Below are positions 1-64,000 of a stretch of 64,000 bases of DNA, piece by piece. Where the stretch lies: the NCBI GenBank assembly GCA_904063045.1, contig CAJFCJ010000001.1, positions 2,666,001 through 2,730,000 on the forward strand, in the 5' to 3' direction. Below the pieces are notes generated by a model, which saw only the letters and a list, made by a program, of their open reading frames with translations, was not told where the DNA came from and made no database searches. Position numbers and translations under genes: made by a program. Source of the DNA: Dimorphilus gyrociliatus. Lineage: Eukaryota; Animalia; Annelida. The first letter of the stretch is position 1. Each line of letters starts with the position of its first letter.

Positions 1-754
1 TAGTCATTTGGCAGGGTTTAATTAATTTAACATTGGTTTTAAAAACGAAAAGCAGAAACCTCTACTAAACGATTTTAAAGTAAAACCAGATGCTTTAGAT
101 TTTCTCGGAAAAAAGTAGAAAACTTTTTTAAAGGTAGCTGATAATATAATCATTTGATACCAATCGTAATCTTTTACCTTTTCTAAGAAAAACTTTTTGC
201 ATAAATTTAATAATTTTCCTACAAAATCATAAAATGTCCCAAAACAATTCTATTTTTTATCTGAATGCATACTATCAAAATAATAATTTATAGTTATCTT
301 CGAAACGTGTATGTACCTTTGATAGAATGCCTCCTGACATGATGTTGATACAATTTTTAAAACCAGAAAGTGACCTTGTAAACCACGTAGCTATAGCTTC
401 AAGTTTTGAGAGGACATTTAATGTTTTAAACAATCAAGAGGCTAATAGTCTTAAAATTTAATTAACAGTGTTATAATCATTGCATTAAGTTATGGATACT
501 TACAGCAAACGAAGAACCGGGCATTCTCTACCGTAATTGATCTCTTAGAAAGCCAAATTCAGGACAACGAAATATACTTTTCATTAAAATGAAATCTGGT
601 AGCTGTTATCTTTTAACGTTTAAATATCCCTCTGCAAAGTTAATTTAATGTTAGTTTTGTTATTTTTGTAATCAAGTATTCTTTTAGAAGATTAATCTTT
701 TAAATATCCAATGGTTTAAAAGTAATTTATTATTTTAAACTTTAAGTTATATAT

Positions 755-772
755 ACAATAGGTGGCGCTATT
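755..772 (+). promoter_or_regulatory. CTCF-like motif (ACAATAGGTGGCGCTATT)
   Basis: GC-rich island in AT-rich DNA matching the CTCF core CCACYAGRKGGCRC except at its 5' end. Motif match only. Confidence 0.45.
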
Positions 773-1015
773 GTTGTCGTTCAATAAAAAAAAAACATTT
801 TACTACTTGCATATAACATTTATTCATTTTCATTTCAAAAAAAATGCACAAAGTAGATTGTACCATTAAAGTGGTCTGAACACAACGTTAACGGCAAAAT
901 GCAGCTATAATGATACAAAAACAAAAAAGTCTTCTTTTTCTTTTCTTTACGAAGAAGCACCAATTGATGAGATCCGTCCCGATATGAACATAATAAAAAA
1001 AAACAAGCATATTGC

Positions 1016-3330
1016 TTATACATCAGTCTCTGGTAAAAAGTGGTCAAATCCGTCCTTTAGCTGTTCATCCGGCATTGATGAATATTGACTATCGCTTGAC
1101 GAAGCTCTTGGCGACTTCGTTTCAGTTGCGGAACGGCTAAGCAGTTGGGTTAGTTCATCCGATTCTTCGTCCACCGACCTCTCTTCCATATATGACTGCT
1201 AGGTTATAAATAAAGAATAGAATAATTTTCTGCTTGCATGTAAAGAATAAAAAAAAAGATCGTACCCCGTAAGTAACTAGTCGTTCAATTATTTTATCAG
1301 TAGCTGATGAAATGGCGGAAAAATATGGTCTTGCATTGGGATCCTCTTTCCAACACATTGTCATAATTTCGGCAATTTCATCGCTCATGTATTTGGCTTT
1401 AGGCATTCTATAACCGTTATTTAGTAATACAAACAAGGCAGCCGGTTCATGGTCTTCGTATGGTTCGGCCCCATAGGAAAATATCTCCCATAAAACCACT
1501 CCATATGCCCAAACATCAGACATTATAGTAAACTTAAAATCAAAAAGTGTTTCTGGCGGCACCCACTTAATCGGTATTCTACCCCCAGGCCTCAAGCGGT
1601 AATACTCTGTCTCCGTTAAATCTCTTGATAGGCCGAAATCAGCTATCTTAGCTACCCCGTTAGAAGCTACTAAAACATTCCTGGCGGCTAGGTCGCGATG
1701 TATGCACTGCCTGTTGGATAAGTATTCCATACCCCTGGCAATCTGCCACGCCAAGTGTACGAGATCTTTATAATCCAGTATACCGTCGCTTCCGGCAGGC
1801 GGCGAGTGCCTTCTCAAGTACAACTGCAGATTACCGTGCTCGGCGTATTCTGTTATCAAGTACATATTTCCCTCGAAAGTTGTATAGCCAACCAGGCTAA
1901 TAATATTTATATGGCTACCGATTGTCTTCATGCGTTCAAACTCTTTCCACATGTCTATAACATCCCGGTCTGTAGCATTTTCTCTAAGTTTTTTCACAGC
2001 TACAGGTATTGAACCGTGAAGTTGACTTAAATCAGCCTTAAAGACTTGGCCAAATGCTCCCTGACCTATTAAATTACCCAAATCCATATCCTTCCATTCG
2101 TAGAAAAATTGTTCATCTTCCGGCAATTGGGCAATTGTATTTCCATAAATATGGTGAACACGACCGTCATCCTCCATTGGTACTAATCCAACTTGTATAT
2201 TATCCAGAGGAGAGCTCGTAGAATATTCGTTAAAAGCATAATTTTCGTTTGGTTTCATAACAATTAATTTCTTATGGCATCTTCTCATTTTCTTATCCAT
2301 ATGCCATATGTAAAAAACGGTAGAGCATACAATAATAATAGCGAACACAAAGCAACAAATGGAAATAACAATGATTTTCCATGTTTCGAGTGACGAATGT
2401 TTTTCTTTTTTAACCTCACGAGCCAATTTTAATCTAAAATAGACTGTTCTATCCGGATGATTACGGCTAGCTGAAGTTGTACACAGATATACGGCATCCT
2501 CTTCAGCGGAAAAGTTAAAAACAACAAGAACGGTCGATTTATTTCTTTGCTCGTACTTTCCTCTTTCAGCCGAACCGAGAAGTTTAAACTGTCTTGTGAA
2601 ATTATCGTATTTTTTCCAATACACCCTACCATTTCTGTTCGCCTCGCAATGAATAGTAACATTTTGTCCTAAATGGACAGTTTTATTGTTCGGCCTTTTT
2701 ATAATCACCGGTTTAGCTGTATCATAGAAGAAACAATTAAATAATAATTATTATAATTTCATTTTAACTATTCAATAATTTTAAATTCGCTTTTTTCTTA
2801 TCTTTTTTCAGTTATAAGAAAAGTTTATGAAAAAGTACGAAACTGTTGTTTTTGTATGTGTGTGGAAAAGATGGAAAATTCTATTCTGTAGTAATAGTTA
2901 CCGTGGAGTGGCGGGAGAATTTTTATGTAGAAATCACGCGAAGCGGTCCGGTTAAATTTATCCGTGACCTGGCAAGTATAATTTCCGGTATATTCGCTCT
3001 CAACGTTACTGATGCTTAATTGATATCCGGTCGTAGAGTATCTCTAAAATAAAAGAAAAAAGGAGAAATCGGATTTATCTTTCTTAAATAAATTCCAGGT
3101 GTGTCTGAAATCGATTTATACCATAGTATCGCAGTTGGGTTGATGACTCTTCTCCTTCGTCAGTTCAATTCTTCTCGAATTGTAGAACCAAGCAATATTA
3201 GAGACAATCCTATTGTGATTATCCTTAAATAAGCAATTAATATTTACAGTTGAACATGTTGGATAGCTGATCGAAGTATGTGGATAGTACCAAGTGAGAC
3301 AGAGTGATTTATTGCCATAAAAACATTTTT
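1016..3330 (-). CDS. FGFR-like receptor tyrosine kinase with at least two Ig domains (5' end not resolved)
   Basis: Exons 3330-3122, 3043-2902, 2716-1266 and 1198-1016 join in frame through GT-AG introns. Ig motifs (C..W, YQLSISNV..YTGNYTC), a TM helix (IIVISICCFVFAIIIVCSTVFYIW) and kinase motifs GQGAFGQV, VAVKKL, HRDLAARN, DFGLSRD, YYR and IPIKW are present. The protein ends ETDV*. No signal-peptide exon was found. Confidence 0.85.
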
Positions 3331-6124
3331 CTGTAAATGAAAAGAAAAGAAAAAAAAAAAACAAAATTAGCAGATAAATAAAAATAAATTTGTGAAAAGA
3401 AGCAAATCAATTATCTAGTATATTAAATTCCCGGGATAGATTGTAAGCGGGGTATATACACGTGCCGAGCAGCTGCCCCGGAAAACAATTTTTACACGCG
3501 AGTTAAACGCAATAAATCTAGCAGTATAAACAAGTGAGTGGGGTGTAGGATGCTGCCTGCGGGATGTTTCGCCTAATCAAAGCTCGTAAAAAGAGATAAA
3601 AACGAGATCGGCCTACTTCCTATGAAAAGATTTTTTTGTATATATTTATAAATATTTGATATATTTAAATAAGAAGAAAGAGAAAGAGGTAGATTATTAA
3701 CCTCTTTTTTTTATTATTATTATCTTAAAGTACTTACCACCAATTCTAATTATATATCTACAAATTGTCCTTCCAACTTGATTTTTTGCCTTCTTAACAT
3801 CTCTAAATTCAATTATAGTACCATTTAATGAAAGACGTGAAAATTCCTTCCTTATTTTTAATTTGTTAAAGCTAGATGTATCTTTAAGAACAATCAAGTT
3901 TTCCCTTTTCTGTCTTCTTTCAGTTAATTTTTCAAACCTTTCACTTTTAGGTTTTTTAAAGAACCAAACAGAGTCTCTTGAATTTGAATGTCTACATTTT
4001 AAAGTTCTATTCCGGTTGAGTTGTAAATCAATAACTTTATCTGAAATTTGATAAGAAAGAAAAAGTTAATGAAAATTACTTTTTAATGATTTAGAGCAAT
4101 TAGGTAAATTTAGTTATAAAACAGATATAAACATACAACACTACCCGTACCAAGTTCGATAAATAAGTTAATAATGATGTAACAAGATGCTTATCAGAAC
4201 AACAGGAAACCGTTTATCTTTAAAATTTTCACTCTTATCAGATAAAATTGAGCTTAAGAGGGACATATTTAAATATATATAAACCAAAATAGAAATAAAA
4301 TATTAGTATTTCATATCGAATTGCTAAATTATTCGTAGTTTGTTGCTTGTTTACGAAAGGATATTACGGCGTACCGCAGAATATAAAGGAATTTTTTCCC
4401 TTGCAGTTTCTCTTTCGACGTACTGCAAAGTTATTTCAAGTAGAAATTTCTAGAATTACCGTCTACGGCCGGCGCCAGTTGGCAGATTGTTAAGCAGATT
4501 AGCAGAAGTAGACTTTTCATTACATTTCCTTCTTCTTTTCAACCACTTCCTCTAGTCAAGTTGTGTAAATAGTCTGGGCGTCGTTGACGGAAAAAAGAGA
4601 CCTGTTGTTTCAAATTATTCAGCTATAGTAAAAAGTTAGAGATAATTGAAGGAGAGAAAGTTAATCCTCTCTTCCTTTTCTTGTAAGAAAACTAAATCGG
4701 ATTAACGATTTTATCCGTTTTACGCGGTATCTGAACGATAGGAAGTTTTACGTCAATCAAAAAGAGCGTAAACTTTTTTTAAAACCTTTAAGAAAGCATT
4801 CAAATTTTACTTACGATTGTTATTTTGTAGCTTATTCCGCCGAGTTCCGATAAGGAAGGCGTAGATAAAGCAGCTGTGTTTCACAGCGAATGCTCATAGA
4901 CCTTGGCATATCGAATCGAAATTTAATCGATGTTTTAAAAATTATCGATTTTACTAACTTTTCGATTTAGGCGATAATCAGTCCAAAAATAGTTTTATCC
5001 TTATTAAATAGTGTATTTGTAGTCACCGGAAGGTTTTTCCATATTAAAAGTCGATTAGAAAGTGAGAATTATAGAACCTGGTTACGTAAGGTCATAAGAA
5101 TGAATCAAAAAGCTGTGACTCGATCTTAACCCCCCTAAGTCAGCCAAGCTTTTGGCACATAGCCGGTACGTATCAACAAAGATGGCGGTACCTTGGCGCC
5201 AAATATAAAAAACAAAAATCTTCTTTTGGATTCTTCTCCTATGTTAGCTTCTTATACTTTAGTGAATTTTACATATATGAAAATTTTAATCTTGCTAATA
5301 AATTTAAAAACTAGATATTCTATTTTAACGTAATAAATGTCAATCAACTTATCTATATAACATTGACAAATATAGATAAATAATGAAAAGGAAATGCAAA
5401 AGCGCTTGACTAACAATTACTTCCTGTCAAATATGGTCAATTAATTGAACAAAAGATTACTAAAAGAAAAACATGTAAGGGAAGTCATATAAAAAAAATT
5501 ATTCAAAAAAGACAATAGAAGACATAAAATCCCTAAACAAATGTTCTAGTTTAGTCAGTATCTCTTATCATTTTTATTTTTTTTCACATGACCTTATATC
5601 ATTTCTTATAGAAATAATAATATAAACACTTTTCTAATTTTTCTGTTGGTGCAATTTAGTCATTCGTGCAAATATGCTTTAACAATAAGAAATTTAATAC
5701 TACTTTCTTCTGATTGGATACTTCTCATTATTATCATTTCACTACTATTTTATACAAATATCATTCCCCTTTCACTATCTCTTTTCATCCGATTAAATGT
5801 CTCCCTCTCTCTCCCCTCTCTCCCCCCCTTAAAGCTAAACTATTCAAAAACCATAATATACTTTCATTTTGAAAAGAAACATTGAAAATCTAATGGCATA
5901 ACAACAATTTAACCTTAAACTGAGTTAAAATTTTGAATTGTTACCTATTAAAATCAATTCAATGCCTACCTGACACCATAAAATTTAATATCAGTCAAAA
6001 AAAGAAATTTATGTAAACCTATAAAAAAAGAAAAAAAAAAAGCCCAATTCTCTATTTTACGTTTATCAAAAAAGGTTGAACCCGTAGTTATTAAGTGCAG
6101 GGAAGAAAGTGCTGCATAATCTAT

Positions 6125-6158
6125 TTATATATATACTAATATATATATATATATATAT
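6125..6158. repeat. (TA)n microsatellite
   Basis: Interrupted TA dinucleotide run seen directly. Confidence 0.85.
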
Positions 6159-6302
6159 TCTGTTTAATAAAATATTAATCATACTTATGTGATCAATTTT
6201 GAGCATTGTCTTAAGGCTGTATTAATATAATTGAGTAAATATTTTAGTCATTTAATCACTTAGCGATATGTTTTCCATAAATTTGGAAAGTATAGTAATA
6301 GG

Positions 6303-8567
6303 TTAGTAGCAATTTCTTAAAATGAAACTTAATGTTGACTGTCCACTTGCGGGGAGTATGCAAGTAATATCAATGTTCTTTTGAAGTTTTGAATATATAG
6401 AAACAATCACTTTTTCATTTGGACTTCCTCTTATATCAAGTCGAAAATCCTCGCTGCTTATTCGAATGTTTGAAAATCTTTTTGCTGACATAGGAACAAA
6501 TTTCGCTGTTTCTCCAATGAGTATTAATTCATCACCATTAAACTTAAATATAGGAGATGTATGGTAGAGACAAAAATTGGCTTTTGTGCAAGTATAATCA
6601 ACAGAGATTGGATAGTCTTTTGAAAAGATATTTAGGGTGGAATGTTTGCCGTCTAACCAATAAACGCCGTCGTCAGCGTCAACCATATCGGTAGTAATTT
6701 GATAATGACTATCGTTTGGTACATCGGCTGCTAGTACAATACCAAATCTATATTTGGAGACAATTGAGTGTGTCGCTGTTACTTCTCCTGCCTTACCGGG
6801 CCTAAAAGCTGACCTAACGAATTGCTCATCAACTGAAAGAGCCGGTTTACATGGAGATAATATAAGACCGTCAGCATTGCAAGTTCTCAAAAGAAGTGAA
6901 ACATTAGACATTCCAACACCATCTCCAGGAGCGACTTGCGACATACTCAATGTTGACACAACAGCGTGCAAAGCCGGATACGGCTCTTTTTTCTTAAAAG
7001 GATTTCCGGGCTGGATTGTTTGACTGAAAAAGTTATCTTTATTTGGAAAGACACCAACATTCCAAGCAAAATGAGACGTCAGTCCGATTCTCCATTGTTC
7101 GGCAAGCAAGTAATCCGTACTCACTCGAACATTGGTTATACTTTTCAGTTCAAGTACCTGTAGTGCGGTCCGACAAGGTGTCATGCAAAGTTGAGTTGGC
7201 AAGCCGTAAAATTGGAGAGCTTCGTCCAATTGCAGTAGCCAAGTTCTCGCTGCCGTAATATTCTCTTTCGTGAAGCTCATTTTATCAAATTGAAGAGTGA
7301 GCCAATCTTGCAAATACATTCTCAAACCCCATTGAGTGGCATTATAGAAAAAATCTTTCCAAAATGTTTCATCTTGAGGTAAAGCTATATCCTTGTCTCT
7401 TTCGACGACAAAGTTATATTTACCACCGTTTTGCTTTGCATAGACATTATTTGCTGAGAACCATCGATTATGAGCAAAGTATTGCCAGTTAGTTTTCTTT
7501 GAAAATTCAAGTAATCCAGAAGGAAAATAGCCTGGTTGAGGAATCCAATTTACGACACCTTGCCTTCCGTCGGACTTATAATACCACCAACTATCGATTT
7601 GTAAGTATCTATAAGGAATACCGGCCTTTTGAGAGTATTTATACACTTCATATAAACTTTCTTCGTAAGTTTTATTCTTCAGGGTATTATAATAGAAATA
7701 TGCACCATTATCCGTCCAATAGCCTAGATAATCATTTTGGAAACTTGGGCCTGGTTTTCTTGCTTTTCCATATAGGCCTCGTAAATTATCTCCCCAAATA
7801 CGTAAAGCTTTTCCAGGTCCATCAGCAAAGACCATTATCACAGAAGAAGAAAAATGAGCTGGAATGTCTTTTATGCTCCCTAAAATGCCCCATGAAACAG
7901 TTCCCTGTCCATTTGAATTTAAATTGTAGCTGGCTGAGGTAACCATAAATTGTGACGAATGTGACAGAACAATAGTATCACCTCGCTTGTTCATTAGAAG
8001 TAGTGGACCGCTGTCAAGTCCAGAAGCAATTCGCTTTGTATCATTAGTGCCCCATAGACCAAATTTTTTTCCATCATCTCCGAATGAATCCATTCCCCAG
8101 GCAAAAAAGCCTAATTCTTCTTCAGCAGATTTGTCAACTTTAAAAGATGGCCATGTTGAAGCAACACCATTTGATCCAAAAGCATTTGAATTCTTAGCTC
8201 CATCAGGGAAAGTTTGCTGAAACTGGTACACGCCCCCTCCGTAATCTTTAATAGAAGTTATCCAATGTAAACCTGTTTTCGTCTTCCAAGCGCATTCTTT
8301 CCCTTTGAATTTTCCAATTGCATCTTGACCATTGAAATTCGATGCCCCAACAAATGCTAAAGATGAATTTGTTGTTGAAAACACTGTGGAATTATGTGAA
8401 ATCCACAAATCTTTTGAGCTTTCAAGCCATAATTTTTTGCCAATTGTAACAGCAAATGAGCATTCAAGATTTACTTGAGTGATTTCAATTTTTGATAAAT
8501 TGCCATATGTTTGATCCACAAACAAAAATAAAAAAAGTATAAAAAGGTGTATTTTCTTCGTCGCCAT
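6303..8567 (-). CDS. Intronless secreted glycoside-hydrolase-like protein, clan GH-D (GH36/raffinose synthase-like TIM barrel)
   Basis: Single ORF of about 754 aa from ATG 8567 with a signal peptide (MATKKIHLFILFLFLFVDQTYG). Motifs YLQIDSWWY, FPSGL, AHNRWF, YLQDWL, QLCM, RVSTDY and PNKDNFFS occur in the same order as GH36/Sip1 motifs (IDDGW, KVD, CM, RASDDF, PDWDMF). Confidence 0.7.
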   Translation of the reverse strand: MATKKIHLFILFLFLFVDQTYGNLSKIEITQVNLECSFAVTIGKKLWLESSKDLWISHNSTVFSTTNSSLAFVGASNFNGQDAIGKFKGKECAWKTKTGLHWITSIKDYGGGVYQFQQTFPDGAKNSNAFGSNGVASTWPSFKVDKSAEEELGFFAWGMDSFGDDGKKFGLWGTNDTKRIASGLDSGPLLLMNKRGDTIVLSHSSQFMVTSASYNLNSNGQGTVSWGILGSIKDIPAHFSSSVIMVFADGPGKALRIWGDNLRGLYGKARKPGPSFQNDYLGYWTDNGAYFYYNTLKNKTYEESLYEVYKYSQKAGIPYRYLQIDSWWYYKSDGRQGVVNWIPQPGYFPSGLLEFSKKTNWQYFAHNRWFSANNVYAKQNGGKYNFVVERDKDIALPQDETFWKDFFYNATQWGLRMYLQDWLTLQFDKMSFTKENITAARTWLLQLDEALQFYGLPTQLCMTPCRTALQVLELKSITNVRVSTDYLLAEQWRIGLTSHFAWNVGVFPNKDNFFSQTIQPGNPFKKKEPYPALHAVVSTLSMSQVAPGDGVGMSNVSLLLRTCNADGLILSPCKPALSVDEQFVRSAFRPGKAGEVTATHSIVSKYRFGIVLAADVPNDSHYQITTDMVDADDGVYWLDGKHSTLNIFSKDYPISVDYTCTKANFCLYHTSPIFKFNGDELILIGETAKFVPMSAKRFSNIRISSEDFRLDIRGSPNEKVIVSIYSKLQKNIDITCILPASGQSTLSFILRNCY

Positions 8568-8592
8568 GTTACTTGTCATATGACACCTATCT

Positions 8593-8602
8593 ATCACGTG
8601 AC
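8593..8602. promoter_or_regulatory. CLEAR-like E-box ATCACGTGAC in the GH/STT3B divergent promoter
   Basis: 9/10 match to GTCACGTGAC, about 26 bp upstream of the hydrolase ATG. Motif match only. Confidence 0.35.
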
Positions 8603-9182
8603 AAGACTAAAATTATAACGTGGCGAGAATTAAGTTGATAAATAGATTTAACATGGCGTATCCAGAAAAATATTGAAAGTTTTAGTTTTAGTATTAATGC
8701 AAAAGTTTATAAAAGTTTGCATTGTTCGGAGAAAAATTTTACTGACATTTAGGGACATAAATCGTAAAATTTTTTGTGTACTTCTGTTTTTACAATTATC
8801 TTTTCTTAAAAGTTTCATAAAAACGCATACAAGTTATTTTCTGTTTTCAATTCAGCTAAACTTTTATAATGCATTGTTAAAAGTACCGTTTCATAAAAGT
8901 AACAGATTAATATAGATAAAGAAAATGAAATAAAGAACTATTTTTAAAGTTTTTTTCGATCTTTAAATAAATGGTTTATGTGATTTTGATATTTAAAAAG
9001 TTTGCAATATCTACACCGTTATTAAAAATACTAAAGAAAAATATAAGAATATCAAGAATTTACTGAAAATTAGTGCACTAAAAGTAAAATTTTGTTTTTT
9101 ACGTATAATCGCCATTTTTAAATTTTGTGGTTGTATGATGTCGTAGCTAAAGTGTACCCTACACAGCCAAATCATTTTCAAA

Positions 9183-12100
9183 ATGGCTGACGCCGGGAAT
9201 ATTCGTTCGGCTTTAGCTAACCCAACGGGCTGGCAAAGTCTGATCATTTTCACTGTTCTAACTTTAGCTTGGTTGACTGGCTTTAGCTCTAGATTATTTG
9301 CAGTAATTCGATTTGAGAGTATTATTCACGAGTTTGATCCATGGTACATTGTCTGTTTCAACGTTTTATTGTCATTGTCATGTCTGTTTTCTTGCAGGTT
9401 CAATTATAGATCAACTCATTATATGGTTGAACATGGCTTTTATAATTTTCTTAACTGGTTTGACGAAAGAGCATGGTATCCTCTCGGAAGGATCGTCGGG
9501 GGAACTGTAAGTACATTTTGGAAATTCTTTTCATGCATTAATATTCAAATATAAATTCAGGTATACCCCGGCTTGATGGTTACATCAGGATGCATTCATT
9601 GGATACTATCATTTTTGCATATAACTGTGCATATTAGAGACATATGTGTATTTTTAGCACCTGTTTTTAGGTAAATATAGAAAAAATTCTTTAAAATATT
9701 CACTGTCAAATTTTATACTTTATGTAGAATATTTCTATTAAAATTACATTTTTTCTCTTTGTAGTGGACTCACTGCCCTATCCACCTATTTTCTTACCAA
9801 AGAATTATGGAATCCGGGAGCTGGCCTTTTCGCTGCTTGCTTCATAGCGATAGGTATATGCAGTTAGTTTCCTTCATTGATTTTCTTTAACGTCTTCAAT
9901 TTATATTCAGTTCCTGGTTATATTAGTCGTTCTGTGGCTGGTAGTTACGATAATGAGGGAATCGCTATATTTGCCCTTATGTTCACTTACTATTTATGGG
10001 TAATTATATTAATCTATATATTAGCAATTATTTTCAACAATATTTAAAATTAATATAGCATAGAATCTTTACGAAAACTTTTAGAATGTAAATATTTAGT
10101 CCTACTATTCAATTCCTTCTTTTTATTTTTTTTTTAGATAAAATCGGTTAAAAGTGGCAGTTTATACTGGAGTGCTTTTACTGCTTTGGCTTATTTTTAT
10201 ATGGTAAATTTAATCAATTATATTTTATTGTCGAATTTTTATTTACTAGAAAAGATATTAATAATTTGTTTGTTTATTTTAGGTTTCAGCATGGGGTGGC
10301 TATGTATTTATTATTAATCTCATCCCGTTGCACGTATTCGTTTTGTTGTTAATGAATAGGTATTCTCACAGAGTTTATGTTGGTTAGTAAATAATCAAAT
10401 TTTATTAAGGGTTATAATCTAATATATTACATAATTTTTTTTAGCATATTCAACCTTTTATACTGTGGGATTAATTTTATCTATGCAAATTCCTTTTGTT
10501 GGTTTCCAACCTATTCGCACAAGTGAACATATGGCTGCTGCAGGTATGGAAAGATATCTATTTAAATTAGCTTTTAGCTAATGATCATTGGTTTTAATTT
10601 ATTTCTAGGTGTTTTTGCTTTAATCAATGCATACGCATGTTTAAAGTATTTGCAAAGTATCTTGTCGGCAAAAGCGTTGAAACAATTCTTCATAATTTCC
10701 GTTGCTGTAACAGCAGTTGTTGTATTCATTGCCGTTGTTGGTTTAACTTATCTAGGTTTGTCTATACTTTTATTAGAAAGCATTATGCGTATAAAATTTA
10801 TTATTATTTTAAGGTTACATTGCACCCTGGTCTGGTAGATTCTACTCTTTGTGGGACACTGGCTATGCTAAAATTCACATTCCAATTATTGCATCCGTCT
10901 CTGAACATCAACCAACAACCTGGGTTTCATTCTTTTTCGATCTTCATATTCTGATCGCAACTTTCCCAGCTGGAGTTTGGTTTTGTATAAAAGACATAAA
11001 TGATGAAAGAGTTTTCAGTTAGTTTTTCTATTTTTCATATCTTTTGAGTTATAGCTAATACTTTTCATCTATATTTTCAGTTGTTTTATATGCCATATCA
11101 GCTGTATATTTTGCTGGTGTAATGGTTCGACTAATGCTGACACTTACCCCAGTAGTTTGTGTTTTATCAGCTATTGCTTTTTCGCAAGTACTATCGTGAG
11201 TAGAATTAATTCAAAATTAAAAGCACTTTCTTGTAATATGGGTTTCATTTTATATTCCTCTTCAGAATCTATCTAAAAGACGACACTAAAACTGAACAAT
11301 CTGCTTCTGAAAGTCAACCTAGGGATAACACCGAAAAACTTTACGATAAGGTAATTCATGATTGAGCTTTAAAATTGCTTTTCCTCTTCAAAGAAAGATT
11401 ATTTATAATAATATAAGGTGAACACTGGACCGTCAAATGGTTCCTCGGCGCGAAATCGAGGCAAAAAAATGGCTAAACAAGCAGTTACAGGTGGACAAAG
11501 CCATCAGGTTCATAGATAAACATATGCGTTGTTTTATAAAGTTTTTGTTTCGCTATATAGAAAGGTTGTTTTGAATGTTAGTTTAACTTATATGAAGAAA
11601 GCTTGCATGGAAAATTTTTCCTTATAGGCAGATATGTGTAGTTTTTTACCCTCCTGACTGACCCAATTTCCTACCTTTCCAAACTATTCACTTCGAATGA
11701 AATAGGATATTTTTGAATATTGTATGCACAAATATACGTTTAAATAACAATATTTTATAAAATTTTCCTCATTTAGAAAACAATCTCTCCTCTAGTATTG
11801 AGAGTGAGAATGAAATAAAAAGCATTTTCCTGTTACAAACGTTAATAAAAATGCATCTTGATGTCGTTGTTATCTCGCATAAATACACTAGTATTGTTGA
11901 CGTATGCTTCTATTGTTCTCCTTAATGATTCAAGATTTTTTACAGCCATCAAAAGTACTCAAAAAGTCTCAAGCTCCTTCGGATGAAATTGAAGGTGACG
12001 GTGAAGGAATCGGAATGAATATTAAGTCAATTGTAGTTGTTCTCATGATGATGATGCTTATGTTGTTTGCCGTTCATTGTACCTGGGTAACAAGCAACGC

Positions 12101-13057
12101 TTACTCTAGTCCAAGTATTGTGCTATCTTCTGGTGGACATGACGGGTGATTATCTTCATTTAAATAATTATAAAAAAGTTTATATTTTTATTTTATACAG
12201 TTCCAGAAACATATTAGACGATTTTCGTGAGGCTTACTACTGGTTAAGACAAAATACTGATGATAAGGCAAGAGTTATGAGTTGGTGGGATTATGGTTAT
12301 CAGATAGCGGGGATGGCAAATCGGACAACTTTAGTGGACAATAACACTTGGAATAATTCACATATAGCTTTAGTCGGAAAAGCAATGTCTTCAAACGAGA
12401 CTGCTGCTTACGAAATAATGAGATCTTTGGATGTTAACTATGTTCTGGTAATATTTGGAGGAGTAATCGGTTATTCAGGAGACGATATAAATAAATTCTT
12501 ATGGATGGTTAGAATTGCTGAAGGAGAACATCCACGAGACATTAGAGAATCTGATTATTTCACACAAAATGGCGAATTTAGGGTTGACAATGCGGGATCA
12601 AAGACACTCTTGAACTGTTTAATGTACAAAATGAGCTATTACAGATTTGGCGATTTGCAGCTGGATATGAGAACCCCTCCGGGATTCGATAGAACTAGAA
12701 ATGTTGAAATAGGAAACAAATATTTTAAACTCACTCATTTAGAAGAAGCATATACCACTGAACATTGGCTTGTGAGAATATACAAGGTAAAGAACTTGAA
12801 GGGTACACAATAAATTAAGCTAAAACAATCATTATTCCATTTCAGGTTAAGGATTTAGCAAATAGACCTAAGCTGACGAAACTAAAAAAAAGAATTCGTC
12901 ATATCACAACGAAAAAAGTAAGATTAAATGTCAGAATTCGAGAAAAACTCATATTAATTTTAACAAATTTTAACAGACTATTAAAAGAAGAAAGGGAACA
13001 ATCAAAGATAAAATAAAAGTTATCAAAGGCAAGAGACCATCGAAAAAGAGAACTTAA
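9183..13057 (+). CDS. STT3B: Oligosaccharyltransferase catalytic subunit STT3B
   Basis: Many small exons joined by GT-AG introns. Motifs IHEFDPWFNYR, SVSEHQP and WWDYG, DNNTWNN are present. The basic tail ([10 protein letters not shown]...[26 protein letters not shown]) is typical of STT3B rather than STT3A. Confidence 0.95.
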
Positions 13058-13308
13058 AACCAGTTGCGGCCATACCTAGTCATGTGATGAACTAAGTAAC
13101 AATTGATCAAATAATTAACATTTTGTTGTTAGAAATCGTTGTTTTTTTGTACATACGATAGTGCCTTTGTGCGTAAGAAAGTTTTTGAGTATCTTGATTG
13201 TATAAACTAAAAAACTAACGATACATAAAATAATGGCTGCGAAATATATAGTAGGAATTTTTGTGCTGAATTAATGTTATCCTGTAATGTATATACCTAT
13301 ACATACAA

Positions 13309-13314
<6 letters not shown>

Positions 13315-13355
<41 letters not shown>

Positions 13356-13356
13356 C
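13315..13356. repeat. (TA)n microsatellite
   Basis: Long TA run between the converging 3' ends of STT3B and ABCC copy 1. Confidence 0.9.
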
Positions 13357-13739
13357 ATTATTCCAGTATTTACCATCAAAAACCCTGTTTAATTCTAATT
13401 ACATTTCATTGTTCTAAATAAAGAAAACAACAGATAATAATATTTAATAATATCAAACAAACGCAATCAAAAACACAATTAAAGTTGATCAATCAAGTTT
13501 TCATTACCCGATTCATTGAAAAATTAATAAATAAAGACATTTTCAATATGTACTAACTAAACACAACAATAGTTACGCATTATCGAACATCCACAGCAAA
13601 CGCAAAAGAAAACAAATGTGGCAATGTAAAATAACAATTAAAGCACTCAATTCGAAAACCTAAAAAGAGCTTCATCTAATCTATAACAAACAACACCTTT
13701 CACAGAAAAATTGAAGCCATAATCTTGCAGAGGTCAAAT

Positions 13740-16700
13740 TTAGTATTCAATATCATCAAGGCAACCCGACTCTGTTATAATGTTATCTGGAACATCAACC
13801 TTCCGAACGACGCCGTCGTGTAGCACAACAATAACATCCGAATCAATAATAGTTTTCAATCTATGAGCTATTACGATTTTTGTACAATTCGTAAAATGTT
13901 CCATCAACGTTTCTTGAATGATTTTATCAATCTTTTCGTCAATGTTCGCTGTTACTTCGTCCATAACTAATATTCTTGGTTTTGATAACATCGCTCTAGC
14001 TAAACACACTAATTGTTTTTCACCAACACTTAAGTTATTTCCCCTTTCTTGGATTGAAAAGTTCAATTTATCTACTGATTTCGCGAATTTATCAACTAAT
14101 TGAGTCTTATATAAAGCTGTCCAAATTTCTTCGTCTTCAAATTCATCGAAAGGGTCAATATTCTTTCGGATGGAGCCATTGAAAAGAAAAGGTTCTTGGG
14201 GAATTACTGAAATACCAGATCTCGCTTTTCCTAAAGGTAACTTTGTTAAATCTATACCGTCCAATACAATTTCACCTTGTGGTTCATATAGACGAAGAAG
14301 AGCGGCGATTAAAGAACTTTTACCGGATCCAGTTCTACCAATTACGCCAATCTGATTGAGAAAAAGTCAGTCAAGTTATAGAGAGAATAAATTTAGAAAA
14401 ATGAGGAAAACCTTTTGATTATGTTGAAAAGTGAGATTGATGTTTTGCAAAGCCGCTTTTTCGCATCCATCATAGTAAAGATAAACATTCCTAAATTCTA
14501 ATTGTCCACTTTTCGGCCAATCACTAGGCACGACAATATCGTGATTAGAGTCATATTTTTCCAATTCTAAATTCGAATATTCTATTATCCTCGTTACTGA
14601 TGTCATCTATAAAAGGGTCAATTTCGCTAAAGACAGATCATTACCATGCTTTTGAAATACTACTTACATAATTTTCGAATTCAGTAATCTGCCTTACTAG
14701 CCATTCATAGTATTCAACAACCTCTAAATTCGAAATGAATGCCACACCCAGAATCCTCAAATTAATTGAATCCGTAACAAAAATTGAGATTATTGAAAGG
14801 AAAAAAATTACACATGACATCATATAACCATTTCTATAAACGAGCCACCTTGAGGTATAAATGAAAACAATCCAAGTTTTCAGATGTTCATTTGTATTTT
14901 TAAAAAATTTGTTCAAGTAAGTATTTTCCATATTGAAATTTCGTATTGTAATTAAACCATCTAATGTATCAGATATATGAGAATAGAAAGGGCTTCTCTT
15001 AGCCGCTTCTAACCATTTCATCATCTTTGTAAGTTTTAATCCATAAAAGGTCACGAAAGCTGTTGCAACGAAAATTGGGATTATTGCAAAAGCCATCCAA
15101 TATACAGCTACTATGCTCAGGATCATATTAATGCAGATATCAAAAGAAACATATAATCCCCAATGAAAAGTAATCGCAAGTTTATCATCAATAAAAAGTA
15201 AATCTCTTGAAAATCTATTCAAAATATTCCCCGATGGAGTTTTACTGAAAAAATCCAACTTTGAATTTAAAACTCTTTGGAAGAGTTTATTATGAAGATT
15301 CTCTCCAACACTTGTTGTAAATGTTAAAGCTGAATAGTTTCGAAGAAAATCAACTACGAATATGGCAAACAGTAAACTTAAATAGGTAATGAAAACAGTT
15401 TTTTGAGATGACATGTCTTTATCAGAATTAGTTGTTAGAGTTGTCAATAAATAATCAGAATATATTCTTAATGGATTGATTACTATAGACAACGCTACTG
15501 CTGTTATTAAGAAAAACACATTTCCCGATGTAAAATATGTTCGATATGTTTTCATATCCGATAAACCCAATCGTAAACTGTTTTCTCCTTCTTCGGGACT
15601 CTCTTCAATAGCTTCCAACCTTTCAGGCGGATTATTCATTTCTTCCTTCAAATAAGATAAATTCATATCATTTTCAAGTTTCTGAAAGTTTTCATAATCT
15701 CCTAAGAATATCGTTTTTCCTTTATTGAGTATAAGTATTTTATCTGCTCTTTCGAAATATGCCGAATGATGAGTAACGAGAATAACTATTTTATCTTTCA
15801 GAAACGTCCTTATACAATCGTAGAATAATCCTTTTCCAACTTTTAGATCTACTGCACTTAGTGGATCATCCAAGAGATATACATCCGCCTCTTTATATAC
15901 ACATCTTGCTAGAGATATTCTTGATCTTTGACCTCCGCTTAGTGTTACTCCCTTTTCCCCAACGAATGATAAATCACCATTCGGGAAACGTTCCAAGTCC
16001 TACAACGTTTTAAACGATAAAGAGATTTGTCATTTGATAAAAGATTAGAGAACACTACCTTTTCCAGACAACAAACGTTTAAAACTGTTTTGTAGCGTTC
16101 CTCATCATAATCCGAATGAAACAAGATATTCTCCTTGATAGTACCGTGAAATATCCAAGGTTCTTGAGCAGCATAGGCGTATTGGAAGCTGTTATTGAAT
16201 TGGGTATTGGAGGATAAAGATAATTCACCCATTAGAGATTGGAGGAGAGCCGTCTATGTATAAAATGAATGTAAACAATGACACTATATGTTATGGCTAG
16301 AAAACTAACCTTTCCAGATCCAACTTCTCCAGTAATGATTAAGACTTGTCCTTCTTCAATGGAAAAGGTAATATTTTGAATTGTGTATTCTGAATAATCG
16401 TTTTCCTGAGTTTGCCAACTGGCAGAAAGATTGTTGACATATAAAACATTTCCGTTTGGTTTTATTTCTCTTTTTACAAAATCTGGTTCTTGAATGAAAT
16501 CCTAAAAGATAAAGCAAAAATAATGAAATATCTTAAGTAAGTGATAATAAACCTACCAATATTCTCTGAAGAGACTCATGAACTTGAATGAAATCGCTTA
16601 ATTTAGTTGTATAGCATGACATGACTATATAGATTAAGGCGTTCAAGAATGACATTACGGTGAATGTTGTAGATAAAGTGAGCGGTTGTGGATTTGATGA

Positions 16701-18035
16701 TAACTTCCAATATGATAAAAATGTTGTCAAGAATAGGATTTTAGCACTGGTAATAAATAGAGAAAAATATAAAGATCTAAAGAAATAGGCTTTTCTATAA
16801 CAACTAAGTTCGAATTTTCTTAATTTTGCAATTGTTTGTCCAAAAACTTTTTCCCAAACATTCATCTTTATAATTTTCATTCCTCGAATTATTTCACCGA
16901 TCATTTCAATTCTTTTATCTGTTGCCCTATTTATCCTTTGGCGTTGAACACCTTCATAACATGATAGAGATAAACCTATTGCCCAAAAGGTTATTGTAGC
17001 TAAAGCTATTAAAGTTACTATCCAACCCAAAACTGAAGATAAAATTAAGAGAATAGCAACGGATAGAACTGGAACTGAGAGAATATAGAGAAATGCATCA
17101 GTCATTGGTATTTTTTCAACATCAGAAGAGAGTAGATTTGTGATATGCCCATTAGTAAAATCTTTCGTCGACGAAGTAGAAATTCTTAATATCTATTTTT
17201 GAAACTTTGTAATGAAATGATTGAAACAATGCTTTGATTGAATACCTTTGAATATACCATAGTTGAAAATGTTGCTCTGTTTTTAGCTCCTATAACAGTG
17301 CCAAAAAAGTAAAAATAACTGTTTATTTGAAGAGTACATGCTACAGAGAAGGAAAATAATAATGCTAGGGCAAAAGTCTTTAGTTTATATCCTACTTCGA
17401 CATTTAAAGTTTCTAAATACGAAAAATATAATCCAAATATCAGTGGTGTGAAAATCCTACATGATTCCTGTTAAGTAATCAAAGCTCTCAAATAAATAAA
17501 TTATTTTCAAATATTAAGAACAAACAGCTATTATGTGGGTAATTATGCATAAGATGATGTTCTTTTTTTGAAGACCTCCTGCCCATAGAAATGCTTTTAA
17601 TGCTCTTAAACTTCCTTTACTGGGTTTGTAACTCCTTTAATCAGTTGTTATATGTTAAATATATATAAATTGAAAAAAGAAGAGAACGTATTTGCTTAAA
17701 AAGTCTTACTTAATGTAATCGTATTGCGTTTCGATTTTATCTTCTGGAAGAAGAGTGGAGACATCATCTTCGGTTATTCTCCTTTTTTGAGATTCTCGAA
17801 AGAAGCCATTTAACCAGCTAAGGATTAAAAACCGGCTTGAAAGTTTGTAAAAGGCATTGTGAAAAATATTCAACTAACCATAGAAAAAATTTTGATAAAA
17901 AATTAGCTGAAGAGTAAGCAGATTTGTGTTTTTCGTGTCCTAATTAAAAAAACAACTAACTTTCCAATTAATGGTTGCAATCAACAGTTAAATATAACTA
18001 CAACCTAGTAAGAGAGATGTTTCCTCACTAGACAT
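13740..18035 (-). CDS. ABCC/MRP4-like ABC transporter, tandem copy 1 (TMD1-NBD1-TMD2-NBD2, no TMD0)
   Basis: Start MSSEETSLLLG at 18035, then SANFLSKFFLW-WLNGFF. NBD1 has GEVGSGKT, LSGGQRSR and LLDDPLSAVD. NBD2 has GRTGSGKSS, LSVGEKQL, MDEVTA and IAHRL. Exons join in frame. Confidence 0.92.
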
Positions 18036-18404
18036 AGCGGCTGAAAAGAAATCTTTCAAAACTAGTTCTATTGCAAAACCTTTTTCATACTCTTTCTATT
18101 CATTGTATGATATGAAAATTACCATATATTTCAAGTTGTTCAACAATGCCAAAAAAGGATTCTTTATAGATATTGACAATAGAAACTTTTCATGATGATT
18201 CTTTTGTTAAGAAACATTTTACTTTTCTGCACTTTTCTATTAAAACAAATAACAGAATATTTTTGAAAAGTAACATATCGAATCTTGTTAACTAGGCAAT
18301 TAATTAATCAATACACAATGATTATAAAACAGAAACATAATTAATTTTTTCAATTTAAAAATCGTAATTACATCAACAATCGTTAACTATAATATCTCTT
18401 AAGT

Positions 18405-21400
18405 TTAATATTTTATCTCATCTAGAAACGCTGAATCAATGATAATATTCTCTGGAATATCAATCTTACGAACAACGCCGTCGTGTAGCACAACGATAAC
18501 ATCCGAATCAATAATAGTTTTCAATCTATGAGCTATTACGATTTTTGTACAATTCGTAAAATGTTCCATCAACGTTTCTTGAATGATTTTATCAATCTTT
18601 TCGTCAATGTTCGCTGTTACTTCGTCCATAACTAATATTCTTGGTTTTGATAACATCGCTCTAGCTAAACACACTAATTGTTTTTCACCAACACTTAAGT
18701 TATTTCCCCTTTCTTGGATTGGAAAGTCCAATTTATCTACTGATTTCGCGAATTTATCAACTGATTGAGTCTTATGTAAAGCTGTCCAAATTTCTTCGTC
18801 TTCAAATTCATCGAAAGGGTCAATATTCTTTCGGATGGAGCCATTGAAAAGAAAAGGTTCTTGGGGAATTACTGAAATACCAGATCTCGCTTTTCCTAAA
18901 GGTAACTTTGTTAAATCTATACCGTCCAATACAATTTCACCTTGTGGTTCATATAGACGAAGAAGAGCGGCGATTAAAGAACTTTTACCGGATCCAGTTC
19001 TACCAATTACGCCAATCTGATTGAGAAAAAAGTCAGTCAAGTTATAGAGAGAATAAATTTAGAAAAATGAGGAAAACCTTTTGATTATGTTGAAAAGTGA
19101 GATTGATGTTTTGCAAAGCCGCTTTTTCGCATCCATCATAGTAAAGATAAACATTCCTAAATTCTAATTGTCCACTTTTCGGCCAATCACTAGGCACGAC
19201 AATATCGCGATTAGAGTCATATTTTTCCAATTCTAAATTCGAATATTCTATTATCCTCGTTACTGATGTCATCTATAAAAGGGTCAATTTCGCTAAAGAT
19301 AGATCATTACCATGCTTTTGAAATACTACTTACATAATTTTCGAATTCAGTAATCTGCCTTACTAGCCATTCATAGTATTCAACAATATCTAAATTCGAA
19401 ATGAATGCCACACCCAGAATCCTCAAATTAATTGAATCCGTAACAAAAATTGAGATTATTGAAAGGGAAAAAATTATAAAAGTCACTATATATCCATTTC
19501 TAAACACTAGCCACCTTGTTGAAAGGACAAATAAAATCCATATTTTTAGATGTTCATTTGTATTTTTAAAAAATTTGTTCAAGTAAGTATTTTCCATATT
19601 GAAATTTCGTATTGTAATTAAACCATCTAATGTATCAGATATATGAGAATAGAAAGGGCTTCTCTTAGCCGCTTCTAACCATTTAACAACTTTTGTCAGC
19701 CTAATAGCGTAATATGCAAGATACATCGTTACAATGACTATAGGTATTATAACAAAAATCATCCAGTAAACAGCTACTATACTCAGTATCATGTACACTA
19801 CAATATCAAAAGATACAAAAATTGCCCAATGAAAAGTAACCGCAAGTTTATCATCAATAAATAGTAAATCTCTAGAAAATCTATTCAATATATTCCCCGA
19901 TGGAGTTTTACTAAAAAAGTCCAACTTTGAATTTAAAACTCTTTGGAAGAGTTTATTATGAAGATTCTCTCCAGCGCTTGTTGTAAACGATAAAGCTAAA
20001 TAGTTTCGAAGAAAATCAACAATGAATATGGCAAACAGTAAACATAAATAAGTGATGAAAATAGTTTCTTGAGACGTTTTATCTTTATCACTATTAGTTG
20101 TTAGTGTTGATAAAAGATAGTCTGAATAAATTTTCAATGGATTAATAAGTAATGAAAAGAATATTGTAGATATTAAAAGCAGATTTTTTCCACTTGTGAA
20201 ATATGTACGATATGCTTTCATATCTGATAAATTAACCCTAAAAGTTTCTTCATTTTCTTCTGTACCCTTATCTTTAATTAGAAACTTATCAACAGAAATT
20301 TTGCTATCTTCTTCCTTCAAATAAGATAAATTAATATCATTTTCAAGTTTCTGAAAGTTTTCATAATCTCCTAAGAATATCGTTTTTCCTTTATTGAGTA
20401 TAAGTATTTTATCTGCTCTTTCGAAATATGCCGAATGATGAGTAACGAGAATAACTATTTTATCTTTCAGAAACGTCCTTATACAATCGTAGAATAATCC
20501 TTTTCCAACTTTTAGATCTACTGCACTTAGTGGATCATCCAAGAGATATACATCCGCCTCTTTATATACACATCTTGCTAGAGATATTCTTGATCTTTGA
20601 CCTCCGCTTAGTGTTACTCCCTTTTCCCCAACGAATGATAAATCACCATTCGGGAAACGTTCCAAGTCCTACAACGTTTTAAACGATAAAGAGATTTGTC
20701 ATTTGATAAAAGATTAGAGAACACTACCTTTTCCAGACAACAAACGTTTAAAACTGTTTTGTAGCGTTCCTCATCATAATCCGAATGAAACAAGATATTC
20801 TCCTTGATAGTACCGTGAAATATCCAAGGTTCTTGAGCAGCATAGGCGTATTGGAAGCTGTTATTGAATTGGGTATTGGAGGATAAAGATAATTCACCCA
20901 TTAGAGATTGGAGGAGAGCCGTCTATGTATAAAATGAATGTAAACAATGACACTATATGTTATGGCTAGAAAACTAACCTTTCCAGATCCAACTTCTCCA
21001 GTAATGATTAAGACTTGTCCTTCTTCAATGGAAAAGGTAATATTTTGAATTGTGTATTCTGAATAATCGTTTTCCTGGGTTTGCCAACTGGCAGAAAGAT
21101 TGTTGACATATAAAACATTTCCGTTTGGTTTTATTTCTCTTTTTACAAAATCTGGTTCTTGAATGAAATCCTAAAAGATAAAGCAAAAATAATGAAATAC
21201 CTTAAGTAACTGATAATAAACATACCAATATTCTCTGAAGAGACTCATGAACTTGAATGAAATAGCTGAAATTGTTCGTGTAGATGGATAGTGAGAGAAA
21301 GTACAGCACATTTAGAAGTGACATTGCCATAAATGTCGTTGATAAAGAAAGAGTTTGGGGATTTGTCTGTAGTTTCCAGTACGAAAAAAATGTTGTCAAG

Positions 21401-22703
21401 AAGAGAATTTTAGCACAAGTAATAAATAAAGAAAAATATAAAGATCTAAAGAAATAGGCTTTTCTATAACAACTAAGTTCGAATTTTCTTAATTTTGCAA
21501 TAGTTTGTCCAAAAGCCTTTTCCCAAACATTCATCTTTATAATTTTCATTCCTCGAATTATTTCACCCATCATTTCAATTCTTTTATCTGTTGCCCTATT
21601 TATCCTTTGGCGTTGAACACCTTCATAAAATGATAGAGATAATCCTATTGCCCAAAAAATTAGTGCAACAATAGCAACAATGACTGTAGTCCAACCAAAA
21701 TATGTGTATAGGATTAGTAAAATTGTAATGCAAAGTATTGGCACTGAGAAAATATACAGAAAAGCATCAGCCATTGGTATTTTTTCAACGTCAGATGAAA
21801 GTAGATTTGTGATATGTCCAGTACTAAAATTTTTCATTGATGAAGTAGATAGTCTCAATATCTAAATGTTTAAATTGTAACGAAATGGATAAGAACATGT
21901 TTTGATTGAATACCTTGGAATAAATCATAGTTGAAAATGCTGCTCGGTTTTTAGCTCCTATGATGCTTCCGAAGTAGAAGAAATAACTATTTACTTGGAG
22001 AGTGATTGCCAAGCAGAGAGAGAACAGAATAGCCATTGCAAAAGTTGATAATTTAGTAGCTGTTTTGTCGTGCAAACTCTCCAGATATGAAAAATACTCC
22101 TTAAATAGAACTTGTGTAATTATTCTACATGATTCCTTTTAAATAAATGAATGATTTTTTATTGAGTTAGTCATTTATTAAATGAAAAATACCAACTGCT
22201 ATTATATGGCAAATCAAGAATAGGAAAACGTTCTTTTTCTGAAGACTTAATACCCAAATAAACGCTTTGAACACTCTTAAATGCCCTTTACTTGGTTTAT
22301 AGTTCCTGTAATTTTGTATAATTGCGTAAATAAAACAATAGAATTTGAAAAAACTTACTTGATTTCATCATAATGACTTTCAATTTCATCTTCAGGAAGG
22401 AGAGGGAAAACGTCTTTATCGGTCAATCTCCTTTTATGAGATTCTCTAAACAGGTCGTTGAGCCAACTATTGACATCAAGAAATGTTATTAGATATTTAA
22501 AGTACGACATAAAATAATTAAACTAACCATAGAAAAAACTTGGATAAAAAGTTGGCTGAAGTGTAAGGATGATCATTTTTTTTCTTTCTTTTGTCTAATA
22601 CGGATTAAACATTTTTGAGATTAGCTTGCACCTTTAATATATTAAACCAATGTATTTAACGAGTATTACCTAATAACAATAAAGCTGTTTCTTCACTATC
22701 CAT
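18405..22703 (-). CDS. ABCC/MRP4-like ABC transporter, tandem copy 2
   Basis: Same exon structure and NBD motifs as copy 1. Start MDSEETALLLLG at 22703. The NBD1-TMD2 linker is distinct (EEDSKISVDKF). Confidence 0.92.
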
Positions 22704-23861
22704 TATGGTAAATTTTATAATATTAAATCGTCTTGAGCATAATTTTTCTCCATCACTCAGTTTTACAATGGCCATAAGAGTTAACTTGTCGCTTAATATC
22801 AACGTTTTCGTTACGATTACTTTAACAATAGAATATAGAAAGCATTTCTCAACTATGTTATACATTGAAAATTTTTTGAATGGTTAATATTCTTTATAGA
22901 ATAGAAGACACTGCTCTGTAGATGAAACTGCCGTGACTTTTTATGAAAAATTTGTTAAAGTTCATTTAGGACTTGTTTCCTTAAAGATAAAGAAATCTGT
23001 AAGATACATCAGTAAATACTAATTCAAGAAACAGGTGTTCTTCTTTATTCCGCTTTTAAGTCATAGTGTAAATATCTTTCCTTATCATAAACCTGATTCT
23101 GACATTGTTCGTGTTCTTTTTTCAATGCATAGTATTAATTTTAAACATGTAAATCAATTTTCAACATCTCTATTATAAAACTTATCCAGCATTATAAACT
23201 AACATTCAACTAGCAAGTAGTTAGTCCGATACTTTTTCCCCTCAATATAAAATCAGCATGCTTATAAAACTGGATTACTATATTTATAAAAAAAATGAAT
23301 ATTTAACGCGATTCAAAAGTAATGATTAAGATTTGATGATAGCGATATCAGAAAAAGCATAACAATTGTTTTATAAGTAACAAATTCAACTTGATAGTCA
23401 TATTTTCTTATTTATTTGTTTATTAATCATATATATGGAGGCTATTCACTTTAAACCAGTTCCAATATTGCACCATTCAAAGAAAATCCACTTTTTCATG
23501 CTTTCATGCTTGTGTTCAAAAAATTTCTGTCATGATAAAACTGCCTTTTTTGCAATATCACTTTATCAGCGTTGTTTGATTAATATTTAGAAAGGCCCTT
23601 AGCATAAGCAGCTTCGTGCGACAAGACTATTTATCCTTTAAAATAGACACTATATTGTTGTTTGGAGGAGTTCCTTTGGCTCCTTCTACGGATCCAGTAC
23701 AACTAACCGGAAATGGAAAATTATCCAGTAAGAAATTGTTGTAATTAATTCTGGGTGAAAGACAATACACGATGCCAAATAGTAATCATAGACTAAACTT
23801 CAATAAAAATATAAACTATTGATTCAATTACACATGTCTTTCAGATGAACAAACTCCAACA

Positions 23862-26800
23862 TTATATTTCATCAAGACTAATGGCATCATTGAATATATT
23901 CTCTGGAACATCAACCTTGCGAACGACGCCGTCGTGTAGCACAACGATAACATCCGAATCAATAATAGTTTTCAATCTATGAGCTATTACGATTTTTGTA
24001 CAATTCGTAAAATGTTCCATCAACGTTTCTTGAATGATTTTATCAATCTTTTCGTCAATGTTCGCTGTTACTTCGTCCATAACTAATATTCTTGGTTTTG
24101 ATAACATCGCTCTAGCTAAACACACTAATTGTTTTTCACCAACACTTAAGTTATTTCCCCTTTCTTGGATTGGAAAGTCCAATTTATCTACTGATTTCGC
24201 GAATTTATCAACTAATTTAGTCTTATGTAAAGCTGTCCAAATTTCTTCGTCTTCAAATTCATCGAAAGGGTCAATATTCTTTCGGATGGAGCCATTGAAA
24301 AGAAAAGGTTCTTGGGGAATTACTGAAATACCAGATCTCGCTTTTCCTAAAGGTAACTTTGTTAAATCTATACCGTCCAATACAATTTCACCTTGTGGTT
24401 CATATAGACGAAGAAGAGCGGCGATTAAAGAACTTTTACCGGATCCAGTTCTACCAATTACGCCAATCTGATTGAGAAAAAAGTCAGTCAAGTTATAGAG
24501 AGAATAAATTTAGAAAAATGAGGAAAACCTTTTGATTATGTTGAAAAGTGAGATTGATGTTTTGCAAAGCCGCTTTTTCGCATCCATCATAGTAAAGATA
24601 AACATTCCTAAATTCTAATTGTCCACTTTTCGGCCAATCACTAGGCACGACAATATCGTGATTAGAGTCATAGTTTTCCAATTCTAAATTCGAATATTCT
24701 ATTATCCTCGTTACTGATGTCATCTATAAAAGGGTCAATTTCGCTAAAGATAGATCATTAACGTGCTTTAAAATACTACTTACATAATTTTCAAATTCAG
24801 TTATCTGTCGTATAATCCATTCGAAAAATCCAGTTAATTCTATGTTAGAAATTAAAGCAATACCCAAAACTTTCATATTAATTGAATTAGTTACAAAAAC
24901 TGAGATTATAGAAAATAGCGAAATTTCTGTGATCAATATATATCCATTTTTAAAAATCAACCATCTAGTTGAAGCCAGAAACAACTTCCAAGTTTTCAGA
25001 TGTTCATTTGTATTTTTAAAAAATTTGTTCAAGTAAGTATTTTCCATATTGAAATTTCGTATTGTAATTAAACCATCTAATGTATCAGATATATGAGAAT
25101 AGAAAGGGCTTCTCTTAGCCGCTTCTAACCATTTTATTGTTCTAGTTAGCTTAATACCGTACAAAGCAAGGTACAATGTAGTGAACACAATGACTATTAT
25201 TATAATAACCATCCAATATACAGCTACTATGCTCAGGATCATATTAACTATAATATCGAACAAAAGAAATGTAATCCAATGAAAAGTTGTAGCAAGTTTA
25301 TCATCAATAAAAAGTAAATCTCTTGAAAATCTATTCAAAATATTCCCCGATGGAGTTTTACTGAAAAAATCCAACTTTGAATTTAAAACTCTTTGGAAGA
25401 GTTTATTATGAAGATTCTCTCCAACACTTGTTGTAAATGTTAAAGCTGAATAGTTTCGAAGAAAATCAACTACGAATATGGCAAACAGTAAACTTAAATA
25501 GGTAATGAAAACAGTTTTTTGAGATGACATGTCTTTATCAGAATTAGTTGTTAGAGTTGTCAATAAATAATCAGAATATATTCTTAATGGATTGATTACT
25601 ATAGACAACGCTACTGCTGTTATTAAGAAAAACACATTTCCCGATGTAAAATATGTTCGATATGTTTTCATATCCGATAAACCCAATCGTAAACTGTTTT
25701 CTCCTTCTTCGGGACTCTCTTCAATAGCTTCCAACCTTTCAGGCGGATTATTCATTTCTTCCTTCAAATAAGATAAATTCATATCATTTTCAAGTTTCTG
25801 AAAGTTTTCATAATCTCCTAAGAATATCGTTTTTCCTTTATTGAGTATAAGTATTTTATCTGCTCTTTCGAAATATGCCGAATGATGAGTAACGAGAATA
25901 ACTATTTTATCTTTCAGAAACGTCCTTATACAATCGTAGAATAATCCTTTTCCAACTTTTAGATCTACTGCACTTAGTGGATCATCCAAGAGATATACAT
26001 CCGCCTCTTTATATACACATCTTGCTAGAGATATTCTTGATCTTTGACCTCCGCTTAGTGTTACTCCCTTTTCCCCAACGAATGATAAATCACCATTCGG
26101 GAAACGTTCCAAGTCCTACAACGTTTTAAACGATAAAGAGATTTGTCATTTGATAAAAGATTAGAGAACACTACCTTTTCCAGACAACAAACGTTTAAAA
26201 CTGTTTTGTAGCGTTCCTCATCATAATCCGAATGAAACAAGATATTCTCCTTGATAGTACCGTGAAATATCCAAGGTTCTTGAGCAGCATAGGCGTATTG
26301 GAAGCTGTTATTGAATTGGGTATTGGAGGATAAAGATAATTCACCCATTAGAGATTGGAGGAGAGCCGTCTATGTATAAAATGAATGTAAACAATGACAC
26401 TATATGTTATGGCTAGAAAACTAACCTTTCCAGATCCAACTTCTCCAGTAATGATTAAGACTTGTCCTTCTTCAATGAAAAAGGTAATATTTTGAATTGT
26501 GTATTCTGAATAATCGTTTTCCTGAGTTTGCCAACTGGCAGAAAGATTGTTGACATATAAAACATTTCCGTTTGGTTTTATTTCTCTTTTTACAAAATCT
26601 GGTTCTTGAATGAAATCCTAAAAGATAAAGGAAAAATAATGAAATATCTTAAGTAAGTGATAATAAACCTACCAATATTCTCTGAAGAGACTCATGAACT
26701 TGAATGAAATAGCTCAATTGATTAGTGTAGACGCAGGTAGAAACATAGTAAAATGCGTTTAAAAGTGACATTACGGTGAATGTAGTAGATAAAGTGAGCG

Positions 26801-28186
26801 GTTGTGGATTTGATGATAACTTCCAATATGATAAAAATGTTGTCAAGAATAGGATTTTAGCACTGGTAATAAATAGAGAAAAATATAAAGATCTAAAGAA
26901 ATAGGCTTTTTTATATCGACCGAGTTCGAATTTTCTTAATTTTGCAATGGTTTCTCCAAAAGCCTTTTCCCAAACATTCATCTTTATAATTTTCATTCCT
27001 CGAATTATTTCACCCATCATTTCAATTCTTTTGTCTGTTGCTCTATTTATCGTTTGCCTTTGGATACCTTCACAATAGGACAGAAAAAATCCTGTGATCC
27101 AAATAATGATTGCAACAGCAAGCACACAAACAACTACCCAACCAAAGAATGTACTGAGAATTATTAAAATAGCAATACAGATAAACGGAGCTGATAGAAT
27201 ATATAAGCAGCCTTCTATCATAGGAATTTTTTCAACATCCGAAGAAAGTAAGTTTGTTATATGACCAATTGTAAAATCTTTCGTTGACGAAGTAGAAAAT
27301 CTTAATATCTGTTGTAAAGTTTACATATACTGAGTATGCTATATGAACATTTAATAAATGTTTGTATAGAATACCTTAGAGTACATCATTGTGGAAAACG
27401 TTGTTCGTACTTTAGCACCGATAATGCTTCCAATATAGTAGAAATAATCCGATAATTGTAATGTCACAAACAAAGACACAGAAAACGATATTGCTATTCC
27501 AAGAGTAGTTAGTTTATTGGCTGGCTGATCGTTTAGAGTTACTAAATATGAGAAGTATAATCCAAAAAGAAGTGGCGTGAATATCCTACATAATTCCTGT
27601 TATGTTAATAGAGTTGTTTAAACATAGAGTAATCTTTGACAAAATATTAAGTACAAACCGATATTATATGACAAACAATGTATAGAAAGAAATTTTTCTT
27701 TTGAAAACCAAACGCCCAAATTAAAGCTTTAAGTGCTTTTAAACGTCCTTTAACCGGCCTATAACTCCTTTAAAATTGATTATTATTTTAATGATAATTT
27801 GAACAGGTAAAGAAAGCAATCAAATTGCTTATAAAGAAAAACATACCTAATATCATCGTATTGTTTTTCAATGTCATCTTCGGGAAGAAGAGGGAAGACG
27901 TCATCATCAGTTATTCTCCTTTTTCGGGATTCTCTAAAGAGATCGTTGACCCAACTATTATATCAAAATATAGTGTTAAGGATATTTAAAATATATAGTG
28001 TAAATGTAAACTGACCAAAGAAAAAATTTAGATAAAAAGTTAGCTGATGTGTATGGATGATCATCTTTTTTTCTCCTCTTTTCTATTATATATAAAAAAG
28101 TTTTTTTTATCCTTAATTAACGCTTTTTGACATAATAACTAAATTTTATTACTTGTTGCTAAAAAAGCTGCTTGTTCACTGCTCAT
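23862..28186 (-). CDS. ABCC/MRP4-like ABC transporter, tandem copy 3
   Basis: Same exon structure and NBD motifs. Start MSSEQAAFLAT at 28186. The 3' half of TMD2 is the most divergent of the three. Confidence 0.92.
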
Positions 28187-28411
28187 GTTGCAAAAATTGT
28201 AACGAACTGAAAAAATAAATCAGTACAAAGGTTATTAGACTGGCATATTTATATTAATGCTTATATTTCATTTATTTTTACATTTTTCCACTTTCCTATA
28301 AGATAGTTAATTGATATCTTACATTAATTGAATATTTTAGTAAGAACTAATTCAAAGACCCGGCTTTTCTATCTATGTGCCTTTTGAGAATATCCTTTAG
28401 TAATTTTTAGT

Positions 28412-28615
28412 GAAAATATTTTTAGAGGTAAAATTTTAGATTATAGTAATATTATAGATGATACTAGTCAATCAGTATATTTTCACTTTTTACTCTCAAC
28501 GTACGAAACTTAGTTTGTAACCCAACTTCCGGTTAAAATTGCCCGTATGGTAGTGCGAAAAAAAAAGTTTTGAAAGTTGCTATACTTTGTTTCGTTTGAA
28601 GCAGTTTATTACAAC
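28412..28615. repeat. Copy A of a ~200-bp direct repeat with promoter-like blocks (copy B at ~31031-31240)
   Basis: Shared collinear blocks GTCAATCAGTAT, TACGAAACTTAGT, ACTTCCGGTTAAAA, TGCCCGTATG and CGTTTGAAG, separated by indels. Confidence 0.85.
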
Positions 28616-28651
28616 TATTATTATACAATATATTTAATAGTATTAACAATA

Positions 28652-30088
28652 TTAATCAAACGAACAAATATAACAATCATCAAATATGTTCCCTTCCGTA
28701 TCCATTCCACCGCAAAACAGTAATAGCGGGATTTGATGTGCTCCACTTGCCGCGTTTCTTGTATCCTCTTCTGGTAATTCTGGTGGAGGTCTTGGGGTGA
28801 TATCCTCATCTTCAACTGCATTTTCCGCTAGGAGACTACTGACACTTCGTTGTGAACCAGCGGAGCTGGGTGCACTGCCAATATGGCTTCGAATTACCTT
28901 AAAAGGATTGATGCCAATATAATTTACACGGAGAGTAATGACATTAAGCAAAGAGACAAACCTCTTTAACTATATCTTTGGCTTTATCATCATTCTGTTC
29001 GTTATTTTTCCAAACATTTATATGAATTACGCAACTAGCCATATCTAATCTAGGTGGAGGACGAGGTCCATCCATAGTTATCTCAGTCCACTTTGAAGTT
29101 GCTAGATCGAAACGCCATAAATCATCAACAGCCGAACCAGAACTTGTTAAACCACCAAAAATGAACAATTTCTCTTGATAAATAACACCAGCATGAGCAG
29201 CTCTGCCGCAAGGTGTTCTACCACTACATTTAACGCTATTCCATTTATTCTTCTTTAGGTCAAGTATGTGTAGGTCGTCGTAAAATTTACTTCCAGCCAT
29301 TCCAGCATGCAGAATAACTATAATTAAATAATAAAAGTTAATACTACCGCTTATAATTAATATGAGTGTAGATTAATGATAATTAAATACTGCATGTGTT
29401 TCATTCTATCAGTTTTACAAACCTTTAGAATCGTTAATTTCAGCTAAAACATGACCGTGACGAGGTTTAGGTGTATCACCAACAATTCTTAAAACAGTCC
29501 ATACTTTTGTAGAAGAATCGAAACGATAAACTTGTCTGTCTCCTACCGGATCCGCTCCTTGATGTCCTCCGCTATAAACGTATAATATACCATTTTTTCC
29601 AACAAGACCATGACAAGTTCTTGCCGAAGGACAACTTCCAGTACATTCAATATTTTTCCATGTTTTAGTTTGAACGTTGAACTGTTGCATGTCAGTTAAA
29701 TTTTTACCAACTTGAGCTCCACCCCATACAAGCAAATCAGAATCATTAGAAGAAAAGGCGCAATGTTCGTATCTAAAGATAAATACTATAGTTAATAAGT
29801 TATATACTGTATCTTTTAATCAAATATGACAATTTACCTCCCTAAAAAGCCTACTTCATCAAGAGTATCCCATTTTAAATTGTCTAAATCTAACTCGTAT
29901 CCATCGGAGAAAGTTTCATGTGGATTTGCACCCCCAATAAATAATACTTTTCTACCCAAGGTCGTTGCAGTAAAACCTACTCTTAGAGATGGAGATTCTC
30001 CAACAGCTCCTAATAGGTACCAAACATTTTTTGTAGGATTTAAACCTACTTCTAAATATGGATATAGGTCTAATTTTGCGTTTTCCAT
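28652..30088 (-). CDS. RABEPK: Rab9 effector protein with kelch motifs
   Basis: Four exons (introns near 29835-29775, 29424-29314 and 28966-28901). Kelch repeats WYLL..GESPSLRVG, FIGGANP, PSARTCH, GADPVGD, PKPRHGH, FYDDLH, RAAHA and PPPRLD are collinear with RABEPK. Confidence 0.9.
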
Positions 30089-31030
30089 GCTTTTTTAGCC
30101 AAAACTGGAATATTTCCGTAGCTTGAATACAAATAGTTCTTTGAAGAATCCCCAAAAGTTAAAAATCGTTGATACGTTGCAGATTTTCTGTCCAAAAAAT
30201 CCTTATGTATAGTTAATGATGTATTGGAATATCTTTTTTTAATAGATGATATTTCTTCCTCTGTAAGCTCCGTGGATTTTATTTTATTCATTAAACTGAT
30301 GTATATATTGGTATTATCACTCAATATCACTCTACACTACTTAATTTTTTCCTAATTTTGAACTACCTACGCTTTCTTTCTCTTTTTTTAACAAATAAAA
30401 TATATTTTATCCAATATCTTCTTAATCTCTGTGTTAATTACGTATTTGTAAGCGAATGGATAAGAATCAACGGGTTTCAGCTTGTTTCTAACGACGCCGA
30501 GCCTTCCGAAATAATCATGAAAAAATTCTGAAAATTCAGGCCGATGATTGGCTAATTTTCATTGATAAATTTGTTTACGTTTTTCAGTTAACTCTACACT
30601 CTAGCTGGTTGTTCACCTACCAATGATTACAAAATAGACAGTCAACTTAAATCTTTAATTTATGATAACTTAATTGCAGATTTTGAAAAGTAACTTAATT
30701 AATCAGACCTTTAAGATTGAATAAATTACATAACAAAGATGTCACTCTTGCTCTTGAACAATACAAACGATCCTTATTTAAATCCTGTTTGTATTATTTT
30801 TCGGTGTCATTCATATAGTCAATGAACTGACACAAATCTTATATTTTGCATTTTTGTTATTATGCAATAGATAATAAAATGTTCAGCTGAACAAAACATA
30901 TATATATATATATAAATCTTAAAAGACAAATATGAATGATGTTTAAAAAAAATCCATTACAACTTTTTACGCTTTCTGTTTTAGCATAAACTTTACGTGA
31001 TGAATTCTTTTTTATAATCTAGATAAGTCT

Positions 31031-31240
31031 GTAGAGATAACACTGTATATTACAGTAATATTTTAAGCGATAGATGTCAATCAGTATTTTGCTACTTTCT
31101 CCTCTTGCCATACGAAACTTAGTATGTCCGAAAAAAGTATACATTTCTGACTTCCGGTTAAAAGTGCCCGTATGTTGTTGCAAATTGACAAATGAAAACA
31201 TTGCCGTATATGATTCCGTTTGAAGAAGAGTATTATAGCT
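31031..31240. promoter_or_regulatory. Copy B of the ~200-bp repeat, in the RABEPK/USP divergent promoter, with ETS site ACTTCCGG
   Basis: Lies about 130 bp upstream of the USP ATG and is homologous to 28412-28615. Regulatory role is inferred from position and motif. Confidence 0.55.
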
Positions 31241-31365
31241 TACATTTCTATTTGATTTGAAAGAGGGAAACTGCACAATTTCTCTTTCAAAATAAGATAC
31301 GGAGATTTTTCGGAAATTAATTAGTCGGCCAATCGGTCATCTGCAGGTCAATCAAGAAAAAAAAA

Positions 31366-34300
31366 ATGAGCAAATCGGAGAAGCATAGTAAACGGCCTAA
31401 ACCGACTTGTTTGTTATACGATTCAGAATTATGGAATAAATGTAAATCAAACTTGAAATTAAAGCCAGTTGGTTTGCAAAATCTTGGAAACACTTGCTTC
31501 ATCAATTCGGCTTTACAATGTTTATCGTATACTCCCGCTCTAATTGATTACTTATTCGGTTACGGACATAGGCAACAATGTAAGTTTTGTAATTATAAAT
31601 GCTTAAAGGTATAATTTTAACTAATTTATACAAAATTGTAGGTAAAATTAAAGATTATTGCTGCTTGTGTCAATTACAAAAGCTGATAGAGGAAATGGAA
31701 AATTGCAACGGTTTGGGTTTTATACCTCCTATAACAATATTTAACCGTTTAAAAGCGACTTGCAACATGGAACCGGGGCAACAACAAGATTCTCACGAAT
31801 TTCTTCGCTATCTAATAGATCGTATGAGCAACGATGCTTTATATGAATTTAAGGATTATACAGGAATCGAACGTGAAACAACTGCTATACATCAAATTTT
31901 TGGTGGCTATTTAAGGAGCGAAGTAAAATGTTACACATGTAAAAATAAATGTTTCACCTATGACCTTTTTATGGATTTATCCGTTGATGTAAAGGTAAAT
32001 TCTTTTTTTATCTTCTTTTTGTTATATAGTTTTTGTTATTGTTTTTGCGCAATCAAGATAAGAATTTCTGTATATAAATAGAGCATGAAAACTCTCGGAG
32101 AAGCTCTTAGAAAATACGTCAAACCCGAAGTGTTGAAAAATGGCAATGCTTATTATTGTCGTACCTGTCAGAGTATTATGAAAGCTAAGAAGACAATGAC
32201 AATTTACCGCGCACCTAACGTATTGACATTGCATTTCAAAAGGTGAGTCGAAGAAGAGAGCATCTACTTTTATTTATTCAAGTTAATTAATCTTATTCCT
32301 TTCTCTATCTTTTATCAACAAGATTCAAGTTTGTTAATAGACCTCAGAGAATACAAAACACTGTGGAATATAATTTGAATTTAAATATCAAAGATTTTAT
32401 GACAAAATCTAAATCTGACGATATAAACTACGAATTATACGCTGTTCTCCTCCATCATTCTCAGCACGCTAACGGAGGTCATTATACTTGCTACGTTAAA
32501 CACAACAACATTTGGTTTCATTTAAATGACGCTAAAGTTAATATCATACCAGAAGACAAGGTAATTAACGATTCGGACGCTTATGTTCTTTTCTATAAAA
32601 GATCCAAAATGAATTTCTGGGAGGCTTATTCGGATAAGAAAACTTTCTCTTGTTCAGAAGATGTAAGTAGCATAGTAGTTTTCTTTTATTTAAAAAAAAA
32701 TAAAGCATTTATTCCACTTTTTAGTCGGAATCTACAAATGATAACGTATTATCTGAAAAAGATGAACCTAAAACTTCAACTCCTATCTTGTTTAATGAAA
32801 ATAATAGTCTTCCTCTAGCTCCAGAGAGACCAAAGATATCATTTGCCATTCGCCCCCATTTTACGACAAGACTTTCAGGAGTGAAAACTTTCAACGGTCG
32901 TCTAATGACCCCAATCAGTAGTCTAATTGATGACGACAGTGATAGTGAGAAAGATGAAGGGCTCAATGAAGACAAGAATGAAAAGGAGAACTCTGAAATT
33001 GAATCTAATAGCTCAGCGACCCTTTTATCTAATTTCAATAAGACTTATGAAGAATCGTTCAAATTATTTCCGGATGCCAAAAGTTCAGACGATTTTAGCG
33101 ACGTCTGCGATCAAGTTGGAAATTTAATGAAAGATTGGTCAGAAATGCAATCACCACCCCAAGATTTTTCCTTTGACGATCAAATACCAGATTTCACAAC
33201 AGATCCTATTCTTATAGAAAGGAATGAAAAGAAAACCACTCAAGCTTCGTGGAAATCTCTCTGGGCGTCCATTGATGCAGGTTTAGATGATCAATCGAGG
33301 CAAAGTCCAACAACCGAAAAATTAATGGCTTTAAAGCAAATGGCGAAAGAAAATGCCGGTGAAATTAAAGACAATGGGGAAAGTTCTCCTCAGTCTGGTG
33401 ACGTAACCAGTTCCGTTTCTGACGCCCAAGACAAATGTTCTAGTCAAGAATGTGTAGAGGAAACCGCAGAGAAAAAGAGTATAGTTGAAAAAGATACAAA
33501 TGAAAAGAAGGACAAATTGACAAAGAAAGACAAAAATGAAACGGAACCCGTTAAGCAGAGATATCAAGAGTTCAATTTAGCTGAAAAATTAGTCCCAACC
33601 GCTAAAGTATTGCCCATAAAAAAGAAAAAGAATATAATAATTCCTGAACGATCACCCGATGTATCCAATCCAAGTAAAAAAACTACTCAAAAGTCAAAAA
33701 ACCAAGTAAAAGCAGACAAGAAACAAGATATATCAAAAAGAAAAATCAAAGACAAAACGAAGAGTAAAAAAGAAAGAAAAGATAAATATTATGATCAAAA
33801 GGAAGATGCAAATGAAAAATGTTTACAATCCGATTTGCTATTGGACGCCGTATTGTTAGAGGATGATGAAATTATACCAGATCTATTCGACTCACCAGAA
33901 TCCTCTAATCTTGAATCTTCTAAGGAGATTAACAAAAGTATATTGTGCTATAGTAATTCTACTGGTTACAGTATAGGTACTTTAGACGCTTTAAACGCTA
34001 CAAATGAAACGATGGAGAGTAATACTGAAGAGAATAGCTTAACAGATGTAGAAGGGATAAATATTGTGAGTAGAAACGCCAACGAATCTAATGCACCTAA
34101 TACCTTCGAATTTGATCAAAATCAACAGTGTGATGATACCCTACTAAAATCATCAATAGACGCTTTACGTAAGTATTAAAATCTATAGTCATGTTACTTT
34201 TTGGTAGAGCAAAAAAAAACGCTTATGTTTTCTTTATCAACAGACAAGTACCAAGATAAATTTCGTTCTTGGGAATCAAACGAAAATACTTCACAGTCTG

Positions 34301-34575
34301 TAAGTAGAATGGTTTAAATGTATAGTTTATAAGGAAGCTAAACATCTGGTATATATCTTCTGGAATTTTGTTTCATTTTCTAAACGATTTATATTAAAGT
34401 TTATTGTTTTTTATTTTGCCCTTTCATAGCGGATGTTTATTTTCGTTATTCATTAAAGAACTAATCGTTCTTTTTATTTTTATTTCAACAGGCTTTTCTA
34501 CAGAATAGATCCAGCACGCTATCGAAATATTTGTACAAAAATATCAAGAATAATTTGACAATTATTCACAAACAT
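31366..34575 (+). CDS. Ubiquitin-specific protease, USP36/USP42/USP17-like (3' end uncertain; may continue into 34879-37941)
   Basis: Cys box [54 protein letters not shown] and His box [22 protein letters not shown] long acidic/Lys-rich exon (to 34169) follows, then in-frame exons 34244-34299 and 34492-34575. Confidence 0.88.
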
Positions 34576-34878
34576 GTAACAAATAACTGGGATAAACTGG
34601 GATTTATATTTCTATGGTTATAGATTAACCATGCAGATTAATTAACGTTGTATTACGCAACGATTTAATGGAAGAACTTGGGTTATTAACAACTTGGTAC
34701 ATGTTACAAAAAGGAATAAATTGCTATATATCCTGTAACATTAAAAAAAAAAACACAATGTTGATAATAATATCAACAAAGATTGCAAAAAATCAAAATC
34801 AGAGAGCCTTTTATTGGTTTCATACAAGACGTTGGGTTTTAATAACATTCTTTTTTTATTTAATTAATAATTATTTAG

Positions 34879-37800
34879 GAAAAGGAGCAAATTCATCAAA
34901 CTCTACACGACTTAGAGGCTTTAGATCGTAGCGTTAAAAGTTTGTCAAATTCAAGAAAATTCAACGACGACAGCTTATCTGTTGTATCTGAATCTAGAGA
35001 AGAACTTGGTGGTATATTTTATAAACCAAAGACAACGTTAAGAAAGAATGGTTTAACCATTCGTAGACCCAATGGGCAAAGTTTGAAAGTTATGAACAAA
35101 AAAATGTCTGCCTTCGAAAGAACATATAAAAATCTTCAACGTCACAGCTTATGGGATGGCAAGTACTTCCAAGTGAGAGATCAGAAAACGCAAACATTTA
35201 CTTATCATAAAGAATTGAAATATGGAGAAAGGGCAAATTTAAAATCTCTTACTGTTGACCCAAACAAATACGACATAGGTCCACCTAAATTTACCAAAGA
35301 TCTCCATCACATTGAAAAATGGCTAGTAAAATCCATCATAACTCCTGGACCTCAAACTCCTACTTCTTGCTTTAATTCATTAGCAAATAATCCAGAGGGG
35401 CATCGACATATTACAAAATCAACTACAAGTGCTTTCTGCACTGTTATTAAAAAAGAACGACCAATGCAATCGGCTATTGACTTTATGACGACTGAAAGAA
35501 ATCTTAAGAGGCCAGAAACTCCTGTCGTTCAGCCTATTAAACTAATCGAAGGCAGTAATAAAGGTGCCAGTCCATTTGCGAAAAATATAGTTAAGGACAA
35601 CGACGATGTCGTGTCATTGGTAGATGAAGAAACAGGAGATGTGTTTACATTTGTTCCTATGAAAGAAACTAAAAATCCATCTTCTACTCGTTTTGAAGTT
35701 CGCAAGAATAATGATGATTTAATGGAATTTGAATTAACCCCTCATTTAGACGACTTATCTTTTCCAAAAAGTAGCAAATTACTTACTAATGACTCGACCA
35801 TTAAAACTGAAAGCATAGAAGAACAATCGAAAAACGTTGATATAACGGATGAAAATGAGATATCGGAGATTCTCTTGACCGATCTGTCTTGTCAATCAGA
35901 ATTGACTATTCATGAGGAAGAACTAGACATCTCTGGGGAAAATATTCCAAATGTAACAAAAGACCCAACAGAAAGAATTGATGAACAAGAAAATTGTAAC
36001 AATTTTATACCTAATTATTTACTCGATTCAAATGACAATGATCAAGATAACCTATTAAGTACAGAAGAGAGCGTCAAAAGCGTCTATTTTATAAAATCAG
36101 ATATTGCTTTAGAAAATCGTAAAGATTTAGAAAATGTTAAGGAAAAAAAGTTAGTATGTACATCTCAAACAACTTTACCTCGTGTACCAAAAGCAACTAT
36201 AATGAAAAACTACATGACTCGAAGTCGTGTGATGTCCTTTTCTTCATCTCCTGCTAGAAGCCATCAAGATGATGATCATGATAACAATGATGACGATGAT
36301 AATAGTAACGATAACAATAATGACAATGATAAAGAGAATGATGACGAAGTTGCTGCAATCAATGAAGATCACGCACATAGAAATAAGAGTCTCCGTATTA
36401 AGAGTGCTAAATGGGGATCTAACAGTTTTAGAACCGAATCGGCTGTAAGAAAAAAAGAAGTTGAGGCTAAGAGATTAAAAATGATAAGAGAAAATGCAGA
36501 CTATTTAAAACGCTATACACCAACATGGGCCAATAAGACGAATCTAAGTAGTATCCACACGATGGAGACTCGTAGCAAATCCAGAACGGAAGACAATAGT
36601 ATTGAAGAGATTAGACATCAATTAGGAAATACGGGGAAAAGAACAACGAAACGAAAGCTATCTGACAAACTCATACCTACTAGAGAAAAGAAAAGATGTA
36701 GATTACTGGATGATGAACAAACACCAATCTTAACGAAGGAAGAACCGTTAAATAGTAATTATCCTGACGATAATAAGCAAACGTCACCGACTTCACTCAA
36801 ACAAACTGAAAATAGCGAAAATGTCTTACATTTACCTGATCAGCCAGAAAAGGATGCTAATAATGCAAATATAATTAATAAACTACCTTCAACTCCTTTC
36901 CTAAACGATTCTTCTGTACATAAAGAAGCGGAAACAAATGCTCAACAACTTTTTAAACGAATGTACAGAGAGGAAGCGTTAATTGATGAAGAGGTTCGGG
37001 TTATTTTTTATTTTCCATTTACTTCATATTAATATTTATCAAATTACAAATTGCAGATTAAAGACAATAATCCAGATAGGCCTGTTCATAAGAATTCAGT
37101 ATCAAAGAACGAAAGTGAGAAAGAGAAAAGAACGAACGAAAATGAGTTATTGAAAAATGTAGACGTTGATCCAATCGAGAATAAAACTCAATTATTACAG
37201 CAAATAATAAATGTTAATAAACAAAAAAGTTCAAACAATCGACCTGATGATTGGAATGCTGTATCGGATTGTGGCTATTCAAGCGACGACGATTCAACAA
37301 AGAGAAATAAAGCTAATAATGAAGCAGCTGTACAATACCATAACGAATCCAAAGTTAGAGCTAAATATCGGAAACAAGGACCGTTTAAAATAGTTACGGA
37401 ATGTTGTCCTCGTAACTGTTATTTAAATATTCCATTAGAAGTGCAAAAATATCAGTATGAATTATATTATTCTAAAGATTTTAAAGAACAATCTGAACAG
37501 TTGTTGGATTACTTATCATCGGATTCGGCAAGTGTTAATTGCTCAAGAAGAAAATGGTACTATCACGTTCTTACCAAAGATAATAAGGAGGAAAGCGTTT
37601 GTAGGCATTTTCTATTGAAGATGCTGAAGATTCCATTAAAACGATTACGAACGGTTATAGAGAAAGTAAGAGCTAAGGAGAAAGGAGAGAAAAATGAGAT
37701 ACAATTGGACGATATGAGAGGACGTCACGTTAAGCGTGGCGTTCCTCCAGTCGTTTACGAAACGCTTCGTACTTTTTTCAATAGATCTGGAGCAACAACA

Positions 37801-37941
37801 CGCAATGTTTTAGAAGTATTTGGAGGTGTAAAAGAACTGTATTATGATTTTGTGTCTTACTACGAAAGTCTTCATCATTCTAAGCCAGATATAAAGCTCA
37901 ATACTTTCTTTAAAAGGTATAAACTACATTTGCCCGATTAA
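34879..37941 (+). CDS. Long low-complexity coding region ending in a Cys/His transposase-like module (separate gene or USP C-terminus)
   Basis: Phase-0 acceptor at 34878 opens the 696-aa ORF frame. A phase-0 intron 36994-37056 joins it to the 296-aa ORF. No in-frame ATG of its own near the 5' end (the ORF track starts at TTG). Confidence 0.75.
36265..36345 (+). repeat. Asp/Asn-rich coding low-complexity tract (GAT/AAT repeats)
   Basis: Encodes QDDDHDNNDDDDNSNDNNNDNDKENDD. Confidence 0.8.
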
Positions 37942-38207
37942 CTTTGCTTTTATGTCTATTTTAAAATATATATAATTATTAAAGATCGTTTTATTGCTGT
38001 TTCTAAGACGGGTAATTTATATTTTGTTTCTTCTTGCATTTTTTGTGTTTTCACTCTTATTTGTGTATATAATGGTACACATTGTTTATTGGTGTTTGTA
38101 AACTTGAGAAAACTTAATTATTAAATAAATAAATTACAGTTTTTTCGATGAATTTTAAGATCGTCCTTCAATTCCCTTTTTTTTAATAAAACTATTATAA
38201 ATACTAT

Positions 38208-38251
38208 GCTGCCACCTAGCAGGAATAAAGTTTATACCACCAGATGGCAGT
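38208..38251. promoter_or_regulatory. Divergent pair of CTCF-like motifs upstream of HPS1
   Basis: CCTGCTAGGTGGCAGC on - (38208-38223) and ACCACCAGATGGCAGT on + (38236-38251), 12 bp apart. Confidence 0.6.
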
Positions 38252-38304
38252 TTGACTTGGATTTTGGAATCATGTGATAATGCTATTAAATTACCTCGAA
38301 TGGC

Positions 38305-41300
38305 ATGAAAGGCATAATCGTCTTCAATAGTATAAATGATGTTTCATTTATGCACTTGGATAGTGATATTACACTTTACATTAAAAATTTGGCAATAAAA
38401 CAAGGACTACTAAGAGTTTGTAGATTTAAAATTCGACTTGTCACACTTCTCTCTGACCCACGTTTACTTTTAATAAAATGATAGTCTGATGATACCTCAG
38501 CCAGTGTAGATGCTTCAGTCATCACCCAAATATTCTCTCCGTTAGTTCTAATCCAAAGACATTTAACTATAAATGAAAATTTCCCGTACCAGGTAAACTT
38601 TTCCTATTCTTTTTCGTTTTTTATTATTCTGTATTCTTAGTTTCTTTATACTTTGATTTTGTAAAGAATCTATTTAACTTAACGAAGAGGTTTTATTGAA
38701 TTATGAAATCAAACATTGTATTTCTCTATCGTCAGGCATTTGCAAGTCAATCATTTTCGTTCGTTTTTGATCAGGTTCGTATTTTAATCTCAAAGCGTTA
38801 AGAAGCATTCTTTATAAATATATATATATATATATAGATATATACTAATATATACTTGTTCAATAGCTGTATATAATCTTTTTTCTCTTATCAGTTGTTA
38901 GATTATGTTTTTGTTTACATTTCGGCTAACCGAAGTAATTCTGTCGAATCAATACGAAAAAAAATATGCATTCTTCAAAAAATTATTATGATGTTTTGCG
39001 GACCAGTTTTCCAACAGTAATGCTAATTAATCCATTAACTATCTAATTAATGACTTATAATATTCTCTAATCAGTTTAACTCCAAGAAAAGTTAGCGAAA
39101 AGTTAGAAATGTGGAAATTTATTTCAGAATTATTCGATAAGTATGAAGAATTAGCTGAAAAAGATGAAAATTATTATTTGGAGGTAAATAACATTCTATG
39201 GTTTATGAATATAAATATATAAACACAAACTTACATTAGGCCATAGAACGTCTACTACTGAGCGATAATTTACATGGAATGTTTACTAATATTCTTCGGA
39301 AATCATGTCACACTTTGAACAAACTTTGTTCAATTGATATTTCTCATAGTGCATTTTTCTTCGAATCGAAGCTTATATCTTGGTATTCAAAGTGAGTTTA
39401 ACGGTTTTAAAGTTTATTCTTGTTATCATTAATTGAATTATAATTCTAAATTAATTTCTAGAGCGAATGTGAAAAGTCTTGTACCTGGTGATGTTTTAAT
39501 ATTAACAATATTGATAAGAATTCTTCTTGATCAATCGGACTTGGAAACTGTTAGTAGGGTTTCTGTAAGTTGATAATATATAAAATATATAGGAACTGAT
39601 ATCCTGACATTCTATGTTTTTGTATTAAGAGTCAAGATAGTCTGAGAAGATCAGTGGATAAAAATTCAATTAATGAAAGTCATAATCAACACCAAAATCG
39701 TCTAAATAGTTTATTAGGCAAAATTCTAAAATCGCCAATACTCTCACCAACATCCTTTTTGACTAGAAGTGCATCATCATCTTTCAGCTTGCCAAAAAGT
39801 GACTGGGATTCTAGTCATTACGAAGGATATCACAGTTTTACTGTCATGCTTGATCATAGACCGGAATCTAGATATACTCCATACACTGCATTCATTCTGC
39901 AGTTCTTTCCAGGTTTAACAGCAATGTTTCTTGGTGAAGTAGGTAACGATTTAATTATTATATTCATAGAGTTTATATTTTCATATTTAAGGCTTCAAAT
40001 TCTCATCATTCCACTCTTCTATGTAAAACTTTAAACATTCTACGAAATATTTATAAGAGCAACATTGTTGAGGGTCGATCATGCTTTTACGTTCTTCGTA
40101 GAAACATTGCAAATATTGTGAAAATAGCCACTGAAAATAAGGTTCTTATTTATTTACCCATATTGAACTGAATTTAATTGCGTATATCCTATTTCTTTTA
40201 TCTTTAGAAATTACTCAACATATCTGTAATAATTGATCAAATGTGGAAAAATTTAATACAAAATGGTATATATGATTATTTAATTATCAAAAATAAAGAA
40301 GATAGACAACCTTATCAAAGCAGGTTTAAATTTATTGTCTTTTAAGTTTTAATAATCTCGGTGAAAAAATGATTATTAATTAATAATAATATTTTCTGTT
40401 TAGGATAGAATCGTCTTTGATAGTTCTTATAACTAAAATAAGAGAACTTTTTAGAATAATGTACCTTTTACCGATAAAAGTTAATAAAAGAACATATGAG
40501 AAAGTTGAAGAAGCTATGTTGGCTACCTATGCTAATTGTTGTCAAGAAACAAACGACTACTTTGAATATTTAGCAGTAAAATCTTCTAGAAATTTAAGCA
40601 TATCACAGTAAGATAACAAAAATTTATGATAAAAATTATAATACGAAAATTACATATTTGCAGTTTTAATGTCAATTATCCAGGCCTCGTAAATTTTTGG
40701 CACATTGATAGAACGTCTAATGTTGTTGTTAGCCCTTCTTTAAGATATGATTTAGAAAGAATTGATCTCCAAATAGATGAATCATTTGTCGTTAAACTTG
40801 ATGATTTAAACTTAATTCGAAAGACTCTAAATCAACTCTGGTTAGAAGTTCGATGTGGAAATATGAAATGGAATAGTATGGACGAAAAGTTTTATTACAA
40901 CTATACACTCTGGTTCGAAGATGGCATGGTTTGACAACAAGTTTCGTAATAATAGATTAAAAAGTATACTGATATATTTCTTTGCACTTAGGGGCGTCGA
41001 TTGTATCCGGATGAAAATTCCTTATTCAATGGTATCTTTGACGGATCGCTTCCTAGCGTTCTCGGAAATAATTTCTATCAGTTTGTTTACTTTCATCACT
41101 TCTTATTATATCTATTTTTAAAGATCCTACTTACTTTATTTTTTCTTTAGCTATTTAATTCAACATTGCTTTCCAAGGGTTGAGCATTTATCCATCAAGT
41201 GCTATGAGCAAATTACAATACACGCACGCCCACTGGTTACTCTCATGGACTCAAAAATACAACATGGGGAAATTGGGAAACGACTTGTTAGTGAAGATAT

Positions 41301-41334
41301 ATTAGAGAGAAAAAAAATTAGTCTTCTGCGATGA
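38305..41334 (+). CDS. HPS1: BLOC-3 subunit HPS1 (Hermansky-Pudlak syndrome 1 homolog)
   Basis: About 13 short exons, mostly missed by the ORF track, join in frame. Landmarks: MKGIIVFNSINDVSF, QIFSPLVLIQR, YLE-AIERL, SKLISWYSK, YPGLVNFWHIDRT, GNNFY, KCYEQITIH and RLVSEDILERKKISLLR*. These match HPS1 as I recall it. Confidence 0.85.
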
Positions 41335-41608
41335 ATTAAGGAGATGAAAGAGACGCTTAACGACAATGAAAATTCAATATATTTCTTTTTGTACAAGGGA
41401 CTGCAGCTTTTCATTTCATGAATTATCTACTTAAGGTTCTATTCAAGTAGTTAATAATAGGTTGGGAAATTTTGTCTAGAAAGGATAGCTAATATTAGTG
41501 CACATTGCTTTTCCCATGACATTTCAGAAAAAAAATACATATTCTTTATTACAATTTAACAACTCAAACTTAAACATTAAACACAGTTTTTTTCAAAAAC
41601 ATCGACAA

Positions 41609-43260
41609 CTATAGTAAGTCATAAAAATAATCAAGTCCCTGTCCAATCTCCCAGATTGAAATACCAGTATTTAATTCTCGTGCAAGGTCAATACGCATTA
41701 AAATTGACTTTAACGTCGGATAATAGACGGTATGTTCTCCAATTCCAGTTCTAAAATAAATTTGAAGTTACCTATAAATTAATAAGATATTATACAAACA
41801 AAAATATGTTACCTATAGCTGAAATGATGCTCTGCATATTCAGAATTCCAATGCAATTTAGGTTTATATTTACTAATGATATCAATATACTGCGATCCAA
41901 TTATTGGTCCACCGCTACCCGTTACAAAGTCAAAACCATAAAAATTTAATCCTAAAAGAATTTTTTTGCGAAGCTCTGATGAAGGATCAGGTACGAGACT
42001 TTCGACACAAGCTTTCATCTAATTAATATTCGATAAATCAACAAGGGCTTTTCTAAACTTAAGTAATTTATTATTTACCCATTGTAAAGGACTGTTTGGT
42101 CCAGGTCTAGAAGGTGTCGAAAAATCATATGTCATTAAACTGACTGCATCAACTGACTGGGATAACTTTTGAAAGTCATCTTTAGATATCATTCCGGGGG
42201 CATTGCTGTAAAAATAATTATACAATCTCTATTTAAAAATATTGATAATTAAAATATTAGATTGATGACATACTTGCTTAATAATGGAGGAGGTATTACA
42301 ACCACAAATAATTTCTTATTCTTTCTTAATTCTTTACCAATGTGTTCAATAACATGCAGTAATTCCCTGAGATGATAACTAGTTAATATCTTTGGAGATT
42401 TATAAAAGCAAATCTTAAACCTACTCTCTCCTGTGCCCTCCTAATTGAGACCAAAGTTCCAGAACAATTCCATGAAACCTATTGGACTATTATAAAACAA
42501 GCATAGTCAATACATAAATTTCTGTTGAATATAAAAGACACTCTTACTTTAACAAACTTAGCAATTGTTTCTGCGCATTCTTCAACTTCATCCTCAGACG
42601 AAAATAAACGATGAAAATCTTCGCCACTCCATCCATCAAATAAAAGTCTAGGTAACATTTTAACAGGCTTATTTTTTGTGACATCTTTTATCCAACTTTT
42701 ATCAATATCATGGCCTCCTTCTATTACGTAACTTTGAACTCCTCTACGTTTTAATTGTAACCATACAGGTGCCACATATGAAAACTTCTTGCTAAAGATT
42801 TTTGCAATATCATAGCCCCGATTATTCCACTATGAAAATACCGTATAAGATTATTATAAAGGAGATAAAAACAGGAAAATTTAAACTTACAGGTGTAACG
42901 TAACCTAAAGTTAATCCTTTAAAATTTTTCAACTCTCTTTCAACATCGCAATATGAACGATATTCTTTAACTATATCTTTCGTTTTCATACGATCGGAAA
43001 CAAAACCTCTTTTAATAACATTTTGTGTTGATAACTTAATCTATGATACATAAAAGTATAATGCAAACTAAAATATGGTTAATTTAAATTTTACCTTATC
43101 GTGGTCTTTTTTACGTTTGTCCTTATCGTTCTTACTTAACGTTCCTAAAGCCGAATACGTACAAATCACCGAAAAGAATAATAAGGAATAAGTCTGTTTT
43201 GGGAAAAAAAGTTAAATGCCTTTGTTGCATAATAATAGAGATCACCCGTTTATCGACCAT
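41609..43260 (-). CDS. CHID1: Chitinase domain-containing protein 1 (GH18-like)
   Basis: Start MVDKR, an intron of about 53 nt, then a signal peptide. Motifs [28 protein letters not shown] and PGPNSPLQW are present. It ends [17 protein letters not shown], the conserved CHID1 terminus. Confidence 0.95.
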
Positions 43261-43639
43261 ATAAAAGATAAACAATTCATAAAAGAGCAATATTTAAATA
43301 TTTTGTACAATTTATAATATTATACTTAAACTAACTAGATTATTGATTTTCATCTCATAAATATTTGCTATTTAACACCAAGTCGCACTGTTCAAAGGCC
43401 GCAACAAAAGTAGGATCACTGGAAGTACGTGTATGGACACCGTATATCAGACGCGTTACACTCTCGCTATTCTTTTAAAACGCGCCAATATTCATAGAGT
43501 TCCAAATTGAACAAACCGTTATAAGTACTCAATAATGTCATGTTGATTTATATAAATGTTTTATTATTAAAGATATTTTAAAACTATTTTATCACTTTAT
43601 AAAGTTAAAGAGGTTTTATTCTTAATTTGTCAGCAAACA

Positions 43640-43657
43640 GTAGCGACATCTTCTGCG
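43640..43657 (-). promoter_or_regulatory. CTCF-like motif (CGCAGAAGATGTCGCTAC) in the CHID1/MCPH1 divergent promoter
   Basis: AGATGTCGCTA core. Motif match only. Confidence 0.35.
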
Positions 43658-43926
43658 CACTTACATTTTCGAACGCGAAACAGTTAGGAGAGAACGGTCA
43701 AAACATGGCGCTCGCTTATATTTTCTACTAACATAGTAATTTCTAAAGCATCAGTGATCGATCTCAAGGAATTTCAACTACAAATCTTCTAACTTTCAGC
43801 AAGTAAGTAAAATATATAAATAATGTATTCTATTCAAAACTAAAGTCATATTAAAAATTCGATAGCGCTTTTATCGCTCAGTCTAGGTTTTATGATCGCA
43901 TTACTTCCAGTAGCCTTGATGTAGGA

Positions 43927-46900
43927 ATGGCCTCGAAAGTTGTTGATGAAAATTTGATACTAAATTTTGGAGATCTGCCCTCAGAAGGCGAAGTCTTTAG
44001 GCAAAAAATTGTTTTTGTTGATGTTGGTTCTGATGAACACGAATGGCGAGAAGTATGCAAATTTATAGCTTCTTTAGGAGCCACGCTGATAAGTCGTGTT
44101 ACGGATTGTGTAGATTTTTGTGTGTTTAAAGATGGTAGTAAGACAACGTGGGATGCCTGTAGTAAATACAGCGTACCTCGAGTCAGAGTTACATATGTTA
44201 TGGAATGTAAAATGCTTAATTTTCTTGTTGATATGGACGATTTTCTTTCACCATCGCCTTATCAAGAAGAAGAAGCTGTTCAGGAAAAACTTCCTTCACC
44301 TGCTGTCAGGTACCGGTTTTCACCTACTAGGGCTTGTTCGCCTTTAAAAAGCGATGAAGAACTTGAAGAGTTAGACGTTGTAATGAGACGGCATATGGAA
44401 CGAAAGTCTTTACAAAATGTTCAAAAAAGTCTCTTAAATTTTGATGTTGCTTCAACACCCGAGCCAATTGCATGTTCATCAATAAGAAGAGATAACCCTA
44501 TGAAAAGTCGAGTAGACGATGATTTAACTCCTAGAGATGTTAAGGATAGCATGGATAAATCAGAGGAGGACTTGTTTAAAGACAGCGAAAATGAACATGA
44601 TGTTGAAACTACTTTAAATACAAGAAGAAATGCAAAGAAGTCATATAAAAAGTTTTTTAATGATAGTGACCTTAGAGGTGATAAGTCCGATGACAATGGA
44701 GTTGAAAATTCTGATAGTCCTTCCGAAAAAAAATTATGTAGTTGGCGAAATCGTGATAGAGAGATTGATTATTCAAAAAAAATATTTCCAAAAGTCGAAC
44801 AAAATAAAGACAGTTCTGATAAAGAAGCTGAGGACGAAGATGATGAACTGTCATCATTTATTAATCCTTTTGATGGAGACTTTGAAGATTCATTAGATGA
44901 TGATCCAAAAAGAAAAAGCTTTACCCATAGAAGAGTCGTTCGAATGCAGAATTCCCAGCTCTTGACTTCTTCGCCCATTTGTGATGAAGAGGAGCTGAGA
45001 ATTGAAAATCTGAGAAATTTAGGTAAATTGCGATGTGATAAAGTGAATGTTATAATTCCTAAGCAAAAATCTCAAAGACGTAAACGAGTCGTAAAAAAGT
45101 CTGAAACAAAGAAAGAAAAAGCCTCTAAAAAAAAAAGTGATGATTTATCTTCCAACAGAACAAAAATTAGAAAAAGAAAAGAAACACTATCTGGTCCTCC
45201 GAAGGAATATCGACGTATTTTAAATGCAAAGAAACATGACATGTCAATCTATGACTTTCCTAATACACAATCTTCCTCTCAACAAACAGAACAACTCGTA
45301 TTCAAGAAATCTTCAGATAATGACGAATGCCAGCCAAAAAATATTCCAAAAGAAAATAACACTTCAAATCCAAATTCGCCTGAAAGAGAAAATTCAGTGA
45401 AAGAGAGTGTACGCGATACTCCCGCATTAAAAACAACAAGCTCTGAAATAATTAATGAGGAAGAATCAGATACCGATTTTTTCCCAAGCCAATTAGCTGA
45501 ATCGATATCAATAAAGGATCATAGAAAATCCCGCAAAAATGGAACGCTTTGTGCCCCAGTGAAAACAGATTCTACTACATTCCTCTGCGAAACTTCAAAA
45601 AATATTAAAACAGAAGAAAACAATGATTCTTCAAGTGAAGACTTTTGGTCTTCCCAATTGTGTCGCAGCTTATCCTCTAATTCAGTTAAGAAGTCAAGAA
45701 GAAATGGAACATTGTGCTCTAATAATACTAAAACGGCAAAAAAAGCAAGAAAAAGTATTGAACAGGCATCTGCACTAGAAAAAATAGCAGCCGTGATAGC
45801 CGAAACTGATAATTTCCTTTACGAATCTTCTGAAAGGGAAAACAAACTAAAATCTAATAAGCCTAATACACGCAAACGGGCCTCTAATACTTTATTGACC
45901 TCCAAGTCACCAAAGTCAACGAGATGCGAAACTGTAAATTCTTTAAAAGAATCTATGCATAATGAACAAATTTTGAATGAGGCTATACAGCCAACAAAAG
46001 CGAAAACTTCACCAAATAATAAAAGTAAAAAGCAAACAGCACAGCAAAGACGTCGATCCAATCGTATTAAATCTTCTGCGGAAGAAATTTTATCTTCTGC
46101 GGACAATGAAAAGAATGAAGCAACACTTTTTAAAGTTCCTCTTGCTAAAAAATCTAATAAAGCTGCTAAATCATCAAAATTGCCAGTTCCGTGTTCACAC
46201 TCAGGAAATTCTTCTAATGACGAAAATTATAGTTCAGAAAATAACAAAATTTCAAGTTTTAAAACATCAAAAATAGCTGTGAGGCGATCAACTAGATCGG
46301 CAACATCTAATCGAACGTTAAACTCAGGTACTTCTACCAACAGTACGACTTCCGCAAGTTCATTAACTGTAAAAAAAGATAATGTAAGCAAAAATGAAAA
46401 TGTGAATTTGCCGCGAAAGACAAACGTAAAATCAAAAAAAGACGAAATCTGCTCTTCAGATGAAGGAATGGATTTTAAAAAGTCGAGCAAATTGAGTCAG
46501 GCAGACTCGCTAAATGTAAAATTGATAAAAAGAAGGAAGAGGCAAACAATTTCAACACCTCCATCTCATTCTTTGAAATATACCAAGAGAAATGTTGTAT
46601 TTAGCTCATGTAACTCGAAACAACAGCAACTCTTTGCTAAAGCCTTAGAAAGACTTGGAAAATTCACTTTGAAAAAAAGTTTAACTAGCAAAAATGATAT
46701 CTTGGTTTTAGGAAATAATAAAAGAACATTAAAAGTAATACAAGCAACAATATCAGGTTGCATGATAGTATCCTTTGATTGGATAGAAAAATCACTTTTA
46801 AATTGTAGTTGGTTGGACTTGGAGACATTTGAAACTAAAGAACTGTTTCAAACAGCCTCAAAAGTTAGATGTGGTATTTTTAAGCTGAATCTCCTATTTC

Positions 46901-47130
46901 AAAAAGTTGGTAAGATATTCATTGCTGATGATACACAACCTGATAAAGTTGAACTGGTTAAACTAATAAAATCATGCGGTGGATCTGTAACAGAAATTCG
47001 TAGCAATGCGAAAGTAATAATAGGAACAAAGAATACAAAAGGCAAATTAAATGGATTATCACCAACTTGGGCTATAGATTCTATTATGGCTAATAAACTA
47101 ATGGCTGTAGGTTCAGAATATATTTTGTAA
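43927..47130 (+). CDS. MCPH1: Microcephalin-like BRCT protein, intronless CDS
   Basis: 1067 aa. N-terminal BRCT (LGATLISRVTD..CVFKDGSKTTW), a long Ser/Lys-rich disordered middle and tandem C-terminal BRCTs (VVFSSC, RTLKVIQATISGCMIVSFDWI, LSPTWAIDSI). A 5'-UTR intron lies at about 43803-43865. Confidence 0.85.
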   Translation: MASKVVDENLILNFGDLPSEGEVFRQKIVFVDVGSDEHEWREVCKFIASLGATLISRVTDCVDFCVFKDGSKTTWDACSKYSVPRVRVTYVMECKMLNFLVDMDDFLSPSPYQEEEAVQEKLPSPAVRYRFSPTRACSPLKSDEELEELDVVMRRHMERKSLQNVQKSLLNFDVASTPEPIACSSIRRDNPMKSRVDDDLTPRDVKDSMDKSEEDLFKDSENEHDVETTLNTRRNAKKSYKKFFNDSDLRGDKSDDNGVENSDSPSEKKLCSWRNRDREIDYSKKIFPKVEQNKDSSDKEAEDEDDELSSFINPFDGDFEDSLDDDPKRKSFTHRRVVRMQNSQLLTSSPICDEEELRIENLRNLGKLRCDKVNVIIPKQKSQRRKRVVKKSETKKEKASKKKSDDLSSNRTKIRKRKETLSGPPKEYRRILNAKKHDMSIYDFPNTQSSSQQTEQLVFKKSSDNDECQPKNIPKENNTSNPNSPERENSVKESVRDTPALKTTSSEIINEEESDTDFFPSQLAESISIKDHRKSRKNGTLCAPVKTDSTTFLCETSKNIKTEENNDSSSEDFWSSQLCRSLSSNSVKKSRRNGTLCSNNTKTAKKARKSIEQASALEKIAAVIAETDNFLYESSERENKLKSNKPNTRKRASNTLLTSKSPKSTRCETVNSLKESMHNEQILNEAIQPTKAKTSPNNKSKKQTAQQRRRSNRIKSSAEEILSSADNEKNEATLFKVPLAKKSNKAAKSSKLPVPCSHSGNSSNDENYSSENNKISSFKTSKIAVRRSTRSATSNRTLNSGTSTNSTTSASSLTVKKDNVSKNENVNLPRKTNVKSKKDEICSSDEGMDFKKSSKLSQADSLNVKLIKRRKRQTISTPPSHSLKYTKRNVVFSSCNSKQQQLFAKALERLGKFTLKKSLTSKNDILVLGNNKRTLKVIQATISGCMIVSFDWIEKSLLNCSWLDLETFETKELFQTASKVRCGIFKLNLLFQKVGKIFIADDTQPDKVELVKLIKSCGGSVTEIRSNAKVIIGTKNTKGKLNGLSPTWAIDSIMANKLMAVGSEYIL

Positions 47131-47509
47131 GTGATTTTTACATGAGATTGAATATTTTTTGCTAAATTTAGTTGTGTTAGATGATAGATCTACATTTCGG
47201 TTCAACACTTTGAAGAGACTCGATATTAACTCAGAATTGACTTAAAATCAATTTTGTATCGAAATCTATATACTGTTGTATAAGTATGGTATAATTTTGT
47301 TATAGCTTTTTTCTATAAAGCCTTCTTCTATGTCTTCGAAATTCTGATATTTTATCTAAATTCGCTAAAGAGTCTAATTCAAGAAAGTTGACATTATATT
47401 ATTAAACTTTTGCAATAAAACGTTTTAAAGCAAGATTGAGATTGACAAAATTATGTTCAATCAATAGCTACTAAAGGTCATCTAAACTAACAAATTTAAC
47501 AAATACTTC

Positions 47510-48493
47510 TTATACTGCCTGGAGAGAATCGTAAGGTAAATTTCTTGAACGACAAGGAAAAAAGTATGTCCAGAAAGGTCCTGGTCCACAAACATCTGAT
47601 AGTGCGTTTGGTACCGTTTTTGTTGCTGGCAGAGAGCTCAGCGGGATGAATCCAGCAGCACCCATTTGCATTGTTTCGATTGTAGTTTTATCAGCTACTA
47701 CTAGGAGTATCTGCGAAATAAACAAAGCTAAACATGCACAGCCCATGAAGACTCCCATACACATCAGTACTGCTATGTAATAATTCTGATAGATATATAG
47801 GGAGTCATCGTCGTCGTAGACTTCTCTTTCAGGTAGGACGCAAAGGTGAAGAAAAGCAGTTAAGAAACTTGTTCCGCTTAACAAAACAGCATAAAATAAC
47901 AATTGAAGAAATGCAAACTGGGACATGATTCATATTAATAGCAATATTTTATGGATTCCCTTTTATTTTGTAAAGGCGAATAAATGATTTTACTTTATAT
48001 TTTCTAAAATTTATAAGTTAACTTATTTTGCTACGAGTTTCTTATATAAATCACGTCCCTGATTAGCTTCGCCAACGCAATTATTTATCCAAGGACAATG
48101 ATGATCCATTTTCAAAACGCATTGTTTACATCTTTTACAGTGATGTGCCCTATCGGGCCTTCTCTTCTGACATTTGTCGCAGTATGTCTTTGGTTGAGTC
48201 GGTACTTCAATTGAAATTGAGCTATGTTCAATAAGTTTACTCTCTGGTTCATAAAATTGAGAATCTGGTACTTTTCCTGGATTCGTCATTGTAGCTCTAA
48301 ATAAACTTAAAATGCAAAACAATGAAATAGTACAAAACATTGCGATTGATAGTAAGGAGACATGGTTCTCCTTATAGTGAGGAATTAAAATAACAAATAA
48401 AGTACTCCAAGAGCCGTAGATCCAATATGCTATAATAAAGCTCATATGTAGTAACCCCTGAAGATCGCAATTAAATTTAATATTCCTAATCAT
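47510..48493 (-). CDS. ZDHHC21: DHHC palmitoyltransferase ZDHHC21-like
   Basis: [57 protein letters not shown], then FAFLQLLFY and a TTIE motif. Two coding exons are separated by an unusual intron (about 47918-48058). Confidence 0.85.
47921..48058. mobile_element. MITE-like element forming the ZDHHC21 intron (Introner-like)
   Basis: Terminal inverted repeats GGACATGATTCATATTA / GGACGTGATTTATATAA (14/17 match). Flanked by a direct CTG (CAG on the gene strand) at 47918-47920 and 48059-48061. AT-rich interior with an in-frame stop. Confidence 0.65.
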
Positions 48494-49363
48494 GATTAGT
48501 TGTAAAGATGAAATTGTATCTAAATTTTACGCAAATCTCGATGGTTACGATTGTTGATTCTAATCGAAAGCCGCTTAAACTGGTATTCTTTTCCTAAATG
48601 TCTTGGTGAAAGATTCAAAAACTTTTCAATTCGTTGTTCCTTCACTGCGATTATTTTGGAGGTGGAACACTATACCTAGCAGTCAACGTGACAATAATCA
48701 TTGTATGTTATCGAAGTAAACATATGCAGGTCGATTCGATAAATACACTGTTTTTTATTTTATAAAGTTACAGCTCATGAAAAAAAGCATTATAAAAGTG
48801 ATTATGAATAGTGATAAACTTTATTATAGTTGATAAATTAATTATGCTAGTAAAACTTAGATCTGGACGCTTATTTGAGACATTGACATTTAAATATTTT
48901 TGTTAAACGGTTAACAGTAATATTTGAAAAATAACAAAATAGTTAATCCTTATGTAACTATGAAGAGATCAATACACGAATGCCAGTTGTCACGGGCAAA
49001 CGACAATCGATCAGTTTTTTGAAAATTCGAAATATGTTACCCTTGAAAAAATACAAATTGACAAGTTATTGGAAAAGTAAAACGGGAATATTTATAATAA
49101 AAGCAGGCTATAAATATCAGATAATGCAAAAATTTATATTCGGGGAGGGGAGCAAAGGTTATTTCTAAAACGATTTCGATTCGATATATCTACAAGCAAT
49201 ATCGGTATTATCGATTTAATAGAACATTCAAATATAGCGTTTGGAAAGTATATTTGGCTTTTTATGTTCGACTGTGAAAAGGATCACAGAAGTAGCGGTG
49301 TTCACTGTGTTCAGCAGTGATAAAACATTGTTTATCGTCTGCTGAGCGATTCTATATGAGGCA

Positions 49364-51279
49364 ATGGAAGAGAGAATTATTGAATCTGCAGAGTCTGATG
49401 ACCACCTTTCAGAATCTGGAGTTGAAGAAGATCACCGTCAGCCATCAGTTCACTTATTTACAAGACGGATTCTTTGTTTGGGACTGAAAACGATCTCAAT
49501 GGTTCTACTGTATTATTCTTTTTCAATCTCTTTGACTTTCTATAATAAAAAACTAATGACGGTAAAGGATGCTTTAAACTTTTCCAAAATTCACTGATAA
49601 CATCACTTATGATCTCCATACAGGACTCTAAACTTGGTTTATCAATAACGATGGTTCATTTGATTACGAAGCTTGTGCTGAGTTGCCTCGTTAGGCTAAT
49701 ATACACTTGTTATACAGGCATTCAAAGAGTAATAGTTCCTTGCTCTGAAAATTTTAAGAGAATATGCCCGCCCGGTTATTGTCTATTTTTTTTCCCTTTT
49801 CTTTATTGTAGGATAAACGACAATTACGTAATGAGATAAACTAACCACGTTTATTCTGCCTATGGCACGCATATTGAAAGTCTTATTTTGAATTTATTAA
49901 ATTGTTTATTTTCTTTTTGTTAGGTATTGCCAGCTCTCTTGACATAGGTTTCTCAAATTGGGGCCTTGAATACGTTACTGTTTCCTTGTAAGTTATATTT
50001 ATAATATTAAATATTCTATACATATATAACATACATAGAGATGAAACAAAAAAAGCATAGAATGTTTATGAAAAGATCAATAAAAAATCTCTTTTAAGAA
50101 GGATTTTCAAATATTAATCAATGTTTAAATGATTTTTCTTATCTCAACAGATATACAATGACCAAATCTACAGCAATTATTTTTATCCTTATATTTTCTA
50201 TTATTTTCAACTTGGAAAAGCCAGTAATAACTATTAATTTGTACTATTTCCTTTATAAACTTCTACAAAATGTTCGTTTATTTCTAATTTTTAGAGAAAA
50301 TCAATTGTGGTTGTTGTTATATTAATATCTGTTGGCTTGTTCCTGTTTACATTTGAATTGACTCAATTTTCGCTTTTGGGATTTTCACTTGTTCTTTCTG
50401 CATCATGTTTAAGTGGTATTCGTTGGACATTAGCTCAACTTGTCATGCAGAGATCGTCGTTAGGTAAAAACTTTACTATACAATTCTTACATCTCACTTT
50501 TACTATTCAAATGGTTTAAAATAGTAATCAACAGATGTTTTGACACTTTTGACTCGATCTTTAAAATCTATTATCTATAGGCCTACCTAATCCAATTGAT
50601 ATGATCTACTATATTCAACCGTGGATGATTATGGCCCTTTTTCCTTTGCTATGCGCAGTTGAAGGTATGAAATTTCTTAATTCTAATGAGTTTCTTTGTT
50701 ATAATCATTCTTATGTTTATCAGGAAACCATTTAATTAAGATACTTAAAAGCCTCTTTAGTGACAAATTTGGTGTGGGTGAATGCTTTCGTCAATTTGGT
50801 CTCGTTTTTGCTGGTGCTCTTTTAGCATTCGCAATGGAATGCAGCGAATACCTATTATTATCATCAACGTCTAGTCTAACTTTATCCATATCGGGCATAT
50901 TTAAAGTAATTTGATTTTAGTAAATGATCTATATGAAGAATCAATTCTTTCAAATTTTTTCCAGGAAATCATTACCTTAACTCTTGCTGCCCTTATAAAT
51001 AATGATAAGTTAAATCCCATAAATATTACAGGCCTTGTTATGTGCCTTTTTGGAATTATCTTTCATATAAGTATTAAAGCTCAAAAAGAAGGTATAAACA
51101 CCTAATTGTTTAATTAGATAAAAAATAAACAATTTTTTAATTTCTGCTTAGCTCGAAACCAATTAAGAAGCCAAAGTACAGATAGTGCTGAATCGAGTCC
51201 AGCAAAGAAGGAAGACGTTTTACGGTCACTTTTACGAAACTCAAGGACTATTAGTGAATCTAGTTATACATTTGAGTGA
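49364..51279 (+). CDS. SLC35C2: Solute carrier family 35 member C2 (nucleotide-sugar transporter family)
   Basis: Eight exons join in frame. Motifs SISLTFYNK, LDIGFSNWGLEYVTVSLYTMTKST, SGIRWTLAQ, LPNPIDMIYYIQP and SSLTLSISGIFKE are present. Confidence 0.92.
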
Positions 51280-52063
51280 ACTTACTATACAGTATATACT
51301 AGTTAGTTTCTTGTTTTTATGACGATTTCTATTATTAGTACCATTATTGATGTCATATTCTATACAGTATATGTACTGTATATTATGGGTGGTACTTATA
51401 GACGACTTACGTTATTATTAATATTATAAAATGCTATTATCAAATTTTCGAATAAAAAATAACAGTGGTTATTCATTACCACAAATAAAATGCAGTATTA
51501 TTTTACTAATAAACAATGTACTGTGTAAATAAAAAAAAAACATAATTTGATACGTTCAAAGAGTAAGATGCAGAACAATCAATAGATTTTTTCAAGATCT
51601 TATAAGAAACTATGAAGAGATTTTGTTGATTATCGCATCTTTTATCAGTTTTTTTCATCAAAGTATTTTTCACGATAGATACTATTCTGTTATTTTTTTC
51701 TTTTTTTGTAAACATAAAATAACGATAAGAAAGATAATAGATAAAAATAGATATCCTCTTATTTGTTTATTAATATATCTGATGGTCGTTTTCAGTTTAA
51801 AGTATATTTTAAAAATTTTATATCCTCAAGATTTGATATCCTTAAAAAGTATTATTTGTTGCATATATTTGAAAATATTCCATATTTACTATATTAATAT
51901 TATATGATAATAAATTACAAAACGATAACATTAAATGAACTGTTAGCGCCTTTGATAGAAAAAACTAAACTGGTTGATATTTGAATATTTTACCTCGCAC
52001 GTTCTGTTATAGCGTGGATGTGATTTCTGTTACTTATTATCGTTCATACAACTAAGCTTCAAA

Positions 52064-53193
52064 ATGGTATTTATATTATTTGAATCTGAATTAAATTCCT
52101 TTTTAGATAAAATTAATAAATCATTTCTTCAGGGAAAGGCTAAAAAAACAAAAAAATTCGCCATGACAAAGCGATTAATAAGTCTGAAAGATTCTCGAAT
52201 GTATGTATTCAGTTAAAATTGTGTAAATTTTAAAATCGTTCTAAAATATTAATTTAATATAGAAAAAAGGAAGATCGTGCCGCGAAGAAGAAGAAGAAGA
52301 AAGATCCTCAAAATATGTCTATTAGGGAATTGTGAGTATTTTCTTTCGAGCGTCATAGAGATCTCTTTTGTTATTGATAAAATCTATGTGATATTATGAT
52401 AAATATACTAAAAGAGTTACTTTCTGATTAATACAGACCCCAAGCATCCTCAGCCCTCTTTTTTCAATATAACGATCAATTGGGGCCACCTTATCATATT
52501 TTATTGGATACAAATTTCATAAATTTCTCAATAAAGAATAAACTTGATTTATTTCAATCATTAATGGATTGTTTATATGCTAAATGTGAGTTTTTAGACA
52601 TTTATTAATTGTATTATTACTAATATTACTACTACTAAATAATATATTAATATTGTTTACAGGTATACCTTATGTAACTGATTGTGTAATGGCCGAATTA
52701 GAAAAACTTGGATCAAAATATCGCGTAGCATTAAGGATAGTTAAAGATCCTAGATTCGAAAGATTACCCTGTTTACATAAAGGAACGTACGCTGATGATT
52801 GTCTTGTTCAAAGAGTAAAAGAGGTAAGAAGTAATTTTAAAACTTGTACTGTTTAAGCGTTATTAAGTAAAGGCCATTAAAATAAAGAATACTACTGAAA
52901 TCTTACCGTAAGCAGCAAGTTTGCTAAAGTGATTAATGTAAATATTCTATATTTCTTTCTGTTTGAGAGTACTTGAAAGAGCAGATCTTAGATTTTATTA
53001 CAGCCTTTTATTATTGTCTTGCCTATTAATATTCATTATTTTTTTGCAGCATAAATGTTATATAGTTGCAACTTGCGATAAAGATTTAAAGAGAAGAATT
53101 CGAAAGATTCCCGGTGTACCAATAATGTTTATACAAGCTCATCGTTTCTCCATTGAAAGAATGCCTGATGCCTATGGAGCACCAAGAGTATAA
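52064..53193 (+). CDS. FCF1: rRNA-processing PIN-domain protein FCF1
   Basis: ATG-only first coding exon (52064-52066), then [44 protein letters not shown] and [19 protein letters not shown]. Confidence 0.95.
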
Positions 53194-54434
53194 ATATTAC
53201 AAATACATTAAAACGTATATACTTTTTTTCATACCCTTGTTTAATTAACACAATAGTATTAATAATAAAGGCAACAACAATAAAAAACAATTTGCGCTCC
53301 GATCAAAGACTAAAAAGCTAAATAAAATTGGAAAAATTCGTGACATTCTTGAAGAAAAGGATAATAAAGACAGTGAAGATTAGCCTTAACATTAAATATT
53401 TTAAATAATAATTGCTGCATTATTATTATAATATGAAAATCAAACAAGATTTTGGCAAAGTATTATCAAATATATATATATATATATATATGTTAAAGGT
53501 CTTTATATCCTATATTTTAACTATCTCCACTTGACTCTGTCATACCAGAAATTCTTTATGCCATTAAAATGCAATACTTTGCTGTCTTTACTGAACAAGT
53601 AAAAGCTAAAATAGTTAACAAGTGTTTAATATATTGACTACATAACAACCTACAGGTAAAGTTATGGTCGGTTTGTTTTGCTTGTAATTTTATCCTATAG
53701 TCTATTTTTAACTCGTACTAAATGAGATATAGTAGTTATTAACAAATATATAATGTGTTATATTAATATATATATATGAAGGAAGAAAGTGCTAGTTTCA
53801 TTGTTGATAAAATATCTTATATAATAATATTTATTTAATAATAAGACTGATAAATAGCAAAATAAGCATAGTTAATATAAAATGGGATTAGCATTAATAC
53901 TATTGTAATTTTAATTAGCTAATCCTTTTACTTTTTTCCCTCTTTTTTCAACGATAAAGTGGGTGGTACTGGATAAAAGGGGGCGGAAATTATAAAGACT
54001 AGGGAAGAGAAGAGAAGAAGATTAAGTTGTGTTTATTTCTAGATTTTTTGTAACATATACGAAATAATTAAGATCTTGGTTGGAAAATCCTTTTATGTTG
54101 TCGAAAGTAATTAAATTCCTTCTACGGCTACTTAAACTCTTCTTCTAACTTGGCACACAGACACCAAAGTAAACGTTAAGCCGATAAGATTAAGGCTAAT
54201 CGATAAAATCGCCGTTCAAACTTGTTCCTTTTTTTTCAATTTTTATACTTTTCTATTTATTTTATAATAAAAAAAGAACATTTTTCACTTCTACGTTCAA
54301 ATTTTCTTCATTTAAATAATATCTTGGTGAATAGAAATACTATAAATTTATATGTTTTTTATTGTTATCTTTTACTTATGAATATTAATTAGGAGAATGT
54401 GATGACCAGCAAGTTTGTAATTGTGTGGAGACAG

Positions 54435-57178
54435 TTAGCATTCTTGAGGTACTCTAGTTTTGGCACTTGTAGGCGTTCTAATATACGGATTCGTCTAATT
54501 TAAATAAAATGATAATAGTGGTTAATTAAAGGTTAAATAGGGAGGATATATCTATTACCTTTGGATTATAGATGTCGTCGAATTTAAAGCCTGATAGTTC
54601 ATTCTTTAAGTTTAATATTTGATTTTCCAATTCTATCTTATCAGTTTGCCATACGGCGTTACTGGCTGATAACTGTTTTTCCAGATTCAACCGAAAATCG
54701 TCATGGAATTTTTGGGCGAAATGAGCGTTATTTTCGGTATTTTGTGGCGATGGTGATTGATGATGATTTTGCTGTTGTGAGTGTGAGTTAACAATCTTCT
54801 CCTGTTGAAGGCAGGATTTTGATAACGTCTTTTGCAGTTTATTTATTTGTTCTACATGCTCAGCAATGAGTCTCTCTTTGAGTGCATCGAGGGCAGCCAT
54901 CTATTGAAAAATATATTAGGTTATTAACTATTTGTTAATCCACTTGGCCTTTATTAGAAGTGAACGGGGCAATAGCGCTTACCTTATCTTTATGGAAAGA
55001 TTCCCTTATCTTGTCAACGTCTGAAAGGCGTTTCCTTTCCGACGAAATAAGAAGTTGCTTAAGTTGTTTAGCCTCTGTTTTAATGGCTTGATGATTTCGT
55101 TTTAGTTCCTCAATTATATTTCGTAAATAGGCTATAGAAGAAGCGAATGAACTTCGTCTGTTGTTCGATCCACCTTCGTTAGTTGGAACTTGAATTGCGA
55201 AATACTCGATTATTTGCCTACATTCGTCGTTCATTTGGGATACAGTTTGTTTCTCGTATCTATCCAGTCTACTAGTAACTTCTCTTTCCTTAGTTATTGC
55301 ATCGTTTCTTTCTTTTCTAAAAGTAGCCAGTTGTTTTTCAACATTCTTTAAAAGTCTCTTTTGTTTGTCACAGTCTAATAAAGTTTGATTTTCTGCACAG
55401 TTTTTAATCTGGCTTAATTCTTTGTGTTTTTTAATGGTCAATTCATGGCGAAGGTCGGCTAAAGCCGATTGTTTTGAGTAGATTGTATCGTCCAATAACG
55501 TCTGTAATTTATTCATTTCTTCGTGTAGCCTTTCAATTTCTTCACTTTGTCTCTCCGTTATTGATCTTTCCCTGAAAAGTTCCTGTTTAGTTGAATCATT
55601 AATTTGATTCAATTCTGCCCTTAGAGCATTCATTTCAGCTTCGTGATGTTTTTTCTTTTCGCTTTTCCATTGTTTCATTTCAGCTAAGCTCGTCATATGA
55701 TATTCTTCTTCCCTATTCCTCATTTGCTCTTGTAAATCTTTAATAATTTCGTTGGCATCTTCCAACTTTTCCTTAGTCTGTTCGTGTTGTTCCGTTTTAA
55801 CATCGATTTGCGATTGATAAACTTCAAGAGTTTGCTTATGGGCTTCTTGTGCATCTTTAAATTGCTCTTGAAGATTAAAAAGACTTTTATTCTTCTCCTC
55901 TTCAATCTTCTCCCTTTCTGCTTCCATAACCCTTTTACTCTCGTTTAGGGAAGCGGTAAGAGCTTTTTGTGCGTCCTCCGCCAAGGTTGTCAGCTTTTGA
56001 TCATTAGATTTAAGTTCAATCTGCAATTCTTTAATTTGATTATTCAAGCTATCGTTATCGTGTTGTTTCTCGGCTAATGAGCATTTCACTTCGGTTAATT
56101 CCTCTAAAGCCTTTGTTAATTGTTGCCTAACCTGATCAGTTTCTATGTCAGCGGTCGATTTAATTTCATTTAATTGCGATTGAAGGTTTTCTTTCATTTC
56201 TTTATGTTGAGCAGTTTTATCGGCCAACATCTCTGAATTTGTTTCCTCTAATTGTTTCAATTTTATTTGAAGATTTGCATGCTTTTTCTGAGCAGAATTC
56301 AAATCTCTAGAGGCATCTTCATACTTTTTTTGAGTTTGTTGAAGCTGTTGAGAAAGACTATCGGTTGTTTCTTGCCATTGTTTCTTTTCGTTTAGCATAT
56401 CGTTACGTATATTTAATAATTGTTTCTTAAAGTCATCTTTTTCGTTAACAACCACTTGTAATTGGTTACTTAACGATACTTCTAAAGTTTTAAACTTGTC
56501 CATCCAGTTTTTTCTCTCCTTATCGATAACTTCATCGATTGATTTATCAATCTTTATATTAGACGCCTTTGTCTCGTTCAATTCTCTTTTCGCATCGATT
56601 AACTGTTTAGTTAAGGTTTCGTGTTCTTTTAATGTGGCGTCCCTTTTAAATTCGGCCAATAATTGTTCGGCTTTAACCTTCTCTAAAAGATTTCTACATT
56701 GTTTTAATTCCGTTTGAGTTTTACGAAGCATTTTTTTATGATTAACAAAATCTTCCTGAAGAACTGAAAGTTCATTTGTGCTAATTAAGTCAGTTCCTAC
56801 CGAAGAAGCGTTAGAGCTAACAGAATAATCGGCAGCAACATTCTTTAAAGCTAGTTTACTACGTTCTACCATTCTTCTATAATCCTTTTCTAAAACTGAA
56901 TCCCTATCTTCTTCAACAGTTTTACGTTCAATTATTGGTTCAACTGCAATATTCACATTAGGCTTATTTGACATAACAATTTTTGAGAAGCATTTTTCGA
57001 AATCTTCAGTTCTAATTGAGTCGGTTTCTTGTCTATATTCTTCCTCAACCTTATCTCTGGGAGTATACATCTCAAAACGGTATTCGTAATCTGTCATTTC
57101 ATCTGAACTGCAACTTTGGACAGGCGGAGGTAAAACTTCTTTAAGCTGCGCAAGGCGAATGCCTTCTGAACAGTCCAT
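54435..57178 (-). CDS. Uncharacterised long coiled-coil protein
   Basis: A large exon from 57178 is spliced (AAG|gtaagc..ag|ATG) to 54900-54559 and then to a small exon 54494-54435. It is rich in E/K/Q/L heptads. The family was not recognised. Confidence 0.8.
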
Positions 57179-57684
57179 GTCAGCCGGTGTGTATATTTAT
57201 AAAGATAGGATTCTATGTATACAAAAAAAAAGAGCCTTCGATCAGTTAGGCGCATAAACGCGTTTAAACACGTTACTTATTGATCTCTCCTTCTTTTAAC
57301 GTATCCAATAGCCCATTGTTGGCGCCACTGTCTACAAATAACTTTTTATCGTTAAAACTAAGGATTTATTATTTATTAATACCTTTTATATGAGATTAAG
57401 GGCCCAAGAAAACAGGTATTAATGAGTACTATTAATAACACTATTTACGCCGTTAAAATCCCCCAATCTCTCCTCCCCCTTCCTCCTTTATTTTCAATCC
57501 AAAAAAAGTCATATTTTCTTTTATTAATTGATTAACTCGAATTAAAATCTGAATAAAGCAAAAGTTTATGATTATCATTTGCATAAGAACAACTTAACAA
57601 AGAGATTTTTTACTATATTCAAATATAATGTTTACACAATATATAACTTTATATAAACATATTTGTTTACATAGTATATACAGT

Positions 57685-57713
57685 ATATATATATGTGTGT
57701 GTGTATGTGTGTG
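57685..57713. repeat. (TA)n(TG)n microsatellite
   Basis: Seen directly. Confidence 0.8.
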
Positions 57714-58012
57714 GGTATTATCGGAAATCATTCTCCAATAGTAATAACCCTCTATAAAGCTCATTTGCATAAATTTTTATTTTTTACTACTGTTTAGATA
57801 GCGATAAAAATTTAGATACTATAAACAGTCATTGATAAGACATTTTTTTTTTATAAAGATGGATACAATCTCCAAACAATTTTTTTATTACTTGATTATT
57901 ATAAATCTGTTAATTTTAGTTTTTATTTAATAATATACAATATATGATTTATAACTATAGATTAGTTAAGTACTCAACTAGAAACCGATTAGGATAAAGA
58001 TAAAGAAAGAGG

Positions 58013-58041
58013 GTGATAGATAGATAGAGAGAGAGAGAGAG
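58013..58041. repeat. (GATA)n(GA)n microsatellite
   Basis: Seen directly. Confidence 0.8.
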
Positions 58042-58195
58042 GACGAAAAAAAAACAAGAAACATAAGAGATATGACTAAATTAACATTATTTAATAAGAG
58101 TTTTTCAGAGACAAATTCTGTAACAAATTGATGAATAATAACAACAATAACCAATTTACTATACTGTACATCTATATAACTAATGACGTAATAAG

Positions 58196-59578
58196 TTACT
58201 CAAATTCTATATTTGTTTCATTCCTAACTGTTTCTTTTATGTGTTGGTGAAAGAATCCTTGATTTGGTCTACCTTTTGGTGATACTCTCTTGTCTAGCTT
58301 GATAGCTAGGTCAATTAATGAGCTCATGCCTTTCATTCTTAGTAGAATACTATCGTGATCGTTTATATGAGCACCTATTATCCAACTATTCTTAGACTCC
58401 AAGACCAAAGAGACTGGAAAGATAAATGAATCTTCCATATATGGTCGAACCATCTTGACCCTGTCCATTACTTGTTTGTTAACTTGAATTCTATGACTGA
58501 TATAGACAATACGATACTTTTCGACGTCGAAGACGAGCACGTGGGATGAGTAGAAGCGTTTATGATTTTGCTTTTTGTAAAGTGTTGAATGAACAACTCC
58601 AACGTAGTAAGGATACTCGTAAACTTCTAACGGTGTCCCTCCTCGCAAAGGCGATGTGTGACGATGAAAGGCGAATGAATTCTTTTTATCCTGTTTGAAA
58701 ATAAACTCACAAAATCCACTGGGAACTCTACACTTCATCACTCGAAGTGGATCGAGGCAATGAACGAAATATAATTGACCTTTCTTTGTAAAAGGCATCC
58801 AATGTTTATCTCTTGGAACTTCACCCTTCGGTGTTACAGACTTCATTGGAGTATCTCCATGAATTCTCGGTATTATTGGCAATGATTTTTCGTAGTCAAA
58901 CAGAAATGTAAAATCGACAAGTTCATCCTTAGCAAAGAAAGCTGCAGTGTTAAACGATACATACAAAGTTTCCTTAAACTTAAATATGCGGGGTTCGATG
59001 GGACCATCTCCAATCCAACCGTTTTTAGGAGTTTGAACTCCGAGTATTGAACCATTGGAAATGGGTTCTAAACGATTATTAAACTTCTGAGTAAATAATA
59101 CATTATCGGAGAAGCTATTTGCCGGCCATTGCTTATTCATCTCATAAACTTCTCGATTTAACCAGATTCTTGAAACAAGAACTAGTTGGTTTTTGTGCCA
59201 CGTTATAGCAGGACTATTAGCATAGTAAACGTTACCTCCAGCTGGGTCTAGAAATCTTTTTGACGCCTCTTTTTCAAGGTTAGGCGAAAATGAATGAACA
59301 AGTCCAGTAGTTACGCTGGCCCAACTCTTGAAAGAGATTCCATATTGCCTAAATGTATATCCATACAAGGAATACGAAATGCGATAAGTATCATCTATAG
59401 CAATTTGATTCCCATTTCGATCTTCTTTAGGTGGTTTTCGATTCTTCACCGTTTCGTAAGGTGACTCTCTAACTCTATTCTCAGTATTCGACGACAAGAT
59501 AACATATATAAGGGCAATCGTTATTAAGATAATACATATTTTTAACGCATCCGAAATAATCTTTGTTATACGAGGCAT
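58196..59578 (-). CDS. Intronless type II membrane beta-propeller protein, GT91/BMT (beta-1,2-mannosyltransferase)- or GH130-like
   Basis: First in-frame ATG at 59578, then an N-terminal TM helix (ICIILITIALIYVIL) and a stem. Motifs NSPAI..VSRIW, GPIEPR, RDKHWMPF, LYFVHCLDPLRVMKC, LRGGTP, YVGVVHS and FYSSH resemble BMT-type GPEDPR/EKNW.PF/PL.VLKC/LRGGT. Confidence 0.7.
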   Translation of the reverse strand: MPRITKIISDALKICIILITIALIYVILSSNTENRVRESPYETVKNRKPPKEDRNGNQIAIDDTYRISYSLYGYTFRQYGISFKSWASVTTGLVHSFSPNLEKEASKRFLDPAGGNVYYANSPAITWHKNQLVLVSRIWLNREVYEMNKQWPANSFSDNVLFTQKFNNRLEPISNGSILGVQTPKNGWIGDGPIEPRIFKFKETLYVSFNTAAFFAKDELVDFTFLFDYEKSLPIIPRIHGDTPMKSVTPKGEVPRDKHWMPFTKKGQLYFVHCLDPLRVMKCRVPSGFCEFIFKQDKKNSFAFHRHTSPLRGGTPLEVYEYPYYVGVVHSTLYKKQNHKRFYSSHVLVFDVEKYRIVYISHRIQVNKQVMDRVKMVRPYMEDSFIFPVSLVLESKNSWIIGAHINDHDSILLRMKGMSSLIDLAIKLDKRVSPKGRPNQGFFHQHIKETVRNETNIEFE

Positions 59579-59880
59579 ATCTCCCTTTACCTTCTTCGTG
59601 TCGTGGCCCGAAATAGACCGCGTCGTGTTCTCGAATCTATTATCCAAAAGGCATATTGCGCTTTAATATTGTATTGAAATCTCTTCTGCCCTTTTTGGCC
59701 TACGTACATTTCAGACTTTTGAATTTTCCAGAGTATTCCTTACTTTTAACTTACTATCCAAAAAATTAAGAGATGAAAATAAATACTATTAACGTCATAT
59801 TTTTTTGTATATTTCGAGAATACATATCTTTAGAACAAAAATGACACAGATACAGACTTCTTCTATTTATAAACATACAA

Positions 59881-61170
59881 TTAATTAGTTTTAGCTCGAA
59901 TAGCCGCTCTTTTTCCAGTAACGGCTTGAAATCCAGATTTAATAGAAGCGACAGAACATCTCGATCCACAACTTTCACATTGCAAAAAGTATAATCTTGT
60001 ATCTTTCGATAATATAGTTTCAGGAGACTTGCATGTATGGCACGTGACATATTCCTCTGTTTAATTAGAAAAAATATTTTATAAATAGAATTTATATTGT
60101 CTTGTTTAAATGTTTTAATCTTACTAATATATCTTCTGAGGACACTCTCGATTTGCTTTTGCTGAAACCGTCCCTTGATGATCAATTGATTATTGCCATC
60201 GATGGCTCCGCTAAGGGTAACAAAAAGCAAAGTAATATTTAATTACATGAACATGTATAACATATTTAAGTATTTAGGTAAATGCCCATACCTTGTACCC
60301 AATTCAGCCAGTAAAAATGCCATAAGATGCTTTGGCGTACGATGCAACATTTTACAGATTTCATGAAAGTTTGCAAAAGAGCTCTTTTTCGTTCCTACTC
60401 TCATTACTTGAGGTGGTTTCATAACAAACTTTCTCTTTTCTCCAGCAACCATGTCGGGATTCTTTTCTCGCATTATATCGAACACTCTTTGTAATAATTC
60501 TTCATAAGTGTATTCTCTATCTGAATCTATCAGTAATGTGGTACCGTTCTCCTTTCCTTTGGGGGCCATGGAATCTACTTGGTCTAGGTCTGTGCCGCGT
60601 ACTTTTTTCTTCTTCTTTTTCTTATCAAAAGAGAAGTTATCATCAAGTCCTTCATTATCACCCTCTTCAGTTTTCTGCGATTCGGGATCGAAATAGACCT
60701 TCTTTTTCTTTTTTTTTAACGAATTGAAATCTAAATCTAAGATACAATATGTGCAATATAAAGACAGAATGACGTAATCTTTATATAGTTACCATCAACT
60801 TTTTCTGTTATTTCTTTAACTCCTTCATCTTCCACATGCCCTTGGCTCTCTGATGCCTGTTCTGTATCTTCTAGATTGATTGGCTTCTTCTTCTTCTTCT
60901 TTTTCTTCAAGGTCGGATCAAAGACCTGGCGTAAAATAAAAATCGAAAAAAAAATTATCAATGAATTAAGCTCGCATAAAAAAAATTCTTAAGACAATTT
61001 TTTATTGGTGTTATAAGACATATAGAAAAACTGTATTCCACCATCAGCTTATATTATTTGTAATGTTACGTATACAAATATAGTAGCTGGTAAACGATTC
61101 ATACCCATTCAGGGAAATGATTAAAAAGTAGCTTTTGTAATATTTTACTTACGGGATCTTCTTCAGTCAT
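59881..61170 (-). CDS. EIF2S2: Eukaryotic translation initiation factor 2 subunit beta
   Basis: Start MTEEDP (61170) and three poly-Lys boxes. [38 protein letters not shown] and the zinc ribbon [18 protein letters not shown] are present. Five exons join in frame. Confidence 0.97.
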
Positions 61171-61491
61171 TTCAATTTTTCCTATTAGTATTAGTAGGCT
61201 GTAAATAAGACTACTTATTCGCGTTACAGATGGAAGTCTGACCCAAACGTGCTGGAAGTGCTATAAACGGATGTGTATTCGAATTAGCTACTTTCGTAAG
61301 TAAAAATTAAAAAAGAATTATTACAGTCATTTAATTGATCAAAAAAATTAAACGGTGTATACAAATTTTAAGACAATAAAAAATAATACATTAATACGAA
61401 AAAGTGTTTGGAAAAAATCGTACGAAAACAGTTTTGGGTTCAAGGACGGATTTGAGTTTTTAAATTAGTAGGAGAAACTTTCACAGGCATC

Positions 61492-62832
61492 ATGTCATCG
61501 CAGTGTGACTGTAAACCAACTACAAAATGTATTAATAGCGAAAAAATATCGAAGACTGAACTAGAGAGGCATTTAGCTTCTTTGGGAAGGAAAGAACGTC
61601 ACAACTATGCAATTAATCATGATATACCGGTGAATCCCTTTTCTGGGCGTAAAATTGAATGGAGCCCTACAACTTTTAATACAGTCAAGGCAGTTGATTT
61701 GTTTGACGATAGTCTGCCATCTCCAAACCATTCGTTAATGGATGATGATCGACGAGCTTCTATAACTCACCAACAGTCAATTGTATCATGCGAACATAAG
61801 GAAATTTCGGAAGAAAGAAGGGAAATATCTAGAGTATTTTTTGAAAGTTACGTTGGACCACCATCGCCCAATCATAGATCAATTAATATTGTAAATGAAA
61901 CTCAGGAACAAGAAATGAAATTTGAAAAAGTGAAGTCGGAAACAGAAACAAAAGATTCTTCAACTCAAACTGAATGGTGTATAGACCCGGATTGGGCTCA
62001 TTCGGGATCTGTTCCATTTCTCAGGTTGTTATCATCAGGTGACGATGAACTTTTTGACGCTAGTCATATTGTATATTTACCGCTATACAAAAAGTCAAAT
62101 TGGCGACCGTTATTGGCAACGGAAATTCTTCCGAAGGCCTATTTTACAGATGGCCGCGGTAATTTAATGTGTGATCAATATAGAAAAGTTATTGACGGTG
62201 ATGATGGACCCTCAGGTATGACCCCAAATGAATATCGTCTCATGCAAAGAACTCATAAACTCGATGAATCGCCAAAGATAACGCCGAAATTCGGAAGAGA
62301 AAGATTCATTGAATCCCCTTGTGGCCTTAGCAAATTTTCTCCAAAGCTCTCACCAATAACACCTCAAACCAAACCTCCCCAACGATCAGGCTCTTCAACT
62401 TTCCGTCTAAATATTTCTCCTATTTTAGCCAATAGTCCTAATTTATACGGACCAGTCGGAGTTGGTAGGATAAGAAAAAATTCAGGAACCGTTGCACCAT
62501 TCGCTGGACAATTGAGCTTTTGTTTAGACGATGACGATGAAGAGGAAGATGTTGAATCAAACGAGAAAAAGCCGAGAAAAGAAGAAAATAATTTTAATCG
62601 TAGGAAAGTAAAACAGAAAGGACCAGTCGTAAATAGTACAATGCGTAGTATTAGTCAAATGGACGAAAATAGCACAATTCCAGACCAAGGATATTTAACG
62701 ATGAGCACAAGAATGTCGGAAAATATGGATGGAACGGATATATCAGATGCTGCAATGGCTTCTACTCCATCGAAAAATCGGCTCTTTCAAGCTCTTTTAT
62801 CAACAAATTGCGAACAAGTGGAAGAAAAATAG
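61492..62832 (+). CDS. BORA: Protein aurora borealis-like, intronless
   Basis: 446 aa. NPF..SP, FF....PSP, STQT, many SP/TP sites, a D.GY.T degron-like motif and a C-terminal STPSK match the layout of Bora proteins. Confidence 0.7.
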   Translation: MSSQCDCKPTTKCINSEKISKTELERHLASLGRKERHNYAINHDIPVNPFSGRKIEWSPTTFNTVKAVDLFDDSLPSPNHSLMDDDRRASITHQQSIVSCEHKEISEERREISRVFFESYVGPPSPNHRSINIVNETQEQEMKFEKVKSETETKDSSTQTEWCIDPDWAHSGSVPFLRLLSSGDDELFDASHIVYLPLYKKSNWRPLLATEILPKAYFTDGRGNLMCDQYRKVIDGDDGPSGMTPNEYRLMQRTHKLDESPKITPKFGRERFIESPCGLSKFSPKLSPITPQTKPPQRSGSSTFRLNISPILANSPNLYGPVGVGRIRKNSGTVAPFAGQLSFCLDDDDEEEDVESNEKKPRKEENNFNRRKVKQKGPVVNSTMRSISQMDENSTIPDQGYLTMSTRMSENMDGTDISDAAMASTPSKNRLFQALLSTNCEQVEEK

Positions 62833-64000
62833 CTTGTTCGGTCAACTTTAAGCCGTATATTTTTTTTCCTTTAATTTAGAACACTTTAAAATAATTACAA
62901 ATGAAGAAAATTTTAGTAACTTTATTCTCTTATTTAAATTAGCCTTACTAAAAGTTTGGCTATAATTTTCATTTAGATTATAAAAAGTCATAACGTGTCA
63001 GTGTTCAATAAAGTCTTATTCACATTTAGAAAAAAAATCATTTGTTTTCTCTTTAACGGTTTTTATTCTTCTAAACATGCATGTCAACTTTCTAAAATTA
63101 ACAATAATGAAAACGGGTAAAACGTTTAATTCAAATCGATTAAAAAGCAATAAAGACCCGATACAATAGCAATAAAAACTGGTATTAAAGGAATAACTAA
63201 TTCAAACAAACAAGTTTCGTTTATTTACTAATATATGCAGTCTAATTGAAAGTTCTTCTTTGAAATAGGTAAGAAATTAAACAAGGTAGTTTGTCAAGTA
63301 AGAAACTTTATTATTATATTAGTATAAATAAAAACATAAGAAGATAACAATAGACGAAAAGAACTCTTTAACATGCGTTTATTTTAAATTATTAAATAAA
63401 TTAAAGTCTTTCTTTAATATATAGTATTTTGATTGAACGTAACGTAAACAATGTAAAGTATAACCTGAAAAGCATAAAGACAAACTTCGTAAAATATATA
63501 CTGTGATTGATTTTAATTATATATAATATATACAGTGTATATATACACCATATCCGATATGTAATCGCTTATCTTTAATATTAACTTTTAATAATTTATT
63601 ATATTCAAGAAAAATAACGGTTAAACAAATATTTAATAGCTTTATAAATAAAGGTTTCCCTTCTCTGATATTATTTTGGTTTTATTTCTTTTTCATTTGT
63701 AAATGAAAGTTGAAAAATATAAAAAACATTCTCAAATAGTTATTATTTTCTTTGTTTTTATAGTGAAAATGGGAAAAACGTCTCGTACTATTACAATTAT
63801 CATTTCTCTTAGAAATAATAATAAAAAAGAGTTTTAACAGTCTTTTTCTTAAATTTTAATAAAAACGGAAATACAAGAAAACTTTTCATATTTGCTTCGT
63901 TTATAATTGAATATCGTACAGACCTAAATATTTCTTTTTGATTATATTAATTAAATTTGATATTCTTTTCTTTAAATATAAAAAAGAGAGCGAAAGCAGA

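Follow-up and report, generated by a model that had tools for sequence, protein, structure and literature searches.

The ZDHHC21 locus and its insert

A stretch of 64,000 nt from the tiny marine annelid Dimorphilus gyrociliatus (contig CAJFCJ010000001.1, positions 2,666,001 to 2,730,000; hereafter the window, whose own numbering is used throughout) carries on its reverse strand a ZDHHC21 palmitoyltransferase gene whose two coding exons are separated by an insert of 141 nt. Exon 1 (48493-48059) begins with an ATG at 48493, comprises 145 codons ending in AAT CAG, encodes the DHHC-CRD up to the peptide VGEANQ, and is covered without a gap by an RNA-derived contig over 48059-48570. Exon 2 (47917-47510) starts with TTT GCA and comprises 135 codons followed by a stop codon at 47510-47512, with an RNA contig spanning 47507-47920. 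Positions 3-48 of the Pfam DHHC model (PF01529) are matched by exon 1 (E 1.6e-20) and positions 50-131 by exon 2, so that removal of the 141 nt restores the domain. A preliminary description of this locus, made from the sequence alone, had assigned the gene to ZDHHC21, and this assignment is borne out by both the DHHC-CRD domain and the closest named proteins, which are ZDHHC21 or ZDHHC21-like (the best of them, at 39-42% identity, from coelacanth, nemerteans, molluscs, and a brachiopod). The residue spacing that it had given for ZDHHC21 is likewise correct, Latimeria ZDHHC21 reading VGEDNHWLFLQL. A metagenome scan for closer relatives of the protein gave a top identity of ≤36%, and an exact database look-up of the 156-aa read-through open reading frame (ORF) returned no record. 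A protein encoded near ZDHHC21 is 100% identical to DgyrCDS699, located on the same 3.6-Mb contig.

The insert occupies 48058-47918 on the reverse strand, in phase 0, and is composed as previously described of a 138-nt element (48058-47921) followed by CAG (47920-47918). It opens with GGACGTG and closes with CATGTCCCAG. The trinucleotide CAG forms a direct repeat around the element, of which the upstream, exonic copy (48061-48059) fills 5' splice-site positions -3 to -1, and the downstream, intronic copy (47920-47918) constitutes the 3' splice site, as judged from the sequence and the RNA joint. The in-frame TAA reported inside the insert is present at 48025-48023 and terminates the ORF that runs from 48493 to 48023, such that retention of the insert leads to a truncated protein.

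Removal of the insert from RNA

The insert is an intron, and its precise removal from RNA is confirmed. A contig from run X1, which was judged to be RNA on the basis of GT..AG joints in nearby genes and of a transcript end that carries an Illumina adapter, joins 47917 to 48059 and skips exactly 141 nt whose ends read CT..CC on the forward strand. The RNA-derived contigs thereby match the predicted excision, in which GG..AG borders enclose exactly 141 nt, within the 3-nt ambiguity imposed by the CAG repeat: the cut may shift by as much as 3 nt (both=3), giving GG..AG, GG..CA, AG..CC, or CA..CC. The borders are best read as CAG/GG...CAG/ (slashes mark exon-intron borders), with GG as the donor and AG as the acceptor, since this is the only option that combines a normal acceptor with a donor context close to the CAG/GURAGU consensus. 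The donor fits this consensus at seven of nine positions both here and in the related lineage described below, the exceptions being G at +2 and C at +4, and a pyrimidine tract is absent from the intron. No joint at the alternative GT donor (48034) was reported among the RNA-derived contigs. As previously described, this is the sole coding intron of the gene, the RNA contigs being continuous across both exons.

Unspliced RNA is also present, at the same order as spliced RNA, as indicated by RNA contigs that break at both intron borders (with ends at 47920 and 48059) and by other contigs that cover the intron. A rough estimate from binned depth places unspliced against spliced RNA at about 137 against 152, contigs being a poor gauge of level. 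RNA contigs cross five nearby GT-AG junctions unbroken, and run X1 has a very low depth (6.7) over intergenic DNA.

The coding sequence argues independently that the intron is removed. Exon 2 is open and conserved at 101 of 136 amino acids (74%) relative to the related lineage while third codon positions are 45% identical, which indicates that it is translated in genomes that bear the insert and that removal is consequently required. In a third lineage, an uninterrupted 280-aa ORF reading VGEANQ-FAFLQL lies on a 908-nt, transcript-sized contig, although this contig may instead be genomic, from a copy of the gene without the intron through loss.

Pairing of the intron ends and its persistence in a relative

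The first 15-17 bases of the intron can pair with the 15-17 bases that directly precede its closing CAG to form a terminal helix of 15-17 bp. Its 5' arm (48058-48042, intron positions 1-17) holds the 5' splice site GGACGU, and its 3' arm (47937-47921, intron positions 122-138) occupies the interval between the candidate branch site and the CAG, the usual place of a polypyrimidine tract. The inverted termini had been put at 14 of 17 positions, a count that holds for Watson-Crick pairs and rises to 16 of 17 when G.U pairs on the sense strand are included. The terminal helix opens into a large multiloop, and an inner 7-bp helix, found in both the minimum free energy (MFE) and the centroid structure, pairs 48034-48028 with 47938-47944; its 5' half includes the alternative GT donor that the preliminary description had weighed. 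From sequence only, we infer a candidate branch-site region in an 11-nt block that adjoins the 3' arm upstream (47947-47937) and is identical at 10 of 11 positions in the relative, with a candidate branch A at 47939, placed 21 nt ahead of the last intron base in both lineages. By pairing as it does, the helix encloses the donor (+1 to +15) together with the interval from the candidate branch site to the acceptor, on its face a hindrance to U1 and U2AF binding and a point against a helping role for the helix.

Taken at the borders that RNA defines, the terminal duplex has a predicted energy of -20.2 kcal/mol; shuffled arms give -6.7 ± 2.4 kcal/mol, and none of 500 were as good. The whole intron folds on the sense strand at -30.9 kcal/mol (z = -5.9; equalled by none of 200 shuffles), and the antisense fold has a z of -1.8. 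The helix survives the addition of 40 nt of exon on each side in both lineages, and in folds with the exon flanks the G of the exonic CAG is able to pair with the C of the intronic CAG. In five RNA-supported GT-AG introns nearby, taken as controls, the energy of the terminal duplex ranges from +0.6 to -5.6 kcal/mol, in each case within the range of the intron's own shuffles. When the 64-kb window was scanned for helices of similar size in a G..AG context, the ZDHHC21 intron was the sole match; shuffled windows yield one to six matches in the same scan, so the inverted repeat by itself is unremarkable, and the helix gains its weight because the arms sit exactly on borders that are set independently by RNA and by the reading frame. 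Exact runs within the arms measure 4-5 nt, below the 6-nt and 7-nt seeds of the repeat and stem scans, and stem counts over the whole window with 7-nt exact seeds are at the shuffled level. A relaxed scan of the window and of the relative's sequence L003 for further clamped introns between open frames returned, besides this intron and its ortholog, only chance matches within ORFs, and neither the window nor the intron matched an Rfam family.

The intron position is common to one dinophilid relative (L001/L003), which shares the gene order, including a BRCT gene, and has an intron of 155 nt at the same ZDHHC21 codon with the same layout, CAG/GG...CC-CAG/. Synonymous sites are near saturation between D. 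gyrociliatus and this relative, so the shared intron is old, which excludes a recent insertion. In line with the preliminary description, no ancestral intron occupies this position: the orthologs of the mollusc Lottia and the brachiopod Lingula contain six to seven introns, the nearest at CPW/INNC, 10 codons upstream, and have none at this site, so that the intron is a lineage-specific gain.

The terminal helix of the relative is perfect, with 14 of 14 Watson-Crick pairs. Between the two lineages, the 5' arm is identical at 16 of 18 positions and the intron interior is only 54% identical and unalignable. Two pairs have changed on both arms (C-G to U-A and G-C to A-U) and two on one arm by way of G.U; 94% of helix cells are paired across the lineages, against 26-53% when the partners are slid. 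These matched arm changes, set beside the drifted interior, make the pairing look selected at the RNA level, and, as far as a comparison of sequences can tell, such selection looks to have kept it since before the split from the relative. A formal covariation shuffle gave 131/500, a weak result given that just two sequences are compared.

A proposed helix-clamped mode of splicing, its alternatives and known systems

The ZDHHC21 intron is probably a lineage-specific, helix-clamped GG-AG intron that arose by insertion, whose pairing has been kept by selection, and whose removal by the spliceosome is aided by the helix. In this model, the major spliceosome would remove the intron, as its U1-like donor context suggests, and the terminal helix would offset weak signals (no GT and no pyrimidine tract) by holding the donor, branch region, and acceptor together, while setting the two exon ends side by side. 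The intron may have originated as a short element with inverted ends that inserted in the common ancestor of the two lineages, presumably after all ancestral introns had been lost from ZDHHC21.

A helix of this kind could instead restrain splicing, making this a conserved 'detained' intron whose retained transcripts meet the TAA and thereby tune ZDHHC21 output. The enclosure of the donor and of the branch-to-acceptor stretch within the helix, as well as the coexistence of spliced and unspliced paths in RNA contigs that leave the five nearby GT-AG junctions unbroken, is what such a role would lead one to expect. Contig depths are no measure of retention, however, and a weak GG donor combined with an inhibitory helix should abolish splicing, yet the gene is intact in at least two lineages; we therefore regard this explanation as unlikely.

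The preliminary description had read the inverted termini, the flanking 3-nt direct repeat, and the AT-rich 138-nt element as the mark of an intron-generating MITE family, possibly PIF/Harbinger or CACTA, with CAG as the target site duplication (TSD). Recent insertion by such an Introner family, active now or until recently, would agree with these features and with the intron-free site in distant orthologs. What stands of this reading is the intron, its inverted termini, and its new position. CAG is the ordinary consensus for both exon ends and intron ends. The CAG is indeed found on both sides in both lineages, but it equals what the splice consensus would give anyway and is thus not independent evidence of transposition. 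The termini occur as a single copy in the 64-kb window, as had been noted, and no second copy of either the element or its termini is present there or in 20 kb of the relative, which leaves a transposon origin without direct support and the proposed family unsubstantiated. A candidate second copy at 30803-30943 (141 nt, with a 3' arm alike at 12 of 13 positions) was rejected, having 10 Watson-Crick pairs, no interior similarity, and a pattern count at chance level. Recent insertion is further opposed by the same-codon intron in a near-saturated lineage, which makes the insertion ancient, by the matched arm changes, which are not expected of a dead transposon end, and by the D. gyrociliatus genome paper, which reports only MITEs that match Mariner. 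We consider recent insertion improbable; a transposon origin in the common ancestor is plausible but unproven.

It is about as improbable that the helix has no role in RNA, the spliceosome simply tolerating G at +2 and the arms persisting through DNA homogenisation or by chance. Such tolerance would be in keeping with the near-consensus donor of both lineages, with the GA/GG donors that are common in the copepod Eurytemora affinis, where hairpins are not reported (PMC5714493), and with the GV/AG introns that form a recognised class in larvaceans (PMC13326754). Chance or homogenisation fits poorly, however, with helix positions that remain almost all paired around an interior that has diverged so far, with a sense fold far better than the antisense fold, and with the two mismatches produced by transitions, both of which are G.U on the sense strand (A.C on the antisense).

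Very little probability attaches to a DNA-level explanation, according to which the form that lacks the 141 nt is DNA without the insert, whether a presence/absence allele in the culture or the product of precise somatic excision. Removal of the element and one CAG would leave an exact 'empty site', and the spliced and unspliced forms are seemingly similar in abundance in the one run, but the insert is fixed in a deeply diverged lineage, so that an allele without it could only have arisen by a fresh, exact deletion; purifying selection acts on exon 2 in the insert-bearing genomes, and the same run shows ordinary GT-AG splicing elsewhere and has very little intergenic depth. Scarcely credible is a role for the excised intron as a functional small-RNA precursor (mirtron-like) or other non-coding RNA, as the helix, although it starts with the first intron base and has a short 3' overhang like that of mirtrons, spans only 15-17 bp before the multiloop, against about 22 bp or more in a mirtron hairpin, has changed between the lineages at positions 4 and 7, within the would-be seed, and has no Rfam match.

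The proposed helix-clamped splicing of the ZDHHC21 intron has partial counterparts elsewhere. In the larvacean tunicate Fritillaria borealis, 95% of introns are non-canonical, mostly AG/AC and AG/AT, and U2AF subunits are duplicated (Henriet et al., 2019, as summarised in PMC11282704 and PMC13326754). The MITE-derived introns of this larvacean share with the ZDHHC21 intron inverted ends, species- or lineage-specific positions, non-GT borders, and precise removal, as well as a 3-nt repeat placed just upstream of the donor and in the last three intron bases (YAY in F. borealis, CAG here). The ZDHHC21 intron differs in that it occurs in an annelid, has GG-AG borders, lies among ordinary GT-AG neighbors, and appears to have kept its pairing over the long term through matched changes. 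Introner elements of the protist Amoebophrya, a dinoflagellate parasite, have inverted repeats of 8-20 nt, direct repeats of 3-5 nt over the borders, and a predicted hairpin that joins the exon ends, and the majority of them cannot be assigned to MITE families (PMC7789003). The ZDHHC21 intron fits this hairpin-bounded format with its 15-17 bp helix, 3-nt CAG repeat, and GG donor, although Amoebophrya has more than 60% non-canonical introns with very variable borders and repeated elements (PMC7789003), whereas a single copy was found here. In the nonconventional introns of Euglena, which are suspected to derive from MITEs, pairing of the ends has been shown experimentally to be needed for removal, and the cut is blurred by repeats (PMC12501133). 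End-to-end pairing and an ambiguous cut caused by short direct repeats are common to both. The Euglena code calls for CAG at +3, CTG at -8, and fixed spacers (PMC12501133), and the ZDHHC21 intron does not carry these motifs at the required offsets; its donor context is close to the U1-type consensus, and its acceptor is AG. Like the introners of algae and other aquatic eukaryotes, the intron lies at a new position, is bounded by inverted ends, and draws splice-site bases from a short direct repeat, but introners have many near-identical copies and mostly canonical borders (PMC9860276), and no second copy was found here. The survey of Gozashti et al. (2022) reports introners in just two animal groups and leaves annelids unmentioned (PMC9860276), and our literature search found no published description of hairpin-clamped GG-AG introns in annelids.

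More tentatively, dinophilids may possess a class of introns defined by a conserved terminal RNA helix and not by GT and a pyrimidine tract. If so, a structure-based splicing code would operate in a bilaterian with an otherwise ordinary spliceosome, and removal would depend on the helix. The class, which may descend from ancient inverted-repeat insertions with co-opted ends, would then count the ZDHHC21 intron as a clean and deeply conserved case. Descriptions of inverted-repeat, non-GT introns come from dinoflagellates, euglenids, and one tunicate lineage, all with intron sets that are unusual almost throughout, and there cause is hard to tell from consequence. Here, a lone intron of this type lies amid normal GT-AG introns in a culturable animal with a 74-Mb genome that has been presented as 'conservative', and a second lineage is at hand in which end pairing looks to have been kept by matched changes as the sequence between the ends drifted. 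The lone intron and the second lineage make it directly testable whether an RNA helix can replace canonical splice signals in an animal, and whether old transposon ends turn into such helices.

The GA/GG donors of E. affinis (PMC5714493) and the GV/AG introns of larvaceans (PMC13326754) are, like the ZDHHC21 intron, animal cases in which a donor that lacks T goes with an ordinary AG acceptor, although the copepod paper mentions no terminal pairing (PMC5714493). Gene models fail where annotators overlook such donors. The annotation pipeline did not take the GG donor of D. gyrociliatus ZDHHC21, which left the public gene model (GCA_904063045.1) as a stub of 88 aa, and genes carrying such introns are likely mis-annotated throughout the D. 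gyrociliatus genome.

Interruption of ZDHHC21 and removal of the insert

The ZDHHC21 reading frame opens at 48493 on the minus strand and crosses the DHHC cysteine-rich domain to VGEANQ, coded up to 48059; unspliced, it reads on past VGEANQ into the insert and stops at a TAA at 48025-48023. A second open frame on the same strand runs from 47917 (FAFLQL...) to a stop codon at 47512-47510. The Pfam DHHC profile is divided over these two pieces, with positions 3-48 in exon 1 (E 1.6e-20) and 50-131 in exon 2, so that the intervening 141 nt (48058-47918) interrupt a single domain. Homology was searched with each exon separately and with a natural protein, P0242, as full-length query. The best named matches to exon 1 were ZDHHC21 proteins (Latimeria, 42% identity), and P0242 matched ZDHHC21-like proteins of nemerteans, molluscs, and one brachiopod at ~39% identity. 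The locus lies in record CAJFCJ010000001.1 of GCA_904063045.1, where the gene call is an 88-aa stub that begins at an internal Met and terminates at the TAA within the intron (L086 1501-1767) and exon 2 (to 47510) is without a gene call, an annotation failure probably caused by the GG donor. The receptor kinase at 1158-2708 is 100% identical to Dimorphilus gyrociliatus DgyrCDS699. This 843-aa model (1155-2708 and beyond the window start) joins an Ig and tyrosine-kinase exon to FAD/NAD-binding oxidoreductase domains (PF00175, PF08030, PF00970), and looks like two neighbouring genes merged in one.

On the minus strand, the insert opens with GGACGTGATT and closes with AATCATGTCC before a final CAG, a triplet that also forms the last three bases of exon 1. 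Its two 17-base arms, the first 17 bases and the last 17 before the 3' CAG, are complementary at 14 positions, or 16 when sense-strand G.U pairs are counted, and on re-reading every sequence statement made about the insert in the preliminary description holds.

Only one public run, X1 (2017, in the form of contigs), covers the stretch, and it behaves as RNA, given GT..AG joints at five neighbouring introns, an Illumina adapter that ends one contig at 48570, and very low depth in intergenic DNA. One X1 contig joins 47917 to 48059, skipping exactly 141 nt with plus-strand ends CT..CC (GG..AG on the gene strand). The predicted GG-AG removal is thus found in an RNA-derived contig, at a cut that the CAG repeat leaves ambiguous by three letters, while no joint at the alternative GT donor (48034) is listed among the X1 contigs. 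The contigs are otherwise unbroken over exon 1 (48059-48570) and exon 2 (47507-47920), from which it follows, as had been proposed, that the insert is the only coding intron of the gene.

In X1 contigs 47507 is also linked directly to 46366, and the 1140 nt between them (46367-47506) are missing, with minus-strand ends GT..AG. The missing stretch looks like a 3'-UTR intron of ZDHHC21: the donor lies 3 nt past the stop codon, and the acceptor falls, in antisense, within coding sequence of the convergent BRCT gene. Almost all of the 1067-aa product of that gene (43927-47130, plus strand; L003 11209-14439), which carries two BRCT domains at its C-terminus, is encoded in a single exon, and the RNA has a 54-nt GT-AG intron at 47127-47180.

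Pairing of the intron ends and its conservation

A strict scan of the window (15 positions with at least 14 paired, a G start, and AG 2-5 nt past the 3' arm) returned the ZDHHC21 intron as its sole match. Shuffled windows gave 1-6 such sites each under the same scan, and the inverted repeat alone therefore proves little. At the borders fixed by RNA and reading frame, the terminal duplex reaches -20.2 kcal/mol against -6.7 +/- 2.4 in shuffled arms (0/500 as good), and terminal pairing at these independently set borders is strongly supported as exceeding chance. Folding of the sense strand gives -30.9 kcal/mol (z -5.9; 0/200 shuffles as good), with a 15-bp terminal helix in MFE and centroid structures alike, whereas the antisense fold reaches a z of only -1.8, since on the sense strand two of the three mismatches between the arms are G.U pairs. 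The helix remains with 40 nt of exon added per side, and the C of the 3' CAG then also pairs with the G that ends exon 1. In five nearby RNA-supported GT-AG introns, taken as controls, terminal duplex energies lay between +0.6 and -5.6 kcal/mol, each within the range of its own shuffles.

The comparison with a divergent relative (lineage B) bears on the age of this pairing. Exon 1 has 69% identity to the Logan protein P0001 (161 aa), in which VGEANQ is likewise followed by unrelated residues. The lineage B contigs, L001 and L003 (a 20-kb piece of a 50.8-kb contig), retain the BRCT neighbour in the same convergent order, so the loci are orthologous. The lineage B intron occupies the identical codon and phase and measures 155 nt, with the layout CAG/GG...CC-CAG/ of D. 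gyrociliatus (lineage A). Between the two genes, amino-acid identity is 71-74%, and third positions of identical codons are 45-55% identical, near saturation. The intron interiors are 54% identical in global alignment, which is noise at this base composition, and BLAST between the introns gives an E of only 0.001. The lineage B helix is a perfect 14 bp, and its 5' arm is 16/18 identical to that of D. gyrociliatus. Four pairs differ: position 4 is C-G in D. gyrociliatus and U-A in lineage B, position 7 is G-C and A-U, respectively, and positions 5 and 11 are G.U and U.G in D. gyrociliatus and Watson-Crick in lineage B. Over both lineages 94% of helix cells are paired, against 26-53% when partners are slid by 1-3 columns; a within-column shuffle (131/500) is uninformative with two sequences only. 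Arms that stay complementary through matched changes beside a saturated interior are evidence for long-term selection on terminal pairing, and the helix would accordingly be deeply conserved. A third lineage, C, about as distant from B at third codon positions as B is from A, is represented by a contig of 908 nt whose ORF runs without interruption for 280 aa and reads VGEANQ-FAFLQL; this contig may be either spliced mRNA or an intron-free gene.

Splicing of a weakly marked intron

The donor context, CAG/GGACGU in D. gyrociliatus and CAG/GGAUGU in lineage B, agrees with the U1 consensus CAG/GURAGU at 7/9 positions, and the acceptor is CAG. Immediately before the 3' arm lies an 11-nt block that is conserved at 10/11 positions between lineages A and B; in each of them it places a candidate adenine 21 nt from the 3' end. 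The ZDHHC21 intron has no pyrimidine tract, the 3' helix arm filling that space. The best reading is a major-spliceosome intron, removed despite weak signals, in which the helix would hold the intron ends together and so stand in for the missing ones.

A rival that stays alive is that the helix restrains splicing and the intron is detained. Both the donor and the stretch from branch site to acceptor lie inside the helix, which should compete with U1 and U2AF, and X1 carries signs of unspliced RNA. Exon contigs end exactly at both intron borders and intron bins carry depth, so that spliced and unspliced paths are both present, whereas contigs pass unbroken through five nearby GT-AG junctions. 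Binned depths give estimates of ~137 unspliced vs ~152 spliced, though contigs gauge level poorly, and incomplete splicing is only hinted at. At 48071-48121, four X1 contigs match the DHHC-motif core alone, at 90-95%, and are unrelated beyond it; they probably come from transcripts of DHHC paralogues and inflate depth in that bin. It is less likely that the form lacking the 141 nt, found in a run that behaves as RNA, reflects absence at the DNA level, or that the helix, with its matched changes, is a neutral relic; a mirtron is likewise less likely.

Origin and comparison with known introns

Lottia and Lingula ZDHHC21 proteins, mapped onto their own genes, have 6-7 introns, the nearest following CPW, 10 codons upstream of the D. 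gyrociliatus site, and none after GEAN(H/Q). The dinophilid gene has thus lost all ancestral introns and holds one at a new position. Comparison with orthologs, which the preliminary description had proposed, therefore places the intron as not ancestral and common to lineage B, and its gain predates the A/B split.

The intron's inverted ends, brief direct repeat, short length, and AT-rich interior fit the remains of a non-autonomous DNA transposon, which would be the simplest source of a ready-made helix, although nothing proves it. The intron-generating MITE family that had been suggested is not supported as stated: no further copy of the termini or interior occurs in the window or in L003, and the CAG repeat equally represents the consensus exon end and intron end. 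The deeply conserved helix is the more interesting fact. A 141-nt stretch at 30803-30943 (plus strand) has a 10-bp perfect inverted repeat (14 with G.U) and a 3' arm 12/13 identical to that of the ZDHHC21 intron; it was rejected as a second copy, since its interior is dissimilar and the pattern occurs no more often than chance allows. In the D. gyrociliatus genome paper the only MITEs reported match Mariner, and non-canonical splicing is nowhere mentioned; a large survey of introners detected them in just two animal groups and makes no mention of annelids.

Several known systems share features with this intron. Amoebophrya introner elements have 8-20-nt inverted repeats, 3-5-nt direct repeats across the borders, and non-canonical termini (PMC7789003), all in common with it. 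In Fritillaria borealis, MITE-derived introns carry a 3-nt repeat placed as here, with one copy preceding the donor and the other at the very end of the intron (PMC11282704; PMC13326754). Euglena nonconventional introns share the end pairing, which experiments there showed to be required (PMC12501133), and GG and GA donors as such occur in the copepod Eurytemora affinis (PMC5714493) and the larvacean GV/AG class (PMC13326754). The ZDHHC21 intron differs in its phylum, normal GT-AG neighbours, GG-AG borders, lack of a detectable family, and evidence of long-term selection on pairing. No description of such introns in D. gyrociliatus or any annelid was found in the literature, and the ZDHHC21 intron is a hairpin-bounded non-canonical intron, the first annelid case in the searchable literature.
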